Shown here one piece after another: positions 1 to 64,000 of a DNA stretch of 64,000 bases. Within the stretch, counting starts at the first letter, position 1. Every line of letters begins with the position of its first letter. The translations under genes and the position numbers were made by a program. The DNA comes from an uncultured delta proteobacterium (GTDB lineage Bacteria; Desulfobacterota; Binatia; UBA9968), in NCBI GenBank assembly GCA_963816145.1, contig CAWFJP010000003.1, forward strand, positions 256,001-320,000, given 5' to 3'. The notes below the pieces were generated by a model. It did not search any database. It had not been told where the DNA came from and saw only the letters and a list, made by a program, of their open reading frames with translations.

Positions 1-199
1 AAAGTACATGGATGGCCGGTCGCGACTTTCGAATTTTTTGATAGATGCTGAAAAGATTGTTGACTGAACGGCGGTTGCTGCCCCTCGCTTCTCTGCCGTT
101 GGTTCCGCGCAAAAACGCGAGGCTATACCACCCATGGAGGACCCGGTCGATATGTGCCCATTTGACGCACTGCCATGTCTGCGATATGTGTCCGGCGCA

Positions 200-406
200 A
201 TGCCCAAGCACCTCGCCCGAAAATGCCCAAGATGCCGAGAGTTTTTCGCAGTGGTCGTGAACCAGCCACCCAAGAGCAACGGTCAGTATCTCATCAATGG
301 TATCTGTGCGGTCTGCGGCTATCAGCTCAAAGGTTGGCGTTTGATCATTGGGCGGAAGCGGCCAGACAATGCCTATCTCGGTAGGATGCCCAAGGTTTTC
401 AGCTAA
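200..406 (+). CDS. Small zinc-ribbon hypothetical protein (68 aa)
   Basis: MPKHLARKCPRC...NGICAVC has two CxxC pairs. ATG at 200 is preferred over 134. The stop overlaps the next ATG (TAATG). Confidence 0.6.
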   Translation: MPKHLARKCPRCREFFAVVVNQPPKSNGQYLINGICAVCGYQLKGWRLIIGRKRPDNAYLGRMPKVFS

Positions 407-602
407 TGGATTGCTTTTTAATTCGCAACTGTCCTCCTGTCGTGGGCTGATGGGCGTGATCGTTTGACGCCCAGGACAGAACACACCGCGCCACCCGTTC
501 AACGGTCATTGCGCTAGGTGTCGCCAGCGACTTGCGTGGATCGTTATTCGTGGAAATCGTCAGCGCCTTAACAAGTTGTTAAGCCTGCTAGGGTGTAGGT
601 AA
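406..602 (+). pseudogene. Degenerate paralog of the upstream zinc-ribbon gene
   Basis: Reads MDCFLIRNCP/[fs]CRGLMGVIV*RPGQNTPRHPFNGHCARCRQRLAWIVIRG, collinear with 200..406. One frameshift near 432 and TGA at 465. Confidence 0.55.
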
Positions 603-620
603 ATTAAAACTGGCAGCTAC

Positions 621-1169
621 CTAGCGATTCCGGGGTCTATTCGGCTTCGGTAGATCGGGCCCACTGAAATCCAACTGTGTTTGGCTCGACCGTCGAAATC
701 TGGAAGATGAACCCAGTTGCTGTAGTTTTTCAACGGTAAACGTTCTGGAATCACATTGACCGTCCAGGAACTGGAAATAGATAGAAACTGAGTCAGATGC
801 CCAGCAAATCTGAAAAGCACTTGCATTCATTCGATCAAGATGATCGCCAAGAGTACGCAATAGTTGAGACAACCTACCGTACGCCTCAGTTTGAGAAGAA
901 TTTCTTCGCCTTTGCAGCTTCGCCTGGTCATCAAGCCGAGAAATATCGGCTGGACTGAACCGCACTGAGCGCCCAACTGTTGATTGGCGAGTGGTCTGCT
1001 CGGAAAAGTCATTGCGACTAAGTGCATGGCGCAAAACCCATTCGCCTGTTCGGGTCAGCGAATCACATTTCACGACATAATTCGGGCCGTCCGCTTCCAA
1101 CTCGAAAGCAGGAATCTTAGCGACTTCCAGCGACTGCCCAATTACTCGTAGTGATATGGAGTGAGCCAT
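621..1169 (-). CDS. Hypothetical protein with two similar halves
   Basis: 182-aa ORF; SLRVIGQSLE and LLRTLGDHLD segments resemble each other. No family recognised. Confidence 0.6.
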   Translation of the reverse strand: MAHSISLRVIGQSLEVAKIPAFELEADGPNYVVKCDSLTRTGEWVLRHALSRNDFSEQTTRQSTVGRSVRFSPADISRLDDQAKLQRRRNSSQTEAYGRLSQLLRTLGDHLDRMNASAFQICWASDSVSIYFQFLDGQCDSRTFTVEKLQQLGSSSRFRRSSQTQLDFSGPDLPKPNRPRNR

Positions 1170-1355
1170 TCGATACCGCGTCTGTCAGCGATACCGCCAT
1201 TGTGGAGGTTCTGAGGCCAATTACAACCGTCCAGTTGTTAAAATCCTTTTTCCGCTTCCGATTCTCGTCAAATGCCTCTGATGCTCGTCTCTTACTGGGG
1301 GGGATTGTTCATTCCGCATCAGCCCTGAATCATAGCGCCTGAAACCGCCCCACCC

Positions 1356-1493
1356 TCAGTCAGTCAAATATTCGCGCCAATTAATTGGCCGGCGAGGTTG
1401 ATTTTGATAATAACTCTCGCTGTTACTGATAACCGAGGAGCATCCCGAGACTAGAGTCATCAGCAACAGAGCAAACAGGACGATTTTCTTCAT
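1356..1493 (-). CDS. Small putative lipoprotein (45 aa; not in ORF track)
   Basis: MKKIVLFALLLMTLVSG-CSSVIS...: basic N-terminus, hydrophobic core, lipobox Cys; GAGG upstream. Confidence 0.6.
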   Translation of the reverse strand: MKKIVLFALLLMTLVSGCSSVISNSESYYQNQPRRPINWREYLTD

Positions 1494-2092
1494 TGTAAGT
1501 CCCTCATCATGCTCTCACACCCTCAGCGCATGCATGTATTTGCCGGTGCGTTTGTCTATCTCGCCTCAGACTCGAACCGACGCCATGATACAGCGTTATT
1601 ATCACCCTGGGTCGGGTGTTGATAGGGCCGCCGAGAAACAACGTTAAGCTACGCAGAGGTCATTGGCGTGTTAATCGGGCAGGGTCTTTGTTTATTTTGA
1701 AGCGAGGACCCGGGCGGTAAATTTGGCTAGGTTACAGCGCGGCACGCGATCTCCTACTTTCGCAGAATTGGTTGAAGTCGACTTCAAGATCGTCGACGAT
1801 TTCTTGGGAGGTGATCAAATACCTCGCTAACGGTTGCGTAGCAGTCGGAGGGATATCTGAATACCCCCCCAAAATGGCAGCATTGGGGGCGCCGGGGGAT
1901 ATTTCATGCGTATCGTTATTAATGGATCGAAACGAAACACGTGATATGCGCGCCGGATTCTCGGGGGTAAACTTAATAGTTAGCCTGGCACTGTCTTGTG
2001 CGTGAGTTCAGCAAGGCCGACACCGCGGCGAATTAAGACGGAGATTTACCGCGAGCGTTACAACGCGGATCAAAAGCGCGCACGCGACCGCG

Positions 2093-2404
2093 TCACCGGA
2101 GGCGTACAACTTGGGCAACATTGCTGTACGCGCTCGTGCCTATTTGATTATACGCGGCAGCCCTATAGCATGCCCCTAGCTTGTAGACATCCGTAACAAG
2201 AGTTTGATTTATGCCTGTGTATGCGATCACTTCCCAACCATCACTGCAGTCATTGGACAGCGTGCGTTCAAGAAAGAACCCCTGCTCGTTATCGGAATTG
2301 TCTTGCCATGTTATCGTTACGGATCGAGCATTGGCAGTTCCCGGTAACATCAACAAATAGAAAAATAAGAAGTAAAGTTGCCAAGAGAATTTCTTTGGTA
2401 GCAT
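2093..2404 (-). CDS. Secreted single fibronectin type III-like domain protein
   Basis: Signal peptide, then ITWQDNSDNEQGFFLER...YRAAAYNQIGTSAYSN pattern. Confidence 0.75.
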   Translation of the reverse strand: MLPKKFSWQLYFLFFYLLMLPGTANARSVTITWQDNSDNEQGFFLERTLSNDCSDGWEVIAYTGINQTLVTDVYKLGACYRAAAYNQIGTSAYSNVAQVVRLR

Positions 2405-2770
2405 CGAAAGCCTCCACCCGAAAGCGGACTGAATTTAGAAGTTCTAAAAAAGACCTTAGTAATGCTTTTGTAGTTACTATCAACAGGATTTGTTGTCAAT
2501 CAAAGTCTGGCCGGACGCCGCGGTTGGCGGAAACAATTATCGAGGCAAAGGCGAAGCAAGATATTGCGGCGGCGCAGGCCGGGTGAAAATCAGAGGGGCC
2601 GTTGCCGCGTTGACAAATAACGAGTTCGCCGCGCTTTTGGCCGAGGCGCTCCGGTTAGCTAGATCGGTGAGCTCTGTAATTGAATTGAATGTACAGGTTT
2701 TATCCTGAATGCGAGCGCGGAGAGATCAGGCAATTGCAATGAGAGTTGAGAGGAAAGGGATTGGGGGATT

Positions 2771-3820
2771 AGGGTCAAATCTTTACTTAAGGCGTAAGCT
2801 CTCGTCAATCTCCGTCATAGTCATACCCATCCGTTTATCGAGGTCTGCCTTCTCCCGAATCCGCTTGCGCTCCCGGCTCACCGTCGTGTAGTCCAATCCG
2901 CCAAGCTCTGCGCCAATCCCCGATTGGCTGAGCTGCCCATGCCGATAAAGCATCTCCATCGCCACCGCTCGTGCGTCCCGATTCCCAATCCGCTTTGCCC
3001 TGATCTCGGTCTCCTTCACTCCCAAGCGCCGGCACACCTCTTTGATGATGTCCGCCGCGCTCTTGGCCGCAAACTCCCTGACCGACGGCTGTTCGCGGGA
3101 GACTCCCCCTTCGCCAACCCTGTCTTTGATCCTTTCGACAAACTTCTCTTGCCCCAATACCACTTGCCCGCTGACGTTTTTCCACGGCGTGTCGTATCCG
3201 CGCTCGATCCCGTCGGCGACAAACTCTGCGTACTTCTTTCGACTCCCACCGACCCGCCCGAGCACCATTTCGTAGCGCACCCACGGCTGCTTGCTAGCCG
3301 CTTTGACGTATCCCGGTAGGCTGCTCCATCGATAGCGCTCCAAATATCGAATCTGCTCTCTGACGTTCTTGCCATGATAGCTCTTTAACCGCACCGGATT
3401 TAGGTGAACGTAGCGGCTGAGCTCTAACAGATAGCTGTCCTGGTCAACCAGGATGGCTTTGAATCGCCCTTGGTACAGATGCCCGACACGGCGATGGCGG
3501 CGGTTAAATGCGGCGGTGTAGCTGATATTAAAATGGCGCATGAACTCGGAGAGATTGGCCTTGGGCGTGGCCACCAGCAAATGAAAGTGGTTGGCCATGA
3601 GCACATAGGCGTGAAGCTCGACTTGGTAGGTGGCGAGCGAGCCTCGCAGCTTCTCCAAGAATACTGTTCGATCCCGGTCGTCGCGGTAGATCGCCCGCCG
3701 GTCGTTGCCCCGGCAGGTGACGTGGTAAAAACCGCCGGGAATCAGGATTCTTAGGGGTCGGGTCATGGGCTTCTACTAGCATCGGGTTAGGGCGGAAAGC
3801 AAGAGTAAAGATTTGACCCT
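2771..3820. mobile_element. RAYT/Y1-transposase element bounded by 17-bp perfect inverted repeats
   Basis: AGGGTCAAATCTTTACT at 2771-2787 and its reverse complement AGTAAAGATTTGACCCT at 3804-3820 enclose the transposase gene. Confidence 0.8.
2783..3766 (-). CDS. REP-associated tyrosine (Y1 HUH) transposase with C-terminal HTH
   Basis: YHVTCRGN, HUH motif NHFHLL, YVHLNPVR, YRWSS; C-terminal SQSGIGAELGGLDYTTVSR helix-turn-helix of DnaA-C/TrpR type. Confidence 0.92.
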   Translation of the reverse strand: MTRPLRILIPGGFYHVTCRGNDRRAIYRDDRDRTVFLEKLRGSLATYQVELHAYVLMANHFHLLVATPKANLSEFMRHFNISYTAAFNRRHRRVGHLYQGRFKAILVDQDSYLLELSRYVHLNPVRLKSYHGKNVREQIRYLERYRWSSLPGYVKAASKQPWVRYEMVLGRVGGSRKKYAEFVADGIERGYDTPWKNVSGQVVLGQEKFVERIKDRVGEGGVSREQPSVREFAAKSAADIIKEVCRRLGVKETEIRAKRIGNRDARAVAMEMLYRHGQLSQSGIGAELGGLDYTTVSRERKRIREKADLDKRMGMTMTEIDESLRLK

Positions 3821-3882
3821 TAACCTGTTAACCTGCTTCTTAACCTGCTTACTTAACTTGCTTAACCCCTTGACCCTCAACC
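3817..3882 (+). repeat. Degenerate tandem array of TTAACCTG(C)-like units abutting the right inverted repeat
   Basis: ttaacctg ttaacctgc ttc ttaacctgc ttac ttaacttgc ttaacccc ttgaccct caacc. Confidence 0.85.
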
Positions 3883-4022
3883 GCTCAGCCGTGACCATAA
3901 GAAAACGCCCCAGCTTCATCAACTTGTATCGTGGTATCGCACTGGGTTACAAGTTGGATTGGCAGATCCCCGCAGGATGCGGAATGAATACACTTACTTT
4001 AAGTGAACCTCTGAGAAACAGT

Positions 4023-5987
4023 ATGAAGCTACCTTTTGATCAAGAAGCTATACGGGCCAAATGTTTTCATTCCTCCGGGAACTTTGTCGAGTTTCCTAGA
4101 GACGATGTCGAGCGAACTATTCCGGAGCGTTTTGAGAAAATTGTGGCACAGCATCCTCATCGACTCGCCATAAAGACCTCTAAGCAAGCTATAACTTACG
4201 CTGAGTTGAACGCGTCAGCTAATCGTGTGGCTCGATACATCCTAGACATTCGAGGTGAGAGCAACGAGCCTGTTGCGATTCTTCTTGGTCATGATGCGGC
4301 TATCATCGTCACAATTTTAGCATCTCTTAAGGCGGGCAAAATCTATGTTCCTCTTGATCCTGCTTATCCGCTATCGAGAAACGCTCAGATCTTGCAACAT
4401 TCGCAGGCTCGATTGATTTTGACGGATAGCACACATATCCGGTTAGCCGATCAATTGGCGGAGAATGCAATCGAAGTAATCGGCGTCGACGATATCCCCG
4501 ACAATCTATCGCGAGACAACCCCGATCTCGCCCTACCGCCCGATACGCTGGCGTGGATTCTATACACCTCCGGTACAACAGGGAACCCAAAGGGTATAGT
4601 TCAAAGCCACCGGTCTGTGCTTCAAGAAACGTTGATCTATACAAATCTAGCCCACATCAGTCTCGATGATCGGCTGGCACTTGTTTCGTCTTGTAGCTTT
4701 TCTGACTCGATCGGCACGATCAATGGCACCCTCCTTAACGGTGCAAGGCTTGTTCTTGTCGATATTCGTAGTGAAGGACTGACTGCGCTTGCCGACCGAC
4801 TACTTATAGATTGCGTTTCGATCTACCGATCCGTTCCGACTGTTTTCCGCCACTTCGCCGATATCGTGGCGAGAGAGCAGCAGTTTCCCAGTCTTCGTCT
4901 TATTTACCTGGTTGGTGAAACAGTCAACAAGACTCATGTAGAGCAGTACAGGAAATCGTTTTCGCGTGACTGTATTTTGCTCAACGTACTTGGATCAACG
5001 GAAGCACTCACGTTTAGGATATTTTTCATGGACATGGAGACTGAAATGAGCGGTTTGGACGTACCTGTTGGGTATGCGGTGGATGGCAAGGAAGTCGTCT
5101 TAGTGAATGACGAAGTGCAGGATGCGGGGTGCGGCTCGATTGGCGAAATTGCGGTGAAAAGTCGCTATCTGGCACAAGGTTATTGGCGCAACCCTATGGC
5201 GACCCGCGATAAGTTCTTGCCGGATCCGGACGGAGGGCTCGAGCGTCTTTATCTTACCGGTGATATGGGTCGCATGGCGCCCGACGGGTGTCTATTCCAT
5301 CTGGGACGTAAAGATTTTCAGGTGAAAATAAGAGGCTACCGGGTGGAACTGGGCGAGATTGAAATGGCGCTTCATAATCATGATGGGGTGAAAGAAGCGG
5401 CGGTAACATCCGATGAGGACCATCTTGGTGAAACCCGGATAACAGCGTATTTTGTCTCTAGCAGGGAGCCTGCACCTACCACAAGCGATTTGCGGAACTT
5501 CTTGCAGGATAAATTACCGGAATACATGCTTCCCTCAACTTTCATCGCGATGGATTCGTTCCCGCTTACTGAGACAGGCAAACTGGATCGCCGAGCGCTA
5601 CCGATCGCGAGTCGAGCTAAAACCGAGCCAGGTATTTTTGTGGCTGCACCGACAACCGCCTTAGAAAAGCAACTCGTCGAGAATTGGAGAGAGGTGCTGA
5701 AAATTGACGCCCTAGGCATTTACGACAACTTCTTTGATCTGGGAGGCCATTCGCTTGCTGCCATGCGAATTGTATCTCGTGTTTTCCAGCAATTCCAACT
5801 ACAGATTCCACTTCAAGCCCTATTTCAGTCGCCAACGGTGGCTGATATGGCGGCTGTAATTGCCGAGCATCTAGACGAACCATTAGGAAGCGAAGAGTTG
5901 GAGGATATTTTGCACGAAATTGAATCGTTGTCCGACGAACAAGCGCAGCGGCTTGTGGGGGAACAGCAAAACACTTCCAAAGTCTAA
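4023..5987 (+). CDS. Stand-alone NRPS-like adenylation-thiolation didomain protein
   Basis: YTSGTTGNPKG, YLTGD, GRKDFQVKIRGYRVELGEIE, GKLDR, carrier motif FFDLGGHSL; no condensation domain. Start set at 4023 by alignment with the paralog. Confidence 0.9.
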   Translation: MKLPFDQEAIRAKCFHSSGNFVEFPRDDVERTIPERFEKIVAQHPHRLAIKTSKQAITYAELNASANRVARYILDIRGESNEPVAILLGHDAAIIVTILASLKAGKIYVPLDPAYPLSRNAQILQHSQARLILTDSTHIRLADQLAENAIEVIGVDDIPDNLSRDNPDLALPPDTLAWILYTSGTTGNPKGIVQSHRSVLQETLIYTNLAHISLDDRLALVSSCSFSDSIGTINGTLLNGARLVLVDIRSEGLTALADRLLIDCVSIYRSVPTVFRHFADIVAREQQFPSLRLIYLVGETVNKTHVEQYRKSFSRDCILLNVLGSTEALTFRIFFMDMETEMSGLDVPVGYAVDGKEVVLVNDEVQDAGCGSIGEIAVKSRYLAQGYWRNPMATRDKFLPDPDGGLERLYLTGDMGRMAPDGCLFHLGRKDFQVKIRGYRVELGEIEMALHNHDGVKEAAVTSDEDHLGETRITAYFVSSREPAPTTSDLRNFLQDKLPEYMLPSTFIAMDSFPLTETGKLDRRALPIASRAKTEPGIFVAAPTTALEKQLVENWREVLKIDALGIYDNFFDLGGHSLAAMRIVSRVFQQFQLQIPLQALFQSPTVADMAAVIAEHLDEPLGSEELEDILHEIESLSDEQAQRLVGEQQNTSKV

Positions 5988-6403
5988 AGCACCTGCTACC
6001 GCTTTCAAGCTAGCGTGCAAGGGAAGTTATTGACTAGCTGGACAAACTGCCTACCACGACAGTGGACCTCTCGGAGGTCTAGAAGCCGATTGGGCGGGAC
6101 GCCACGGCCAGCGACGCTCCAACGCGCGGCGGTGTTTTGACGAAGCGGTCCCCACCGAGAAACCGTTGGTCGACGGTCCGCTAGTACTTCTCGTCGTGTC
6201 GCCTGCATCCCCCATCTTCCATGAATCTCTCCAAGGCGCACCGAGCGATCTCGACTCAAGCGGTGAATTATCTGCAGACCGTTTGGGTAGCGCATTGGAC
6301 ACGACCGGGATACCCTGTTAAACGGCTACGCGACCCTAACGATGCAAACTTACCGAAACGTTGTTGCCACGTCGGTTGGCCGTAACTAATCGCAGCGGCG
6401 AGT

Positions 6404-6429
6404 GGAACGGCCTGCTGCCGTTCCCCTAC
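6404..6429 (-). repeat. GTAG-type REP-like palindrome
   Basis: GGAACGGC-ctgct-GCCGTTCC-cctac. Confidence 0.55.
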
Positions 6430-6586
6430 AGCAAAGAAACCGATGACCCTGTTTGCGGTTTAATTAAGCACCATTAAATTACCCCGTGTTAGCACCGTAA
6501 GAACCACTATGACCTCTAGTCTTGTCGTATAGCATCGCACTCGTCTACAATGTATCCCAGGACCGGGGGAAAGCGAGTCGAATGCT

Positions 6587-8548
6587 ATGAAGTTGCCGCC
6601 TGACCAACAAGCAATACGGGCCAAGTGCTTCCACCCATCGGGAAAATTCGTCGAGTTTCCTAAGGATGACGTCGAGACATCGGTTCCGGAGCGTTTTGAA
6701 AAGGTTGTGCGCATTAACCCCGATCGGATTGCCGTCAAAATAGACGACACGGCCCTAACGTACGATGCGTTGAACAAAGTGGCAAACCGAGTAGCGCGTT
6801 TGCTTGTCGATAGGCTTGGTGAACACAATCGTCCAATCGTGATTTTCTCGGAGCAAACCTTAGCGGCGGTAATATTCTCTCTGGCGATCTGGAAATCAGG
6901 CAAGATTTTGGTTGCGGTCGAACCCAGCTCTTTTTTGCCGGCGATTTTATCGAAAATCGAGGCCGCGCAAGCGAACGTGATCTTAACTACCGGCGATAAT
7001 TTGTCCCTTGCGCTAGAATTAACAAGAAAGACCACCAGTCAGATTATAAACATAGACCCATCCGTAATTGATCTGGCCGATGGCAATCTGAACTTAAAAA
7101 TCCGTAGCGAAGCGCTGGCTGAAATTCGTTTTAGTTCGGGTTCCACCGGTAAACCGAAAGGGGTTGTTCGTAGTCATCGAGTGCTTTTAGTTTCTGCCCG
7201 GTCGGCAATCAATTCGGCTCACATTTGTTGTGATGATCGAGTGGTCGCTTTGACTAATCTCAGCTTTGGTAGCCACACTCTTCGTAAAGGTTTACTCAGT
7301 GGATCGGCCATTTTTCCCTTCGACATCAAGAAACACGGTATCCAGGACTTAGCGCGATTGTTAAACAAAGAGAATATAACTTGTTACGAATCCGTTCCAT
7401 CGAGCTTTCGATATCTGGTCGGGGAGTTGGACGGAACCATCGCATTTCCGTCAATGCGCCTGATACAGTTTGCAGGCGAGCCATTGTACAGGAGCGATGT
7501 CGAATCCTATAAGAACTATTTTCCAAACCAATGTATTTTGGTCAATCGATTAAGCGCTGGCGAAGTGGGCAACATCTGCCAATTGTTTATTGACAAGGAT
7601 ACAACGATTGATACGCCGCTTGTGCCGGTGGGTTATCCCGTTGAGGGCAAAAGTGTTGTCTTATTAAACGATGAGGGCAAACAAACCAGACTGAACGAAG
7701 TGGGTGAAATCGCGGTGAGAAGCCAGCTTCTGCCCTCAGGGTATTGGAACAATACCGATCTTACAGAAGCCAAATTTCACAACGATCCGGCAACGGGGGA
7801 GACAGTATACTTAACCGGCGACCTGGGAATGGTATCGCACGACGGACTAATTCTGCATCTAGGTAGGAAGGATAATGAAGTAAAGATTAGAGGAATGAAA
7901 GTGGAGTTGTCAGGAATTGACGCTACACTGGTTGGACACGACGGAATCGCAGAAGCCGTCGTTTTGCTTACGACGGATAAAGACCTGGGGGAAAGTCTGG
8001 TGGCGTATATCGTTCCAACTCACGGCAAACGACCAACTGTGGGAGAGCTTCGACAATTTCTCCGAAGCTCTTTACCTGACTATATGGTGCCATCGAAGTT
8101 CATGTTTTTAGATTCGTTGCCGCTAATGCCGAGTGGCAAGATAGATCGTTCGGCGCTTCCAGACCCAGCCGGCAAAAGACCGGAGATTGACACTCCCTTT
8201 GTGGCGCCCCACAATCCCATAGAAGAACGACTGGCTAGGATTTGGGCAGACGTTCTTGCGCTCGATGAAGTTGGCACAGACGACAATTTCTTCGATCTTG
8301 GAGGCCACTCCTTGGCAGCTACTAGGGTTGTGTCCCGGGTTATCCAGCAGTTTCAGTTAGAAATACCGCTGCAGTCACTGTTTGAATCTCCAACCATTGC
8401 GGATATGGCATCAGTGATCACGGCTCATCAGGGAAACACTTTAGACGAGCAAGGCTTGGCGACACTATTGAACGAATTAGAATCACTGTCCGACGAAGAG
8501 GCCCAGCGGCTTGTAGGCGAACAGCGTAACGAAAACTCCGAGGAGTAA
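6587..8548 (+). CDS. Second stand-alone adenylation-thiolation didomain protein
   Basis: FSSGSTGKPKG, YLTGD, GRKDNEVKIRG, GKIDR, FFDLGGHSL; N- and C-termini closely match 4023..5987. Confidence 0.9.
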   Translation: MKLPPDQQAIRAKCFHPSGKFVEFPKDDVETSVPERFEKVVRINPDRIAVKIDDTALTYDALNKVANRVARLLVDRLGEHNRPIVIFSEQTLAAVIFSLAIWKSGKILVAVEPSSFLPAILSKIEAAQANVILTTGDNLSLALELTRKTTSQIINIDPSVIDLADGNLNLKIRSEALAEIRFSSGSTGKPKGVVRSHRVLLVSARSAINSAHICCDDRVVALTNLSFGSHTLRKGLLSGSAIFPFDIKKHGIQDLARLLNKENITCYESVPSSFRYLVGELDGTIAFPSMRLIQFAGEPLYRSDVESYKNYFPNQCILVNRLSAGEVGNICQLFIDKDTTIDTPLVPVGYPVEGKSVVLLNDEGKQTRLNEVGEIAVRSQLLPSGYWNNTDLTEAKFHNDPATGETVYLTGDLGMVSHDGLILHLGRKDNEVKIRGMKVELSGIDATLVGHDGIAEAVVLLTTDKDLGESLVAYIVPTHGKRPTVGELRQFLRSSLPDYMVPSKFMFLDSLPLMPSGKIDRSALPDPAGKRPEIDTPFVAPHNPIEERLARIWADVLALDEVGTDDNFFDLGGHSLAATRVVSRVIQQFQLEIPLQSLFESPTIADMASVITAHQGNTLDEQGLATLLNELESLSDEEAQRLVGEQRNENSEE

Positions 8549-8714
8549 TGCAGCTCCCCTAAAAGCATAATTGATACTACCAAGAACGGTGCACCGGTAA
8601 GACCGCCATTTTATTCGCTCATCTGTATAAGTCAACACATCATCTAACAGTCGACCGGCAAGTTCTCGTCATCGGTTAGTGAATTAACGGTTCTTATGAT
8701 TCATCAAACCGTTA

Positions 8715-9207
8715 CTACAGCAGTTTGATTATTTCGGAGTCCAAACTCTCGCGATGAATCTTCAGCCGTGCAATAGTCACCGGCAATTTGAATCTCCGCG
8801 GCCCGGCGCTGCCGGGATTGACGAACAGGACGTCGTCACGCGTCACGACGCTCGGTTTGTGCGAGTGACCGCTGATGACGGCGCGAATTCCCGCTACGTT
8901 GGGTTCGCCGTCAAGTTCGTGGACGTTGTGGATCACGTGAATCTTAGTGCCATTAATCTGGAGATTGAGTATGTCCGGCAGCTTTTGCGCCCACGGTCCA
9001 CGATCATTGTTACCGCGAATGGCGTAGACCGGCGCGATCGCGTCTTAACGATTGCAGCACTTCAACTTTGCCGATATCGCCGCCATGAATGATCAGCTCG
9101 ACGCCCTTGAGCGCCACCAGGGCTTCGGGCCGCATCAGTCCGTGGGTGTCGGAGATCACACCGATGATCCCTTTCTTGAGCTCGATCGATTTCTTGCGAA
9201 CTAACAT
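8715..9207 (-). pseudogene. YfcE/MJ0936-family metallophosphoesterase, frameshifted near 9040 (possibly assembly error)
   Basis: SDTHG and GDI in one frame; RGNND and GHSH, NPGSAG in another. Confidence 0.8.
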
Positions 9208-9293
9208 GACCAGGCTGATGTAGCTTGATTCCGGGTTCGGCGCAATTCTATAGTGGTCCTGGGTTAAGGGGAGTGATCGAAATCCGGAAGATT

Positions 9294-9404
9294 TCCCGCA
9301 AAGGCGCTAAGGCGCAAAGTTGACGGCATGGATCCAAGACAGATTTTTCCCTTCGGTCGAAATGACATTAGTCTTTAACTTAGCGTCTTTGCGCCTTGGC
9401 GGGA
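9294..9404. repeat. CGCAAAG-type inverted repeat with an internal GAAATGACA-type repeat
   Basis: tcccgcaaaggcgctaaggcgcaaag...cttagcgtctttgcgccttggcggga; internal agatttttcccttcggtcgaaatgaca at 9341-9367. Confidence 0.7.
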
Positions 9405-9489
9405 GAATAATCCAATTCCCAAAGTTCCCGCTTGCGCGCAAAATGCCAATAAATCAAAAAACTATAGCCCAAGACTCACCGGAGGTCTT

Positions 9490-9993
9490 ATGTTTCCTCA
9501 CTTACAATCCTTCAACCTACAAAAATGGATCGACGACAACCGCGGCGATTGGGGGCAGCGGCGGGTGATTTGGCAGGACTCCGATTTCATCGCCTTCGTC
9601 ACGCGCGGCCCGAACCGGCGCAAGGATTATCACATCAATCCCGGGGACGAGATTTTTTACCAGCTTGAAGGCGAGCTCAACCTGCACTACTTGAAGGATG
9701 ACAAGCATGAGCTGGCGGTGCTCAAGTCGGGGGATGTTTTTCTCATGCCGAAAAACACGCCGCACTCGCCGCGCCGTGCCGATGGTTCGTGGACCTATGT
9801 GGTGGAGAAAACCCGTTCGAAAGACGAAACCGACCGCTTCATTTGGCCCTGTGAAAAGTGCGGCACCAACCTTTACGCCACCGACGTGCGCTTCGATGAT
9901 CCCGGCGATGCGGTCAACAAAGCCACCGCGGCGCTCAAAGCCGATCCAAAACTGGCGACCTGCAAAAAATGCGGCGCGGTGCTGGATGTTTGA
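9490..9993 (+). CDS. nbaC: 3-hydroxyanthranilate 3,4-dioxygenase family protein
   Basis: GPNRRKDYHINPGDEIFYQLEG, PHSPRR and rubredoxin-like CEKC/CKKC. Confidence 0.85.
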   Translation: MFPHLQSFNLQKWIDDNRGDWGQRRVIWQDSDFIAFVTRGPNRRKDYHINPGDEIFYQLEGELNLHYLKDDKHELAVLKSGDVFLMPKNTPHSPRRADGSWTYVVEKTRSKDETDRFIWPCEKCGTNLYATDVRFDDPGDAVNKATAALKADPKLATCKKCGAVLDV

Positions 9994-10029
9994 AATAGCG
10001 AAGATAACCGTGAGGAGTTTTCTGATTCC

Positions 10030-10110
10030 GTCATTGCGGTGAAAACCGGAATCCATCCAGTTCGACGGACTAAGCAGCCTGGATTGGCGCTAAAAACATG
10101 CGGGAATGAC
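10030..10110. repeat. GTCAT...ATCCA / TGGAT...ATGAC paired palindromic repeat (copy 1 of 6)
   Basis: Same architecture at 18709, 35191, 40406, 44322 and 62110. Confidence 0.8.
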
Positions 10111-10162
10111 GAGCGAATTGAAATGCAGGTGATTCTTTAGATTAGCTAATATTTTACTTGAG

Positions 10163-12457
10163 TTAACCTTTTTCTTGCAACGCCCGCCAAATCTTGGGCG
10201 GCGTGAGCGGCAGGTCTTGAATGCGCACGCCGACGGCGCGGGAAACCGCATTGGCGATCGCCGACGCCACCGGCAACAACCCGCCCTCACCTATTCCTTT
10301 AGATCCGAATGGTCCTGGTCCGTTGCCGTTTTCGATCAGAATCGTGTGCAGACGATCCGGCAGGTCCTCGAACGTCGGCACACGGTAGTCGACCATGTTG
10401 CCGTTGAGCAACTGGCCCTCTTCATAGATCATCTCTTCCATCAATGTATGACCGATGCCGAACATCACCGCGCCCTCGTCTTGACCGACGCACTGCTCGG
10501 GGTTGATCGCCTTGCCGGCGTCGCAGGCGGAGACGTAATTGAGTAGATGAACGTTGCCGGTATCGGGATCGACTTCGACCTCGACGCCGCCCCAACCGAC
10601 TTCCCAAAAAGTCGTGGTCGAGCCCAGCACCGCCTTGGCGCTGCGCTTGTCTTTGTAGAGTCCCTTGCCGATGATTTCTCCGGCCTTGCTGCCGAAGAAA
10701 TCAACGATCACTTTGCTGAAGGAAAGGCTCTGACCTGATTTCGTCCAGACCTGGCCATTTTTCAGCGTCAGGCTGTCGGCCTTTTGTTTTAACACTTTGG
10801 CGGCGCACTGGAGCAATTGCTTTTTGGCATCCTGCGAGGCTCGTTGCACCGCCGTACCCATCACCACCGTCGAGCTGCTGGCGCTGGTGGAGATATCATA
10901 AGGTGTCACGTCAGTGTCGAGCTGGGCGACGCCGATTTGGTCCATCGGCATGGCGAGCTCTTCGGCAACGATCTGGCTCAGCGCCGTGCGCGGTCCCTGC
11001 CCTGCTTCGACGGTGCCGGTGAGCAGCATGACGCTGCCGTCGGAAGACATCTTCACCGTGGCGCCGGCGACTTTGTAGGTGCCGCCGGCGTCTTTGATGC
11101 AGCAGCTAATGCCCTTGGCACGGTTAGGCTTTCTACTTTTTTCGCTCCACTTGATGGCATCGGCGACTTTGAGCAATCCCTCTTTCATGTCGCAATCCAC
11201 CGGTGTATCGCCGACGGTGTATAGGTCGCCCTTCTTAAATAAATTCTTTATTCGAAACTCCAGCGGATCGAGTCCCAAGCGCTCGGCGATCATATCCATC
11301 TGCGATTCATAGGCCCAGGTCACTTGCAGTGCGCCGAAGCCGCGGAACGCGCCGGCGGGAACCGTGTTGGTATACACGCCATAAGCCTCAACTTTGGCGT
11401 AGGGAATTTTGTACGGCCCCAAGGCGCGATAGCCGGCCTTCTGTGTGACCCGTGGTCCAGCGTCGGCGTAAGCGCCGGTGTCCATATAAACCTGGCATTC
11501 GCGGGCGATGAGCTTGCCGTCTTTGCTCACACCGGTCTTGACCGTAACCCTGGCCGGATGGCGTGTGACCGTTTTGAAGCTCTCATTGATCGACAATTGC
11601 AGCTTCACCGGCCGCCGAGTCATCCACGTTAATGCCGCGGAGATCGGCTCGGCTTTGACATAGAGCTTGCCGCCATAGCCGCCGCCGACATAGGGCACGA
11701 TGACGCGGATACGGTTGCACGGCAGACGAAATATTCCCGACAAATGATCGCGCAGCGTAAACGGATCCTGGCACGACGCCCAGACCGTCAGCTTTTCGCC
11801 GTCGTAGTATGCGACGTTGTTATGAGCTTCGAGAGAAAAATGCTGGACCTTTTGAAAACGGAAGGTGTCCTCGAAAATATGTTCGGCTTTGACGAAGCCC
11901 TTGTCCACATCCTCGCGGCCGAAGGTAAGGTAATAGCAAATGTTGGTGCCGCTGAAGCGCTCCGGCGCGCCGTAGGTGGAACCGCGCAGTTCGGCGCGCG
12001 CCACCCCGCCTTCGTGCACCTGAATCGCGCCGGGCGCGGTGGCCTCTTCGAGGTTGGTGACTTTGGCGAGTTCTTCGTATTCGACTTCGAACAGCTCCAG
12101 CGCCTGCTCAGCGATCTCCGGCGTATCGGCCAGCACCGCGGCGACCGGGTCACCGACATAGCGAACCTTGTCAACGGCGACGATCGATTGATCCTTGTAG
12201 GTCGCGCCATACTTGAAGTTGAAGCCCTGGATGTCATCGCGGGTCAAGGTCGCGATAACGCCGGGCAGCTCTTTGGCTTTCGACGCATCGACTTTGATCA
12301 ATTTCGCGTGCGCCACCGGACTGCGCAGTATCCGCGCATGGGCCATGCCCGGCAGCTGGATATCGCTGGTATAGATCGCCTTGCCGCTGACTTTTTCGAT
12401 GGCATCGACCCGGTGCGCATTGGTGCCGACGACTTTAAAGTTTTGCATCGTCTTCAT
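10163..12457 (-). CDS. Xanthine dehydrogenase-family molybdopterin-binding large subunit
   Basis: GGGYGGK, AFRGFG, GQG, SKGIGE motifs. Confidence 0.92.
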   Translation of the reverse strand: MKTMQNFKVVGTNAHRVDAIEKVSGKAIYTSDIQLPGMAHARILRSPVAHAKLIKVDASKAKELPGVIATLTRDDIQGFNFKYGATYKDQSIVAVDKVRYVGDPVAAVLADTPEIAEQALELFEVEYEELAKVTNLEEATAPGAIQVHEGGVARAELRGSTYGAPERFSGTNICYYLTFGREDVDKGFVKAEHIFEDTFRFQKVQHFSLEAHNNVAYYDGEKLTVWASCQDPFTLRDHLSGIFRLPCNRIRVIVPYVGGGYGGKLYVKAEPISAALTWMTRRPVKLQLSINESFKTVTRHPARVTVKTGVSKDGKLIARECQVYMDTGAYADAGPRVTQKAGYRALGPYKIPYAKVEAYGVYTNTVPAGAFRGFGALQVTWAYESQMDMIAERLGLDPLEFRIKNLFKKGDLYTVGDTPVDCDMKEGLLKVADAIKWSEKSRKPNRAKGISCCIKDAGGTYKVAGATVKMSSDGSVMLLTGTVEAGQGPRTALSQIVAEELAMPMDQIGVAQLDTDVTPYDISTSASSSTVVMGTAVQRASQDAKKQLLQCAAKVLKQKADSLTLKNGQVWTKSGQSLSFSKVIVDFFGSKAGEIIGKGLYKDKRSAKAVLGSTTTFWEVGWGGVEVEVDPDTGNVHLLNYVSACDAGKAINPEQCVGQDEGAVMFGIGHTLMEEMIYEEGQLLNGNMVDYRVPTFEDLPDRLHTILIENGNGPGPFGSKGIGEGGLLPVASAIANAVSRAVGVRIQDLPLTPPKIWRALQEKG

Positions 12458-12474
12458 GATTCAGTCGGAAAATG

Positions 12475-12506
12475 AAAAAGGCCACGGTGAGATTGTCACC
12501 GTGGCC
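12475..12506 (-). terminator. Rho-independent terminator
   Basis: GGCCACGGTGA-gattg-TCACCGTGGCC stem with a T-run on the minus strand, just after the 12518 stop. Confidence 0.8.
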
Positions 12507-12517
12507 CAGAACTGAAA

Positions 12518-12664
12518 TTATTTGCGGATTTTGGGGCTGTCTTTTTCGGGGAAGTATTTGTCGCAGAACGGACAATGAAAATTCATTCCAGAACCCAGCA
12601 TATGCGGGTTAACGACAAAGATTTTTTTACAGCTTGGACAAGTGATTTCAACGGCCTGACCCAT
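12518..12664 (-). CDS. 48-aa zinc-ribbon protein downstream of UbiD (not in ORF track)
   Basis: MGQAVEITCPSCKKIFVVNPHMLGSGMNFHCPFCDKYFPEKDSPKIRK; GAGGT RBS; followed by a terminator. Confidence 0.8.
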   Translation of the reverse strand: MGQAVEITCPSCKKIFVVNPHMLGSGMNFHCPFCDKYFPEKDSPKIRK

Positions 12665-12681
12665 GGTTTACCTCTCTATCT

Positions 12682-12768
12682 ATTTTGGATTGGCGATTTT
12701 GGATTTTGGATTGCCGGAATCTCCCTCCTTCATCCTCCCCCGCAAGCGGGGGAGGAAAGAGGTGGGGG
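12682..12768. repeat. TTTTGGA short repeat plus CCTCCCC/GGGGAGG palindromic repeat
   Basis: The palindrome at 12722-12768 is related to the copy at 56555-56605. Confidence 0.65.
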
Positions 12769-12806
12769 CTGCTTTGTGCGCTTTGGATTAACTCTCTCCG
12801 ATTCCG

Positions 12807-14252
12807 TTAGGCCCAGTAGGTCGTGCGGTCCATCGGGATATGCTGCAACACCTCACCGGGCACATAGTCTTCCAACTTGATGCGCGCCATCGCTTCGTCG
12901 GGGCATTTCGACACTGGCGAGAACGGCCGGTCGGTCGGCTTGGTCGCATCGACGATCATTCCCGAGGTCTTGATCTCGTCGCGCAGCGACGGATCCAAGA
13001 AATTGCCGCGGAATAAAGGCTTCAAGATATTGACCTGGAGATGGGGTTGCACTCGGGTCGCGATCGCCCAGAGAATGTCGGTCGGATTGAAGACGTCGAT
13101 ATCCTCATCGAAGACGAAGACATTCTTGGTGTGATCGAAGGTCAATGCGGCGGCGGCGGCGCGCGCCGGATCGCCTTCCGACAACTTTTTCATCGAAATG
13201 AAAACATTGTAATGGGCGTGGCGGCCCTGCTTGCAGACGGCGGTGACGCCCGGAACCGCCTCACGGCAGCGGCGCAGATACGCGCCTTCGCGCGGCAGAT
13301 CCATCCACGGTTTGTCGCCTTCCGGCGTGATCACCGACTGATACATGGCGCCGTTGCGATAATTGATCGCCTTCACTTCGTAATGCACGCAAGTGGTGTA
13401 GCGCTGCGGTCCGAGATAGCCGGGCGCTTCGCCGAAGGGTCCTTCGACGACGCGGCCGCCGGGTTTGAGCACGCCTTCGATGACCACCTCGGCGTCGGCC
13501 GGAATCAATAAGTCGTCGCCAAAGGTTTCCGACGCGACCAAGCGCAGCGGTTCGCCCATGTAGCCGCCGATCACATCGTACTCGCTGACTTCAAACGGGC
13601 CGCTGTAGCAGGCGCCCATGTGGAACGCCGGGTGATGGCCCAAGACCGTCGCCACCGGCATTTCCATGTTGTTGTCTTCGTAGTCTTTGAAGATCTTCCA
13701 CAGATGGCGCGGCGAAGCATAGAGCGCGGTGGAGTTCTTCGATTTTACCTCCATGCGGTGGTAGGAAAGATTGTAAATGCCCGACTTGCGATCCTTGGTG
13801 ATGGTCGAGAGTACGATGTAGGGCCCGCCGTCCATCTCATGATGACGCATGATCGGGATCTGGTAGAGGTCGACTTTATCGCCGACCATGGTGTTTTGCT
13901 TGATCGGCGCGTCCTTCTTGCTGATGATCGTCGGCGGCACCCGATGCTCTTCCATTTCCAAGCATTTCTCCGCCATCTCCGGGCGAGTGGCCGTGCGCGG
14001 CATGCCCAAGGCGATCTGGGTCTTACCCTGGGAAATCTCGCAGTTCATGGTTAATTTGATTGGTCCGACTTTTCCGTTCAAATTGAGCGGGTTGTCGAAT
14101 ATGATGATCGGAAACTTCTTCTGGGCGCCGAGATGCTTGATAATCGCAGTTACATCGTAGTTCGCCGGATTGACTTCCTTGGTGATGTGAATCACCTCTC
14201 CCGGCAATTGCCGTTCGCAATCGGCAATGAAAGTTCGTAAATCCTTCGCCAT
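12807..14252 (-). CDS. UbiD-family (prFMN) decarboxylase
   Basis: DLRTFI, HHEMDGGPYI, EGPFGE, DEDIDVFNPTDILWAIATR, DATKP. Confidence 0.93.
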   Translation of the reverse strand: MAKDLRTFIADCERQLPGEVIHITKEVNPANYDVTAIIKHLGAQKKFPIIIFDNPLNLNGKVGPIKLTMNCEISQGKTQIALGMPRTATRPEMAEKCLEMEEHRVPPTIISKKDAPIKQNTMVGDKVDLYQIPIMRHHEMDGGPYIVLSTITKDRKSGIYNLSYHRMEVKSKNSTALYASPRHLWKIFKDYEDNNMEMPVATVLGHHPAFHMGACYSGPFEVSEYDVIGGYMGEPLRLVASETFGDDLLIPADAEVVIEGVLKPGGRVVEGPFGEAPGYLGPQRYTTCVHYEVKAINYRNGAMYQSVITPEGDKPWMDLPREGAYLRRCREAVPGVTAVCKQGRHAHYNVFISMKKLSEGDPARAAAAALTFDHTKNVFVFDEDIDVFNPTDILWAIATRVQPHLQVNILKPLFRGNFLDPSLRDEIKTSGMIVDATKPTDRPFSPVSKCPDEAMARIKLEDYVPGEVLQHIPMDRTTYWA

Positions 14253-14648
14253 GCAGGCCTCCTAGCTAAGTTATGAAATATTTTATGCAAAAAGATTTAT
14301 CGGATGGCCCCAGCATTGTCAAATCAAGTAGCCGAAGCACTAAGCGGTTAACCTGCGATTTCTCAGCGATTATTTGCAAATAGCGCGCAATCGGCTGCGG
14401 CTGCTTTGAGGCTGTGAAATTGAAAAGCTTCTTCGCTCCGCTGGCGGACGCGGTAAGCGCCGCAGCAGTAATGACCGGCTCTTTTTGCCATTTCCGCGAA
14501 AGCGAAATTCAAAACTTGGTTTGGGACTTCCCGCCAATCTCGCCTGGATACCCGCGCGCTCGGATATGACGGAATTTTTTGTCGCCGAAGTCTGCCCTGG
14601 GCATGGCGGTCTGCCAAATGGATTTATCGCAACTACAGGCCTGTGCAG

Positions 14649-15485
14649 CTAGTCGAACACCACCGTGCGATTGCCGTGCAGAAATACTCGCTCATCGAGT
14701 ATCAGCCGCACAGCTCGCGCCAGAGCGATTTTTTCCGCGTCCCGGCCCGCCTGGACCATCGCGGCAGCGGTGTAGGTGTGATTCACCGGGATGACGTTTT
14801 GCGCGATGATCGGCCCAGTGTCGAGATCGTCGGTGACGATGTGAGCGGTGGCGCCGATGATTTTAACGCCGCGCTCGTAGGCTTGGTGGTAGGGTTTGGC
14901 GCCAATGAACGCCGGCAGGAACGAATGGTGGATGTTGATCACCCGGTTACGATAACGGGCGACGAACGCTGGCGTGAGGATGCGCATGTACTTCGCCAGC
15001 ACCAGGTACTCGGGCGCGTAGGAGTCGATCACTTCCATCACCCGATTCTCATGTTCGGCGCGCTCGAGATCCTTATGACTCACCCAGTGAAACGGGATGC
15101 CGAACGGTTTGACCAAAGAGCTCAAGGTCTCGTGGTTGGCGATCACGGCCTTGATCTGTGCCGGCAACTCGCCGGAGTAATGGCGAATCAGCAGATCACC
15201 CAAGCAGTGTGCTTCGGTAGTCGCCAGGATGACGATCGGCTGGCGCTCCGCTTCGACCAGTTTGACCACCGACTCGGTCGGCAGGATCTGTTGGAGATAA
15301 GAAACCACCCGGTCCGGTTGGGTCGGTCCCTCGAACGCCGTGCGCATAAAAAAGTGCTTGGCTTCGAGGTCGACAAACTCATGGTTGCTGAGAATATTGT
15401 AGCCGGCGTTGAACAACACGCCGGTGATCTTGTGTACCAAGCCCGGCTCATCGCGGCAGTCAATGCGTAATATATGTGGTGGCAC
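14649..15485 (-). CDS. purU: Formyltetrahydrofolate deformylase
   Basis: N-terminal ACT domain; INIHHSFLPAFIGAKPYHQAYERGVKIIGATAH. Confidence 0.95.
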   Translation of the reverse strand: MPPHILRIDCRDEPGLVHKITGVLFNAGYNILSNHEFVDLEAKHFFMRTAFEGPTQPDRVVSYLQQILPTESVVKLVEAERQPIVILATTEAHCLGDLLIRHYSGELPAQIKAVIANHETLSSLVKPFGIPFHWVSHKDLERAEHENRVMEVIDSYAPEYLVLAKYMRILTPAFVARYRNRVINIHHSFLPAFIGAKPYHQAYERGVKIIGATAHIVTDDLDTGPIIAQNVIPVNHTYTAAAMVQAGRDAEKIALARAVRLILDERVFLHGNRTVVFD

Positions 15486-15615
15486 GTCAACGACTCCTCA
15501 GAGGGATTATTATCCAATCAGTATTGCATGCTCTCGCATACAGATAAACTGATCCCATGCCGAGCACTTAAGCTAAAGAACGTTCAGCCCATTGTTGAAG
15601 CCGGTTTCGCGCCTG

Positions 15616-16443
15616 TCATTGTTTCACATACCGATGGGTGAAGCGGTCGCTCTCGCCGATGGCCTGGTATTTGGCGCGATCCTTGTCGCCCAAGCGAAAG
15701 CTTGGCGGCAAGGTCCATACGCCGTCGGGATAATCCTTGGTGTCTTTAGGGTTATTGTTGACCTGCGAAGTTCCGGCGAGCTTGAAACCAGCTTTTTCCA
15801 TCTGCTTGATCGCCACATCCTCGCGGACATAGCCGAATTTCATCTGCGCCTCCTGGGATAAGTCGGTGCGCCCGCGATGATCGACGACACCCAACACTCC
15901 GCCCGGTTTGAGCGCTTTGTGAAAAGCGCGCAGGGCGCCGTCGATCTCATTGCGCTCGATCCAATTGTGCAGATTGCGAAAGGTCAGGACGAAATCAGCG
16001 CTGCCCGCCGGCGCGATCTCATGGCGGTCGGCGTTGAATTTGGTGACTTTCACCTTGGCGAAAACCTCCGGGTCTTCCTTGAGTCGGCCTAGAAACTTCT
16101 GATGATCGGCAAGATACTGCGGCGCCGCCAACTCGTCACGATTGGCGGCGATGTAAACGCCCCGCGTGTTCAAATACGGCGCGAGAATTTCCAGGTAGTA
16201 ACCCCTGCTGCCCGGCAGGATCTCCACCACCGTGCTGTTGTCTCTGACGCCGAAAAATGCCAGCGTTTCGATTGGATGGCGGTGGATATCGCGCACGACG
16301 TTGGCATGGGTACGATAAGGTGCCTTTAACAATTGTGCGAGCGTGCTTTGATCGTCAGCCCATGAGGTTGCTAACGGTATCGACGTCAGCAGCATGAAAG
16401 CGACCAACGTCGCAATTCGACGACGTTTTAACTCCAGGTCCAT
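15616..16443 (-). CDS. Predicted secreted SAM-dependent methyltransferase
   Basis: Signal peptide; RHPIETLAFFG, TFRNLHNW, GVWTLPP, IGESDR. Confidence 0.8.
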   Translation of the reverse strand: MDLELKRRRIATLVAFMLLTSIPLATSWADDQSTLAQLLKAPYRTHANVVRDIHRHPIETLAFFGVRDNSTVVEILPGSRGYYLEILAPYLNTRGVYIAANRDELAAPQYLADHQKFLGRLKEDPEVFAKVKVTKFNADRHEIAPAGSADFVLTFRNLHNWIERNEIDGALRAFHKALKPGGVLGVVDHRGRTDLSQEAQMKFGYVREDVAIKQMEKAGFKLAGTSQVNNNPKDTKDYPDGVWTLPPSFRLGDKDRAKYQAIGESDRFTHRYVKQ

Positions 16444-16496
16444 GTCATTCTCCGTTGGGCAAAAAGGTTCCGCACGTTTCATCGAAGCCGTAACCA

Positions 16497-17453
16497 TCAT
16501 CGCTTTCCAGCGGCGATTTCATCGAGCAAGGAAAAATCATAAACCTGCTCCATCTTGGGCGGTTCCTTAAGACCCATGTCGCGCTGGGTCAACTCGAAGT
16601 CGAGTTTATTGGCGGCGGCCGTCGGTTTGCCGTCGAGGGCCCAGGATCGCACGACATTGTCGTAAACCCAGGAAGATTCCTCCGCGGTCAATGCGAACTG
16701 CTTCATGTAGACCGGAATTACCTTGTCTTTCTGGGTCGCTGTGATGCGCAGCCCTTCCAATGCCGCCTGGACCGTCGAGCGCATGACATCGCGACGGCTT
16801 TGCAAACTGGCGATGGCAGTCCCCAATCCGCCCGAGGACAAATCGATATCGTCGGAGGCGCGCGCCAAAACGCGAAATCCCTGGCGCATAAGCCTTGCCG
16901 CCTCGACGGCGGTAAGAACCGCCGCTGGAACCGTACCGCTCAATAGCGCCGGCGACCGCGCGCTACCGATGTTGAGAATTTTGTAGTCATCGGGCCGCAA
17001 TCCTTTGCGGCGCAAGAGTTCAATCAACACGATGTTAGCCGACGCCTGAGCCGTGTAGCCGCCAAAAGTCTTGCCGCGAAGCTGCTCGACGCTGGTGAAT
17101 TCTTTCGCGGCGACGACGCATAAGTCCGAGCGATTGGCCGAAACCATCACGACTCGAACCGGTACGCCGCGCAGCGCCGCCCGCCCGGTGGTCCCCGCGG
17201 CGGTGTAAAAATCAAGATCGCCGGTCAGCAACGCGGCGAGCGCCGCCCGCGGCTCGAGCACGAGGATCTGCGGTTCAAATCCCAGGCTCTCGAATATTCC
17301 CAGGCTGCGCGCCATATAAATTGGCGTCGAGCTTACCGAATGGCTTGGCAGAGCGATGCGTAAAGGCCGGAGCTTCTTTTGTTGCGCGCCGGCCGGAGAA
17401 GTATTGAGCATCATCACCGCGACCAGCGCCAGCCAACCCATACGAAATAACAT
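16497..17453 (-). CDS. NMT1/SsuA-like ABC substrate-binding protein
   Basis: Signal peptide; LRGK and VYDFSLL pattern. Confidence 0.85.
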   Translation of the reverse strand: MLFRMGWLALVAVMMLNTSPAGAQQKKLRPLRIALPSHSVSSTPIYMARSLGIFESLGFEPQILVLEPRAALAALLTGDLDFYTAAGTTGRAALRGVPVRVVMVSANRSDLCVVAAKEFTSVEQLRGKTFGGYTAQASANIVLIELLRRKGLRPDDYKILNIGSARSPALLSGTVPAAVLTAVEAARLMRQGFRVLARASDDIDLSSGGLGTAIASLQSRRDVMRSTVQAALEGLRITATQKDKVIPVYMKQFALTAEESSWVYDNVVRSWALDGKPTAAANKLDFELTQRDMGLKEPPKMEQVYDFSLLDEIAAGKR

Positions 17454-17522
17454 CGGTAAAAGCCCCCTCTTTACCTGTCCGAAAGCTGATTTCTGACCAC
17501 TGACTACGGATCGCTATTTCCT

Positions 17523-18485
17523 CTACCGTTTAGCCAATTCATCCAACATCGAGAAGTCGTAGGTCTGCTCGGCTTTCGGCAATTCCTTGAGTCCCATGTC
17601 GCGCTGCGAGAGCTCGGCATCGAGCTTAACGGCCCCCGGCGTCGGCCGGCCGTCTAGCGCCCATCCGGGGCGGATCGCATCATAGACGTAGCTGGCTTCG
17701 TCTTGACTGAGCGCCAACTGCTTCATCAGGACCGGTACGGTCTTATCTTTTTGATTGACGATCACGCGAATGGCATCGAGCACCGCCTGGACTCCTGGCC
17801 GCAAGAATTCACGTCGACTCTGCATGCTGCCGAGCGACATACCCAAGCCGCTTTGCGGCAGCTCCAGATCATCGCTTGCCCTTCCCAAGACATGAAATCC
17901 CGCTTTGACCATGCGCACGGTCTCGACGCTATTGAGCACCGCGACCTGCACCGCGCCACCACTCAATGCCGCAGCGCGAGCGGTACCGGCGTTGACGACT
18001 TTGTAGTCATCAAGTTTGAAGCCGCGCCGCCGCATCATTTCATGGAGGACGACATTGACCGTGCCCTGCGGCGTATAGGCGCCGATCACCCGGCCACGCA
18101 GCTGCTCGAAACTGGTGATATCCTTGGTCGCGACCAAGGCGAAATCGGGGCGGTTGAGGGCAACCAGCCCCACGCGAACCGGCAAACCGCGCAGCGCCGC
18201 CCGCGCAGTAGAACCGATGGCGGTATAAAAATCCAACTCGCCGGCGAGCAACGCGGCCAATCCGGCCCGTGGCTCCAAAACCAATACCCGAGCGTCGAAG
18301 CCGTAGTTTTCGAATATGCCCAACTGTTTGGCGACATAGATCGCCGTCATGGTCACCGAATTGTTAGCTAGGGCGATGTGCAGCGGCCTGAGCTTCGGTT
18401 TTTGCTGAGCGATCGCCGAACTGGAAAGCACAAACAAAGATAGTCCAAGTGTCATCAATCCAGCGATCGGGCTGATCCGAAACAT
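17523..18485 (-). CDS. NMT1/SsuA-like ABC substrate-binding protein (tandem paralog)
   Basis: Closely similar to 16497..17453; GGAGG before ATG at 18485. Confidence 0.85.
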   Translation of the reverse strand: MFRISPIAGLMTLGLSLFVLSSSAIAQQKPKLRPLHIALANNSVTMTAIYVAKQLGIFENYGFDARVLVLEPRAGLAALLAGELDFYTAIGSTARAALRGLPVRVGLVALNRPDFALVATKDITSFEQLRGRVIGAYTPQGTVNVVLHEMMRRRGFKLDDYKVVNAGTARAAALSGGAVQVAVLNSVETVRMVKAGFHVLGRASDDLELPQSGLGMSLGSMQSRREFLRPGVQAVLDAIRVIVNQKDKTVPVLMKQLALSQDEASYVYDAIRPGWALDGRPTPGAVKLDAELSQRDMGLKELPKAEQTYDFSMLDELAKR

Positions 18486-18573
18486 TCCGCCTCCTTCAAT
18501 CCTGTCCCTCATACCCGCGTCGACGCGATACTGTCAAGATAAGAGTTGGCCAACCAGTATTAATGGCAATATT

Positions 18574-18872
18574 TTTCACCACCAAGTCACGAAGAGCACG
18601 AAGTTCGGAGAAATAATTGCTCGAACCCTTCGTGTCCTTCGTGCCTCCTTAGAAAATAACTTTCGGGGGATGATCTCCACCCAAATGGAAGAGGCCACCC
18701 GAGGTTCCGTCATACCCGCGGAAGCGGGTATCCAGGCTAATTCGGCGGTGAATCACCCTGGATTCCCGCCTGCGCGGGAATGACGATTCGAACAGAGTAA
18801 CAGGTGGAGGGGAATCCATCTGTTTTCAAAGTCTGTAGACGAGCGCAAGCTCATAAACGCTTTGTGGTGAAA
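18574..18872. repeat. Composite repeat: CACGAAG-type element interrupted by an insert carrying a GTCAT-type pair
   Basis: tttcaccaccaag at 18574 pairs with ctttgtggtgaaa at 18860; inner pair at 18709-18784. Confidence 0.7.
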
Positions 18873-18974
18873 CAGTCTTTGTCATCCGGCACGACGTCCC
18901 ACACTTCCCTTGTCTTCTTGCGCCTACGTGCGTTAAGAGAATCATACTGGCAACTAGGCTGTTGGGGGGCATTC

Positions 18975-20447
18975 ATGGACGAGATCAAGATTGTCGACAC
19001 GACGCTGCGCGACGGCAACACCAGCCTATGGGCGCATAATATGACCACCGGCATGATGCATCCGGTGCTGCGCCATATGGACCAAGCCGGTTTCGACGCC
19101 ATGGAGTTCTTCGTCGCCGGCAGATTCAAGAAAGTTATCCGCGAGCAACTCGACAATCCCTGGGATTGGGTGCGCTACGGCCAAAAGGAAATCAAAAATA
19201 CTCAACTGCGCTATCACGGCGGCCTCACCGGTGGCTTTATTCTAAGCCCCCTGTGCATCCCGCGGCTACTGCTGAAGCTGGTCATCGGCTACGGCATTAA
19301 CATGACCCGCTTGTCCGATCCATGGAACGATTACGACGAACTCAAAGGCGAAGTCGAAGAGCTGCGCTCCATGGGCATGACGTCGGTGGTCAATTTGATC
19401 TATTCGATCTCGCCGCGCCACACCGATGAGTACTACGCGCGCAAAGCCCGCGAGGCCGCGGCGATGAAGCCCTATCGGCTCTGTTTCAAAGACGTCGCCG
19501 GCATGCTCACACCCGACCGTGCTTACACCCTAGCGAAGCTGATTCTCGAAAACGTCGGCGACGTGCCGGTGGAGTTCCACTGCCACTGCAACAACGGCTT
19601 GGCGCCGTTCAACGTTCTCGAAGTGGTCAAGGCCGGCATCCGCATCGTCCATACATCGATACCACCACTGGCCAACGGTTCAGCGCAACCGTCCGTGTTC
19701 AACGTCGTCAACAATCTGCGCGCACTGGGTTACAAGCCGCTGGTCAATGAAAAGGTCTTGCCGCCCGTGGAGGCACATCTGCGCTATTGTGCTAAAGTCA
19801 CCGGTCTGCCCATCGGCGCGCCGCGGGAATACGATCAAGGTTGGTACCGTCATCAAGTGCCGGGCGGCATGATCTCCAACCTGCGCCACCAGCTAAAAAT
19901 GCTCGGCAAAGAGGACAAAATGTCGGACGTGCTCGAAGAGATTGTCCAGGTGCGCGCCGAGCTCGGTTATCCGATCATGGTCACGCCCTTTGCCCAGTTC
20001 GTCGGCAGCCAGGCGGCGATCAATATCATGACCGGCGAGCGCTACAAAGAAGTCACCGACCAGGTGATTCAATTCGCCCTCGGCCTGTGGGGTAAAGAAG
20101 GCGCCCAGTACATGGACAAGGAAGTCAAAGCGAAAATCCTCGACCGTAAGCGCGCCCGCGAGATGGAAAGTTTTCAAATCCCCAACACGCCGCTGGAAGA
20201 AGTGCGCAATCAATATGGCGGCGCGAAGATCTCCGACGAAGAGCTGATCATGCGCTACTACGCAGGCCCGGAGTTCGTCGACGCCCTAAAGTCAGCGCCG
20301 CCGCGCAAAGAATACTTAGACGCGAGAAAACCGCTAGTAAAGTTGGTCGAAGAACTAGGCAAAAAGAAAGATTTGGGGCACTTCTATCTCAAGAAAGGCG
20401 ATATCACGTTGTCGATTCGCCGTGGCAGTGAGGCGGTTGTCGAGTAG
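18975..20447 (+). CDS. Pyruvate carboxylase B / oxaloacetate decarboxylase alpha-like carboxyltransferase without biotinyl domain
   Basis: DTTLRDG, CFKDVAG, HCH, HQVPGGMISN, YPIMVTPFAQFVG. Confidence 0.85.
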   Translation: MDEIKIVDTTLRDGNTSLWAHNMTTGMMHPVLRHMDQAGFDAMEFFVAGRFKKVIREQLDNPWDWVRYGQKEIKNTQLRYHGGLTGGFILSPLCIPRLLLKLVIGYGINMTRLSDPWNDYDELKGEVEELRSMGMTSVVNLIYSISPRHTDEYYARKAREAAAMKPYRLCFKDVAGMLTPDRAYTLAKLILENVGDVPVEFHCHCNNGLAPFNVLEVVKAGIRIVHTSIPPLANGSAQPSVFNVVNNLRALGYKPLVNEKVLPPVEAHLRYCAKVTGLPIGAPREYDQGWYRHQVPGGMISNLRHQLKMLGKEDKMSDVLEEIVQVRAELGYPIMVTPFAQFVGSQAAINIMTGERYKEVTDQVIQFALGLWGKEGAQYMDKEVKAKILDRKRAREMESFQIPNTPLEEVRNQYGGAKISDEELIMRYYAGPEFVDALKSAPPRKEYLDARKPLVKLVEELGKKKDLGHFYLKKGDITLSIRRGSEAVVE

Positions 20448-20503
20448 GAGCAACCCCCCGTGGTTGCCCTTTCGGACGGGCAGGCACAGGGGCCTGCCCC
20501 TAC
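20444..20503. repeat. GTAG-type REP pair
   Basis: GTAGgagcaacccc-ccgt-ggttgccc...gggcaggc-acagg-ggcctgcccCTAC; half copy at 43920. Confidence 0.75.
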
Positions 20504-20548
20504 AAGAATGGGTCGCGCAATTTTTGGTGCGACATCTCGTACCGAGAA

Positions 20549-21556
20549 TTATTTTTCATACAATTTCTTCACAAACCCGCTCGCTTCGATCTCTCGTGAA
20601 ATCTTGTACGCGACGAACTGCTCCGGATCGGCATTTTTGGCGGCGGGAACTGTGCTACCGAGTTCTGCGAGAATGGTCTTAATACCGTCGACAGTCGGGA
20701 TCGGCAGCGGCAGGTATTTGTTTACGTAGTTGTTGTAGCTGTCTTCCAAGACCTCGCGATCGGCGTTGCGGTTATATTTTTTGACCACCGCCATCGCGGC
20801 TTCCTTGTTACGCTTGAAATCATGGATCGCCTCGATGTAGGCGAGCATGAACTCTTTGACAACCGACTCGTTCTTCTGCAAAAACGATCTTGTCGTCCCG
20901 AGCGGCGCCATCGGATAGTGCAAGCCCAACTCGGCCAAGTCACCCAACTCGCGGAAACCGGCCTTGCGCGCCACCAGTGAAGCCGTACCGCTCAATACAC
21001 CGGCGTCGATTATCTTCGTCTGCATGGCGCGCACGGTGTCCTGAGTCGTGCCGATCTGTAAAATATTCACATCGCGATCGGGATTAATTCCCCACTTTTT
21101 GAGCGCCAATCGGATGGCGAAGTCGGAGGTTGCTCCGTAGCGGCTGACGCCAAGCTTCTTGCCTTTGAGTTGCGCCGGGCTGGTCATCTCCGGCGGGCCG
21201 AAGACTTTGAAAACGAAGCCATTGATCGCTGCCGAAAGAATCACCGTGTCCGCGCCCTGCAACGCCGCTTGCACCAAACCGGACCCTGACAGCGAGGCAA
21301 TTTCCAAATCTTTGGCGATTAAAGCACGTAATGAAACCGCCCCTGTGCCCATGCCTACCAGCAATACATCCAAGCCGCGTTTTTCGAATAGTTTGCTTTC
21401 CTTGGCGAACCACAACGGCGCGATGGCGCCGTCGGTGGAGCCATAGCCGGCGATGACCTTAATCAATGGCTTGGCTTGCGCCGCATAAACCAGTTGGTAA
21501 TGCCGCGGTGATAGAAATAGGATCGCTAAGAAAATCACCATTATGAAGCGTTTCAT
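20549..21556 (-). CDS. NMT1/SsuA-like ABC substrate-binding protein
   Basis: Signal peptide; LKGKKLGVSRYGATSD. Confidence 0.88.
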   Translation of the reverse strand: MKRFIMVIFLAILFLSPRHYQLVYAAQAKPLIKVIAGYGSTDGAIAPLWFAKESKLFEKRGLDVLLVGMGTGAVSLRALIAKDLEIASLSGSGLVQAALQGADTVILSAAINGFVFKVFGPPEMTSPAQLKGKKLGVSRYGATSDFAIRLALKKWGINPDRDVNILQIGTTQDTVRAMQTKIIDAGVLSGTASLVARKAGFRELGDLAELGLHYPMAPLGTTRSFLQKNESVVKEFMLAYIEAIHDFKRNKEAAMAVVKKYNRNADREVLEDSYNNYVNKYLPLPIPTVDGIKTILAELGSTVPAAKNADPEQFVAYKISREIEASGFVKKLYEK

Positions 21557-21566
21557 GCTGTTCACC

Positions 21567-22319
21567 TCAAGCCAGACTGCGCAGCAGCTTGCCGTAGTCC
21601 CGAATATCGGCCTTGATGCCAAGATCGTGAAATGGTGCCCAGATTTGGCCAACCGCGCTGCTGACCACCGGTTTGCCGAATGCGTCTTCCAACGGCTGGA
21701 TCACTTCCAAGGTCGGCCAAGCCGATGACGTTATCAGGATGGCATCGGAATCGGGATGACGGAGGCCGACATCTCGCACATGCTCAAACACCCGTTGCGG
21801 CGACAACATCGCCTTCTCGATCGAGGTCATACCGGTATCTAATCCCTCGATCGCGACAACATCGAAACCTTCGGCCATGAGAAACTCCCTGACCAGCTGA
21901 TTGTGTGCGGGAATAAACGATGTTGCCACCGCCAGCTTGGTTGCGCCGAGATATTTTAGACCGTCGGCAAACGCTTGCGGGCTGGTGGTGGCCTGCACGT
22001 TAGACTGTTGGCGCAGCCAGGCGAGCAATTCCCGGTAGCGCGCCACGCCTTTCGCCAGAACCATAGGCGCGCCACTGAGCGTAATATGATCGACCTGGGT
22101 CTCGCCCAGGCTGGCGATGGCATTCTCAAAACCCTGCCATGAAGCTTCAACCTGACTCGACTCACGAGCATCGCGAATGACTAGATTGCTCAAAACCAAC
22201 GTTACCCCGTCGGGTGCGACGCGATAAAATTCGTACGGGAATATTTCCGTGCAGGCGGTCGGCGAAATGTTGCCGATGCGCCCACGCCAGCCGTAACTCT
22301 TATCACCAATTGAGGTCAT
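21567..22319 (-). CDS. Maleate isomerase / arylmalonate decarboxylase (Asp/Glu racemase superfamily) protein
   Basis: YGWRGRIG, LAVATSF, LEDAFGKPVVSS. Confidence 0.8.
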   Translation of the reverse strand: MTSIGDKSYGWRGRIGNISPTACTEIFPYEFYRVAPDGVTLVLSNLVIRDARESSQVEASWQGFENAIASLGETQVDHITLSGAPMVLAKGVARYRELLAWLRQQSNVQATTSPQAFADGLKYLGATKLAVATSFIPAHNQLVREFLMAEGFDVVAIEGLDTGMTSIEKAMLSPQRVFEHVRDVGLRHPDSDAILITSSAWPTLEVIQPLEDAFGKPVVSSAVGQIWAPFHDLGIKADIRDYGKLLRSLA

Positions 22320-22402
22320 CGGCCTATTTGTGCGACAACTAGCGGTACCAATGCAAACAGTTTTGTGTCTTAAATGCGTCAATAAAACCAGGAGTTGCAA
22401 CC

Positions 22403-23384
22403 ATGATATTCACGGGACGAGGTCGCCGAGCTATTACTAATGCGCTAGCACTTGGTTTGATCTTGCTTGTAAGCGCCGCCCCGCTTTCCGCTCAGGAAAA
22501 GAAACTCATCATCGGCTACACCGCCCGTGATTTAAATAACTTCCCGCTATTCGCAGCCCAGGCGCGCGGTTACTTTCAAGGAAGCCGGCAAGGACGTTGA
22601 GTTGGTGCAGATCCGCTCGAACATTGGCTTGTCCGGGGTACTCGGCGGCTCGGTGGATTATTACACCTCGTTCAGCAGCGCGGTGACGCTGGCGGCGCAA
22701 CAGGGTTCGCCGATTGTCGGGATCTTCAGCATGATCGAGCGGCCGAGCCTATACATGGTCACCCGCCCCGAGATTCGCTCCATGGCCGACCTCAAAGGCA
22801 AGACCATCGGCCTGGGCTCCATCGGCGGCATCACGGTGACCATCACCCGGCGCATGTTGGCGCATTATGGGATCAACGCCAATGAGTTTACCATTGTTTC
22901 TTCCGGCGATTTGCCGGTGCGCTTGGCCGCGGTAAAGTCCGGCGCGATTCACGCAACTCTGGCCGGTCCGCCGGCACCCGTGCAAGCCAAGGAGCTCGGA
23001 CTCAACGTGCTCGCCTCCGCCGCGGATACCGTGGACTTCCCGTTGGCGGGGTTATCGACGTCAGTGGCTAAAATCCGCAATAACCGCGCGGAAGTCGTCG
23101 CAGTCCTAACGGCAATGCTACGCGGGCTTTTGTTTGTGCGCAGCCAGCGAAGCGAAGCGATTGGCTTGATCCAGAAACTATTCAGGATGGAACGCCATCT
23201 GGCCGAGGCCGGTTACGACCAGACGCTGCCCGCCTATAGTAAAGACGGCACGGCATCGGCGCGCGGCATTGAAAGCGTCCTTGAAGTGGCCCGCCAAGGC
23301 GGCGGCGCAAAAGCGGTTGGAATAAACGACGTGGTCGACTTTTCGCCGTTGCGTGAAGCGCAGTCTGCCTTGAAACTGCGCTAA
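22403..23384 (+). CDS. NMT1-like ABC substrate-binding protein, frameshifted near 22580
   Basis: Signal peptide in 22403..22600; body with DLKGKTIG in 22602..23384. Confidence 0.75.
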
Positions 23385-23563
23385 TAAGACATCGCCATTG
23401 AATTCACCTAGTAAAACAAATAAGTGACACCGACTCGACCCGGATCGATATAAGAGTATTTTTTGGAGAGAACGATTTAAAACGAACCGAGGCGATTCGA
23501 CAGCGATGGGAAGAGACCCCAAGATATTGAAGAGTCACTCTTGAAACCGTACTGATAGCGGTA

Positions 23564-24475
23564 ATGTCGAAAGTTCAATCCTTAGCGGAAGCTATTGCAA
23601 CCCATGTTCGCGACGGCATGTCGATCGCGTTGGGTTGCGGCCTGGAATCGCTAATTCCCTTTGCCGCGAGCCATGAAATCATCCGGCAGCACCGCAAGGA
23701 TTTGACCTTGATCGGACCGATATCCGATGTTCAATTCGATCAACTCATCGGCGCCGGCTGCGTTAAGAAGATTCAAGCGTCTTGGGTTGGCAATGTGGCC
23801 GCGGGGCTGGGCCATAATTTTCGCCGTGCCGCGGAGTTGCGTGACCCGGGACCGCTGGAAATCGAAGAGCATTCAAATTTTACCATGGGTCTGGCGCTCC
23901 AGGCGGCGGCCATGGGACTGCCCTTCTTGCCGACCCGATCGATCAAGGGCAGCGACATCGCCAAAGAACCGCACTTCGATCGCGTCCGTTGCCCGTTTAC
24001 CGGCGAAGAACTGCTCGCGGTGCGCGCCATTCGCCCCGAACTTGCCATCCTTCACGTGCAGCGGGCGGACGATCAAGGCAATGCCCATCTCTGGGGCAAC
24101 TACGGGGTCATGCGCGAAGCGGCAATGGCCGCTCAGAAAGTCATCCTAACCTGTGAAGAGGTCGTCGATCACGAGTTGATACTACGCGATCCCAATCGCA
24201 CCATTATCCCTGGTTTTGTCGTCAGCAGTGTTGTCCTTGAGCCCAACGGTTCCTTCCCATCGCCCACCCAAGGTTTTGCCAGACGTGATGATAGCTTCTA
24301 TTTCGAGTACCACAGCGCGACTCGGAGCGCCGATGGATTTAACAGCTGGTTGGAGAAATATGTCTACGGCGTGGAGACGCAGCGGAAATTTCTCGAACTC
24401 TTGGGCCGAGAGCGGCGTGAAAATCTCAAACCGCAGGGCGGGCTTTTTGCACCTACCGTCAGCTTCAATTACTAA
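23564..24475 (+). CDS. Class I CoA-transferase alpha subunit (glutaconate CoA-transferase-like)
   Basis: PFAASHEIIRQ, AAAMGLPFLP, HVQRADDQGN. Confidence 0.9.
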   Translation: MSKVQSLAEAIATHVRDGMSIALGCGLESLIPFAASHEIIRQHRKDLTLIGPISDVQFDQLIGAGCVKKIQASWVGNVAAGLGHNFRRAAELRDPGPLEIEEHSNFTMGLALQAAAMGLPFLPTRSIKGSDIAKEPHFDRVRCPFTGEELLAVRAIRPELAILHVQRADDQGNAHLWGNYGVMREAAMAAQKVILTCEEVVDHELILRDPNRTIIPGFVVSSVVLEPNGSFPSPTQGFARRDDSFYFEYHSATRSADGFNSWLEKYVYGVETQRKFLELLGRERRENLKPQGGLFAPTVSFNY

Positions 24476-24660
24476 ACGGCAAAACTATTTCGCGGATGCG
24501 AACAATAAAACCCTTCGCAAAGGCCAAGCCCATTCCTCACCATGCAGATATCATCCGCGCGAAGCTTGACCATACGACCGTCGTTTCATATGGTTTTGTG
24601 AAGGGACAGCTTGCGGCCATTTTTACACCCCTGGTTGGACTCGCTCGCGGCTAGGACATA

Positions 24661-25638
24661 ATGAAAAACTCGAAGAAAAATCTTCTTGATGCCAAACAAG
24701 ACAAGGACAAAAGCACCCGGGGCTTTGTCGTGCGGCAACAATTTGCGCCATATTTTTCTCCGGACGAATTTCCTACCTACGCGGCGTTTTTCCAATCGCC
24801 GGGTCAAACCATCAAGGTGGAACGCCGAACCCGAGTGGCTATTATCCCGCCGCGCGAAGACCCGCGGCATGCCGGGGCAGGAAAGACTTTCGTACTCAAA
24901 ACGTACGCTTATCCGTTTCTTCCGCGGATCCGCACCGGCTTTCGCATTTCCAAAGCCGAACAGGAATTCAACGGTCTGCTCCAGCTCTCGAAGCTTGGCA
25001 TCCCGGCCGTGGAACCGGTTGCCTTCGGAACCGAGAGAACTCGGCTCGGATTCGTCCGCTCTTGTTTTCTCATCACCGTGTTCGTTGACGGAGCCGCCAA
25101 CTTGACGGCTTGCAGTTCCGCGGTTCACGGTGGTGAACAAACTCACGGCCCGTCGCGGGCGTCATTGACTGAGCAAATCGCCATTCAACTGCGCAGGGCC
25201 CATGAGCGGCGTTTTTTTCTCTTTACGCCTAAGGCTAAAAACGTTCTGGTAAGAGAAACCGCGGACAAAACTGCCGAGACGATTTTTGTCGATATCCCAT
25301 ACGCGAGGTCGCTATGTTGGTCGCCCCTGGCCCGCTGGGGCCAACTCCGCGATATCGGCGTCTTCCTCGCCAGCCTGGACCCCTATGCCACAGAAGAAGA
25401 ACTCGGCGTGTTTTACCAAGCCTATTTACCCAATCCCCTGGGCGGCTCTGCCGCCAAACTCCGGCGCCAGGGTTGCAAAAGCATGCTGGCGAAACAGAAC
25501 CGGACCTTGGTAACGTCGTTAACCAAGCGGTTCAAACGGCGCTGGCGTAATTTCGTGCGCGGATCAGGCACCAAGGTGGTTCGAAATCATCTCATTTTCC
25601 TGGTGTCACGCTTTATTGCTGTTCAACGATACATATGA
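24661..25638 (+). CDS. LPS kinase (Kdo/WaaP/InaA)-like protein
   Basis: VLKTY, AEQEFNGL, GIPAVEP, KNVLV, FVD. The usual catalytic-loop Asp region reads FTPKAKN. Confidence 0.7.
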   Translation: MKNSKKNLLDAKQDKDKSTRGFVVRQQFAPYFSPDEFPTYAAFFQSPGQTIKVERRTRVAIIPPREDPRHAGAGKTFVLKTYAYPFLPRIRTGFRISKAEQEFNGLLQLSKLGIPAVEPVAFGTERTRLGFVRSCFLITVFVDGAANLTACSSAVHGGEQTHGPSRASLTEQIAIQLRRAHERRFFLFTPKAKNVLVRETADKTAETIFVDIPYARSLCWSPLARWGQLRDIGVFLASLDPYATEEELGVFYQAYLPNPLGGSAAKLRRQGCKSMLAKQNRTLVTSLTKRFKRRWRNFVRGSGTKVVRNHLIFLVSRFIAVQRYI

Positions 25639-25670
25639 TTTTTGGGCTTTTGTTGATCTACTAACTTGAC

Positions 25671-26336
25671 ATGGATGAACAGATACTAGCGCGTTACAAC
25701 AGTCCCGAGGGATTGGCGGACTACAGCAAAAAATTCGAACGGCATTGGACCGAGCGGGTTAACAATTGGCACGAGCAACGCCTTCTACGCGAACTCTTGA
25801 GCGCGGTGCCGAGGGACCCTGGCCAGGGCATCGCCTTGGATTTGCCGTGCGGTTACGGCCGGCTCTATCCCATCGTTCGGGAACGCGCAAAGCGAGTTGT
25901 AGAAGGCGACTGGAGCTTTCAACTTTTGTCCGCGGCGCAGTCCTTGCAGCGCCGGGAGCCAGAGTTTGGGACAGCCGCCGGTTACGTGCGCGCCACCGCA
26001 CTAGCGTTGCCGTTCACGGACCGGGCGTTTAATTTCGTCTTGTCGGTGCGGCTTTGCCATCACATCCGCGAGCACAGCGAGCGCACCCAATACGTGAAAG
26101 AACTCATGCGTGTCGCCAACCAATGGCTGGCATTTACCTATTTCGACGAGAGCTCGATAAAAAACCGCTGGCACGATTATCGCCGCCGCTACAACGGCAA
26201 GCGGCCGAAATGGACGCTGCAACTAAGCGAGATCGAAGCTCTGTCCCGAAACCAGGGTTTTAAGATCGTGCGTTGCCTCTGGATGTCGCGGTTTTTTTCC
26301 GGTCACCGCTATTTGTTGTTGCAACGAACCCGTTAA
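25671..26336 (+). CDS. Class I SAM-dependent methyltransferase
   Basis: LDLPCGYGR, ALALPF, VRLCHH. Confidence 0.85.
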   Translation: MDEQILARYNSPEGLADYSKKFERHWTERVNNWHEQRLLRELLSAVPRDPGQGIALDLPCGYGRLYPIVRERAKRVVEGDWSFQLLSAAQSLQRREPEFGTAAGYVRATALALPFTDRAFNFVLSVRLCHHIREHSERTQYVKELMRVANQWLAFTYFDESSIKNRWHDYRRRYNGKRPKWTLQLSEIEALSRNQGFKIVRCLWMSRFFSGHRYLLLQRTR

Positions 26337-26413
26337 CGCGCGCGGTTGCACACCGTCTCCCGCGTCGCAGGGTATTTTCGTGGTCAAAGGAATCGCAGAA
26401 CTTTCTTCCCTTG

Positions 26414-26580
26414 CCTGTTGGCACGTATCCGTAACCGGCTCAGGAATAAACGCCGCGCGACGACAATTGTTTTTTAATACCCTGAAGCCACAGAGACCCA
26501 AGAAGGTTTGGCACAGTGGCTCGAAAGCTACATTCACACCGTCACTGATCCCACTGCGCTGCTGGTCCTGCTTGGGGTGA
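26414..26580 (+). pseudogene. Decayed duplicate of the CoA-transferase alpha 3' end
   Basis: PVGTYP*PAQE*TPRDD.../YPEATETQEGLAQWLESYI...LLG aligns with PNGSFPSPTQGFARRDD...YHSATRSADGFNSWLEKYV...LLG. Confidence 0.7.
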
Positions 26581-26673
26581 ACCTATCTCGATCAACCCAA
26601 GCCGCAAGGGAATGTGTTTGCACCGGCAACCAGCTTCAATTAGTAATCAAGACAAATTTCTAGGAGGTTCCTC

Positions 26674-27108
26674 ATGAAAACCGTACCGACAGCAAAATTA
26701 TCCCAAGAAGGCTGCGACATCATCGTCAACGCCGCCATCGAAAAGGCCAAGGAGCTCAAACAAATCGGCAGCATCTGCGTGGTCGACGCCGGTGGCCATC
26801 TTATGGCGTTCAAGCGCATGACCAATGGGCGCACCCATAATGTGATGATCGCACAAGCCAAAGCGCGCTGCGCCGCATTGACTACGGCAGCGACGGGCAA
26901 GACCGGCCGCGATGGCAGCGAGATTCCCGACCACCAAGTTTTGGCGCAAACCCTCGCGGTCGGCCCCGGTTGGTTCATCAGCATCGAGGGTGGCTTGCCG
27001 ATAACGGTCGATGGTCAGTGCATCGGCGCCGCCGGCTTTAGCGGTGCTCCGTCGGCCGTCGATCGCCAAATCGTGCAAGCCGGCATCGACGCGTTCAACA
27101 AAGCCTAG
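26674..27108 (+). CDS. GlcG/HbpS-family heme-binding protein
   Basis: VVDAGGHLMAFKRM, IAQAKA, GGLPI..DGQCIGA. Confidence 0.88.
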   Translation: MKTVPTAKLSQEGCDIIVNAAIEKAKELKQIGSICVVDAGGHLMAFKRMTNGRTHNVMIAQAKARCAALTTAATGKTGRDGSEIPDHQVLAQTLAVGPGWFISIEGGLPITVDGQCIGAAGFSGAPSAVDRQIVQAGIDAFNKA

Positions 27109-27116
27109 AAAACCGC

Positions 27117-27188
27117 TCAAGGTTCAACGTTCCAGGTTCAAGATAGATCGAAATCCGGACGTTGAACTTTGAACCTTGAACCTTGAAC
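27117..27188. repeat. GTTCAA/TTGAAC iterated inverted repeat
   Basis: caaggttcaacgttccaggttcaag...ttgaactttgaaccttgaaccttgaac; related copy at 48976. Confidence 0.7.
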
Positions 27189-27938
27189 TACTCTCGCAGG
27201 GAACTGATGGTCGCCGCCGCGGCACGGGAAATCCGCGACGGCGATAACGTCTTCGTCGGCATGCGCTTGCCGCTTTTGGGCTTCGCCGTGGCCAAGGAGA
27301 CCCATGCTCCCAACGCCATCGGTATTTTCGAGAACGGCGTGATTCGCGATTGGCCGGCGCTGGAGTCGATTTTCACCATGAGCGATCCGCCGAATATCGC
27401 CCGCGCGCTCTCCTGTGGCGGGTTGAATGACGTGATGTATTTGCTGCAGAGCGGGCGGGTGGATCTTGGCTTCATCGGCGGCGCCGAGATCGATCGTTAT
27501 GGCAACTTAAACACCCATTGGGTCGAAGAGAATGGCAAACGAACGCGACTGCCTGGCAGCGGCGGCGCCGCCGATATTGCCGCCATGGCCAAGCGCAGCA
27601 TCATTATTATGAATCACGAACGGCGTCGTTTCGTGGAGAAGGTTCAATACATAACATCGCCGGGCTTTGGCGACGGCGGTGATTGGCGATCACGCCAGGG
27701 CATTGCCGGCGGCGGCCCGAGCCGCGCGATCACCAGCATGGGGGTCTTTTCTTTCGACGCCGCGACCCACGAGATGATCCTAACTTCCAGTCACCCCGGC
27801 ATTCGCGTCGCAGATATCGCGAAAGAAACCGGCTGGCCGCTGCGGGTCGCTCCCGATGTTTGTGAGACGGCACCACCCAGTGCCGCCGAGCTTAGCGCAG
27901 TGCGAAAATACGATCCCAAAGGAGTTTGGACCTCTTAA
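27183..27938 (+). CDS. Class I CoA-transferase beta subunit
   Basis: FENG, GGAEIDRYGNLN, LPGSGGA. Confidence 0.9.
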   Translation: MNYSRRELMVAAAAREIRDGDNVFVGMRLPLLGFAVAKETHAPNAIGIFENGVIRDWPALESIFTMSDPPNIARALSCGGLNDVMYLLQSGRVDLGFIGGAEIDRYGNLNTHWVEENGKRTRLPGSGGAADIAAMAKRSIIIMNHERRRFVEKVQYITSPGFGDGGDWRSRQGIAGGGPSRAITSMGVFSFDAATHEMILTSSHPGIRVADIAKETGWPLRVAPDVCETAPPSAAELSAVRKYDPKGVWTS

Positions 27939-27988
27939 TTACGCGAGCCCCATCGATGGGCTCATGAGCATTCTTACCCGTCATTCCG

Positions 27989-29014
27989 ATGGCACTCTTA
28001 ATCACCGACCGCGACGTGCACAAGCTATTATCGATGGGCGATGCCATCGACGCCGCCGAACTTGCTCTGCGAGAGCTGCACCAAGGAAACGCTACAAACC
28101 GCCCACGCCAGCATTTTTACGCCGACAATCGTGACGCCCTTTTCATGATGCGCCATTTCCAAGGAGCGATCCCGAAACTCGGAGTCATGGGGTTGCGCAT
28201 TACCACCGACGTGATCGGCGCCAAGGTTCACAAACCCGAGCTTCGGTCGTTCGGTAGCTTCATGCTGTTCGATCTCAATACCGCGGAGCTGCTGGCTATC
28301 GTCCACGACCACGAGCTACAGCGCATGCGGGTCGGCGCAGAAACCGGGGTCGCCGCGCGTTACCTATCCCGTGACGATGTTAAAACCGTCGCTCTGCTTG
28401 GATCGGGCTATCAAGCGGAGACTCAACTAGCAGCCATCTGCACGGTAAGAGCGATCGAAAGAGTTCTGATTTACAGCCCGACCGAATCAAACCGCACCGC
28501 CTTCGCGGCGACGCAGCGCAAGAAGTTAGGCGTCCCCATCACTGCCGTGGATTCAGCGCAACAGGCGGTTGAAGCTGCGGATCTGGTGCTCGCCAGCACC
28601 AATGCGTCTTCGCCGGTTCTCGACGGCAATTGGCTCAAGGAAGGCAGCCACGTAACTTCCATCGTCAATAGCGATCAGCGTATTCCCCGCCGCGAGCTGG
28701 ACAACCGAACCTTTGCCCGCGCAGCGGTCGTCGGTCTGGGGTCGGTGGAGCAATGCAAACAAGATCAGGCCGCGGACATTTTCGAAGCCATTGAGGCGGG
28801 CGCGCTATCGTGGGAGAGGGTTTGCGAGATCGGCGACGTCATCGTCGGCAAACACTGCGGGCGCTTGGACGACAATCAGGTCAGCGTTTACAAAAACAAT
28901 GGTCTCGCCATCGAGTTCGTCGCGCTGGCATCGAAGGTATATCAATTAGCCCGCGAGCGCGGTGCCGGGGAAGAAATCCCGGCTCATTACTTTTCCGGCC
29001 GCAGAGCGAACTAG
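27989..29014 (+). CDS. Ornithine cyclodeaminase/mu-crystallin family protein
   Basis: RMRVGA, LGSGYQA, YKNNGLAI. Confidence 0.88.
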   Translation: MALLITDRDVHKLLSMGDAIDAAELALRELHQGNATNRPRQHFYADNRDALFMMRHFQGAIPKLGVMGLRITTDVIGAKVHKPELRSFGSFMLFDLNTAELLAIVHDHELQRMRVGAETGVAARYLSRDDVKTVALLGSGYQAETQLAAICTVRAIERVLIYSPTESNRTAFAATQRKKLGVPITAVDSAQQAVEAADLVLASTNASSPVLDGNWLKEGSHVTSIVNSDQRIPRRELDNRTFARAAVVGLGSVEQCKQDQAADIFEAIEAGALSWERVCEIGDVIVGKHCGRLDDNQVSVYKNNGLAIEFVALASKVYQLARERGAGEEIPAHYFSGRRAN

Positions 29015-29074
29015 TGGTCCATCCCGTTACTGCCGCCAAGGCGGAGATCAGCGGGACGGACCACGGAAACAACC

Positions 29075-29590
29075 TTATTGTTCCAGTTTGGCAGAATTGA
29101 TCGTCACCGGCTGCGTCGGCACATCTTGATGATGGCCCCTATTTCCGGTGGGTACTTTCTCGATACTCCGAACCACATCCAAGCCGTCGATGACCCGGCC
29201 GAACACGGCATAACCGAATTCCGCGGCCGCCGTGCTGCGATGATTCAGGAAATCGTTATTCTTGACGTTGATGAAGAATTGCGAGGTCGCGCTGTCGACG
29301 ACGTTGGTGCGCGCCATGGCGATGGTTCCGACATCGTTTTTCAAACCGTTGGCGGCTTCGTTCTTGATCGGCGCGCCGTTTTTCTTTTCGTTCATCGCCG
29401 GGTCCATGCCGCCGCCTTGGATCATGAAGCCGGGTATGACGCGGTGAAAAATCAGCCCGTCATAGTGGCCGGCGCTGACATAGGCGACAAAGTTCTTGGT
29501 TGTGATCGGCGCCTTTACCGCGTCCAATTCGATGCGGATATCGCCCATGCTCGTTGACATCAATACTACCGGATTCTTATCAGCCATCAT
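29075..29590 (-). CDS. ppiB: Cyclophilin-type peptidyl-prolyl isomerase
   Basis: [28 protein letters not shown]. Confidence 0.93.
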
Positions 29591-29746
29591 TGCCTCCGAA
29601 ATTAAATATTCAGAAACAGTAGCACTTCTCTAAGTCGACTTACAGTCCCGGCATCTTTCACCGCGCGATTCGGTGGAAATCTCGCCAAGGGTGCGCTATG
29701 GGTTAGCAATCACTCAATAGCTTTAGGCGTAGCGAAAGGAGCAATT

Positions 29747-30664
29747 ATGGCTAGCAATAGACAAATCGAAGGCATTTTGATGCCCATGCCGGTCGCGTTC
29801 AAGCATGACGGCGCCATCGATCACAAAGCGACCGACGCGATCATCGACTTTTACTTGGATGCCGGCGTGCACGGATTTTTCCCCTTGGGCACCCATGGCC
29901 AAGGCATGGTCATGGAAATCGACGAGCGCAAGAAAGTTGCCGAGCAGATCGTCAACCGCGTCAAAGGCCGCGTACCCGTGGTCATGCATATCGGCACGGC
30001 CAATACGCTCTCGTCCATCGAGCTGGCCAAACATGCCGTGGGTCTAGGGGTCGACGCCATCGGCGTCGTGCCGCCGTACTACTATCCCCATGACGATTGG
30101 GAAGTTTATGCCCATTATAAGGCCATCGCCCAGTCCGTGCCGGGCACGCCGATGTTTATTTACGACAATACCGAAACCACCTGGGTCGAAATCACCCCGG
30201 CGAAAGCCAACAAGATCATCGAAGCGATCGCGCCAAATCCTTTGGCCGGCATCAAAGTGTCCTTCATCGCCTATGACAAACTGCTGGGTTACGTGTACCA
30301 GCTTCCGAAGACCACTGGCGTCTTCCCCGGCGGGATTTTTTCTCTCTACACCGGTTATTCCGTCGGCGTGCGCGGCGCGATCCATCCGCCATCAACGCCG
30401 TTTCCGGAGTCCTGCGTTAGAATGTACGAGGCGCTCAAAGCCGACGACCTCAAGGCGGCGCGCACGGAGCATGATCTTCTCACCCGACTCATGCAGGTGG
30501 TCGGCAAATTTCTGCGCAGCCATGGCCGCGGCGTGTTTTGCGAACTGATGAAACTTCGCGGACTGCCGGTGGAACGCTTCCCGCGCTGGGAAACCCCGCC
30601 GTTCAGCGAGAAAGACAAGGCGGAATTAAAAGAAGGTTTAGAAAAGGCCGGTTTCAAGGCGTAA
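29747..30664 (+). CDS. Dihydrodipicolinate synthase-family lyase
   Basis: GTHGQ, PPYYY, Schiff-base Lys in GIKVS. Confidence 0.85.
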   Translation: MASNRQIEGILMPMPVAFKHDGAIDHKATDAIIDFYLDAGVHGFFPLGTHGQGMVMEIDERKKVAEQIVNRVKGRVPVVMHIGTANTLSSIELAKHAVGLGVDAIGVVPPYYYPHDDWEVYAHYKAIAQSVPGTPMFIYDNTETTWVEITPAKANKIIEAIAPNPLAGIKVSFIAYDKLLGYVYQLPKTTGVFPGGIFSLYTGYSVGVRGAIHPPSTPFPESCVRMYEALKADDLKAARTEHDLLTRLMQVVGKFLRSHGRGVFCELMKLRGLPVERFPRWETPPFSEKDKAELKEGLEKAGFKA

Positions 30665-30785
30665 ATCTCCCCTACCCCTCTTTTCAAAAGAGGGGTCTCG
30701 GATAAGGATGTCGTTGTAAAAATATTCAAGCCAACTGAGCCGGAATTCACTTCCCCCTTTTGTAAAGGGGGATTGAGGAGGATTT
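30663..30785. repeat. CCCCTCTTT/AAAGAGGGG paired palindromic repeat
   Basis: Second copy at 54241-54330. Confidence 0.75.
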
Positions 30786-30817
30786 TCTCCGGCTCAATAA
30801 CCAACGAATAGATACTC

Positions 30818-31612
30818 ATGGAACAACAACCTCTAGCATTGGAAATCGGCAAAAAACTTTCGCCCAGCGAGGCGAAAACTTTTACCGACGCCATCAAACA
30901 GCGCATGTACGCGCTCTGGGATAAGAAGATTTTCGGCGGTGCCTTCATGCGCGATCTCGAAGCCGGCAAGCTGCCCTTCGAGACCCTGAAGCTGTTTTGG
31001 CGAAACTGGTACAGCTATCCGGTGGAGGTGAACAATTTCCACTTGATTATCTACCAGCGCCACCAGGGCATCTTCGCGCGCCATCGCGACCTGCTGGCGC
31101 CCTATGTCGGCAAGATCAGCGATGAATTGGTCAATCCGAAAATTCCCGGCCATATCGAAGTGCTGATCAAACAGGGCGAACAGTTCGGCGTCTCCTTGGA
31201 CGAGATGATCAACTGCCAAGTCTACGCCGAGTGCCGCGCCCTGACCGAGTTCGCCCGCGGTTTGGTCTACGAAGGAAGCATGATCGAGTGGTGGGCGCGG
31301 TCGCTGAACGAAGAGATGTTCGGCCATTGGGCCAAGCGTTGGCGAGAAGCGCTGCTCAGCAAATATCATGTCAAGGAAGCCGACCTGCATTATTTCGCCG
31401 TGCACGAGGAAGCCGACCTGCACGAACATCTGGACGGCCTGATGGCTCATGGCGAAGTCGCCCGGCAGATCTTCGAGCGCCTGCTACAAGACGGCAACAC
31501 TTGGTACCGCCCCGGGTGGGGACCGGAGTATTGCTGCCTGACCAATGCCGACTGCGTCGCCATGTTCCACGACGGTATTTACAAACATGCGCAGGAGCTA
31601 GGCCACTTTTAA
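30818..31612 (+). CDS. PqqC/CADD-like heme-oxygenase-fold (probable diiron) enzyme
   Basis: DE...H, EE and YFAVHEEAD...H ligand pattern in a helical protein. Confidence 0.65.
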   Translation: MEQQPLALEIGKKLSPSEAKTFTDAIKQRMYALWDKKIFGGAFMRDLEAGKLPFETLKLFWRNWYSYPVEVNNFHLIIYQRHQGIFARHRDLLAPYVGKISDELVNPKIPGHIEVLIKQGEQFGVSLDEMINCQVYAECRALTEFARGLVYEGSMIEWWARSLNEEMFGHWAKRWREALLSKYHVKEADLHYFAVHEEADLHEHLDGLMAHGEVARQIFERLLQDGNTWYRPGWGPEYCCLTNADCVAMFHDGIYKHAQELGHF

Positions 31613-31627
31613 GAGAATACTTATTTA

Positions 31628-31705
31628 CCACGAAGGCACGAAGGACACGAAGGTTTCGGATAAACTTGTTTAAACTTCGTGCCCTTCGTGTCCTTCGTGG
31701 TGAAA
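31628..31705. repeat. CACGAAG-type iterated inverted repeat (uninterrupted copy)
   Basis: ccacgaaggcacgaaggacacgaag...cttcgtgcccttcgtgtccttcgtgg. Confidence 0.8.
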
Positions 31706-31730
31706 TAATCTTCCCCATGAAAGCAGAAAC

Positions 31731-33179
31731 ATGGCAATCAACGATCTACGGGAGTTTATCGATGCCGCGCGCAAGCTCGGCGAGGTCACGGAAATCCACG
31801 GCGCCCATTGGGAACTGGAAATTGGCGCCCTCACCGAATTGTTCGCGTTCAAAGAACCATCGCCGCTCGTGCTCTTCGATCAGGTGCCGGGCTATGCGCC
31901 AAACTTTCGTATTGCGTCAAATCTCATCAACACGCCGTCGCGCTCGAGTCTGACCGTCGGTATGCCGCCGGATGCCAGACCGATCGAGCTCATCGCCAAA
32001 TGGAAAGAACTACTCAAGGGCGTAAAGCCCGTACCGCCGCGGGTGGTCAAGACTGGCCCCATATTGGAGAACGTCAAGTCCGGCGCCGATGTCGACATGA
32101 CGATTTTTCCGACGCCGCACTGGCATGAACTCGACGGCGGCCGTTACATCGGCACCGCGGACTGCGTCATCACCGGCGAGCCCGAAGAAGGCGGCTGGGT
32201 CAACGTCGGTATCTATCGAGTGCAGATTCACGACAAAAACACGTTGGGCCTTTATGTCTCCCCCGGCCATCATGCGCGGATCATGCGCGAGAAATACTGG
32301 GAGCAGGGCAAGAGCTGTCCGGTGGTCGTCACCTTCGGCCAGGACCCGCTCCTGTTTCTCGTCGCCGGTCAGTCGATGCCCTACGGGATGTCCGAATTGG
32401 ATTATTACGGCGGCTTGCGTGGTGCGCCGATCGATGTGATTCGCGGTGAACTCACCGGCCTGCCGATTCCGGCCCACGCCGAGATCGCCATTGAGGGCGA
32501 AGTGCCGCCGCCGCAAGAACAGATGCAGATGGAAGGACCGTTCGGCGAATGGCCAGGCTACTACGCCCACGGCGCCGCCAAAGAGCCGGTGATCCGCGTT
32601 AAACGAGTTTATTATCGCAATGATCCGATTCTCTGCGGCGCGCCGCCGTTGAAACCGCCGTTTGTCACCTTCGGTGTGCCGATCGGCGCTGCGGCGATCT
32701 GGAATTATTTGGAGAAAGCCGACGTGCCTGACATCAAAGGCGTCTGGTGCGCCATCGGCAGCTCGGCGGCCGCCGGCGGCGCGCCGTTTATCATTGTTTC
32801 GGTCAAGCAGCGCTATCACGGCCATGCGCAGCAGGCCGGCCTTGCCGCCCTCGCTTCGCGGGGCGGCAATTATCATGGCCGCTTTGTCATTGTCGTCGAC
32901 GACGATATCGACCCGTCGGATATGAAAGATGTCATCTGGGCGGTGTCGACGCGCTGCGATCCCAAGACTGCGATCAGCATCATCGACGGCTGCTGGAGCA
33001 CGCCGCTCGATCCGGCCATGCATCCGGACCAGCGCGATGCCGGCAACTTCGTCAACAGCCGCGCCGTAATCAACGCCTGCCGGCCGTACGCATGGCGCGA
33101 CCGCTTTCCGCCGGTCAATGCCTTGAGCCCGGATCTCAAGCGCACGATCAGCGAAAAGTGGCGCAAAGAATTGGCCTGA
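31731..33179 (+). CDS. UbiD-family decarboxylase
   Basis: DGGRYIGT, EGPFGEWPGYY, VDDDIDP, WAVSTR. Confidence 0.93.
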   Translation: MAINDLREFIDAARKLGEVTEIHGAHWELEIGALTELFAFKEPSPLVLFDQVPGYAPNFRIASNLINTPSRSSLTVGMPPDARPIELIAKWKELLKGVKPVPPRVVKTGPILENVKSGADVDMTIFPTPHWHELDGGRYIGTADCVITGEPEEGGWVNVGIYRVQIHDKNTLGLYVSPGHHARIMREKYWEQGKSCPVVVTFGQDPLLFLVAGQSMPYGMSELDYYGGLRGAPIDVIRGELTGLPIPAHAEIAIEGEVPPPQEQMQMEGPFGEWPGYYAHGAAKEPVIRVKRVYYRNDPILCGAPPLKPPFVTFGVPIGAAAIWNYLEKADVPDIKGVWCAIGSSAAAGGAPFIIVSVKQRYHGHAQQAGLAALASRGGNYHGRFVIVVDDDIDPSDMKDVIWAVSTRCDPKTAISIIDGCWSTPLDPAMHPDQRDAGNFVNSRAVINACRPYAWRDRFPPVNALSPDLKRTISEKWRKELA

Positions 33180-33232
33180 CTCCGGGAATCGTCCAATTGC
33201 CTATCGAGCGTAACCATGGCACCATCCATAAT

Positions 33233-33859
33233 ATGGAAATGCTCATGGATTTATTTCAGCGAATTTATGACGTCGAATCGCTGGTTCGCGTCGGCGGGCT
33301 GATCGGCCTAACGGCCATTGTATTTTGTGAAACCGGCTTGCTGATTGGCTTTTTCCTGCCGGGGGATTCGTTGTTGGTCACAGCCGGCCTGTTTTCCGCG
33401 CGCGGCGATCTGAGTGTCAGTTCACTCCTGATAAGCTTGAGCTTGGCCGCCATTCTCGGCGATACATTGGGTTACAATATCGGCGCGCGCACCGGCCCGA
33501 AACTGTTCAGTCGTCCCGACTCCTGGCTCTTCAATCGCAAACATCTGCTGACGACCAAGGAGTTCTATGAACGCCACGGTCCCTTCACCATCGTCATTGC
33601 CCGTTTCGTGCCAATCGTCAGAACCTTTGCGCCGGTCGTTGCCGGCGTCGGCGCCATGGCTTACAAACGCTTCATCGTTTATAACGTGGTCGGCGGCATT
33701 GGCTGGGTGCTCTCGATGATCCTGGGCGGCTTTTTTCTCGGCCATTTGGTTCCCAATATCCACAAGAATATCGACAAGGTCATTCTCGTCGTAATCTTCC
33801 TCTCGCTCCTGCCGATTATCATCAAGTATCTTAGAGATCGAAAAACCCGCGCCGCCTGA
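33233..33859 (+). CDS. dedA: DedA/VTT family membrane protein
   Basis: ETGLLIGFFLPGDSLL, ARFVPIVRTFAP. Confidence 0.92.
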   Translation: MEMLMDLFQRIYDVESLVRVGGLIGLTAIVFCETGLLIGFFLPGDSLLVTAGLFSARGDLSVSSLLISLSLAAILGDTLGYNIGARTGPKLFSRPDSWLFNRKHLLTTKEFYERHGPFTIVIARFVPIVRTFAPVVAGVGAMAYKRFIVYNVVGGIGWVLSMILGGFFLGHLVPNIHKNIDKVILVVIFLSLLPIIIKYLRDRKTRAA

Positions 33860-33978
33860 TCGCCGCGCGCGTTATTTTGGCTTGCAGCATCGCGAGCCAA
33901 TCGATTAAGAAGGATCATCCCGGCAGCGCCCGCAATCGGCTGCCGCCGCCACGGCGTTTTTGCCAAGAAGGAGCCAAG

Positions 33979-35114
33979 ATGATCAACGGCTACAAGATAT
34001 TTGACGCCGACGCCCATGTCATGATGGGCCCGAAGATGTGGGAAGATTTACCCAAAGAATTTGCTCCCCGCCGGCCGAGGCCGTTAGAAATCGCCGATAC
34101 CGCCGGCGTGGGAATACGCCGCACCGGCTGGCTCATCGAAGGCCGGATGGAGCCGCACGCTTATGGTCCCGGCGCTCAGGGAGCGAACACTCCGACCACG
34201 GTCATGCCGGAGTTCGGCGCCACGCCAGGAACACTGGGATCCCTCGATTTGTCCCAACCGGACAAGCGACTGCGCGATCTCGACGCGCTGGGCATCGACG
34301 CGCAGCTGCTGTTCCCGTCGAGCCTTTATGCCTGCATGGGCGCCGATCCGTTTTTCGAAGCGGCGATGTTCCGCGCTTACAACCGCTACGCCGGGCGTCA
34401 ATGCAGAGCCGACTCGAAGCGTTTAAAATGGGCGGGGTTGTTACCCCTGCGCGATACTCAGTGAATCCATCGCGGCGCTCGGTGAGATGCAGGAACTGGG
34501 CGCCAGCACAGCCATCGTCTTCGGCACCGTCGGCGAGCGGTTGTTGTCCCACAAAAGTTTCACGCCGATCTGGGATGAATTCGCCCGCACCGGTCTGCCG
34601 CTATGCGTGCACATGGGCCGCAGCTATCCGCCCTTCGATCAATTGGTCGAAAGCAGATTGGAAGCCCATGTCATCGCCATGGGTATGCCGGCGCAATTGG
34701 GGTTTGTCGCGGTGGTCGCCCAGGGTATGCTCGACCGCTATCCGAATCTGAAAGTTGCGTTCTTGGAGTTCGGCGCAGAATGGCTGTTCTACGTCGTTGG
34801 CCGGCTAGCGCACTATCTTGCCGAGCTACCGCAGGGATCCCACGGTGCAGGCCATGGGCCGGCTGCCGGAAAAGGCGATCGAAGAGTATCTCAAGTCCGG
34901 CCGCTTCTTCATCGCCCCCGAAGCCGACGACCCCTTGTTGCTGCAAGAAATCGCCCTGGTCGGCGCCGAGCATATCTTGTTCTCATCGGACTACCCCCAT
35001 GGCGAAGGCCGCGATAACGCCGCCAGCGAGATTTTGGAGCGCCATGATCTAACCGACGCACAGAAGCGGAGTATCTTGTACGACAATACCGTCAGGTTTT
35101 GTGGCGAACCTTGA
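33979..35114 (+). CDS. Amidohydrolase_2 family protein, two frameshifts (~34460, ~34818)
   Basis: DADAHV, CVHMG, FLEFGAEW and FSSDYPH lie in three successive frames. Confidence 0.8.
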
Positions 35115-35190
35115 TGGCACTATCAGGCCGAACGAAATCTCTCGGCTCCTCGATATACTCACACCGGAATTCCAGAAGAAGTAATAGTTC

Positions 35191-35267
35191 GTCATACCGG
35201 CGAAAGCCGGTAGGTTCGATTTCAGTTGGCTTACAAAAGCCTGGATTCCGGCCTGCGCCGGAATGAC
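35191..35267. repeat. GTCAT-type paired repeat
   Basis: gtcataccggcgaaagccggt...tggattccggcctgcgccggaatgac. Confidence 0.8.
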
Positions 35268-35349
35268 GGAAGGAAGAAACGATTTTCAGTCGACGAATTC
35301 AAAACCCCCTCGGCAAAAAAAACCGCGCCCAGCGAAACCACATTCATGC

Positions 35350-36348
35350 TTACTTCAGGCTTCCTTCGGCGCGCAGCTCCTGCTGGGCGGTCTTGAGAAT
35401 TTTCTCGTTGACGACCTGATCGACTGTGAATTTGGCGTCGATCAGATTATTGCGCTTATCTTCGTCGAGCATCACCTGCAGGCCGGCGATATTGACTGAT
35501 AGATCGCCGCTGAATCCCGGCGCAAATAAGTCGTAAGCCTGTTGAACGATCTCCGGCTCGCCTTGTAGTTTCGCTTCGAATCCGGCCTTGATCGAATCCG
35601 TCTTATTGGTCTTCGCGTAGTGAATGCCTAAAACCAATCCTTTCAAAAACCGTTTGGTGATATCCGGTTGCTTGCCGAGATAGTCGTTACGCGCGGTGAT
35701 CAGGGTCTGGGGAATATTGAGAGTATCGCTGAAGTTGGCGATCAGGGGAAAGCCCATGCGCATTAACCGCACGGTATCCTCGGGAGCAAATGGCGCCGCG
35801 GCAACCAGCCCTTTCTCCAGTGCACCCACGCGTAGGTTGCTGCCGCCGATGGCGCGCAGCAAAACATCCTTGTCGGGATCGATGCCTTTACGGCGCAGAA
35901 AAGTTCGCGTCGCGAAATCGGAAAACGCCCCGGCGCCGGTGACGCCGACGAGTTTGCCTTTGAGATCTTCCAAGCTGCGCGTCGATTTACTGCCGACTAA
36001 TTGGTAGGCCACCGCATTGGAGATGGCACCGATAATCGCGACATCCAAACCGCGCGCCCGGCTGCGCATGATCGCCTGTGCCCCGCCGATCTCGGCAAAA
36101 TCGACTTCGCCGGAGGATAGTGCCGCCAGAGCGGCAGGGCCGCCGCGCACGAAGATCGGCAGGATCTCCAGCCCCTGACTCTTGAAGAAGCCGCGCGCCA
36201 AGGCCACGCGAAACGGCAACTCGCTGTTCCACGCCAGTCCGGTGAAGACCACCCGGAGAGTTTTCCTTTCCTGGGCATGAGCCGGAGATTGGAGCAATAG
36301 GACGGATACGAACCATAGCACAACGTGAAAAAGATGCTTCATGACCAT
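35350..36348 (-). CDS. NMT1-like ABC substrate-binding protein
   Basis: Signal peptide; DLKGKLVGVTGAG. Confidence 0.88.
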   Translation of the reverse strand: MVMKHLFHVVLWFVSVLLLQSPAHAQERKTLRVVFTGLAWNSELPFRVALARGFFKSQGLEILPIFVRGGPAALAALSSGEVDFAEIGGAQAIMRSRARGLDVAIIGAISNAVAYQLVGSKSTRSLEDLKGKLVGVTGAGAFSDFATRTFLRRKGIDPDKDVLLRAIGGSNLRVGALEKGLVAAAPFAPEDTVRLMRMGFPLIANFSDTLNIPQTLITARNDYLGKQPDITKRFLKGLVLGIHYAKTNKTDSIKAGFEAKLQGEPEIVQQAYDLFAPGFSGDLSVNIAGLQVMLDEDKRNNLIDAKFTVDQVVNEKILKTAQQELRAEGSLK

Positions 36349-36351
36349 GAG

Positions 36352-37356
36352 TTACTGCTTCAACTTACCTTCGGCGCGCAGCTCTTGCTGGGCGATTTTG
36401 AGAATCCGGTCGTTGATCACACGATCGACGGTGAAGTTTTTTTCGACCAAACCGGTGCGGATATCTTCATCGAGCATCTGCTGGATGCCCGGCACGGCGA
36501 TCGTCAGATCGCCGGTTAGCCCCGGCGAATAAAGATCCCAAGCGGCGCTGACAATATCAGGGTCGCCCTGCATGCCGGCATCGTAGCCTGCTTTGATGGC
36601 ATCACGTTTGTTGTATTTAGCGATTTGCATGCCTTGAATATAGGCTTTGAGCACGCGCTTGCTGGTTTCAGGATATTTATCCAGCACTTCATTGCGCGTG
36701 ACGATAATATTTTGTGGAATGCCCAAGGACTCGTTCATGTTGCTAATCACAACGTAACCGGAGCGGATGAGCCGGACGGCGTCTTCGGTTGAAAACGGCG
36801 CTGCGGCAATAATCCCCTTCTCGATCGCGGCGGCGCGCAACACCGTGCCCCCGATGGAGCGCAATACGACGTCCTTATCGGGATTGATATTGTGCTTCTT
36901 GAGAAACGCTTTGACGGCGAATTCCGAATAAGTGCCGGCGCCGGTGATGCCGATCGGCTTGCCGCGCAGATCTTCGACGCTGCGGGTTTGCTTGTTGCCG
37001 AGTAGAATATAATTGGTGGTACTCGAAATGCAGCCGATAATCGTCAGATCCAGGCCGCGTGCTTTGCCGCGAAAGATCGCCTGTGCCCCGCCGATACTGG
37101 CGAAGTCCACTTCGCCGGAAATTAGAGCTGAAATCGCCGCCGGCCCGCCGCGAATCAAGATCGGCTCGATCTGCAATCCCTGCTGCTTGAAATAGCCTCG
37201 CGCCAACGCCGCGCGAAAAGGTATTTCGCTATTCCACGCCAGACTGACGAAGACCATGCGGATATTTTTCTTTTCCTGGGCCGACGCCGTCTCGGCGCAA
37301 AAAGCCGCGACGATAAGGCAAATCCCGACTTTCAATATTTTCCGTATGCTCATCAC
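36352..37356 (-). CDS. NMT1-like ABC substrate-binding protein (tandem paralog)
   Basis: Closely similar to 35350..36348. Confidence 0.88.
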   Translation of the reverse strand: MMSIRKILKVGICLIVAAFCAETASAQEKKNIRMVFVSLAWNSEIPFRAALARGYFKQQGLQIEPILIRGGPAAISALISGEVDFASIGGAQAIFRGKARGLDLTIIGCISSTTNYILLGNKQTRSVEDLRGKPIGITGAGTYSEFAVKAFLKKHNINPDKDVVLRSIGGTVLRAAAIEKGIIAAAPFSTEDAVRLIRSGYVVISNMNESLGIPQNIIVTRNEVLDKYPETSKRVLKAYIQGMQIAKYNKRDAIKAGYDAGMQGDPDIVSAAWDLYSPGLTGDLTIAVPGIQQMLDEDIRTGLVEKNFTVDRVINDRILKIAQQELRAEGKLKQ

Positions 37357-37395
37357 TCCACCACTCCAATACTCCAGTATGTCAATCTCGCGAGG

Positions 37396-37863
37396 TCACC
37401 GCTTCGCGTACACAGTGGTCTTGCCGTTCTTGTCGAACGTGAGCACGCTATACGGCTCCGGTGTGCCGCCCTCCATGCCGGGCGATCCTACCGGCATTCC
37501 CGGAACCGCCAGACCGACGATGGGTGGTTTTTCCTTGAGCAATTTTTCGATTAGGTCAGCCGGTACGTGGCCTTCGATAACGTAACCCTCGATTATCGCA
37601 GTGTGGCAGGCGAAAAGTTGTTCCGGCACACCGCGCTGACGCTTGAGGTCGGTGAACGCCTTGCCAAATAAAATTTTCTTGTTGACTTTAAATCCGCTTT
37701 TTTCCAGGTGCACGACCCAGCCATCGCAGCAGTCTCAGGTCGGAGTCTTGTAGACCGTGATCGATTTTGCCGCGGCTTTCGCCGGCGCTTGCGCGGACGC
37801 CGGGGAAAGCAGAAACAAGCTCAAGGCGAGAACGGTATATGCGGCAAAACGGTTATTTCGCAT
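37396..37863 (-). CDS. DUF411/CopG-like periplasmic metal-binding protein, candidate selenoprotein (TGA at codon 43)
   Basis: Signal peptide, VYKTPT-TGA-DCCDGW, ACHTA, EGHVPA and GLAVPGMPVGSPGME, all in one frame. Confidence 0.8.
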
Positions 37864-37954
37864 CGATCCACCCAACCCCGACTAATTTACCAGATACGTT
37901 GACATAAATGCGAGCGCTGTTGTAACGATCATCAATACAATAAGGAGGTCGGCC

Positions 37955-39094
37955 ATGACCAGGAACGGCATGAAGGTCTTGGATAGCGATATGCACCTGA
38001 TGGAGCCGGTGGATCTTTGGCAGCGCTACATCGACGCGAAATTCAGCAGCGAGGCGCCGCGCGGCGTCACCAGCGAAAATGTCCGCGACTTGCGCATGGT
38101 GCATCCCGACGGTCGGCTCTGGGGTCTGCCGCCGCGCCACAGCGAACGGACCGTGATCAATCCCGGTCACAATTTCAAAAAGAACCAAAGCACCTATCGC
38201 GGCCACTCGGAACGCGGCTGGACCGCCGAAGTCCAGCTCGAAGCCATGGATGTCGAAGGCATCGACGTCGCCGTGCTCTATCCGACCCGCGGGTTGAATG
38301 TCCTGAGCGAGCCGCATATGGAACCCAACTTCGCCGACGCGTTGGCGCGGGCGTATAATAATTGGCTCTACGATTTTTGCGAGAAAGATCCCAACCGGCT
38401 GCTCGGCGCCGGCATGCTGTCGACTTTCGATATCGATGATGCCGTCAAGGAAGCCAAGCGCTGCGTTAAAGAGCTCGGCTTTCGCGCCGTGTTTCTGCGC
38501 TCGAACATCATGAACGATCGCAATTGGCATGAGGATTATTACGAGCCCCTGTGGAGCGCGCTGGAAGAGCTCGCGGTCCCGGTCGGTTTTCATGAGTCAT
38601 CGTCATCTGCGGCGCGCCAGACCGGCGATTGGTTCGAGCCCAATTTCATGATGCGCCGAGCGGTCGCCCAACCGATGGAACAGATGCTCGGCTTGGTGGC
38701 GATTTGCTCCGGCGGCGTGCTCGCCCGCCATCCCAAGCTGCGGGTGGCGTTTCTCGAAGCCAATTGCACCTGGTTGCCTTGGCTTTTATGGCGTTTGGAC
38801 GAAGGTTGGGAGCGTGAAGGCGATATCTGGGCCAAGGATCTGACGATGAAACCGAGCGATTATTTCAAACGGCAAGTGTTTGTCTCCGTCGAACCGGACG
38901 AAGCCGGCGTAAAATATGTCATCGATTACATCGGCACCGACCGGCTGGTTTTTTCCACCGACTATCCCCATGGCGACTCGAAGTATCCTCAGGCCGTGAA
39001 TAGCTTTCTTGAATTGAAAATCGCCGACGAAGACAAGCGCAAGATACTTTGGGACAACTGCGCCGAGTTTTACAAAATCGATAACAGGCCATAG
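37955..39094 (+). CDS. Amidohydrolase_2 family protein
   Basis: DSDMHLME, FLEANC, FSTDYPH; TAAGGAGG RBS. Confidence 0.9.
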   Translation: MTRNGMKVLDSDMHLMEPVDLWQRYIDAKFSSEAPRGVTSENVRDLRMVHPDGRLWGLPPRHSERTVINPGHNFKKNQSTYRGHSERGWTAEVQLEAMDVEGIDVAVLYPTRGLNVLSEPHMEPNFADALARAYNNWLYDFCEKDPNRLLGAGMLSTFDIDDAVKEAKRCVKELGFRAVFLRSNIMNDRNWHEDYYEPLWSALEELAVPVGFHESSSSAARQTGDWFEPNFMMRRAVAQPMEQMLGLVAICSGGVLARHPKLRVAFLEANCTWLPWLLWRLDEGWEREGDIWAKDLTMKPSDYFKRQVFVSVEPDEAGVKYVIDYIGTDRLVFSTDYPHGDSKYPQAVNSFLELKIADEDKRKILWDNCAEFYKIDNRP

Positions 39095-39177
39095 CTGGAA
39101 CCCGTTCCACGTTGCTTGCGGGTAGTGCGCACTCCTGCTAACAAAGAGGAATTCTCACAAGCGAAAGAACTGACTTT

Positions 39178-40389
39178 ATGGCAAGTGAAAGTCCAACCAG
39201 AAAGCTCAAACTCGGCATTGTCGGCATCGGCGTCGGCGCGTCGGAAATCCTGCCGGCCATGGAGCAGATTCCCGAGTTCGAGCTCGCCGCCGCTGCGGAT
39301 GTCAACCCGCGCGTGCTCGAGACCTTCCGCGAGCGCTACGGCGCCAAGACCTATGACAGCGTCGAGAAATTATGCGCCGACCCCAACGTCGAAGCGGTCT
39401 GGATCTCGACGCCCAATCGCTTTCACGCCGCTCATACGATCATCGCCGCCAACGCCGGCAAGCATGTCGTGGTCGAGAAACCGATGGCGATTTCGCTTCA
39501 AGAGGCCGAGAAAATGATCGAGGCGACGATCAAGAACAAGATCAAACTGCTATGTGGCCACACGCAGAGCTTCGGGCCGCATATCCGCACCATGCGCAAG
39601 ATCATTCGCGCCGGTGAACTCGGCCGGTTATGCGCCCTTCATGTCTGGGCCTACACAGACTGGATGCTGCGGCCGCGCACCGCCGATGAATTGGACATCA
39701 ATCAGGGCGGCGGCGTGCCCTATCGCCAGGGTCCGCACCAGATCGACACCTTGCGCTTGCTCGGCGGCGGGTTAGTGCGCAGCGTGCGCGGCGCCACCGG
39801 GCAATGGTTCAAGGGCCGGCCGATTCCCGGCTATTATTCAGCGTTCATGGAATTCGAAGACGGCACGCCGGCTACGCTCATGCACAATGGCTACGGCTAT
39901 TTTCTCGCCTCGGAGTTAGTTCCCTGGGGCGGTCAAAACAGCCGCTACTCGGAAACGGAGCGCGCCGCGGTGCGCAAATCGCTGCTTGACGGCACGCGCA
40001 ATGAGAACGCCGATAAGGACGCCATGCGTATCGGCGGTGCCAACGAACGGGAGATTCGTGATCGAAGCAAGACCAAGCCGTGGCTGCCGAATGATTTAGG
40101 CATTCTGATCGCAACCTGCGAGAAGGGTGACATTCGCCAGTCGCAACACGGCCTGTTCGTGCATAGCGACGAAGGCACCAAGGATGTGCCGCTCATCGGT
40201 GGCGGCGGTCCGTCGCGGCGCGGCGAGCTGATGGAACTCTACAACGCCGTCGTTCTCGACGAACCGATCCGCCACACCGGTCCCTGGGGCATGGCGACGT
40301 TGGAAGTCTGCTTGGCGATTATCGAGTCGGCCAAACAAAGAAAAGAAATCTATCTGAAGCACCAAGTGCCCGCGCCGGAGGGAGACTAA
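39178..40389 (+). CDS. Gfo/Idh/MocA oxidoreductase (phthalate dihydrodiol dehydrogenase-like)
   Basis: GIVGIG, EKPMA, YTDWMLRPR..ELD...GGG. Confidence 0.85.
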   Translation: MASESPTRKLKLGIVGIGVGASEILPAMEQIPEFELAAAADVNPRVLETFRERYGAKTYDSVEKLCADPNVEAVWISTPNRFHAAHTIIAANAGKHVVVEKPMAISLQEAEKMIEATIKNKIKLLCGHTQSFGPHIRTMRKIIRAGELGRLCALHVWAYTDWMLRPRTADELDINQGGGVPYRQGPHQIDTLRLLGGGLVRSVRGATGQWFKGRPIPGYYSAFMEFEDGTPATLMHNGYGYFLASELVPWGGQNSRYSETERAAVRKSLLDGTRNENADKDAMRIGGANEREIRDRSKTKPWLPNDLGILIATCEKGDIRQSQHGLFVHSDEGTKDVPLIGGGGPSRRGELMELYNAVVLDEPIRHTGPWGMATLEVCLAIIESAKQRKEIYLKHQVPAPEGD

Positions 40390-40405
40390 CATCTGCTTCC
40401 ATTCC

Positions 40406-40484
40406 GTCATTCCGGCGAAGGCCGGAATCCAGGCCCTAAACTGAAGCGAAATCGAAGATGGATGCCGGTTTTCACCGGCATGAC
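40406..40484. repeat. GTCAT-type paired repeat
   Basis: gtcattccggcgaaggccggaatcc...ggatgccggttttcaccggcatgac. Confidence 0.8.
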
Positions 40485-40547
40485 GATCAGCGTAGGGTGA
40501 AGCGAATCAACTATTCATAGCAAATCGAACCAAAACAAGGAGCATTT

Positions 40548-41528
40548 ATGTACAACAATCAAATTACCGTCGACGTTCACGGTCATATGACTACCCCCGC
40601 CGTGTTTCGCCAATTTTTAGCGGAGACGGTCTCGCAGAATACGCCGAACCGTAAACTCGATATGAGCGACGAGCAGCTCGAAGCTGCCCAGCAGCGCCAT
40701 CTTAAATTCATGGACGACCGCGGCATCGATGTTCAACTGATCGGCCCGCGCCCCATCGCCATGTGGCATTGGATGCGGCCGTTCCTGCAAGAGTTCTGGG
40801 CCTTCACGACCAACAATGTGATTGGCCGTATAGTTAAGCTGCATCCCGATCGCTTCCGTGGCATGGCGCAGCTACCGCAATCCCGCGACCGGGACACGCG
40901 CTTCTGTCTTCCTGAGTTCGAACGCTGCATCAAAGAGCTCAACTTCGTCGGCGCTTATCTGAATCCCGATCCTGCAGGTGACAAGCAGACGCCGGGCGTC
41001 CACGAGGAGTATTGGCATCCGCTGTACGAGAAAGCCGTGCAGTTGGATGTCCCGCTGATGGTCCACCCGTCGACGACCTATGACCGCAGACTGGAGATCA
41101 TCCCAGCGAACTATCAGATGAATAATTATTTGGAAGAGTTCGTCGCCATGAATCTCTACATGCACAGCAAGATTTTTCAGACCTTTCCCAAACTAAAAAT
41201 TGTCATCTGCCACTGCGGCGGCGGCCTACACCGGTTCATCGCCAACGATCACCATGTCGGCCAGGGCGATTTCAGCAATAACTTATTTTACGATTCCTGC
41301 GTCTACGACGTGAACTATCTCGAAGCCGGCATCAAGCAACGCGGCGTCGACCAGGTCCTGTTCGGTACCGAATCCCCCGGCTCCGGCGGCGCAGTCCGCA
41401 AAGACACAGGCAAACCTTCCGACGACATGATTCCGGTGATCGACGGTCTTGGTTTCTTGAGCGCCGAGGATAAGATGAAGATCTTTCAGAAAAATCCGTT
41501 GAAGGTATTTACCAAAGTGAAGATCTAG
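40548..41528 (+). CDS. LigJ-like amidohydrolase (4-oxalomesaconate hydratase family)
   Basis: DVHGHMTT, QLPQS, NPDP, HCGG, YDSCVY, LFGTE. Confidence 0.75.
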   Translation: MYNNQITVDVHGHMTTPAVFRQFLAETVSQNTPNRKLDMSDEQLEAAQQRHLKFMDDRGIDVQLIGPRPIAMWHWMRPFLQEFWAFTTNNVIGRIVKLHPDRFRGMAQLPQSRDRDTRFCLPEFERCIKELNFVGAYLNPDPAGDKQTPGVHEEYWHPLYEKAVQLDVPLMVHPSTTYDRRLEIIPANYQMNNYLEEFVAMNLYMHSKIFQTFPKLKIVICHCGGGLHRFIANDHHVGQGDFSNNLFYDSCVYDVNYLEAGIKQRGVDQVLFGTESPGSGGAVRKDTGKPSDDMIPVIDGLGFLSAEDKMKIFQKNPLKVFTKVKI

Positions 41529-41535
41529 GAAGGTC

Positions 41536-41592
41536 GAGGATCGACGATGGAGGATTGAGAAAGCCTTGCTCTATCCTCGATCTTCGATTCTC
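41536..41592. repeat. GAGGATCG/CGATCTTC iterated inverted repeat
   Basis: cgaggatcgacgatggaggattgag...ctatcctcgatcttcgattctc. Confidence 0.6.
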
Positions 41593-41648
41593 GGCCGGTA
41601 TTGAACTAAAGCCGTAATCACCAACACAACAGCTGACGGAGAAAGTGA

Positions 41649-43874
41649 ATGGCCTACAAAAGCGTCAACAGATCAGTTCCCCGCATCGAGGGTGCGGATA
41701 AAGTTTCAGGCAACATGCGCTATGCGGCAGACTTGAAATTCCCAGCAGCCTTGTCAGCGAAGATCTTACGCACCTCCCTGCCTCATGCACGAATCGTTAA
41801 CATCGATACGTCCAAAGCGGCTAAGTTGCGCGGCGTGCGCGGTATTATCACCGGCGCCGATGTCAAAGGCGTGATGGTCGGGCTGCGGATGAAAGACATG
41901 CCGCTATTGGCCCACGACAAGGTGCGTTATGTCGGTGAACCGGTTGCGGCGATTGCCGCCGACACCGACGAGATCGCCGAAGAGGCTTTGAATCTCATCG
42001 ACGTGCAGTATGAGGCCTTACCGTTCGTTACCGATCCGGTGGAGGCGACCGCGGTCGGCGCTCCTGTGTTGCACGACGATCCGATGGTTTACAAGAATGC
42101 GCCGGAGCGCGACATCGATCTGCCCAACGTGCAGTCCTACGGCAAGTGGTCCAACGGCGATCTCGATGCTGGATTCAAAAAAGCGGCGCGAATTTTCGAG
42201 CATACCTTCCGCACGCCGTTGGGCTTTCACGGCTACATCGAACCGCATGCTTGCACCGTGCAGATCCACGACGACGGCCAAGTCGAAATCTGGGCGTCGA
42301 ACAAAGCGCCTTTCTCTTTGCGCACAAGATTTGCCCGGGATGTTGGCGTCGAGGAAGCCAAGGTCAAAGTTCACATCCTGCCGGTTGGCGGCGATTTCGG
42401 CGGCAAGACCTCCGTCGTGGAGGCGCCGGTCTGCTATTTTCTCGCCAAGAAAACCGGCAAGGCGGTTCGCATGGTCTTGGAATACACCGAAGAGGTTACG
42501 GCGATCTCGCACCGCCATCCCGCGGTGATCACGCTGCGCACCGGCGTCGATGGCGATAACAAGATTTGCGCCATGGCCATCAAGGCGGTTTTTAGCGGCG
42601 GCGGTTATGCGGCGCTCAAAGCGAATGCGGAAGTGACGGTTCAGGGGCCGCGGCGTGCTGCAAGCTACTATCGCTTTCCCGCGATCCAGGTTGAAACCTT
42701 ATGCGCGTACACCAATCAAGTGCCCTGCACCCAAACGCGCACGCCGGGAAGCCCACAGACGACGTTCGCGGTCGAATCGCAGATCGATATCATTGCCCGC
42801 GAACTCGGTCTCGATCCCGTCGAGTTTCGCATGAAGAATCTGCTTAACGCCGGCGATCCGACGCCTTTCGGTCAAAAGCTTCAAGGCATCGTCGTCAAGG
42901 AAACCCTGAACAAGGCTTTGCAAGTTTCCGGCTGGAACAAACCGAAGGCAAAGAACGTCGGCCGCGGTCTCGCGGTCTACGAGCGTCCATCCGGCGCCGG
43001 CAAATCCGGCGCGGCGATAACGGTCGAGGCGGACGGCAGCGTCAGCATTAATCTCGGCGTGCCAGATGTCGGCCCCGGCATTCACACGGTCGTCCAGCAA
43101 ATCGTCAGCGAGGTTTTGGATTTGCCGCGCGAGCGCGTCAAAGTTGTCGTCATCGATACCGACAATTCACCGTTTGACTCCGGCACCGGCGGCAGCAAGT
43201 CGACCAACAGCGTCGGTACCGCCGCCTACCAAGCGGTCACTGAAATCAAAGAAAAACTTCTCTCGCTCGTGGCAGCGAAGTTTGGCTGCAAGAGCGAGGC
43301 GATTGAGGAATCAAAGGGGCGGTACAACGTGCCAGGGCAAAAGCCGATGTCTTGCACCGACATGATGTGTCACGCCGTCGGGCAGAATGGCGGGTCGCTA
43401 ACACACTTGAGCATTTACGAACCGGCCCGTGCGCCGATCACTTCGTTTGCTGTGCAGGTGGCCGAGGTCATCGTCGATCACGGCACGGGGCAAGTCAAAG
43501 TGACCAAACTCACCACCGTCCACGATTCCGGCACCGTGTTGAACCACCTTAGCTACACCGGCCAGATCGACGGCGGCATCGTCACCGGTTTAGGCTTCGC
43601 ACTGATGGAAGATAATTCGCTAATCGACGGCAAAATGGCCACGATCAATCTCGGCGAGTTCAAGATGGCCAGCATCGCCGATCTGCCGAAACTAACTACA
43701 GTATTGATGGAAAGCCCCGCTGGCCCGATCCCCTATCATGGCAAAGCCATAGCGGAGATTCCCAACGTGCCGACCGCAGCCGCCATTGCCAACGCCGTGC
43801 AGGATGCCTGCGGTGTGCGGATTTTGGATTTACCGATAACCGCGGAGAAGGTTTATGGGGCGCTGAAGAATTAG
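41649..43874 (+). CDS. Xanthine dehydrogenase-family molybdopterin-binding large subunit
   Basis: GGDFGGK, RTPG, GKAIAE. Confidence 0.9.
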   Translation: MAYKSVNRSVPRIEGADKVSGNMRYAADLKFPAALSAKILRTSLPHARIVNIDTSKAAKLRGVRGIITGADVKGVMVGLRMKDMPLLAHDKVRYVGEPVAAIAADTDEIAEEALNLIDVQYEALPFVTDPVEATAVGAPVLHDDPMVYKNAPERDIDLPNVQSYGKWSNGDLDAGFKKAARIFEHTFRTPLGFHGYIEPHACTVQIHDDGQVEIWASNKAPFSLRTRFARDVGVEEAKVKVHILPVGGDFGGKTSVVEAPVCYFLAKKTGKAVRMVLEYTEEVTAISHRHPAVITLRTGVDGDNKICAMAIKAVFSGGGYAALKANAEVTVQGPRRAASYYRFPAIQVETLCAYTNQVPCTQTRTPGSPQTTFAVESQIDIIARELGLDPVEFRMKNLLNAGDPTPFGQKLQGIVVKETLNKALQVSGWNKPKAKNVGRGLAVYERPSGAGKSGAAITVEADGSVSINLGVPDVGPGIHTVVQQIVSEVLDLPRERVKVVVIDTDNSPFDSGTGGSKSTNSVGTAAYQAVTEIKEKLLSLVAAKFGCKSEAIEESKGRYNVPGQKPMSCTDMMCHAVGQNGGSLTHLSIYEPARAPITSFAVQVAEVIVDHGTGQVKVTKLTTVHDSGTVLNHLSYTGQIDGGIVTGLGFALMEDNSLIDGKMATINLGEFKMASIADLPKLTTVLMESPAGPIPYHGKAIAEIPNVPTAAAIANAVQDACGVRILDLPITAEKVYGALKN

Positions 43875-43952
43875 CAACGGAACGGTTAGCCGCAAAAAAC
43901 GCAAAACCGATTACGGGATGTAGAAACAACCCCCTGTGGTTGCCCTTCCGAT

Positions 43953-44243
43953 CTAAACACCATCAACAAAATACTGCTCCGCCCGCGCGATATGACGCGC
44001 TGGATCAGGATCGAGGGAGCGGCGCTCATCCGACTGATAGAAGGCTTGATTCTGGGTATCCCAATCTTCCGAATCGTCGCGGCTCAAGAACCAAACGAAT
44101 TGGTTGGTCTCAGTGATCTTCCAACCACCGCTCACATGAAAGCCAAACTTTGCTCGTAGTGGTTTGATCTGGTCACGCCACTCGGTAGCAAATGCGTCAA
44201 GAGCGCCGCGGTTGATCGTGTAGATGTGAATTTGAGTGGGCAT
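43953..44243 (-). CDS. NIPSNAP-like protein
   Basis: IYTINRGALDAF, NQFVW, FYQSDER, DPARHI. Confidence 0.7.
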   Translation of the reverse strand: MPTQIHIYTINRGALDAFATEWRDQIKPLRAKFGFHVSGGWKITETNQFVWFLSRDDSEDWDTQNQAFYQSDERRSLDPDPARHIARAEQYFVDGV

Positions 44244-44321
44244 GAGATCCTACGGCCTCCAATGGGGCAAGCACCTCTAGCGTTAATCCAACTTTCTGCT
44301 CTACAGGGAATTGGAAAGTCC

Positions 44322-44404
44322 GTCATGCCGGCGCAAGCCGGCATCCAGGCTCGATTTCGGTTTAGACTCAAACAAACCTGGATTCCGGCCTCCGCCGGAA
44401 TGAC
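44322..44404. repeat. GTCAT-type paired repeat
   Basis: gtcatgccggcgcaagccggcatcc...ggattccggcctccgccggaatgac. Confidence 0.8.
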
Positions 44405-44485
44405 GGAAAGGTAAACCGAGATCCGGTCAACAGTCGCGTTCTATCGCGGTTCTAACAACTTGCCAACCTGATCTCCATTGCCAAG

Positions 44486-46070
44486 TTATGATTCCGAACT
44501 TTGCGCTAACTCGAACTTGCCATCCTTATCCTGCCTAATCTTCCCATCCTCGTATAACTGCGCCACCGTGTTGGCGACGGTTTTATAATCCACCTTGGCA
44601 AAATTCTCCAGTAGATCGGCGAAGAAGCAGTGCGACTTACCCAGTGCTGCAGTGATTTTTTCACTCAAGGTCGCGACGGTTTCAGTCTGCTTGATTTCAG
44701 CTTTCCGTTTGGCCGTGATTTCCGCCGCGCCCAGATAGTCACTCAATTGGACCTTGTCTTGATTAAAATAGACGATCCGCTTGTAGCGTTCCGCGGGAAT
44801 ATTTTCCGGGATCGTTGCGTCGATCCCCATCTTGGCGGTGGTCGGCACTTTGCCATGGATGGGCAGGGACAGCGACGGATCGAGGGGTTTCGATCTGGCG
44901 TTGGAGACGATGACTACGTCACGGTCGGCTTGAACCCGCGTCGCCACCGCCCACTCGACATCGACGGGGTCGAATACATCGATATCGTCGTCGACGATGG
45001 TGACATGCTTGATATCCGCGATGGACAAAAGCGCCATGATCGCGTTCTTGCCGTCGCCCGGCACTTTCTTGATCGACGCGACGATATGCCAGTGACAGCA
45101 GCCGCCGGGGGTAACGTTGATGGCGACCGTCTGCACGCCGGCTTCGAAGAGCACCCGGCGGGCGGCAGCTTCATAGATGGGCGCCGACATCCAAATGTTT
45201 TCCCAGGGCATTTGCAGTGCGTAATACATCGCGTCCTTGCGATGCATGATCGCTTTGATGCGCACTCGCGGGTTCATATGCATGCCGCCCATGAGCCGGT
45301 TGAACTCCGAGAACGGCCCTTCAGTGTGCACCCAACCTTCTGGCAAGGATTTCCCCTTCGAGGACGATCTCCGCGTCGGCGATGCACGGCACCGGCACGG
45401 TCTCGCCATCGGCGAGTCGCAGCGGTTCATGGCGGAGGCCGCCGGCAAAGGTCAATTCGTTAACGCCGAGGTTGGCCTTGAAGGTTGACGCGACGAGTTC
45501 GTAGGGATGGGTGCCGATGGAAATCGAGATCGGCAACGGCTTCTTCTTTGCCAACGCCCGCTCGGCGAACCGACGCATATTGTTGGGCGTGACGATGTCG
45601 ATGCCGGTGACGTTGCGTTCTTTGAGCATTAGACGGTAGATGCCGGCGTTGATGCCGAACTCCGGGTCCTCGGCGATGACCACCCCGCCGGTGATCATCG
45701 GCCCGCCGTCCATCACCGAGAACACCGGCACCGGCAGATCGAAGAGATTAACTTTCTTGCCGGTGATTTTGACTTCTTTCACCGGCGCGTTGGCGACCCG
45801 CTTGGGCTGAATTGGCTTGTCCATCGCCTTGCCCAGCTTGTCGGCGATGTTTGCATAGTCGACACCCATGCCCAGAGCGATGCGATTGCGGGATTGCAAC
45901 AGACCAGAAGCCAACGACATGGAATAACCAGGTAGATTTTTGAACAGCAAGGCCTTTTCCGACTGCGCGACTAGGGCGGCGACATCGCGCAGATCCACCG
46001 GCTTGGTAATCTCCAAAAGTTCGTTGTTTTTGCGCAGAATCTCGATGTAATCGCGAAAGCTCGCCTTCAT
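44486..46070 (-). CDS. UbiD-family decarboxylase with C-terminal extension, frameshifted near 45345
   Basis: DGGPMI...EGEIL in one frame; EGPFSE, VDDDIDVFD and GIDAT in the next. Confidence 0.85.
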
Positions 46071-46149
46071 GAATGGACTCCCAGGGGTTTGATTGATGGA
46101 GACTTAACATGGGAATGTGGTTAATTCCAATGTTGATAAAGCAAGCAAA

Positions 46150-46262
46150 GAGATTTCTCCCTGCGGTCGAAATGACAGAACGGAATTGCGAATGTCTAGT
46201 TAGCGAGAAACTCACGGAGATGAAAATTCCGAACTTCGTGCCCTTCGCGCCTTCGTGGTGAG
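46150..46262. repeat. GAAATGACA-type plus CACGAAG-type repeat remnants
   Basis: agatttctccctgcggtcgaaatgaca; cttcgtgcccttcgcgccttcgtggtg. Confidence 0.65.
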
Positions 46263-46342
46263 TCCTCTCTGTCACACATTTCGCAATGCCACCGCTATGT
46301 GTTATAAACGCGGGCGAACTTATCGAATTTGAAAGGCGACCT

Positions 46343-47341
46343 ATGGCTACCTTCGGACTTACTTTGGCAAACCGCGGCGTGATCATCGGCGCGGTGACGG
46401 TACCGGAGCTCTTCGACATGGCGAAACGCGGCGAGGACTCCGGCGCCTTTAGCGCAGTTTGGGTCGGCGACAGCTTGCTCGCCAAGCCGCGCTTGGAGTC
46501 CATCGCCCTGCTTTCTGCGCTCGCGGTGGTGACCAAGAAAGTAAAACTCGCTGTCGGTTGCATGGCGACGTTTCCGCACCGCCATCCGGCCCTATTGGCG
46601 CAACAATGGGCGAGCTTAGACGTGATCTCCGGCGGCCGCTCCTGGTTGGCGGTCTGCCTCGGTGGTCCCAACGAGCAGAGCCCCGCCCAAGCGCTTGAAC
46701 ATAAGGTGATGGGTATCAAGGACACCGAGCGCGTGGCGCGGTTGGAAGAAGGCATCGTCATTCTGAAAAAGCTTTTTCACGAAGAAAAGGCGTCGCACAA
46801 AGGGCGCTTTTATGAATTCGAAGGCGTGACCATTCAACCGCACCCGGTGCAGAACCCGCTGCCGATCTGGATCGCCAGCAATCCCACCGGTCTTACTTGG
46901 AAAGATGGCGCCAGCGCGCCCTCGCCCGCGGTCGAAAAAGGACTGCGGCGTGTGGCCAAATATGCCGACGGCTGGATGACCAACAAGGTCACGCCGGAGG
47001 AGTTCAAATCGCAGTGGACGCGGATCTTGGCGATGGCCAAAGAAGAAGGCCGCGATCCGTCAAAGATCGGCAGTTCGCTCTATCACAACATCAACATCAA
47101 CGAGAGCCGCCAAGCCGCATTGGACGAGAGCAAAGCGTTTCTCGACAAATACTATACCTCCAATTTCAGCATGAAGTTCGTCGAAGGCTTCACAACCGCC
47201 GGCAGCCCGAAACAATGCATCGATGAGCTCAAAGCCTATTTCGCCGCCGGCATCGAACACATCACCCTGCGCATGACGTCGTGGGACCAGGGCGGCCAAC
47301 TCAAGCGCTTTCTCGATGAAGTCGTGCCGGCGTTTAAGTAA
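46343..47341 (+). CDS. LLM-class flavin-dependent oxidoreductase
   Basis: VWVGDS, LDVISGGR, PVQNPLPIWI, ADGW. Confidence 0.9.
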   Translation: MATFGLTLANRGVIIGAVTVPELFDMAKRGEDSGAFSAVWVGDSLLAKPRLESIALLSALAVVTKKVKLAVGCMATFPHRHPALLAQQWASLDVISGGRSWLAVCLGGPNEQSPAQALEHKVMGIKDTERVARLEEGIVILKKLFHEEKASHKGRFYEFEGVTIQPHPVQNPLPIWIASNPTGLTWKDGASAPSPAVEKGLRRVAKYADGWMTNKVTPEEFKSQWTRILAMAKEEGRDPSKIGSSLYHNININESRQAALDESKAFLDKYYTSNFSMKFVEGFTTAGSPKQCIDELKAYFAAGIEHITLRMTSWDQGGQLKRFLDEVVPAFK

Positions 47342-47439
47342 AAGGAGGAGCGTTGCAGTGGTGAGATAATGGAGCGATGGGTCGAAACACTTTCCACCCG
47401 CCGCTCTGGACAGCATTACTCCGACATCCCAATTAGTCC

Positions 47440-48210
47440 ATGATACAAGGCATCGATCATCTCGTCATAGTGGTTAAGGATCTCGATGAAGCGGCGCGAG
47501 ACTATCGCCAGTTGGGCTTCACCGTCGTGCCCGGCGGCCAGCATCCGGTAGGCAGCCATAATGTCTTGATCTCTTTCGCAGACGGCTCTTACCTCGAAAT
47601 CATCGCTTTCTACCGCGACGCGATCGATCATCGTTGGTGGGACCCGCTGCACAAGGGCGAACGACTGGTCGATTTTTGTTTTCAGACCGACGATCTGCGC
47701 GGTGATACCAAGAAGCTCCACGACGCCGGCGTCGCGATCAACAACCCGGTGCCTTGGTCGCGCAAACGGCCCGACGGCTTCGAACTCAAATGGTTGCTGT
47801 CGTTGGCCACCGGCAGCCACCGTGGCGTAGCGCCGTTCTTGATCGAAGACGTGACCCCGCGCGGCGAGCGCATCCCCCAACAATTTAGCCATGCCAACCA
47901 GATCACCGGAATCGAAAAAGTGATCCTCGCGGTCGGGGAACTTGGGCAAATCGACAAATGGTACAGCGCTCTTCTAGATGTCAAAGGCGAACCGTTTGCC
48001 GACACTGCACTCGGAGCGGACGGACTGCGCTTTCAGGTGGGCGCCCAGCGTTTTGAATTCTTGACTCCACGGGATGCCGCCAGCCCGCTGATCTCTTGGC
48101 TGCGCGAGTTTGGCCCGTCGCCCTATGCGGCGGTCTTGAAGTCGGCCGGCGGCGCCGCGCAGTCTCTCGATGTCAGGCTCACGCATGGAGCTCAGTTATT
48201 GGTTTGTTAG
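47440..48210 (+). CDS. VOC/glyoxalase-like protein
   Basis: IDHLVIVVKDL, GGQH, SYLEI, PFLIEDVTPR. Confidence 0.85.
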   Translation: MIQGIDHLVIVVKDLDEAARDYRQLGFTVVPGGQHPVGSHNVLISFADGSYLEIIAFYRDAIDHRWWDPLHKGERLVDFCFQTDDLRGDTKKLHDAGVAINNPVPWSRKRPDGFELKWLLSLATGSHRGVAPFLIEDVTPRGERIPQQFSHANQITGIEKVILAVGELGQIDKWYSALLDVKGEPFADTALGADGLRFQVGAQRFEFLTPRDAASPLISWLREFGPSPYAAVLKSAGGAAQSLDVRLTHGAQLLVC

Positions 48211-48255
48211 AGCTTTCGTGCGGTCCATAGTCAACTCTGCCGAGGAGAATCAAAG

Positions 48256-48948
48256 ATGACGTTGCAAGAAAAACTCGCGTTGGCCTGTCGCATTCTGGCG
48301 ATGCAGGGGCACAACGATATGATCTACGGTCATGTGTCGGCCCGCACCGAACGACCCGACCAGTATTGGATCAAAGGCTCGGGCATCGGACTCGAAGAGG
48401 CCACCGCCGACGACATGGTGCTCATCGACTTCGACGGCAACACCCTCGCCGGCAGACGCAAACGGCACAACGAGTTCCCGATTCACAGCGAAGTCTACCG
48501 AACCAACCCGGATATCATGTGCGTGATCCACACCCACCCGACGTACTCGACTATCATCGCCTCGTCCGATAAGTCGATTCTGCCGATCACCAATCTGAGC
48601 TGCGCCTTCTATCCGCCGGCCATCGACAAGTTCGAGGAGTCCTCGGATCTGATCGTCACGCCCGAGCAAGGCATTTCGGTGGCCAAACTTTTGGGCGAAC
48701 ACAAGATCGTGCTTTTGCGCAATCACGGCATCGTCGTCGCCGGCCCTAACATCGAGGAGACCTGCATCCGCGGTGTGCTGCTCGAACATAGCGCCAAGAC
48801 CCAAGTCACAGCGGCCTCCATGGGCGTGTTTACCTGGGCCACCGACGCCGACGCGTTATTGAAGCGAAAGCGGATTTACCGTCCCGATGCCATGCTGAAT
48901 CTGTGGGAGTATTACCTGCGGATGTTGCAGAGACACGAAAGCAAATAA
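48256..48948 (+). CDS. Class II aldolase/adducin family protein
   Basis: GHVSAR, EFPIH, HTHP, LRNHG. Confidence 0.9.
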   Translation: MTLQEKLALACRILAMQGHNDMIYGHVSARTERPDQYWIKGSGIGLEEATADDMVLIDFDGNTLAGRRKRHNEFPIHSEVYRTNPDIMCVIHTHPTYSTIIASSDKSILPITNLSCAFYPPAIDKFEESSDLIVTPEQGISVAKLLGEHKIVLLRNHGIVVAGPNIEETCIRGVLLEHSAKTQVTAASMGVFTWATDADALLKRKRIYRPDAMLNLWEYYLRMLQRHESK

Positions 48949-48975
48949 ACGCTCAATCGGCTGATGACAGCCTCC

Positions 48976-49053
48976 GTTCAAAACGTTCAAGTCGTTCAAA
49001 CCGTTGTCTCCCGACGTTTTGAACGATTTGAACTGCTTAAACGTTTTGAACGG
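48976..49053. repeat. GTTCAA/TTGAAC iterated inverted repeat between convergent genes
   Basis: gttcaaaacgttcaagtcgttcaaac...ttgaacgatttgaactgcttaaacgttttgaac. Confidence 0.75.
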
Positions 49054-49067
49054 CGCGCTTTGCGCGC

Positions 49068-50258
49068 CTATCGATGTATCCCCAAAAACGCGAAGACCTT
49101 CGCCGCATTGAAAACATTGTTCAATGCCACCAGATCATGATCGGTGTGCTGAAAGCGAATGTCGCGGGAGCCGTAGTTGATCGCCTGGATGCCGCGATGA
49201 TTGAATAGGCCGGTGTCGTTGGCTGCGGTCGAGTAGGAAAACTTCGGTTCATAGTTGAGCATGGTTCGTATCCCCTGCTCCAGCACCTGCACCACTTCGG
49301 CGTCTTTGGCGACTTCGCTCGGATACATGAAATCGCGCGGCTGAACTTCGATCTCGAACGGCTCGATCTTGCCGATGGCATCGATCATCTGCTGGATCGC
49401 TTTGGCGGGATCGTCGCCAGGCAGCAGCCGGCGATCGAACATGATGCGGCATTCGCTCTGGATCGTGTGGGTCGCTTTGGGGAAACTTTCGATGGCGTTG
49501 GTGGTGAGACTCACGTTGCCCAATTCCGGATGATGCTTATCCTCTGGTGTCGGCATCAACGGCTTGAGTTTTTCCATCACCTGCATGGCGCCGTCGATGG
49601 CGTTGATCCCTTCCCAGGGCCGGCTGCTATGGGCCTGCTTGCCTTTGACGACGATCAGTACGTCGACCCGGCCTTTATTGCCGAGTTGAATTTCCGGCGG
49701 ACCGTCGATGACGCACCACTCCGCCTGCACGTTGGCGTTATCGAGCACGTAAGCCAGCGAGTCATGTTTGCCGGTTTCGCCAGCAGTGCTAACGACAAAA
49801 TAGAGATCGCTGGGCAGTTCGACATTGTTGGTACCGATAAATTTAACCGCCGCCATCATCGCCGCTAAGCTGCCCTTTTGTTCACAAGCGCCGCGCCCCC
49901 AAACGCATTCGCCGCCGAGCTTATAGGGCGCGCCATCGACGATTTCGCCGGAATAGGGATTTTTCATCGTGCTCGGCGCCGCGCACATGGCGTAGCCGAC
50001 CAACATCAAACGGCCCTTGGGCTGGCGCCCCTTGATGATGAGAATCAGATTGCCCATCTTGTCGATGAACGGCTTGAGCCCGGACTGCTGCAGCTCCGGC
50101 ATGACCACATCTTTGATCAGTGCGAGAACCTGCGGCTCTGCCTCGAGCAACCGCGTCTGCGGACTGGCATGTTGCACCAGCTTCACGGTCAGCCGCTTCA
50201 CTTCATCGTAATTCAGATTCTTGTCAATCAATTTCTTGGCAGTACCCGCATCCAGCAT
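49068..50258 (-). CDS. M20/ArgE-DapE family protein with atypical metal ligands
   Basis: GRGACEQKG, AGETG, GKQAHSSRP, DRR. The usual HxD is replaced by GYAM. Confidence 0.8.
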   Translation of the reverse strand: MLDAGTAKKLIDKNLNYDEVKRLTVKLVQHASPQTRLLEAEPQVLALIKDVVMPELQQSGLKPFIDKMGNLILIIKGRQPKGRLMLVGYAMCAAPSTMKNPYSGEIVDGAPYKLGGECVWGRGACEQKGSLAAMMAAVKFIGTNNVELPSDLYFVVSTAGETGKHDSLAYVLDNANVQAEWCVIDGPPEIQLGNKGRVDVLIVVKGKQAHSSRPWEGINAIDGAMQVMEKLKPLMPTPEDKHHPELGNVSLTTNAIESFPKATHTIQSECRIMFDRRLLPGDDPAKAIQQMIDAIGKIEPFEIEVQPRDFMYPSEVAKDAEVVQVLEQGIRTMLNYEPKFSYSTAANDTGLFNHRGIQAINYGSRDIRFQHTDHDLVALNNVFNAAKVFAFLGIHR

Positions 50259-50288
50259 ACAAATCTACCTCTCGCGTCAAATCGACTC

Positions 50289-52004
50289 TCAATACCGCTC
50301 AAACCCGCTGACTTTACCAATCTTGCGGGCGATCAAGATTAGCGTCATGCAGAGCACGCTCACGACCAGCGCCAGCGAACACATCGGCCCCAAATTGCCG
50401 TCGACGTAAAAATGATAAAGCAAGGGTCCCAAGGGCTCGGATCCCGGCGAATAAAGAAATACCGAGGTGCTGAACTCGCGCAAATAGATCGACGCCAAGA
50501 GAATCCAACCGGCGATGAATCCAGGCCGCAACAAGGGCAAAAGAATTCGCCGAAAGGTAGTCAAAAAACTCGCGCCGCACACCATCGAGGCCTGCTGCAA
50601 GTCATCGTGCAATTGCACAATCGTGCTGGTCATCGTGCGCAAACCGTAGGGCAAAAATCGCGTGATGTAGGCGATCATGAGGATCCACAACGTACCGTAT
50701 ATCGGCAGCGGTATATACACATAGGTCCAAAGCAACCCGATCGCCAACGCGGTACCGGGAAAGGCCCAAGGGATAAATGTCAAGGCTTCGATCACGCCGC
50801 GGCCGGTCACTTTGGTCTTGGTGGTGACCCAAGCGGTGAGCGCCGCCAAGAGCATGCAAACCGTCGCGCCGCCGATGGCGAGAAATAGGCTGTTTTGCAA
50901 CGCCCGGTAGGTGCGCGTATCGGCGAGATTGGTCGCGTAGTTCTCCAGCGTCAAGAGCTCCCAGGTCTTGGCGCCCGGCACATGGATATAGGTAATGAAA
51001 GAAACATAGATCAACACCAACGACGGCAGGACGACAATCAGGATCAGGATCGCTGCCGCTAGCGCCGACGCCGCGTAACGCCAAGGCCCCAAGTCGATGA
51101 TCATCGGCCGATAACCGCGACCGGTCACCGTCACGTAGCGCTCCGAGCGCGCGGTCATGTGGCGATAGAAGTAAACGAAGATCATGGTGATGAATAGCAA
51201 GGTCACGCCGTAGGCGGCGGCAAGATTCTGATTGGGCGGGAACGCACCGATCGCTTCGCGGTAAATCTTGGTGGTGAAGACTTCGATGCGCGCCGGCAGC
51301 GCGATGATCGCCGGCGTATCGAAGCTTTCGATGGCGCGAACGAAATTCAACATCGCCGAAGAGAGCAAGGCCGGCCGGACAATCGGCAAAGTGATGCGCC
51401 AGGCGATCTGCAAATTGCTCGAACCGGCAACCCGCGCCGACTCCTCGAGCGAGGGGTCCATCGAGTAGAGCGCGGCTGAGACCATCAGGAACGCCAGCGG
51501 TGTGGTAATCAAACTCTCGACGAACACCATGCCCCAGAGCGAGTAAATGTTGAAAGGCGCTGCGGCCAGATCGAAGCTCGCCATGAGAAAGCGATTGATC
51601 AGCCCGGTGCGCGGACTCAACAACACTGTCCATGCCACCGACAACATCACCGGCGGAAAAATATTCGGCACGATGGCAGCGATCTCAAAGAACTTACGAA
51701 ACGGCGCGTTGGTGCGGATCGAGATCCATGCCAGGGTTGCCGCCAGTGCCGTGGCCACAACGGCTGAGCCTCCGGCGAAAATAAATGAATTGAACAACAG
51801 CTGATAGGTGAGCGGATCGCTGTAGGCGCTGATATAGTGCGCCAAGGTGAATTCGCCGGGGACGCCCAACGGCTTGCTGCGAAAGCTGCCGTAAAACAGC
51901 ATCACGGTCGGCGACAGGCTTAGATAACCGATCACCACGCCAACGAACAGCACCACCCCCAATTGCGGGTCGCGTCGAAACATACCGACTAGCCGGGAAA
52001 TCAT
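50289..52004 (-). CDS. Fe3+/thiamine-type ABC transporter permease
   Basis: Duplicated permease domains; LEESARVAG loop. Confidence 0.9.
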   Translation of the reverse strand: MISRLVGMFRRDPQLGVVLFVGVVIGYLSLSPTVMLFYGSFRSKPLGVPGEFTLAHYISAYSDPLTYQLLFNSFIFAGGSAVVATALAATLAWISIRTNAPFRKFFEIAAIVPNIFPPVMLSVAWTVLLSPRTGLINRFLMASFDLAAAPFNIYSLWGMVFVESLITTPLAFLMVSAALYSMDPSLEESARVAGSSNLQIAWRITLPIVRPALLSSAMLNFVRAIESFDTPAIIALPARIEVFTTKIYREAIGAFPPNQNLAAAYGVTLLFITMIFVYFYRHMTARSERYVTVTGRGYRPMIIDLGPWRYAASALAAAILILIVVLPSLVLIYVSFITYIHVPGAKTWELLTLENYATNLADTRTYRALQNSLFLAIGGATVCMLLAALTAWVTTKTKVTGRGVIEALTFIPWAFPGTALAIGLLWTYVYIPLPIYGTLWILMIAYITRFLPYGLRTMTSTIVQLHDDLQQASMVCGASFLTTFRRILLPLLRPGFIAGWILLASIYLREFSTSVFLYSPGSEPLGPLLYHFYVDGNLGPMCSLALVVSVLCMTLILIARKIGKVSGFERY

Positions 52005-52054
52005 CGCCGAATCTTAACTCCCTCAAGGATGCGGGCTCGGATTGTCAAAATAAC

Positions 52055-52081
52055 AAGGGCCAGCCGGTGTGGCTGGCCCTT
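52055..52081. terminator. Stem-loop between binding protein and permease genes
   Basis: AAGGGCCAGCC-ggtgt-GGCTGGCCCTT with T/A-rich flanks. Confidence 0.65.
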
Positions 52082-52114
52082 CTTTATTCCCTAATCGTAA
52101 CCGCTTTTCAAGAA

Positions 52115-53137
52115 TTATTTGGCGTAGAAGATATCGCGAAACGTGCCGCTCATCAGTTTCTTGAATTCATCCTCGCTGGGATTTTCCATGAACACCATCT
52201 TGGGCGCGACCTTGTCGGCGTCTTTGATCGGCGGGTAAACTCCAGGGGCAAGCACAAACTCGCCATCTTCGGCGATTTCCTTCTGACCTTCTGCGCTACA
52301 GGCAAAGTCGATATACAGCTTGGCCGCATTGGCGCGCGTCGATTTTGCGCTCAGACTCAAATAGTTGGGATCGGTTAAGTATCTATCCATCGGGACAAAA
52401 TCAACTGGACCCTTGTACTGTTTGATATACTTAATATAGGTGATGCCCACGGGCGCTTCACCTTTGATGATAGTGGTAGTTACCGGAGCTAGGGAATCGA
52501 CCAGGACAGGATTTTGCTTCGCCAGAGCTTTAACGTAATCCAGCCATTTGTCGCCCTTGAACTCTTTGCGGCGCAGATTCCAAAGAAATTGCGCGGTGGT
52601 GGTGTGGCGCGTGGGATCGGGGATGGAAATTTTCCCGCTCCACTTTGGGTTCAATAGGTCATCCAAAGTCTTCGGCAGGTCCGTCGTCTTAACCATTTCC
52701 GTGTTGTAGAGGATACTGATCGGCAACACCCGCCAGGGTGTAATCAGATTGTCTTTCTCTTTGAACCGAGCGGGAAATTTTTCCGACGCCGGCGGAATGT
52801 ATTTGGCGAACAGCCCGTCGTCCTTCATGATCAACTGTACGCCGCGGTTTCCCTCAACCACATCGTAACCTGGCTTGCCGGCGCGCCATTCGGTGAGCGC
52901 GCGCTCGGACACCTGCGTCGAGGAACCGCGCCAGTATTCGACCTCGATGCCGTATTTCTTTTTGAATGCTTGGTGCAGACCCTCCATGGACTGCGGTGGA
53001 ACCGAGCCGTAAACAACAACTTTACCTTCCTTCTTGGCGGCCTCCAGGTTGGCTTGTTGCGCTAAAAGCGGCGCCGCATTGCTAACCAGCGCGACCCATG
53101 CAGCGAATAGAGCTAGATAAGTTCTAGTATGTTTCAT
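52115..53137 (-). CDS. AfuA-like extracellular solute-binding protein
   Basis: Signal peptide; AAKKEGKVVVY, DDLLNPKW. Confidence 0.88.
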   Translation of the reverse strand: MKHTRTYLALFAAWVALVSNAAPLLAQQANLEAAKKEGKVVVYGSVPPQSMEGLHQAFKKKYGIEVEYWRGSSTQVSERALTEWRAGKPGYDVVEGNRGVQLIMKDDGLFAKYIPPASEKFPARFKEKDNLITPWRVLPISILYNTEMVKTTDLPKTLDDLLNPKWSGKISIPDPTRHTTTAQFLWNLRRKEFKGDKWLDYVKALAKQNPVLVDSLAPVTTTIIKGEAPVGITYIKYIKQYKGPVDFVPMDRYLTDPNYLSLSAKSTRANAAKLYIDFACSAEGQKEIAEDGEFVLAPGVYPPIKDADKVAPKMVFMENPSEDEFKKLMSGTFRDIFYAK

Positions 53138-53220
53138 TAAAGCCTCCAGCAAGATGGCCCAAAAAGTACCGATGCGTCCGGATTAAGTCAAGTATGTCTG
53201 TTATATCCTCCATGCTGTTG

Positions 53221-54357
53221 TTACTTGGCAACAAACAGCTGGCGGAAATCGCTGAGCAGTTTTTGCAACTGCTCACTGCTGGGATCTTCCAGCAGTTGCA
53301 TGTTTGCCATGATCCGGTCGGCCCCTTTGATCGCCGGATAGACGCCCGGCGACAAGACGAACTCATGGGTCTCGGCTACTTTCTTCTGGCCCTCGGGAGA
53401 ACAGAGGTAGTCGATCAAGAAGCGCGCGGCGTTGGGATTCACCGCCTTGGCGCTGATCGCCGCATCGCTGGGATCGGCAAAAACCTGATCGATCGGCGCG
53501 AAGCCGATCGGCCCCTTGGTTTGCGGCACATACTGAATATAGGAAATCCCCAGCGCAGCTTCGCCGCGAACGATGGCGCTGGGCACCGATGAATAGGACT
53601 CGACTAGCTGCGGCCTTTGCTTTGCGAGCGCGCGCACAAAATCCAACCACTTGTCGCCTTTAATCTTTTGCAGATTCCACAAAAAGGTCGCGGTACTAGC
53701 ATGGCGCGAAGGATCGGGCATGCTGATCTTGCCTTGCCATTTGGGGTCCAACAGGTCGTCCAGACTCTTTGGCACATCGGCAGGCTTAACCAGTTCGGTG
53801 TTGATCAGGATACCCACCGGCGTAATGCGCCACGCAGTCAACTGTCCGTCCTTGTCGCGAAATTTGGCCGGGAAATTCGCCGCGCTGGCAGGCGTAAACT
53901 TGGCATAAACGCCATCGGCCTTCGCCAGCGACAACGGGCCGCGCGCGCCGAGCGCCATGTCGAAGCCGGGCTTGCCGGCGCGCCATTCGGTCAACATGCG
54001 GTCCACCACCTTGGTCGCATCGCCGCGCCAGTACTCGATGTTGACGCCATACTTGGCCTCAAAGCCGGCCTCGATCAATTTCATCACCTGCGGAACAATC
54101 GTGCCGTAGACAAAGACTTTGCCTTCCTTCTTCGCCGCCTCAAGACTGACACTCTGGGCGGACGCTTGCGACCATAGTGCGACAAGTAGCAATAGCGGAA
54201 CCAGCAACACGATCTGCGTCTGTGAAGTCGGACTAACAAAAATTCGCCCCGGTCCCCTCTTTTTCAAAGAGGGGTAACTCTTGCACGCATCTAACTTCCC
54301 CCTTTGAAAAAGGGGGATCGAGGGGGATTTTCCACTACGCGCAGTGACGTTCTTCAT
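53221..54357 (-). CDS. AfuA-like solute-binding protein (tandem paralog) with a repeat-derived N-terminal insert
   Basis: Similar to 52115..53137; start uncertain. Confidence 0.85.
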   Translation of the reverse strand: MKNVTARSGKSPSIPLFQRGKLDACKSYPSLKKRGPGRIFVSPTSQTQIVLLVPLLLLVALWSQASAQSVSLEAAKKEGKVFVYGTIVPQVMKLIEAGFEAKYGVNIEYWRGDATKVVDRMLTEWRAGKPGFDMALGARGPLSLAKADGVYAKFTPASAANFPAKFRDKDGQLTAWRITPVGILINTELVKPADVPKSLDDLLDPKWQGKISMPDPSRHASTATFLWNLQKIKGDKWLDFVRALAKQRPQLVESYSSVPSAIVRGEAALGISYIQYVPQTKGPIGFAPIDQVFADPSDAAISAKAVNPNAARFLIDYLCSPEGQKKVAETHEFVLSPGVYPAIKGADRIMANMQLLEDPSSEQLQKLLSDFRQLFVAK

Positions 54358-54418
54358 AAGTGCCTCATGTTCAATCAGGTTTTAGACGATTATTTTCAAA
54401 AAATCGGTTGCGGATCGG

Positions 54419-55402
54419 CTACCCGACAATCTCGCGCACCATCCGCACCACGCGTTTCCGCGCCTCTTGAGTACCGGTTGGCAGAACGATCGGCAAATCA
54501 AGTCCGCCCTTGGTGAAGGCTTCGATCTGCTTTGCACAATCGCCCGGCGTGCCGGCCACCGAGTGAGCGAAGACCACTTCATCGCTGATAAACTTCTTGG
54601 CCGATTCCCAATCACGTTTGCCCACTGCCGCAGCCAACCCCTCCTGATCGACCGTGCCGCCACCAAGCCGAATATTCTCGGCGTGATGAACATTGCGGAA
54701 AATATACGCTAGAAAATGCTTATTGGCTTCGATCGCCTCTTTGGCGCTGTCCGATACCGCCGCCGTGACAAAGCCGGCGACATCGACATCCATGGACGAT
54801 TTACCGCTCTTCTGCGCGCCGGAACCGATGTTATCGGCGCACTTGCGGATGTAAGCGGGAGCGCATCCCGCCGAAAGCAAGACCCCGTCGCCGATCTCAC
54901 CGCCCAATTGGAGCATGCGCGAGCGCACCGCGGTGACATACATTTTGATCGGCGCCGCCGGCGCGAAACCCATCTTGGCGCCGTTGATGTGAAATATTTT
55001 GCCGTGAAAGTTGACCGTGTCGCCTTTCAAATAGCGCCGCAAAATCTCGACATACTCGCGCATGGTTTGCAGCGGATGCGGCGACTCCATGCCGGCTTCT
55101 TTGAGCGCCGCGGCGTTGCCCGTGCCGGGGCTGCCGATGACCCGGCCCGGCGCAAATTCGTCCATGGTCGCGAGCGCCATCGCCGTGATAATCGGATTAC
55201 GCGAATAGGGACTCGCCGGCGCCGCTGCAACCTTGATCTTCTTAGTCGAAGCGAGCAACGCCATCGACGTAGTCATGGAATCGCGAAAACAGAGATGGTC
55301 CGACATCCAGATCGAATCCATGCCGATATCGTCAGCCAATTGCGCCAGTTCAATCATTTCCTGAATCGAATAAAATCCGTCAAAGCAAAGTCCTACGCGC
55401 AT
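54419..55402 (-). CDS. LLM-class (Mer-like) oxidoreductase
   Basis: IWMSDH, PYSRNP, GEIGDG. Confidence 0.88.
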   Translation of the reverse strand: MRVGLCFDGFYSIQEMIELAQLADDIGMDSIWMSDHLCFRDSMTTSMALLASTKKIKVAAAPASPYSRNPIITAMALATMDEFAPGRVIGSPGTGNAAALKEAGMESPHPLQTMREYVEILRRYLKGDTVNFHGKIFHINGAKMGFAPAAPIKMYVTAVRSRMLQLGGEIGDGVLLSAGCAPAYIRKCADNIGSGAQKSGKSSMDVDVAGFVTAAVSDSAKEAIEANKHFLAYIFRNVHHAENIRLGGGTVDQEGLAAAVGKRDWESAKKFISDEVVFAHSVAGTPGDCAKQIEAFTKGGLDLPIVLPTGTQEARKRVVRMVREIVG

Positions 55403-55411
55403 AGAAATCTC

Positions 55412-56518
55412 CTAAAAACCATCGGCAAGAATAGCCGGCAAACGTTCGGCCGACACTTTGTCCAACCCCATCTTAGCCAGAGTCAAACCCTCGGAGCGAA
55501 AATCGATCCCGAGCGCCGTCGACGCCAGAGTGATCAGAGCGTCCATCATCGGCGACTTGACGTCCAGCAGTTTACCGACCTCCGCCATTGGCACCAGTCC
55601 GTAGCCGACATCTTCGCGGATGTAACGATGATCGAGCGACGGCGGCGCTTTGATGGTAAAGTTGGGTCCGCTGTTGCGAATCGCTTGGTACGCCGAACCC
55701 GTATCGCGCGCTTCGGCGGTGGTCAAACCAGCCTGGTGAAAAATATCGACAAAGCGCTGTGGTGGTAAGCCAAGCCGCCGAACGATTTCCAGCCGTTCCT
55801 GATCGACGGCATCGATCCAGGCGCCGATCGCCGGCGTGATACCCTCGCGGTAATAGAGAAAATCACCGCCGCTCTTCTCGATCCAGCCGGCGTTGCCGAG
55901 CATCCCCGCCGGATGCATGATCGCGTTGATGTTGGCAAAGCCGGTTTCCATGACGTTCGCGGCCGGGACGACATTGGGGAAGACATCTTGAATTTCCGGC
56001 ACCAGAGTCGCCGTGAGTTTGCCGGGAAATGCGGCGCAGCGCAGGTTTGTCGTGCGGCGGTAAACTTCCACCCGGCCGAATTGCGGCATGCGGCAAATGT
56101 AGGTGAGCGTCACCGTTTCGCACAGCTTGACCTGAGCCTTGCACCCTGCCTGGCGTAAAGCGTTGGCGAAGTGCATCGCACCGCCGGTGTGGCCGGGATT
56201 GAGTAAGATCCTTTGACCATCGGTCAAATAGTTGGCAATCCCCTGCGCCAAGTATTCATGGCCCACCGCCGGCGTCGTCACCACGATCAGATCGACTCCC
56301 TGCACCACCGGCGGCAAATGCGGGCTCAAAAAAAACGGCGCAGCCTTTTTACTGACTCCGCCCTCGATCAACTCGATCTCGCCGATCTTGCCGAGTTTGA
56401 CTGTAGTACTCTCGGATCGCGAGAATAAGCGGACCTCAAAACCGCGAAGGGTCAGATCGGCCGCAGCCGCGCAGCCGCCGTTGCCGGCACCGAGGATCGC
56501 GATTTTGTGGATGGTCAT
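55412..56518 (-). CDS. NAD/NADP octopine/nopaline dehydrogenase family protein
   Basis: GAGNGG, NAIMHP, HRYIREDVGYGLVP. Confidence 0.9.
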   Translation of the reverse strand: MTIHKIAILGAGNGGCAAAADLTLRGFEVRLFSRSESTTVKLGKIGEIELIEGGVSKKAAPFFLSPHLPPVVQGVDLIVVTTPAVGHEYLAQGIANYLTDGQRILLNPGHTGGAMHFANALRQAGCKAQVKLCETVTLTYICRMPQFGRVEVYRRTTNLRCAAFPGKLTATLVPEIQDVFPNVVPAANVMETGFANINAIMHPAGMLGNAGWIEKSGGDFLYYREGITPAIGAWIDAVDQERLEIVRRLGLPPQRFVDIFHQAGLTTAEARDTGSAYQAIRNSGPNFTIKAPPSLDHRYIREDVGYGLVPMAEVGKLLDVKSPMMDALITLASTALGIDFRSEGLTLAKMGLDKVSAERLPAILADGF

Positions 56519-56623
56519 GGAGTTAACTCATTTGCAAACTGACCTGCGGCGCATCCCCCTCCTCTTTCCTCCCCCGCGACGCGGGGGAGGATGAAGGTGG
56601 GGGGATGAACCGTTTGAACGCGT

Positions 56624-57778
56624 CTAATCGATCCGATAATGCTTGATTTTATCCTCGTCAAGCTCGATCCCCAGTCCCGGCTTCGATGACACGATGACAT
56701 CGCCGTCTCTATATTCGAACGCTTCGGTGATGATATCGTCCTGATAGTAAATACCGGCGATACCGCTCTTGCCTTTGCCTTTGGGCGTCGACACCGGCAC
56801 GACGCAGCCGTAGGTCACTACGCCGGTCGAGGCCGCAAGGTGAATGTTGGCGGCGTTGCCGACGCCGGTTTCCACCGAGCCGTTGACGTTGCATTTGAGT
56901 CCGGCCGCCTCGGCCACGGCAGCAACTTTTTTGCCCTTGAACATGCCGCCCGGCTTGGTCGTATAGATCGAAATCACATCCGCGGCTTTCTTCTGAATGA
57001 TCTCGATGACATCCTGTGCGGTCCAGGCGCTTTCGTCGGCCATGATCGGCGTATCGACCCGCCGCGTCACTTCGGCCATCTGGTCGATACCTTCAACCGG
57101 CTGCTCCATGTAAAGCAGATTGAATTCTTCCATGGCCTTGGTGATCTTCACCGCGGCCTTCGCAGTCGGATAGCCTTGATTGGCATCGACGCAGATATTC
57201 AAATCGGCACCGATGGCATTGCGGATCTGTTTGACCAACTCCAGGTCGCGCTTTTGTTCGACACCGCCTTTGAGTTTGATCGTCTTCACGCCTTCGGATT
57301 TCGCCTGCAGCGCTTCGTCCACGGCTTTTTCAATTTCCATCAAACCCAAACTATGGGCGATGGGGATCCGGTCGCGGAAAAGACCGCCGAGCAGTTGATA
57401 CGCGGGCACTTTAAGCGCTTTACCGACGACGTCGTAGAGCGCCGCATCGATGGCGGCTTTGCAGTACGGATAACCTTTTACCGCTTTGTCCATCAAGGCG
57501 TGAATCGATTCGAAGCGGCCGGGATCCTGGCCTGCCAATACCGGCGAGAGTATGTCGTTGATGATATGCGCGGTTGTCTGCGGCGTCTCGCCGAAATACT
57601 TTCCGTGATCGCCGCCCCAGTCTTTCAGCACCGGCGCTTCGCCAAGGCCGATCAATCCGTCATCGGTGTAAAGCTTGATGATGACGTAAACGCCGATGGG
57701 CGTCGTAAGACTTGCCCACTGGTGCACGCGCCGGGTCGGCAAGCGGATGGGAATAGTTTCAATTCTGGTAATCTTCAT
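56624..57778 (-). CDS. Enolase superfamily (muconate cycloisomerase/dipeptide epimerase-like) enzyme
   Basis: KLK, DANQG, EQP, DES. Confidence 0.88.
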   Translation of the reverse strand: MKITRIETIPIRLPTRRVHQWASLTTPIGVYVIIKLYTDDGLIGLGEAPVLKDWGGDHGKYFGETPQTTAHIINDILSPVLAGQDPGRFESIHALMDKAVKGYPYCKAAIDAALYDVVGKALKVPAYQLLGGLFRDRIPIAHSLGLMEIEKAVDEALQAKSEGVKTIKLKGGVEQKRDLELVKQIRNAIGADLNICVDANQGYPTAKAAVKITKAMEEFNLLYMEQPVEGIDQMAEVTRRVDTPIMADESAWTAQDVIEIIQKKAADVISIYTTKPGGMFKGKKVAAVAEAAGLKCNVNGSVETGVGNAANIHLAASTGVVTYGCVVPVSTPKGKGKSGIAGIYYQDDIITEAFEYRDGDVIVSSKPGLGIELDEDKIKHYRID

Positions 57779-57863
57779 TTGGAATAACAACCTCAGCAAC
57801 GTTCACGACAGCTAGCCTGCACAAGGCAGGATTACAGCCCGCATCGTGCGCCGAATCTTGCCT

Positions 57864-58088
57864 CCTCTCCCTCGACGGGAGAGGATTGAGGTGAGGGTGC
57901 AAGAATCTTTCAATACCCCTCACTCTAACTCTCTCCCGCTTCAGACTGTGTCACAACTGTCATTTCGAGGTGAAGCCGAGAAATCTCTTCTTCGTATGTG
58001 GCTGAAAACACGAGATCCCTCGCTGCGCTCGGGATGACAGATGTGGGGCATTTGCTCATTACGACACAGCCTCCAAGGGGAGAGAGAA
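57864..58088. repeat. Three-level nested palindromic repeat
   Basis: CCTCTCCC-type outer pair, AGACTGTGTC/GACACAGCCT middle, TGTCAT/ATGACA inner pair. Confidence 0.75.
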
Positions 58089-58121
58089 CCTGAAGCACTG
58101 CGGAAACCAAAAGCCGATGCA

Positions 58122-59234
58122 TTAACCAACTCTCAACAGCGTATCCGTCGGCGTCACATCGGACAGCAGCTCGCAGCCCTTCTCCGTCACACAGAACATG
58201 TCCTTGTTCTGCATGCCGAAACGCCCGGGAATATAAACCAACGGTTCGAACGCGCCGACCATCCCGGCTTCGACGATCTCATTGCCGTAGCGCCCCATGT
58301 ACGGCTCTTCATGGAGATGAAGTCCGATGCCATGGGCAACAAAGCTGATCGGCGCGAAGCCAAGTTGGCTGAATTTCTCGAGAAACTTGCGATAGATCTC
58401 CGGACAGCTCGCCCCCGGTTTGATCAAGTCCATGACCAGATACTTGCACTCGATCAAGTTGGACCAGATCTTGTACTGCTCCGGCGTCGCGTCGCCGACC
58501 ACGGCGGTGCGGCAGACACCGGTGAGATAGCCGCTTTTCTGGCCGAAAATCTCCATGCGAATGATATCGCTTTGTTTTAACTTGCGCTCGCTCGGTCCAA
58601 CGTTGGGAAACTCGCTACGCTCGCCGCTGGCGATGATCATCAATTTGTAACTGTCAGCGCCGCCGGCAAACAACGTTGTCAGCAAGGTGCCCGCCAGTTC
58701 CATCTCGCTCATGCCGATCTTGGCCGATTGCAGCGCCGTACCGATGGCATTGTCGGTGAGTTTGCTGAGCGAGCGAAGCAAGGCGAGTTCGTTTGCCGTC
58801 TTGATCTGCCGCGCCTTATTGAAAATTCCGTCCGCCGCTAGCCAGTTCACACTCGGCAAGTTTCTTTGCAGCGTCGCGAAGTCCTTCGCCGGCAGGAACT
58901 CCATCTCGATGGCAATTTTGGCGCGATCAAGTTTTAAATCCTTCAGCGCCTCGGCCAGCTTCTCCATCGGATCGTCGCTGAACTCGCGATAGATACGCAG
59001 GTCGTCGACGCCGGCGTGGGCCTTAACGGTCGTCGCTTCCATGTCGATGGCGACCATCGAAATCCGGCCATCCGCGGTCACGATGCAAGCTGCATGACGC
59101 CAGCGCATCAGCGACTGGGACGGCACGACGAAGCCGGAAACGTAGGTAACGTTTTCCGGCGAGATCGCGATGATGGCGTCGAGGCCTTCGTTGACGAAGC
59201 GATTTCTAAGCCGGGAAATGATTTCTTGATCCAT
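58122..59234 (-). CDS. M24 (Xaa-Pro peptidase/creatinase) family protein
   Basis: Creatinase-type N-domain; HGIGLHLHEEP, EP. Confidence 0.88.
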   Translation of the reverse strand: MDQEIISRLRNRFVNEGLDAIIAISPENVTYVSGFVVPSQSLMRWRHAACIVTADGRISMVAIDMEATTVKAHAGVDDLRIYREFSDDPMEKLAEALKDLKLDRAKIAIEMEFLPAKDFATLQRNLPSVNWLAADGIFNKARQIKTANELALLRSLSKLTDNAIGTALQSAKIGMSEMELAGTLLTTLFAGGADSYKLMIIASGERSEFPNVGPSERKLKQSDIIRMEIFGQKSGYLTGVCRTAVVGDATPEQYKIWSNLIECKYLVMDLIKPGASCPEIYRKFLEKFSQLGFAPISFVAHGIGLHLHEEPYMGRYGNEIVEAGMVGAFEPLVYIPGRFGMQNKDMFCVTEKGCELLSDVTPTDTLLRVG

Positions 59235-59298
59235 AGTGAATGCTTCGGAGAATATCGGCTGGTTAGTGGACGGTCAAGGGAAACCGTCTAGGGGATCA

Positions 59299-60290
59299 TC
59301 ACTTCGTCGGTGAAGTTACAGCACCGTTTTGCCGAGACAATTTTATCTCCACCGGCGGGCTCCCTGCCTCATCAAAGAATTTGATCAATAGATTGTCACC
59401 GCTGAGCCGACCCTCGTAGCGATTCGTCCCTAACCTGGTGCCGTCGCCGGAGGTCTCTTCGAATCTCACCTTGAAGGTAATCGTCTCGCCGATGATCCGA
59501 CCCTCCTCGATGCCGCGCTTGATGCCGATGAAGGATGCCGTGCCGAAGAGTGTGTTTCCTTCCGGAGTAAAGAAAAACTCTTCTTGATACTTGGCGCCCC
59601 ATGGATACGTCACGTCACCGCGCCAGCGGCCGGCCAGCGTTGCGGCCAGGGTATCGTTGCTGCTTGGCGGACTGGGAGCGGGAGTATTCCCCGCCTGCTG
59701 GCGCCACTGCCACCAGACGGCAAAGCTGACGAGCAGAATGATCAACGGGATCTTCCACACCAGCCGCCGGCGCAAGCGCTGGCGCATCTCTGACTTCCAA
59801 TCGTCACCCGCTTGCGGGACTTGTTTGCGCAGACCTGGCAGCGCTGCAAGCGTTTTGATCAGCTTGGCGACCCCACTTTGAAAATCTTGATCGCTAATCG
59901 TCACCGCATTGCGCTGCGCCAAGGGCTTTAAATCGCTGCGCAGATCCGCGGCTTTGGGCATGCTCGCGCCCTCGACCAGCACTGGGATCACGAGGATTCC
60001 TCGCTGCAATGCTAACGCGACTTCGCGGCTGACCAGATCGTCGGGATCGCTAAGCCGTAACTGCCCCTCGGCGTTGCGTGCCGTGAGCCACTGTTTGCCG
60101 ATCACCGCGAGCAGCGCATCGCATCCGCCAATCTTAGCCCCGATATGGGCGCTGAAGTCAGCCCCAGGCGGGATATCATCGACATCCATGAAGACTTGGT
60201 CGGCGCCGAACTCCGCGCCCAGCCGGTCGCATAGCGACCGGCAGAGGGCGCGCTGTCATCGCGCCGATAACTGATGAAGATGCCGGACAT
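59299..60290 (-). CDS. TIR-domain membrane protein, frameshifted near 60235
   Basis: IFISYRRDDS; FMDVDDIPPGADF, CDALLAVIG, EVALAL, IPVLV; one TM helix. Confidence 0.8.
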
Positions 60291-60310
60291 GGATGCTGTT
60301 AATTTACGAG

Positions 60311-62046
60311 TCATCGGCGACCGCGCCGTGACTGCCGCAATTTTTCCGTTGCGCCTAGGTCGACAGCCGGTGCGGACTCCTGGATCACGACGCCATAGTC
60401 ATCGCGCGCCCCTCGGAGCGAAACATAGCCGTCCAACACATCGCCCAACACGGCGTCGGGATCGCGCGCTAACGGATCGCCGTAACCGCCGCCGGCGTTC
60501 ATGTTGACCTGCACGGTGTCGCCCGGCTTGAGCGCAGCTTCGCGAATGGTTTCGTCGAGCTCATTGCCGTTTACGGCATAGAAGCCCGTGCGCGCGGCCT
60601 GACCGCCGAGGACGCCCCAGGGCGGACACTTGCTGCGCATGTCGCCTTTGCCGCGCACCCGCACCGCGGCGTCGTCGAGCAACTGATATTCGCGAATGCA
60701 GCCGAGCCCGCCGCGGAACTTGCCCGGCCCGCCGGAGTCCGTGCGTACATCGAAACGGGTCACGCGCATGGGAAATTCGGTCTCGTGAATTTCAATCGGG
60801 CCGGGACGGAATTGGCCGACACCGAGGGTGCCGTGGATCAGCGAGATGCCGTCTTGTTTGCTGCTCGCGCCAAGCGCGGTGTCGAGCAGTTCCATAAACA
60901 CCCAGGGCTTGCCGCTCTTGCCGCCGGAGCTGGCAATGCGCACGCCGCCCCCGCCGCCGGATGAACCGACCGCCCGTGCGGGAGTGAATTTGCCGAGCGC
61001 GTTAAGCACGACATCAGCAGTGAGATAGGCCAGGGGTACGTAATAAGACACCGGCGCGCCGAAGCGCGGACAGACCACCGTCCCCAGTTTGAATTTTGTC
61101 TGCACCACGTCGACGAAGCCATGATTGAAAGGCAAGCTCGCGTCGGTCATCGCCATCAGGCCAAAGTAGCAAGTGTTCTTGATCAACGCCGAAGTGACGT
61201 TGACCGGGCCTCGCGCCTGTTCATCCGAAGCGCTAAAGTCGAAAAGAATCTCCCGGCCCTTTTTCGTCACGGCGACATGAACGCGGCGCTGGCGCTCGTA
61301 GCCAATGCCGTCGTGATCGAGAAAGCCTTCGGCTTCTTGAGTACCATCCGGCATGGCGTCGAGGGCGTCGCGCAACTGTGCGGCGACGCGCGCCATCAAC
61401 TCGCCGCAGCCGTCGCGCACGGTCTCGATCGCCGAATCGCTCACATAGCTCCTGCACCCGCTCGGCGCCAACCCGGCACGCCGCCACTTGGCCGCGCAGA
61501 TCGCCCAGTGTTTCCACGGGAATGCGGCTGTTGGCCGCGATGAAGCGTTCGATCTCGGGATTTACTTTGCCGCGCACGTAGAGTTTGCGTCGGCGGGATC
61601 ACCAATCCCTCCTCCCAAATATCTTGAGGCACATGGGCCTGGCGCGGCCCGCCGAGGTCGGCCTTGTGCGCCAGAGTCGCGGTGAACGCAACGAGCTGCC
61701 CCTGGGCGAACACCGGCATCAGCACCACCGTGTCGTTGGGATGGGTCACGTTGCCGGCATAGGGATGGTTGAAGACGATGACATCGCCGTCTTCGAAGTC
61801 ATCCATCTGGTAATATTCGCCCAGATGATCAGCCACTGCCGCGAACGACCCGAAATGGAGCGGCAGCTTTTTCGACACCGACACCGTGCGCAGGCGCGCG
61901 TCGAGCAGGCCGGCGCTGCCGTCTTCGGATTCGCGCAACACCGTCGAGTATCCGCTGTGAAACAACACGATGCGCATCTCTTCGATGACGCTGGTCACTT
62001 TCGAGTGGATCAATTCCAATGTAATCGGATCGAGTTTAGCCATCAT
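60311..62046 (-). CDS. Hydantoinase B/oxoprolinase family protein, frameshifts near 61585 and 61440
   Basis: NHPYAG.THPND, EEG / GDLRGQ / DSGGPGKFRGG, GGGYGDP. Confidence 0.85.
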
Positions 62047-62109
62047 GTGTTCTCCGCATGCCTGTTGAGTGAGTGGCTTATTGATCAAAATTACCAAGCT
62101 TTCACATCC

Positions 62110-62192
62110 GTCATTCCGGCGGAAGCCGGAATCCATCTTCTGATTGAGCATTTAAAAATTATCGGATGGATACCGGCTTTCGCCGGTATGAC
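62110..62192. repeat. GTCAT-type paired repeat
   Basis: gtcattccggcggaagccggaatcc...ggataccggctttcgccggtatgac. Confidence 0.8.
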
Positions 62193-62234
62193 GGAAAAGA
62201 ACCGACGCCGTTTCACCCTTGCTTGTGGAAGGAA

Positions 62235-64000
62235 TCATGCCAACTCAATGATGATATTGCCGAACCGGTCGATCTGCGCCGTTTGCCCGGGATGGACCAC
62301 GGTGGTCGAATCCATCTGTTCGATGATCGCCGGGCCGCGCAGGAGATTTCCCGAGCGCAGTTTTTCACGATCATACACCGGCGTATCGTGCCAACCGTCG
62401 AAATACGCTCGGCGCCGCGCTTTGATCGCAGCTTCGCAGTTAGCCCCGTGCGCCGGCGCTTCACCAGTAGCTGGCTTCGGCACAATCACCTTGGTGGTCA
62501 GCCGGTAATTGACGATTTCGACCTTTTGGTCTTCGGCGCGCGAACCGAAATGCTTTTCGTGTATCTCGTCGAAAGCCCGACGCCACGCGGCGACCGCGTC
62601 CGACTTCAACCCCGTGCGCGCCACCGGCACCGGCAGTTCGTATTTCTGAATGCTGTAACGTAGATCGATGGCCCGCTCATGGACAATCTGCTCCGGCGCA
62701 ATTCCCTGAGACTCGAACTCCTGCTGCGCCACCGCCTCCATGCTGTCGAAACGGCGCTGCAAATCGGCGACGATCGATCGATCCGAGATCGGCGAAGTGG
62801 GTTTGGATATAATCGCGCTTCAAATCTGAAACCAACAACCCCATCGCCGAGTGCACGCCAGGAGCAGCCGGAATGATCACGCGAGGAATTTTTAACTCTT
62901 CTGCCAACAATGCGGCATGCACCGGTCCGGCGCCACCGAACGCGACTAAGACGTATTCGCGCGGATCTTCGCCGCGTGACACGGTGACCAAGCGCAGCGC
63001 CTCGACCATGCCGGAGCTAACAATCTTAATGATACCGCTTGCAGCCTCGATGGTTTCCAGTTTCAACGGGTCGGCGATATGAGTCGCGATCGCGCGCTCG
63101 GCAGCCTTGGGATCGAGATGAAATTTGCCACCGACGAAGAATTCCGGATTGAGCCAGCCCAGAGTCACGTCGGCATCGGTCACCGTCGGAAGACTGCCGC
63201 CGTGAGGATAACAAGCCGGACCCGGATCAGCGCCGGCGCTTCGCGGCCCGACTTTGACCAGGCCGCTCTTGTCGATCCAGGCGATGCTGCCGCCGCCGGC
63301 GCCGATCTCGACGAGATCGAGTGACGGTGTCGAAATCAGCCACTCGCCGGCTTGAAAGCGCGGCACGACGCGGGGCTCGCCGTCTTGAACAATTCCGGCC
63401 TTGGCCGTCGTTCCGCCCATATCGAAAGAGATTACTTTGAGTTGCTCGGTCATACGCCCGATATGCGCCGCGCCGAGCACACCAGCGGCGGGTCCGGATT
63501 CGATCATGCGCACGGGAATGCTTTTGAGCGCGCCGCCGGTGAGACTGCCGCCATTGGACTGCATGATATAGAGCGGCTTGGTGATATGGCGCGATTTGAG
63601 GGCTGCTTCGAGTTTGTGAATGTAGCGATTCACCACGGGAGCGACATAAGCGTTGACCACCGTGGTAGTCAGGCGCGGGTACTCACGGATCTGCGGCAGC
63701 GTCTCACAGGACAAATAGACTTGCGCGTCGGGGACGACCTCCGCGACCAGCTCGCGCAAGCGCTGCTCATGGGCTGAATTCATGAATGAGAACAACAAAC
63801 AGACCGCCACCGACTCGACGCCCGTGCCCTTGAGCCGAGCCAAGCGACGGCGGGTCTCCTCTGCATCGAGCGCCTTCAAGACATTGCCGCGGAAATCGAC
63901 GCGCTCGGGAATCTGGATCGTCTCGCGCTGGCGCACCAGCATCGGCGGCTTTGGATAGGAAAGGTAATCGTAAGTTGCGCTGCGGGTTTCGCCCAATTCC
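62235..64000 (-). CDS. Hydantoinase A/oxoprolinase family protein (5' end outside window; frameshift near 62760)
   Basis: SGPAAG, DMGGTT, GAGGGS, SAGADPGPACY, FGGAGP, GPAIIEQ. Confidence 0.88.

Follow-up and report, generated by a model that had tools for sequence, protein, structure and literature searches.

The DNA analysed here (the window: a stretch of 64,000 nucleotides from an uncultured delta proteobacterium) carries a TIRtron at positions 2757-3882: a single intact TIRYT gene lies between two conserved terminal inverted repeats, and short stuttered repeats abut its ends. Such stutter is a trait of the whole family. From sequence comparison and by analogy, we consider it probable, at roughly 60%, that the stuttered units are scars left by the transposase, which would nick the DNA at each end and rejoin it after a short primer extension. 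The features of the locus are as follows:

2757-2770, no strand assigned: left stutter, GGGATT-GG-GGGATT, about two copies of 5-6 nt abutting the tip (read in the sequence)
2766-2787, plus strand: left terminal inverted repeat, on the gene's 3' side (perfect core 2771-2787; 22 nt, 91%)
2783-3766, minus strand: TIRYT gene, Y1 HUH tyrosine transposase with a DnaA-domain-IV-like helix-turn-helix (HTH), 327 aa (Pfam, fold search)
2858-3052, minus strand: C-terminal HTH, residues 239-303, DnaA domain IV-like (PF08299, fold search)
3404-3727, minus strand: Y1 (HUH) catalytic domain, residues 14-121 (Pfam, alignment, fold search)
3767-3803, minus strand: leader of 37 nt from the right repeat to the ATG, presumed promoter site
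3804-3825, minus strand: right terminal inverted repeat, on the gene's 5' side (perfect core 3804-3820)
3820-3882, no strand assigned: right stutter array, five units headed by TTAAC(C) (TRF, repeat families)

The element and its protein

The two arms, 2771-2787 (AGGGTCAAATCTTTACT) and 3804-3820, are complementary without mismatch over 17 nt, and the inverted repeat lengthens to 22 nt at 91% (2766-2787 / 3804-3825). The tip of the left arm, AGGGTCAAATC, reads inward and is kept in relatives; that of the right arm reads inward on the minus strand. The sole long open reading frame between the arms is the 327-aa gene on the minus strand, and its TAA stop (2783-2785) falls within the left arm. A perfect 17-bp pair around the gene, supplying its stop codon, is what the sequence-only reading of this DNA had described, and the description stands. 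The motif GGGGWSAS is common to many, not all, of the TIRYT repeats in the available texts of PMC3733652 and PMC6006769. The tip in the window (AGGGTCAA) agrees with it at six of eight letters, the first and last deviating, and among relatives GGGGTCAG fits it and GGGGTCAA matches 7 of the 8 letters.

When 188 repeats were folded, the mean MFE was -1.65 kcal/mol (z -0.28), no better than shuffles, and the hairpin in the window's own repeats was marginal. A stem of 6-7 bp, beginning at GTCAAA, is present in the GTCAAATC...TTTGAC clade. A repeat hairpin as a REP-like Y1 substrate or defining feature was dropped, being overall no stronger than in shuffles.

The leader, together with the right repeat, is presumed to hold the element's own promoter. 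In relatives TTGACA occurs in the inner part of the repeat, 30-40 nt ahead of the gene start; a consensus scan of the window's repeat copy found no sigma-70-like site. No promoters or terminators were found by scanning 2600-4100, and an outward promoter serving the neighbouring gene from the repeat was set aside as unsupported by that empty scan. The adjacent adenylation/carrier-protein gene begins about 140 nt past the right array.

The encoded protein matches Pfam Y1_Tnp (PF01797) at 1.4e-13, which, with the inverted pair, bears out the earlier identification of a Y1 HUH transposase element with terminal inverted repeats. Its HUH motif is H60-F-H62, and Y119, which we take from the family motif to be the probable catalytic tyrosine, lies within RYVHLNP; H60, H62 and Y119 are unchanged across 12 aligned sequences. 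Bac_DnaA_C (PF08299) is matched at 32.9 bits against a cut-off of 31.5, and HTH_23 weakly. On a structure model of the 327-aa protein (pLDDT 81.8), the best solved fold for the catalytic part was 4er8_A, a RAYT, and that for the C-terminal part was 1j1v_A, DnaA domain IV (target-normalised TM 0.91, rmsd 1.2 over 93 columns), with 3pvp_B at TM 0.86; the IS200/IS605-type structures 2a6m, 2xqc and 2vjv were also returned. A sequence search of solved structures gave DnaA (8btg_A) as a weak match only, at E 0.66. The HTH presumably holds the enzyme on the double-stranded repeat.

With the NCBIfam models the protein scored 74.3 bits for the equivalog REP_Tyr_transpos (NF047646), under its cut-off of 80, and 18.4 bits for transpos_IS200 (NF033573), under its cut-off of 55. 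The label RAYT, as used in the sequence-only reading, is a loose one: the RAYT-like fold is there, whereas the REP_Tyr_transpos cut-off is not reached and GTAG REPs are absent. The low score and the extra HTH domain set the protein apart from classical RAYTs.

Judged by its match to described features, the element is a member of an already described but little-studied kind, the TIRYT/TIRtron of Di Nocera, De Gregorio & Rocco 2013 (PMC3733652), equivalent to TnpA-Y1 subclass 2.1.2 of Quentin et al. 2018 (PMC6006769); the earlier suspicion that an inverted-repeat-flanked Y1/HTH subfamily might be catalogued proved right. As far as the available texts describe this kind, the element shares with it a RAYT-homologous Y1 transposase, terminal inverted repeats in place of REPs, fixed repeat-gene distances, a C-terminal Bac_DnaA_C-like HTH (subclass 2.1.2 having an extension that resembles Bac_DnaA_C, HTH_23 or HTH_28) and solo repeat copies of moderate abundance in the genome. 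The two off-consensus letters of its tip are the only difference in anatomy.

Copies in the host genome

The host genome (7.8 Mb) contains the full element once, and the nearest paralogue there is 42% identical. Allowing up to two mismatches, the 17-mer has 13 matches there as against one for the reversed control, and few further sites were gained with an nhmmer profile built on the 29-nt end. The multiple near-identical copies and target-site signatures of an active autonomous insertion sequence were not found. A classical REPtron has GTAG REP hairpins at more than 100 copies per genome; here there are 13 copies, no GTAG and a weak hairpin. A looser tip pattern was useless as a copy census, since its 142 matches (37 in the control) were mostly chance matches in coding DNA, and just 12 of the 142 had a local repeat of at least 8 nt. 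This pattern yielded four inward-facing pairs, among which the window's element alone was also found by the 17-mer search; the other three (C17, C3:410710 and C30) are known from the end pattern alone. Diverged tips are missed by it, and C3:3017 and C3:5363 were left unpaired.

Duplications that begin exactly at a repeat tip and continue into the flank were observed at L123/L124 and at C3:876513-877259. An integron attC/cassette reading of the same-oriented repeats at C3:875-878 kb was rejected because no attC-like imperfect palindrome was found and because the homology there just begins at the repeat tip.

Stutter at the window's locus

The five units of the right array start at 3820, 3828, 3840, 3853 and 3862. 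Two tandem repeats were reported by TRF, one of period 13 over 3828-3864 (2.9 copies, 92%) and one of period 8 over 3820-3835 (2.0 copies). A second tip copy at 3870-3882 (TTGACCCTCAACC) is 92% like 3813-3825, and the outermost part of the array is a partial tip copy, TTGACCCT, at 3870-3877. The array and second tip copy outside the right repeat had been pointed out from the sequence, as had the stutter outside the left one, and all are present. The left stutter alone is too short for significance and lies within chance; we interpret it as stutter by analogy with the homologous ends that bear junction-spanning repeats (54 of 186). Elsewhere in this genome, a related repeat that stands alone carries GCGGAATT-GCGGAATT at the equivalent position.

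Variation in the array was read from contigs of public runs (X1, X2 and X3), not from raw reads, and each variant is a single low-depth contig of a mixed community. The X2 contig is without one 11-nt unit of the right array, at 3828; the X3 contig differs inside the array only, at 3831-3839; and in the X1 contig the same upstream DNA meets the same tip via a different 39-nt stutter. Most of the loci compared below come from short-read metagenome assemblies, and one of them (L092) terminates in a copy of its own start, as might be expected of an assembly artefact at a repeated element. Such an artefact is scarcely credible as the source of the stutter, given that the same structures are found in isolate genomes, that the 186 unique ends come from hundreds of independent assemblies, and that independent public runs cover the window's array (X3 record 23 covers 3755-4011, across the right array). 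Because these independent contigs agree with the array apart from small variations and isolate genomes show the same structure, the stutter at the window is confirmed as real, and the array first noticed in the sequence is upheld against the charge of artefact. When 1700-5200 of the window was compared by DNA search with 41 related genomes for an empty site, no syntenic flank was found; the search matched nothing beyond the transposase gene and short pieces of repeated sequence.

Stutter across the family

Homologous loci were compared in two independent sets, 109 loci from metagenomes and relatives (set 1) and 80 loci from named genomes (set 2), the latter including the isolates Rheinheimera (L193), Marinobacterium (L201), Marinobacter (L215) and Psychromonas (L217). 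Where both sides were readable, the GGGTCA-type inverted repeat, with the tip GGGGTCA(A/G)(A/G)TC, was found at 64 of 94 loci in set 1 and 52 of 72 in set 2, and its conservation persists to 33% protein identity. Local direct repeats of at least 10 nt lay beside 25 of the 105 unique ends in set 1, as against 14 of 3342 random windows of the same loci, none of 132 windows within elements and 5 of 105 distal-flank windows. Exact junction-suffix repeats of at least 9 nt were found at 15 of 105 ends and at 1 of 3246 random positions. The 10-nt result was replicated in set 2 (29/104 ends vs 13/2515 controls). Local repeats are 50-60 times as frequent beside homologous tips as in control windows, a comparison in which related loci are not independent, so that p-values are too strong, and in which many loci are metagenome contigs with possible chimeras at repeats. 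The strong enrichment of locus-specific micro-duplications in flanks of homologous inverted repeats is what the sequence-only reading had proposed to look for. Some 70% of ends have no detectable stutter. Stuttered flanks are not mentioned in the available texts of PMC3733652 and PMC6006769; in these, the word "duplication" occurs not at all in the former and once, of genes, in the latter.

Origin of the stutter

A stuttered unit consists of 5-12 nt of flank followed by the first nucleotides of the repeat tip. Of the 54 junction-spanning repeats, 47 have their left boundary in unconserved sequence 5-12 nt outside the G-run. On the right, no single boundary is commoner than the one immediately following GGGTCA (12/54); a further group of boundaries falls where the G-run starts (15/54). 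Partial tip copies reach GGTCA or beyond in 65 cases, 37 of them ending exactly there. Because pieces of the tip lie within the units, and because near-identical loci differ from one another, we conclude that the micro-duplications arise in place at the tip; comparison of the loci indicates that the arrays are made after insertion.

The reverse order, in which the arrays are older than an element with an insertion preference for short tandem repeats or tip-like sequences, is most improbable. IS200/IS605 relatives do select targets by sequence, and the flanks are biased, being purine/G-rich; yet both are purine-rich on the inward-reading strand, which is impossible from a single prior target, the units hold up to 27 nt of the element's repeat fused to the piece of flank that abuts the real tip, and unit number varies between otherwise identical loci. 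Copying of flank between the two ends was also rejected: within one element, the flanks resemble each other in inverted orientation to a significant degree over only the 6 nt or so that adjoin the G-run, matching at 56% for position 1 and near 35% for positions 3 to 6, and this weak similarity was read as a slightly longer inverted repeat.

Excision and re-insertion could in principle build arrays of alternating flank and tip, if terminal nucleotides were left behind and the element returned to the same target. The preferential stop of partial tip copies after GGGTCA resembles an excision footprint, and the near-identical pairs L076/L078, L106/L108 and L022/L088 share one flank only, a sign that ends rearrange. 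We nevertheless hold this explanation to be highly unlikely, since re-insertion into a duplicated target predicts equal units, whereas the two ends of a single element have unrelated units and no target duplication; solo repeats without a partner stutter too; and polymorphisms of one unit are simpler as a single tandem duplication or deletion, as in the X2 contig and at L060, which has one 10-nt unit more than L059 and L061 and is otherwise 99.0-99.5% identical to them.

A stronger, though still unlikely, competitor is slippage or restart of host replication, with a G-run, small hairpin or bound protein stalling the polymerase and the template slipping, no cut by the transposase being needed. 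Duplications gather where the G-run begins or just past GGGTCA, as they would at a pause site, the stem of the GTCAAATC clade begins at GTCAAA, and the flanks are purine- and G-rich. Against this, the hairpin is weak overall, and perfect tandems mostly lack the microhomology that slippage needs (32/54 repeats are perfect tandems without consistent microhomology; examples are L112, L068 5' and L115). Units of up to 31-35 nt, including 14-25 nt of repeat (L112, L115), are long for simple slippage, and none of the 132 windows within elements has a repeat beside the same structure, though selection could purge them.

Under the favoured reading, the arrays outside the repeats would be made in place by the element's own enzyme, one end per event. 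The Y1 enzyme would nick one strand near the tip, its tyrosine staying on the 5' end; host polymerase would then extend the free 3'-OH by about 8-35 nt across the junction; finally a second cut or a pause would release the newly made 3' end, which would be rejoined to the enzyme-bound 5' end. With each round the junction would gain a further tandem unit, made up of 5-12 nt of flank and of 0-27 nt from the start of the repeat, and repeated rounds would shift older, decaying copies outward. We infer both the transposase as agent and this order of the chemical steps. The scars may be a by-product rather than the functional diversification activity that the sequence-only reading proposed. As given in the available text of Ton-Hoang et al. 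2012 (PMC3333891), TnpA-REP carries out cleavage and strand transfer in vitro through 5'-phosphotyrosine intermediates, and tandem BIME amplification is modelled as a cut, polymerase extension, a second cut and attack on Tyr-5'P. Several observations stand against our model: boundaries are heterogeneous, just 12 of 54 breaking after GGGTCA; the left one is unconserved, whereas HUH enzymes usually require a defined cleavage sequence; the hairpin is weak where a Y1 substrate would have one; and most ends lack detectable stutter.

Relation to known systems

The closest solved fold is that of E. coli TnpA-REP (RAYT; 4ER8), whose gene likewise lies between inverted copies of its cognate repeat and whose recognition sequence likewise begins with four conserved nucleotides at its 5' end (GTAG in its case, GGGG in the window's element). 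The proposed cut, extension and strand transfer of REP/BIME, in the available text of PMC3333891, also adds tandem units with flanking DNA. Unlike REP/BIME, the window's element has neither GTAG nor a strong REP hairpin, its repeat is present at tens rather than hundreds of copies, and the amplified unit is a junction piece of 7-35 nt, not a whole REP or BIME.

With IS200/IS605 elements (IS608 and ISDra2 TnpA) the element shares the Y1 HUH fold and the lack of target-site duplication. Cleavage in IS200/IS605 takes place at some distance from the recognised end structure. The window's element differs in having true inverted ends, not like-oriented subterminal hairpins, and in its HTH-bearing protein, which is 2.5 times longer; peel-and-paste transposition, moreover, leaves precise junctions without stutters. 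The rolling-circle HUH transposons IS91/ISCR, Helitrons and Replitrons resemble it, in the sources available, in having singly acting ends, imprecise or "fuzzy" ends and captured flanking DNA. Their enzymes, by contrast, are Y2 or Rep-type with other domain sets, their ends are like-oriented, and tandem micro-duplication at junctions is unreported for them in those sources.

Significance

TIRYT-type genes are very common: 4574 of 8000 scored candidates matched at E <=0.001, and a scan of a genome collection gave at least 603 pattern matches, at least 591 of them relatives, in many phyla. Their routine annotation is "RayT" or "transposase", and we know of no activity shown for any of these genes. 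A family-wide scar that is found at about 3 of 10 ends, has ordered boundaries and varies between near-identical loci offers a cheap and testable prediction of the enzyme's site and mode. It would also be in vivo support for the cut-extension-strand transfer model of REP/BIME spread, which to our knowledge has been proposed and never demonstrated. For annotation, the few dozen bases flanking such repeats should be regarded as hypervariable and probably made by the element, and not be taken for target sites or for regulatory sequence of the neighbouring gene.

A further reading is offered only tentatively, and we doubt it more than we trust it: each TIRYT inverted repeat may be an independent one-ended origin, with rolling-circle-like synthesis primed at the transposase nick and stutters as aborted initiations. 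If so, the stutters would mark where DNA is cut and rejoined in vivo, at points some 7-9 nt outside the G-run and immediately 3' of GGGGTCA; if the same reaction continued for longer, tip-adjacent deletions and segmental duplications starting exactly at the tip would result, and small cargo, such as toxin-antitoxin cassettes, would be captured behind solo repeats. TIRYTs would then be a replicative, flank-remodelling class of Y1 elements, apart from peel-and-paste IS200/IS605 and domesticated RAYTs, and an enzyme-driven source of locus-specific hypervariable micro-repeats beside host genes.

Structure of the element

The sequence-only reading had described a perfect 17-bp inverted repeat around an HUH transposase gene, with the stop codon inside the repeat and micro-repeat arrays (stutters) outside both ends; all of these features were found where it had placed them.

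Features of the element in the window
2757-2770: left stutter, GGGATT-GG-GGGATT, outside the left arm
2766-2787 and 3804-3825: extended inverted repeat, 22 nt at 91% (repeat finder)
2771-2787: left arm, AGGGTCAAATCTTTACT, perfect over 17 nt (sequence reading and repeat finder)
2783-3766, minus strand: transposase ORF, 327 aa, the only long ORF between the arms
3804-3820: right arm, complement of AGGGTCAAATCTTTACT, perfect over 17 nt (sequence reading and repeat finder)
3820, 3828, 3840, 3853 and 3862: starts of the TTAAC(C)-headed units of the right stutter (repeat families D1 and D2)
3870-3882: partial second copy of the tip (the outer end of the repeat) beyond the right units, 92% (repeat family D12)

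The ORF starts at an ATG 37 nt inside the right arm and ends within the left arm at a TAA inside AGTAAAG (2783-2787). In several homologous proteins (P0043, P0073, P0109) the frame continued into the repeat to a C-terminus of ...KVKI, the stop of which, as we read the repeat sequence, may be the TGA of TTTGACCCC. Because such frames end within the repeat, the C-terminus and the 3' repeat constrain each other.

The protein matched the Pfam families Y1_Tnp (residues 14-121, 1.4e-13) and Bac_DnaA_C (residues 239-303, 32.9 bits against a cut-off of 31.5); scores against the NCBIfam RAYT and IS200 models were 74.3 bits (under the cut-off of 80) and 18.4 bits (cut-off 55), respectively. Alignment with 11 relatives (37-81% identity) revealed invariant H60 and H62 of the HUH motif and invariant Y119 (RYVHLNP), which we take from the family motif to be the putative catalytic tyrosine. 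In an AlphaFold2 model (mean pLDDT 81.8), the predicted fold was closest to 4er8_A, a REP-associated tyrosine transposase (TM 0.74 on the target), with ISDra2 and IS608 TnpA next, and the modelled C-terminal domain resembled DnaA domain IV (1j1v_A; TM 0.91, rmsd 1.2 over 93 columns). When solved structures were searched by sequence, a weak match to DnaA was the sole result.

Family membership and conservation of the inverted repeat

This is an ordinary element of a catalogued kind. The names TIRYT and TIRtron were coined, according to the available text of Di Nocera et al. (2013; PMC3733652), for RAYT-like genes between terminal inverted repeats, solo copies of which form moderately abundant families; that paper and Quentin et al. 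(2018; PMC6006769) were the two works listed, once copies had been merged, when these names were searched in full-text literature. The available text of the latter defines subclass 2.1.2 as Y1 proteins with a Bac_DnaA_C, HTH_23 or HTH_28 tail, and places 20 of 26 TIRYT proteins in subclass 2.1, with the flanking repeat consensus GGGG[AT][CG]A[CG]. The family is large (E ≤ 0.001 in 4574 of the 8000 candidates scored), and source annotations included 'REP element-mobilizing transposase RayT', 'REP-associated tyrosine transposase' and 'putative transposase'.

Two sets of homologous loci were compared. Set 1 comprised 29 loci of related genomes and 80 metagenome loci; set 2 comprised 80 loci of species-representative genomes, one of which (L142) shares its contig with L044 in set 1. 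Record titles in set 2 named Desulfobacterales, Nitrospirales, Acidobacteriota, Planctomycetota, Verrucomicrobiia, many Gammaproteobacteria and others. The related-genome tallies include two unpublished genomes (G005, G035), the sequence of which underlies no claim. Both sides were readable in 94 loci of set 1 and 72 of set 2; the inverted repeat scored at least 12 in 66 and 56 of these, and was of the GGGTCA type in 64 and 52. The tip, GGGGTCA(A/G)(A/G)TC, lay about 45-66 nt upstream of the ATG in most loci and at most about 30 nt past the stop, and both its conservation and its placement were kept down to 33% protein identity. The exception was a related genus of the same order (g9), in which a GGGTCA-type inverted repeat was sought and was absent at 17 of 17 loci. 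The g9 homologue may be an immobilised or domesticated TIRYT. It was present exactly once in 17 of 19 genomes (L024, L025, L027-L041), at 51-55% identity and with open frames of 337-360 aa, in conserved synteny with flanks 82-92% alike among the nine loci compared.

Stuttered ends across the family

The stutter is a trait of the whole family. At printed ends a recurring pattern was observed, in which a short stretch of flank, together with the opening bases of the repeat, was tandemly repeated just outside the tip, as in L068 (...ATTTATAGGGTCA|ATTTATAGGGTCA-AATC), L112 (a 31-nt unit with 14 nt of repeat, beside what appears by eye to be the 3' end of a tRNA gene) and L115 (a 35-nt unit). Set 1 provided 127 ends, 114 of them with at least 83 nt of flank, of which the 105 unique ends were counted.

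Local direct repeats of at least 10 nt in set 1
Last 43 nt of flank plus 7 nt of tip: 25/105
Flank 33-83 nt farther out: 5/105
Random windows, same loci: 14/3342
Windows within elements: 0/132

The enrichment of micro-duplications beside homologous inverted repeats, which the sequence-only reading had put forward as a check, was thus present in set 1 and was replicated in set 2, with 29 of 104 ends (not de-duplicated) against 13 of 2515 controls. Set 2 included the isolates Rheinheimera lutimaris (L193), Marinobacterium aestuariivivens (L201), Marinobacter halodurans (L215) and Psychromonas sp. (L217). Exact repeats of the junction suffix, at least 9 nt long, occurred at 15 of 105 ends in set 1, compared with 1 of 3246 random positions and 25 of 7346 other GGG sites. 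Fisher p-values at an 8-nt threshold (9e-20 and 4e-28) are overstated because related loci are not independent.

Change in place

Three loci, L059, L060 and L061, represent one locus in three assemblies (99.5% over 2971 nt, 99.0% over 1574 nt), and L060 alone carried one more unit, CGGAGTGGGG, at its 5' tip. That the arrays are older than the element is very improbable. A syntenic empty site was sought in 41 related genomes and none was found.

Contigs of four public metagenome runs were compared with window positions 2300-4400. One contig of run X2 lacked exactly the 11-nt unit at 3828; one of X3, covering 3755-4011, had its tabulated differences at 3831-3839, inside the array; and in one of X1 a different 39-nt stutter, with units like GGAACTAG, stands between 2594 and the tip at 2770, so that 175 nt of the window's flank are missing there. 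These single contigs, at depths of 3-5 in mixed communities, indicate weakly but consistently that the array is real and varies, and an assembly artefact is scarcely credible as the source of the stutter. About 55 nt before the element (2693-2716) lies the left arm of a palindrome with an 18-bp stem (GGTTTTAWCCTGAATGCG ... CGCATTCAGGWTAAAACC), intact in the host genome at C14:679672-679739. The right arm, missing in the window, comes after position 2747 in the X2 and X3 contigs, which suggests a loss of sequence beside the left tip in the host genome.

Solo repeats and possible one-ended events

The 7.8-Mb host genome carries one full copy of the gene, the nearest paralogue being 42% identical. 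The 17-mer had 13 matches with up to 2 mismatches (1 for the control), many of the solo copies having a visible stutter of their own, and in repeated segments homology began exactly at the tip. A 303-310-nt unit, composed of a repeat-like head, 55 nt in which GTCAAATC is present for a second time, and a 77-aa ORF without a Pfam family, occurred three times in one orientation (C3:875057-875366, 876189-876498, 877393-877695) and at a contig start (C2:1-90); homology ended exactly at the tip, with a separate stutter at each copy. Adjacent to one of the copies is a 748-nt duplication from a gene that looks asparaginase-like by eye (876513-877259 = 873116-873862, 98%). A 2.35-kb segment (C3:3017-5363; L220 318-2664) between two inward-facing TIRYT-type repeats looks like non-autonomous cargo: it encodes DUF433 + DUF5615/PIN-like and MazE + PemK/MazF toxin-antitoxin-like pairs and no transposase, and its first 837 nt recur at C29:73898-74726 (92%) from 2 nt inside the tip.

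Other near-identical elements had one flank in common and the other not, or tip-starting duplications running into the flank (chimeric assembly is possible). Three metagenome cases were unusual: the final 123 nt of the contig L092 (2095 nt) are identical to its own start, which makes it circular or tandem; L123 and L124 lie on one contig as two copies of an element and the 740 nt 3' of it, homologous from 11 nt before the tip; and L068 lacks 1390 nt present beside the 3' tip in L071, with the same 8 nt beside the tip kept and duplicated. These loci suggest one-ended events, chimeric assembly again being possible.

Two further kinds of repetition were noted. BLAST returned 86 hits in the host genome for a separate palindromic repeat, dispersed and about 80 nt long (CACCACGAAGGCACGAAGGACACGAAGG...CCTTCGTGGTG; window 18598-18655 and 31634-31707, reference copy C3:872525-872605), which resembles a REPIN or MITE and has no relation to the TIRYT repeat. 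Window 4013-4233 holds the 5' end of the adenylation/carrier-protein gene next to the element (AMP-binding, AMP-binding_C, PP-binding); this stretch was seen again, at 73-79%, at five or more further sites of the host genome and in related genomes. The gene is part of a paralogous family of stand-alone A-T genes, a second of which starts at 6587.

Anatomy and origin of the stutter

Stuttered flanks appear to be unreported: we could not find them, and the available text of PMC3733652 and PMC6006769 does not mention them, though figures or supplements might show such flanks. In the available 2013 text 'duplication' occurs 0 times and 'tandem' 8 times, the occurrences in the passages listed being about REP clusters and CRISPRs. 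Literature searches with tip sequences gave nothing relevant among the matches listed, and those that paired Y1 or HUH with 'tandem duplication' found nothing. The 'fuzzy ends' and variable target duplications of Replitrons, as described in the available text, are a loose parallel.

Across both sets, 54 of 186 unique ends had an exact repeat of at least 8 nt with the proximal copy across the junction, 32 of them perfect tandems. The left boundary lay 5-12 nt outside the G-run in 47 of the 54 (modes at 7 and 9 nt, 13 each); the 8-nt threshold partly sets the lower limit, and the rarity of longer reach is independent of it. The most frequent single right boundary was immediately after GGGTCA (12/54), with a second cluster at the G-run start (15/54) and the remainder spread as far as 20 nt into the repeat. 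Copies of part of the tip, seeded by GGTC, numbered 110 and stood in the flanks of 69 of 188 ends: 45 stopped at GGTC (about as expected by chance), 37 exactly after GGTCA, and 28 extended beyond. Flanks at both ends were purine-rich on the inward-reading strand, and inverted-orientation likeness between the two flanks was weak and confined to about 6 nt. When both ends of an element were compared for a target duplication, the units were unrelated; it is improbable that the stutters are footprints of excision and re-insertion. Polymerase slippage at a roadblock, for its part, is an unlikely source, since the borders of perfect tandems had no consistent microhomology.

The data call for an end-specific, recurring, post-insertion process that joins without microhomology and has preferred break points relative to the repeat. 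Y1 HUH enzymes cut DNA to leave a covalent 5'-phosphotyrosine and a free 3'-OH, and then rejoin it; such chemistry offers a process of this kind, and we propose the transposase as its agent. In the model proposed for TnpA-REP, according to the available text, the first cut frees a 3'-OH that a host polymerase extends (PMC3333891). For the stutter, the first cut would fall at the left boundary, 7-9 nt outside the G-run, which may be the true terminus, and a second cut or pause would fall at the right boundary, most often after GGGGTCA. In three contexts (L123, L124, L126) the 9 nt preceding GGGG accompany the element. Against this stand the heterogeneous boundaries, the position of the left boundary in unconserved sequence, the weak hairpin (mean MFE -1.65 kcal/mol, z -0.28 relative to shuffles) and the roughly 70% of ends that have no detectable stutter. 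We assign a probability of about 0.6 to the reading that the stutters of this family are scars of cutting, polymerase extension and rejoining by the transposase.

Follow-up and report, generated by a model that had tools for sequence, protein, structure and literature searches.

A predicted selenocysteine-containing homologue of the copper protein CopG (DUF411) in an uncultured Binatia bacterium

CopG is a periplasmic, thioredoxin-like protein in which a CxCC motif and two methionines bind a tetranuclear copper cluster (PMC7558416). In the sections of that review drawn on here, CopG is reported to add to copper resistance under anaerobic conditions, and the oxidation of Cu(I) and the hand-over of copper to cuproproteins are proposed as its functions (PMC7558416). 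The same sections describe CopG-like genes as linked to copA, cus, and multicopper oxidase systems (PMC7558416).

Thioredoxin-fold selenoproteins with a U-x-x-C motif (U denotes selenocysteine, Sec) are catalogued in Table 1 of PMC13188914, among them Sec thioredoxin, DsbA-like proteins, and thiol:disulfide interchange proteins. The parts of this source used here also name metal-linked selenoproteins, namely the SO_0444 family Cu/Zn efflux transporter (with a UxC motif), a CopZ-like 2Fe-2S protein, a MerT-like protein, and an E1-E2 ATPase (PMC13188914). Table 1 of this May 2026 catalogue of the prokaryotic selenoproteome, which comprises 119 families and subfamilies, includes no DUF411, PF04214, CopG, or U-x-C-C entry (PMC13188914). 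A term search in the searchable text of a 2022 review gave no Sec form of DUF411 (PMC9312934). In the literature searched, no record joins DUF411 with selenocysteine or selenoprotein, where supplements could use another name, and among the matches listed for literature naming DUF411 or PF04214, no title mentions selenium. No record of a Sec form of CopG/DUF411 was thus found; the family is known, and the Sec variant is absent from the current catalogue.

Here, we describe such a form in a 64,000-nucleotide stretch of DNA (the window; positions 256,001 to 320,000 of contig CAWFJP010000003.1, assembly GCA_963816145.1) from an uncultured delta proteobacterium of the Binatia. The UGA at codon 43 of the gene is very probably decoded as Sec, judging from sequence comparison, and the product would then be a real Sec-containing CopG homologue. 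This would add one family to the prokaryotic selenoproteome.

Reading frame, family, and fold

The full-length gene occupies 37396–37863 on the minus strand and comprises 155 codons followed by a TGA stop (37398–37396), provided that an internal TGA is read through. The initial annotation had proposed that the ATG at 37863 opens a frame with one internal TGA that continues to the normal end, and the translation agrees: the single internal TGA is codon 43 (37737–37735, minus strand), the proposed Sec codon, which is kept across homologues. It stands in the context ITVYKTPT-TGA-DCCDGWVVHLEK, and the motif region reads ITVYKTPT-TGA-DCCDGW. Codons 1–24 (37792–37863, minus strand) form a putative signal peptide with an ASA/QA cleavage site. 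By eye, the N-terminus MRNNRFAAYTVLALSLFLLSPASA/QA resembles a Sec-type signal peptide, as had been suggested, and all aligned homologues share a hydrophobic N-terminus. In the AlphaFold2 model, residues 5–18 form an N-terminal helix of low confidence.

Standard ORF calling splits the gene into a 46-aa ORF terminated by the TGA of codon 43 and a 105-aa ORF that starts from a GTG at 37713 (37396–37713, minus strand) and has neither the signal peptide nor the UxCC motif. The expectation that ORF callers truncate the gene holds equally for the databases, where 115 of the 120 best protein matches are ORFs of 105–161 aa which cover 67–69% of the query, namely the part downstream of the TGA. They consist of P0004, with 105 aa and 98% identity, and 114 further shortened entries, one of which bears the name ‘DUF411 domain-containing protein [Candidatus Binatia bacterium]’. 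Gene callers would cut the gene short because its internal stop is read as Sec. This would expose a systematic annotation error, by which relatives are stored as fragments lacking the export signal and the motif.

Five of the 120 best database matches are full-length (P0002, P0003, P0023, P0052, and P0112). P0112 is a Cys form. P0002, known from one contig, is 72% identical and has Ser at the column of codon 43; by eye, it is nearly the same as the relative in genome G025 (locus L019). P0023 and P0052 have Trp at this column and are probably gene calls made under a code in which TGA is Trp. P0003 (230 aa) consists of tandem DUF411 units, the first of which is cut at its N-terminus while the second has C-A-C-C.

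The read-through product matches Pfam DUF411 (PF04214) with an E-value of 2.6e-26 and 91.5 bits against a cut-off of 27, and the whole genome (99.47% complete) has no second DUF411 match. A scan of NCBIfam gave nothing except a weak and meaningless match to chromo_anti (18.5 bits, where the cut-off is 86). In a phmmer alignment with CopG of Pseudomonas aeruginosa (6wis_A; E 4.5e-28), codon 43 is aligned with the first Cys of C-G-C-C, which bears out the assignment of the TGA to the first Cys of the family motif. The U-D-C-C of codons 43–46 (37726–37737, minus strand) thus corresponds to the CxCC copper-cluster motif of CopG.

Alignment A2 combines 23 Sec forms and eight Cys forms (31 sequences). 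Its invariant positions are C/U43, C45, C46, C86-H87-T88 (37600–37608, minus strand), G98-H99, G122-M123-P124, and P128-G129-M130, of which the last two belong to the sequence G-M-P-x-G-S-P-G-M with its two conserved methionines, the counterparts of those that act beside CxCC in CopG (codons 122–130; 37474–37500, minus strand). The features of CopG are hence kept: U-x-C-C replaces C-x-C-C, differing in the first position alone, and both M123 and M130 are invariant.

The AlphaFold2 model computed on A2 (pLDDT 90.3) has a strand at 34–39 followed by a helix at 44–55, which places residue 43 at the N-terminal end of helix 1 in the model. This end is the seat of the attacking Cys in the C-x-x-C of thioredoxins. 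As residue 43 takes the position of the attacking Cys, U43 and C46 would form a U-x-x-C. With Foldseek, the top matches are the CopG structures 6wje_C and 6wis_A (E about 3e-14, target TM 0.90–0.91, rmsd 1.5–1.7; for 6wis_A, E 3.6e-14, target TM 0.91, rmsd 1.5), and the next PDB matches are thioredoxins and glutaredoxins with E 0.017 or worse.

The protein thus resembles CopG of P. aeruginosa (6WIS/6WJE) in its PF04214 membership, with 42% identity over about 125 aligned columns, in the position of the motif, the Met pair, the CHT and GH residues and the fold, and, by eye, in its exported N-terminus. It differs from CopG in that its first Cys is encoded by UGA, i.e., would be Sec. With thioredoxin-fold U-x-x-C selenoproteins, some of which are exported, it would share a Sec at the N-terminal end of helix 1, a Cys three residues on, and the replacement of a redox or metal-binding Cys that other members use. 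Unlike them, it combines a U-x-C-C motif, which has one Cys more, with a partner loop rich in Met, and its family is known for a copper cluster instead of disulfide exchange. In the SO_0444, CopZ-like, MerT-like, and E1-E2 ATPase Sec forms, Sec likewise lies in a metal-handling Cys motif and is a prediction of comparative genomics; judged by their description, however, these belong to unrelated folds or families, and none is of the soluble, periplasmic, cluster-binding CopG type.

Recurrence of the in-frame TGA

Whole genomes were searched in six frames with the read-through protein as the query. Among 61 related genomes, 27 matches were found, and 25 of them contain a single in-frame TGA; the exceptions are a divergent Cys-form second copy in genome G033 (locus L040, YADYNCQCC) and a partial match of 35 residues in G005. 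Across the order (123 genomes), 55 matches were found in 52 genomes, and 53 of them have one TGA, the other two being a partial match with TAA in G520 and the Cys copy without a stop in G033. By family within the order, 49 of 89, two of five, and none of 28 genomes have a match. The TGA form itself is common, as it occurs in 51 of the 123 genomes.

We cut out 30 of the 53 TGA-bearing matches (25, plus those of five further genomes). The TGA column is identical in all 30, in the shared setting Y/F-x-x-P-x-TGA-x-C-C. Homologues with TGA at this column, which the initial annotation had proposed to look for, therefore exist, and their identity to the window's protein ranges from 83% down to 49%. 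The flanks are conserved on both sides, with ITVY-x-x-P upstream of the TGA and x-C-C-x-x-W-x-x-H-L downstream. Judged from these alignments, the recurrence of the TGA is far beyond chance and is not damage. The column of codon 43 is Cys in nine Cys forms (P0112, L040, and L042–L048) and in 6wis_A; in the aligned homologues without TGA, it is always Cys and never Trp or Gly.

TGA also serves these genes as an ordinary stop. The 25 homologues end with TGA (10), TAG (10), or TAA (5), the gene in the window itself ends with TGA, and two of the 12 Pfam-supported ORFs of the window do so as well. A genome-wide recoding of TGA, which was considered as another explanation, is thereby ruled out.

The public records of the relatives carry the label Candidatus Binatia bacterium. 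When 400 genomes sampled from the phylum were searched, no additional match reached E 1e-8 or better; hence, among the genomes searched, the family is rare beyond the order within the phylum. Among the matches listed, there are at least eight related loci, one of which is a TGA form (Candidatus Binatia bacterium) and seven of which are Cys forms from other phyla, archaea included. In a maximum-likelihood tree of 23 Sec and nine Cys forms, three of the latter are placed within the Sec forms, namely those of a Gammaproteobacteria MAG and a Gemmatimonadaceae MAG, and P0112. On the best tree, three changes of the Sec label are needed, well-supported branches force only one change, and the AU test for a single Sec clade gives p 0.049.

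One closed genome has two identical Sec-CopG copies (L049 and L050, on G037:C1 around 3.295 Mb and 4.454 Mb). Both belong to an inverted duplication that exceeds 10 kb and has their neighbours in mirror order, and they are flanked by transposases of the Mutator family and with rve domains.

Near-identical DNA is present in 17 DNA runs from many studies, comprising metagenomes of wetland, soil, and sediment together with a single run of a coded organism. In contigs of three of these runs (X1, X2, and X16, from three studies of wetland, soil, and sediment), the letters at 37735–37737 are the same, where one of the three may be the source sample. These contigs thus have no TGC or TGT at this position, and the support for the letters that had been asked of the reads is found in them. 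The sole matching contig of an RNA library (X18) is that of a relative; it spans 37317–37581 with 16 differences and misses the TGA, so that it is silent on readthrough.

Decoding machinery and the hairpin after the UGA

The machinery for Sec, whose presence the initial annotation had named as a check, is complete in the genome. On contig C30, selA, selB, and selD scored 616.5, 417.4, and 380.1 bits, respectively, all above their cut-offs. The three genes lie side by side at 562492–566803 of this contig (G000 C30), i.e., outside the window. The selD gene itself encodes a Sec-containing protein, its in-frame TGA being located at a typical G-U-A-A-K site. A tRNA-Sec with the anticodon tca was detected by ARAGORN at C30:576761–576855, about 10 kb from selABD.

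SelB works at a set distance between the UGA and a hairpin. In the window, a SECIS-like element at 37689–37737 (minus strand) is the minimum-energy fold, and its pairing is kept in relatives. The lower stem starts at the UGA and pairs 37737–37734 and 37732–37728 with 37698–37694 and 37692–37689; the upper stem-loop at 37720–37704 was recovered independently by RNAalifold. The hairpin lies at the distance expected for SelB.

For alignment A1, 57 nt around the UGA were taken from 25 loci (23 distinct sequences), and the pairing of columns 4–7 and 9–13 with 43–47 and 49–52, and of columns 21–27 with 31–37 in the upper stem, was scored. These pairs are formed in 87.2% of the cells, versus 38.6–48.1% when the partners are slid by 1–3 columns, and none of 500 shuffles reached as high a value. 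Pair 21/37 covaries, being CG in 10 and GC in eight of the 23 distinct sequences, as does pair 25/33 (GC in 17, AU in three, and GU in three). The apical loop is G-rich (GGU in most relatives, CGUGC in the window) and lies about 21–25 nt after the UGA. In the window, the 57-nt fold has −11.5 kcal/mol with a z-score of +0.38, and 120 of 200 shuffles are as good.

Part of the pairing is explained by coding constraint, since the conserved pairs sit in the codons of the conserved W, H, and L. As the covarying sequences are related, each covarying pair may reflect only one or two events. A scan of the whole window at the Rfam gathering thresholds gave no family match. The SECIS candidate is plausible and positionally right and is not proven; we grade it no higher because the fold is like that of shuffles, the paired bases lie in conserved codons, and the covarying sequences are related.

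The hairpin that had been drawn initially, UGCGAUGGC-UGG-GUCGUGCA, can be formed with eight pairs and one bulge, yet it is not the minimum-energy fold. In this register, 67.9% of the cells are paired in the 23 distinct homologues, and 94 of 500 shuffles reach as high a value, so that the register was rejected. The proposal of a bacterial SECIS after the UGA thus stands as to the presence of a conserved hairpin, but the element is shifted a few bases 3′ of the one drawn. The fdhF element of E. coli is likewise a hairpin that starts at the UGA and has a G-rich apical loop. The present element differs from this type by its low stability in the window and the lack of an Rfam match, and the binding of SelB to it is putative.

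Several readings other than decoding as Sec lead to the same DNA. If the UGA were read through without tRNA-Sec, e.g., by a near-cognate tRNA for Trp or Cys, a full-length protein free of selenium would result. The thermodynamically unremarkable hairpin of the window and the Trp in P0023 and P0052 fit such a readthrough, but the aligned homologues without TGA never have Trp or Gly at the column, the Sec machinery is complete down to a SelD of the Sec type, the UGA is followed, at the SelB distance, by a hairpin whose pairing is conserved and whose loop is rich in G, and TGA is an ordinary stop in these genomes. This readthrough is quite improbable. Termination at codon 43, with the 105-aa ORF from the GTG at 37713 being functional or the gene being a pseudogene, agrees with the output of the gene callers. 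A pseudogene would hardly show a stop that is fixed in position in 53 of the 55 matches and in two families, with the signal peptide and ITVY-x-x-P before it and x-C-C-x-x-W after it conserved in frame; the 105-aa product would be missing the export signal and the motif that defines the family, and at the place of the internal start, relatives have GTG, ATG, or no start. We thus consider termination still less probable. A single base separates TGA from a Cys codon, which would fit a sequencing or assembly error for TGC or TGT. The same codon in 51 genomes of the order and the agreement of contigs from three runs of different studies, one of them possibly the source sample, make such an error extremely unlikely. 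The reading as an exported, Sec-containing CopG/DUF411 protein, which the initial annotation had put forward, is in turn supported by the conserved UGA, the Sec machinery, and the family membership.

Gene neighbourhood and possible role in copper handling

Directly downstream of the gene, two tandem paralogous NMT1/THI5-like periplasmic binding proteins of 334 and 332 aa are encoded on the same strand (37356–36352 and 36348–35350). Upstream, genes in divergent orientation encode an amidohydrolase (37955–39094, plus strand), an oxidoreductase of the GFO/IDH/MocA type, another amidohydrolase, and a molybdenum hydroxylase.

The loci of relatives were inspected in 13-kb stretches from 13 other genomes (14 loci). 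The scan for flanking ORFs yielded 73 ORFs from 13 loci, as L050, the mirror copy of L049, was omitted. One or two NMT1-type binding proteins follow the gene in five loci (L054, L057, L059, L060, and L061), and other solute-binding proteins lie beside it in L055 and L062. The second family has, upstream, genes for a membrane protein of the DUF2231 type and for a short-chain dehydrogenase (L049 and L051).

Neither CopA or another copper ATPase nor Cus nor a multicopper oxidase is encoded in the window between 27 and 48 kb or in the about 5 kb around the gene. A copper ATPase, a Cus component, and a multicopper oxidase are likewise absent from the 73 flanking ORFs of the relatives. The window gene thus differs from the CopG-like genes described in the literature, as it has no linkage to copA, cus, or multicopper oxidase systems. 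The multicopper oxidase domain Cu-oxidase_3 (PF07732) was not found in the genome of the window (99.47% complete), and the sole clear copper ATPase of this genome is on another contig.

Also outside the window, at G000:C2:34290–34670 (minus strand), a fragment matches P-type ATPases and contains one in-frame TGA. As Table 1 of the selenoproteome catalogue lists E1-E2 cation ATPases with Sec (PMC13188914), the fragment may belong to a further selenoprotein, or else to a broken gene.

Given a real Sec protein, comparison with CopG makes a copper-centred role somewhat more probable than not. On the preferred reading, the intact gene would give rise to an exported, thioredoxin-fold CopG/DUF411 protein. 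SelB and tRNA-Sec would decode the UGA of codon 43, guided by the hairpin that begins at the UGA, and the mature protein would then have U-x-C-C where CopG has C-x-C-C. The selenolate would stand at the N-terminal end of helix 1, where a U-x-x-C of the thioredoxin type has its attacking residue. With C45, C46, and the two Met as partners, Sec could ligate copper or cycle through a selenenylsulfide, by which Sec-CopG would handle Cu(I)/Cu(II) in the periplasm. Selenium might bring tighter binding of Cu(I), or a faster redox turnover that is less easily over-oxidized.

Whether the substrate is copper is less clear than the recoding. The initial annotation had proposed a copper or metal redox role; the homology to CopG speaks for this, and the absence of copper genes in the window and the 14 loci of relatives speaks against it. 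It is the CopG homology that has to carry the copper role, because no copper genes lie beside the gene in the window or in the relatives, and the lack of this context weakens the proposed Sec mechanism. A periplasmic thiol/selenol oxidoreductase or metal(loid) binder that contains Sec and acts on a substrate other than copper would be compatible with the recoding. Besides the missing copper genes, it would accommodate the recurring neighbours, i.e., NMT1/THI5-like proteins and amidohydrolases, with DUF2231 and the short-chain dehydrogenase in the second family, as well as the multicopper oxidase domain not found in the genome and the U43/C46 pair, a classical U-x-x-C of the thioredoxin fold. 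However, the CxCC, CHT, GH, and GMP...PGM residues, invariant in the copper-linked CopG relatives, are all kept (with U for the first C), the fold match to CopG has a target TM of about 0.9 while the next PDB matches have E 0.017 or worse, and the NMT1-type neighbours may mirror the gene order within the genus and not function. A non-copper substrate is thus possible, though doubtful.

For the copper-centred role, a more far-reaching form can be put forward tentatively, in which Sec acts as a bridging ligand within a multinuclear copper cluster and the U-x-C-C form of CopG assembles a periplasmic Cu-Se/S cluster. If true, this would be a copper centre with selenium ligation, for which no described biological counterpart is known, and it could be the main periplasmic device for oxidizing or buffering Cu(I) in these soil and wetland bacteria, which apparently have no multicopper oxidase. 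With selenium placed in the metal site of a copper-handling protein, what Se does beyond S would become approachable by a swap of U and C.

Elsewhere in the window, a gene for a UbiD-family decarboxylase (44486–46070, minus strand) is broken into two ORFs that overlap and differ in frame, of which 46070–45321 encodes UbiD_N and most of the Rift domain and 45448–44486 encodes UbiD_C. The split is a frameshift, which stems from an assembly error or marks a pseudogene. An intact UbiD paralogue is encoded at 31731–33179 (plus strand).
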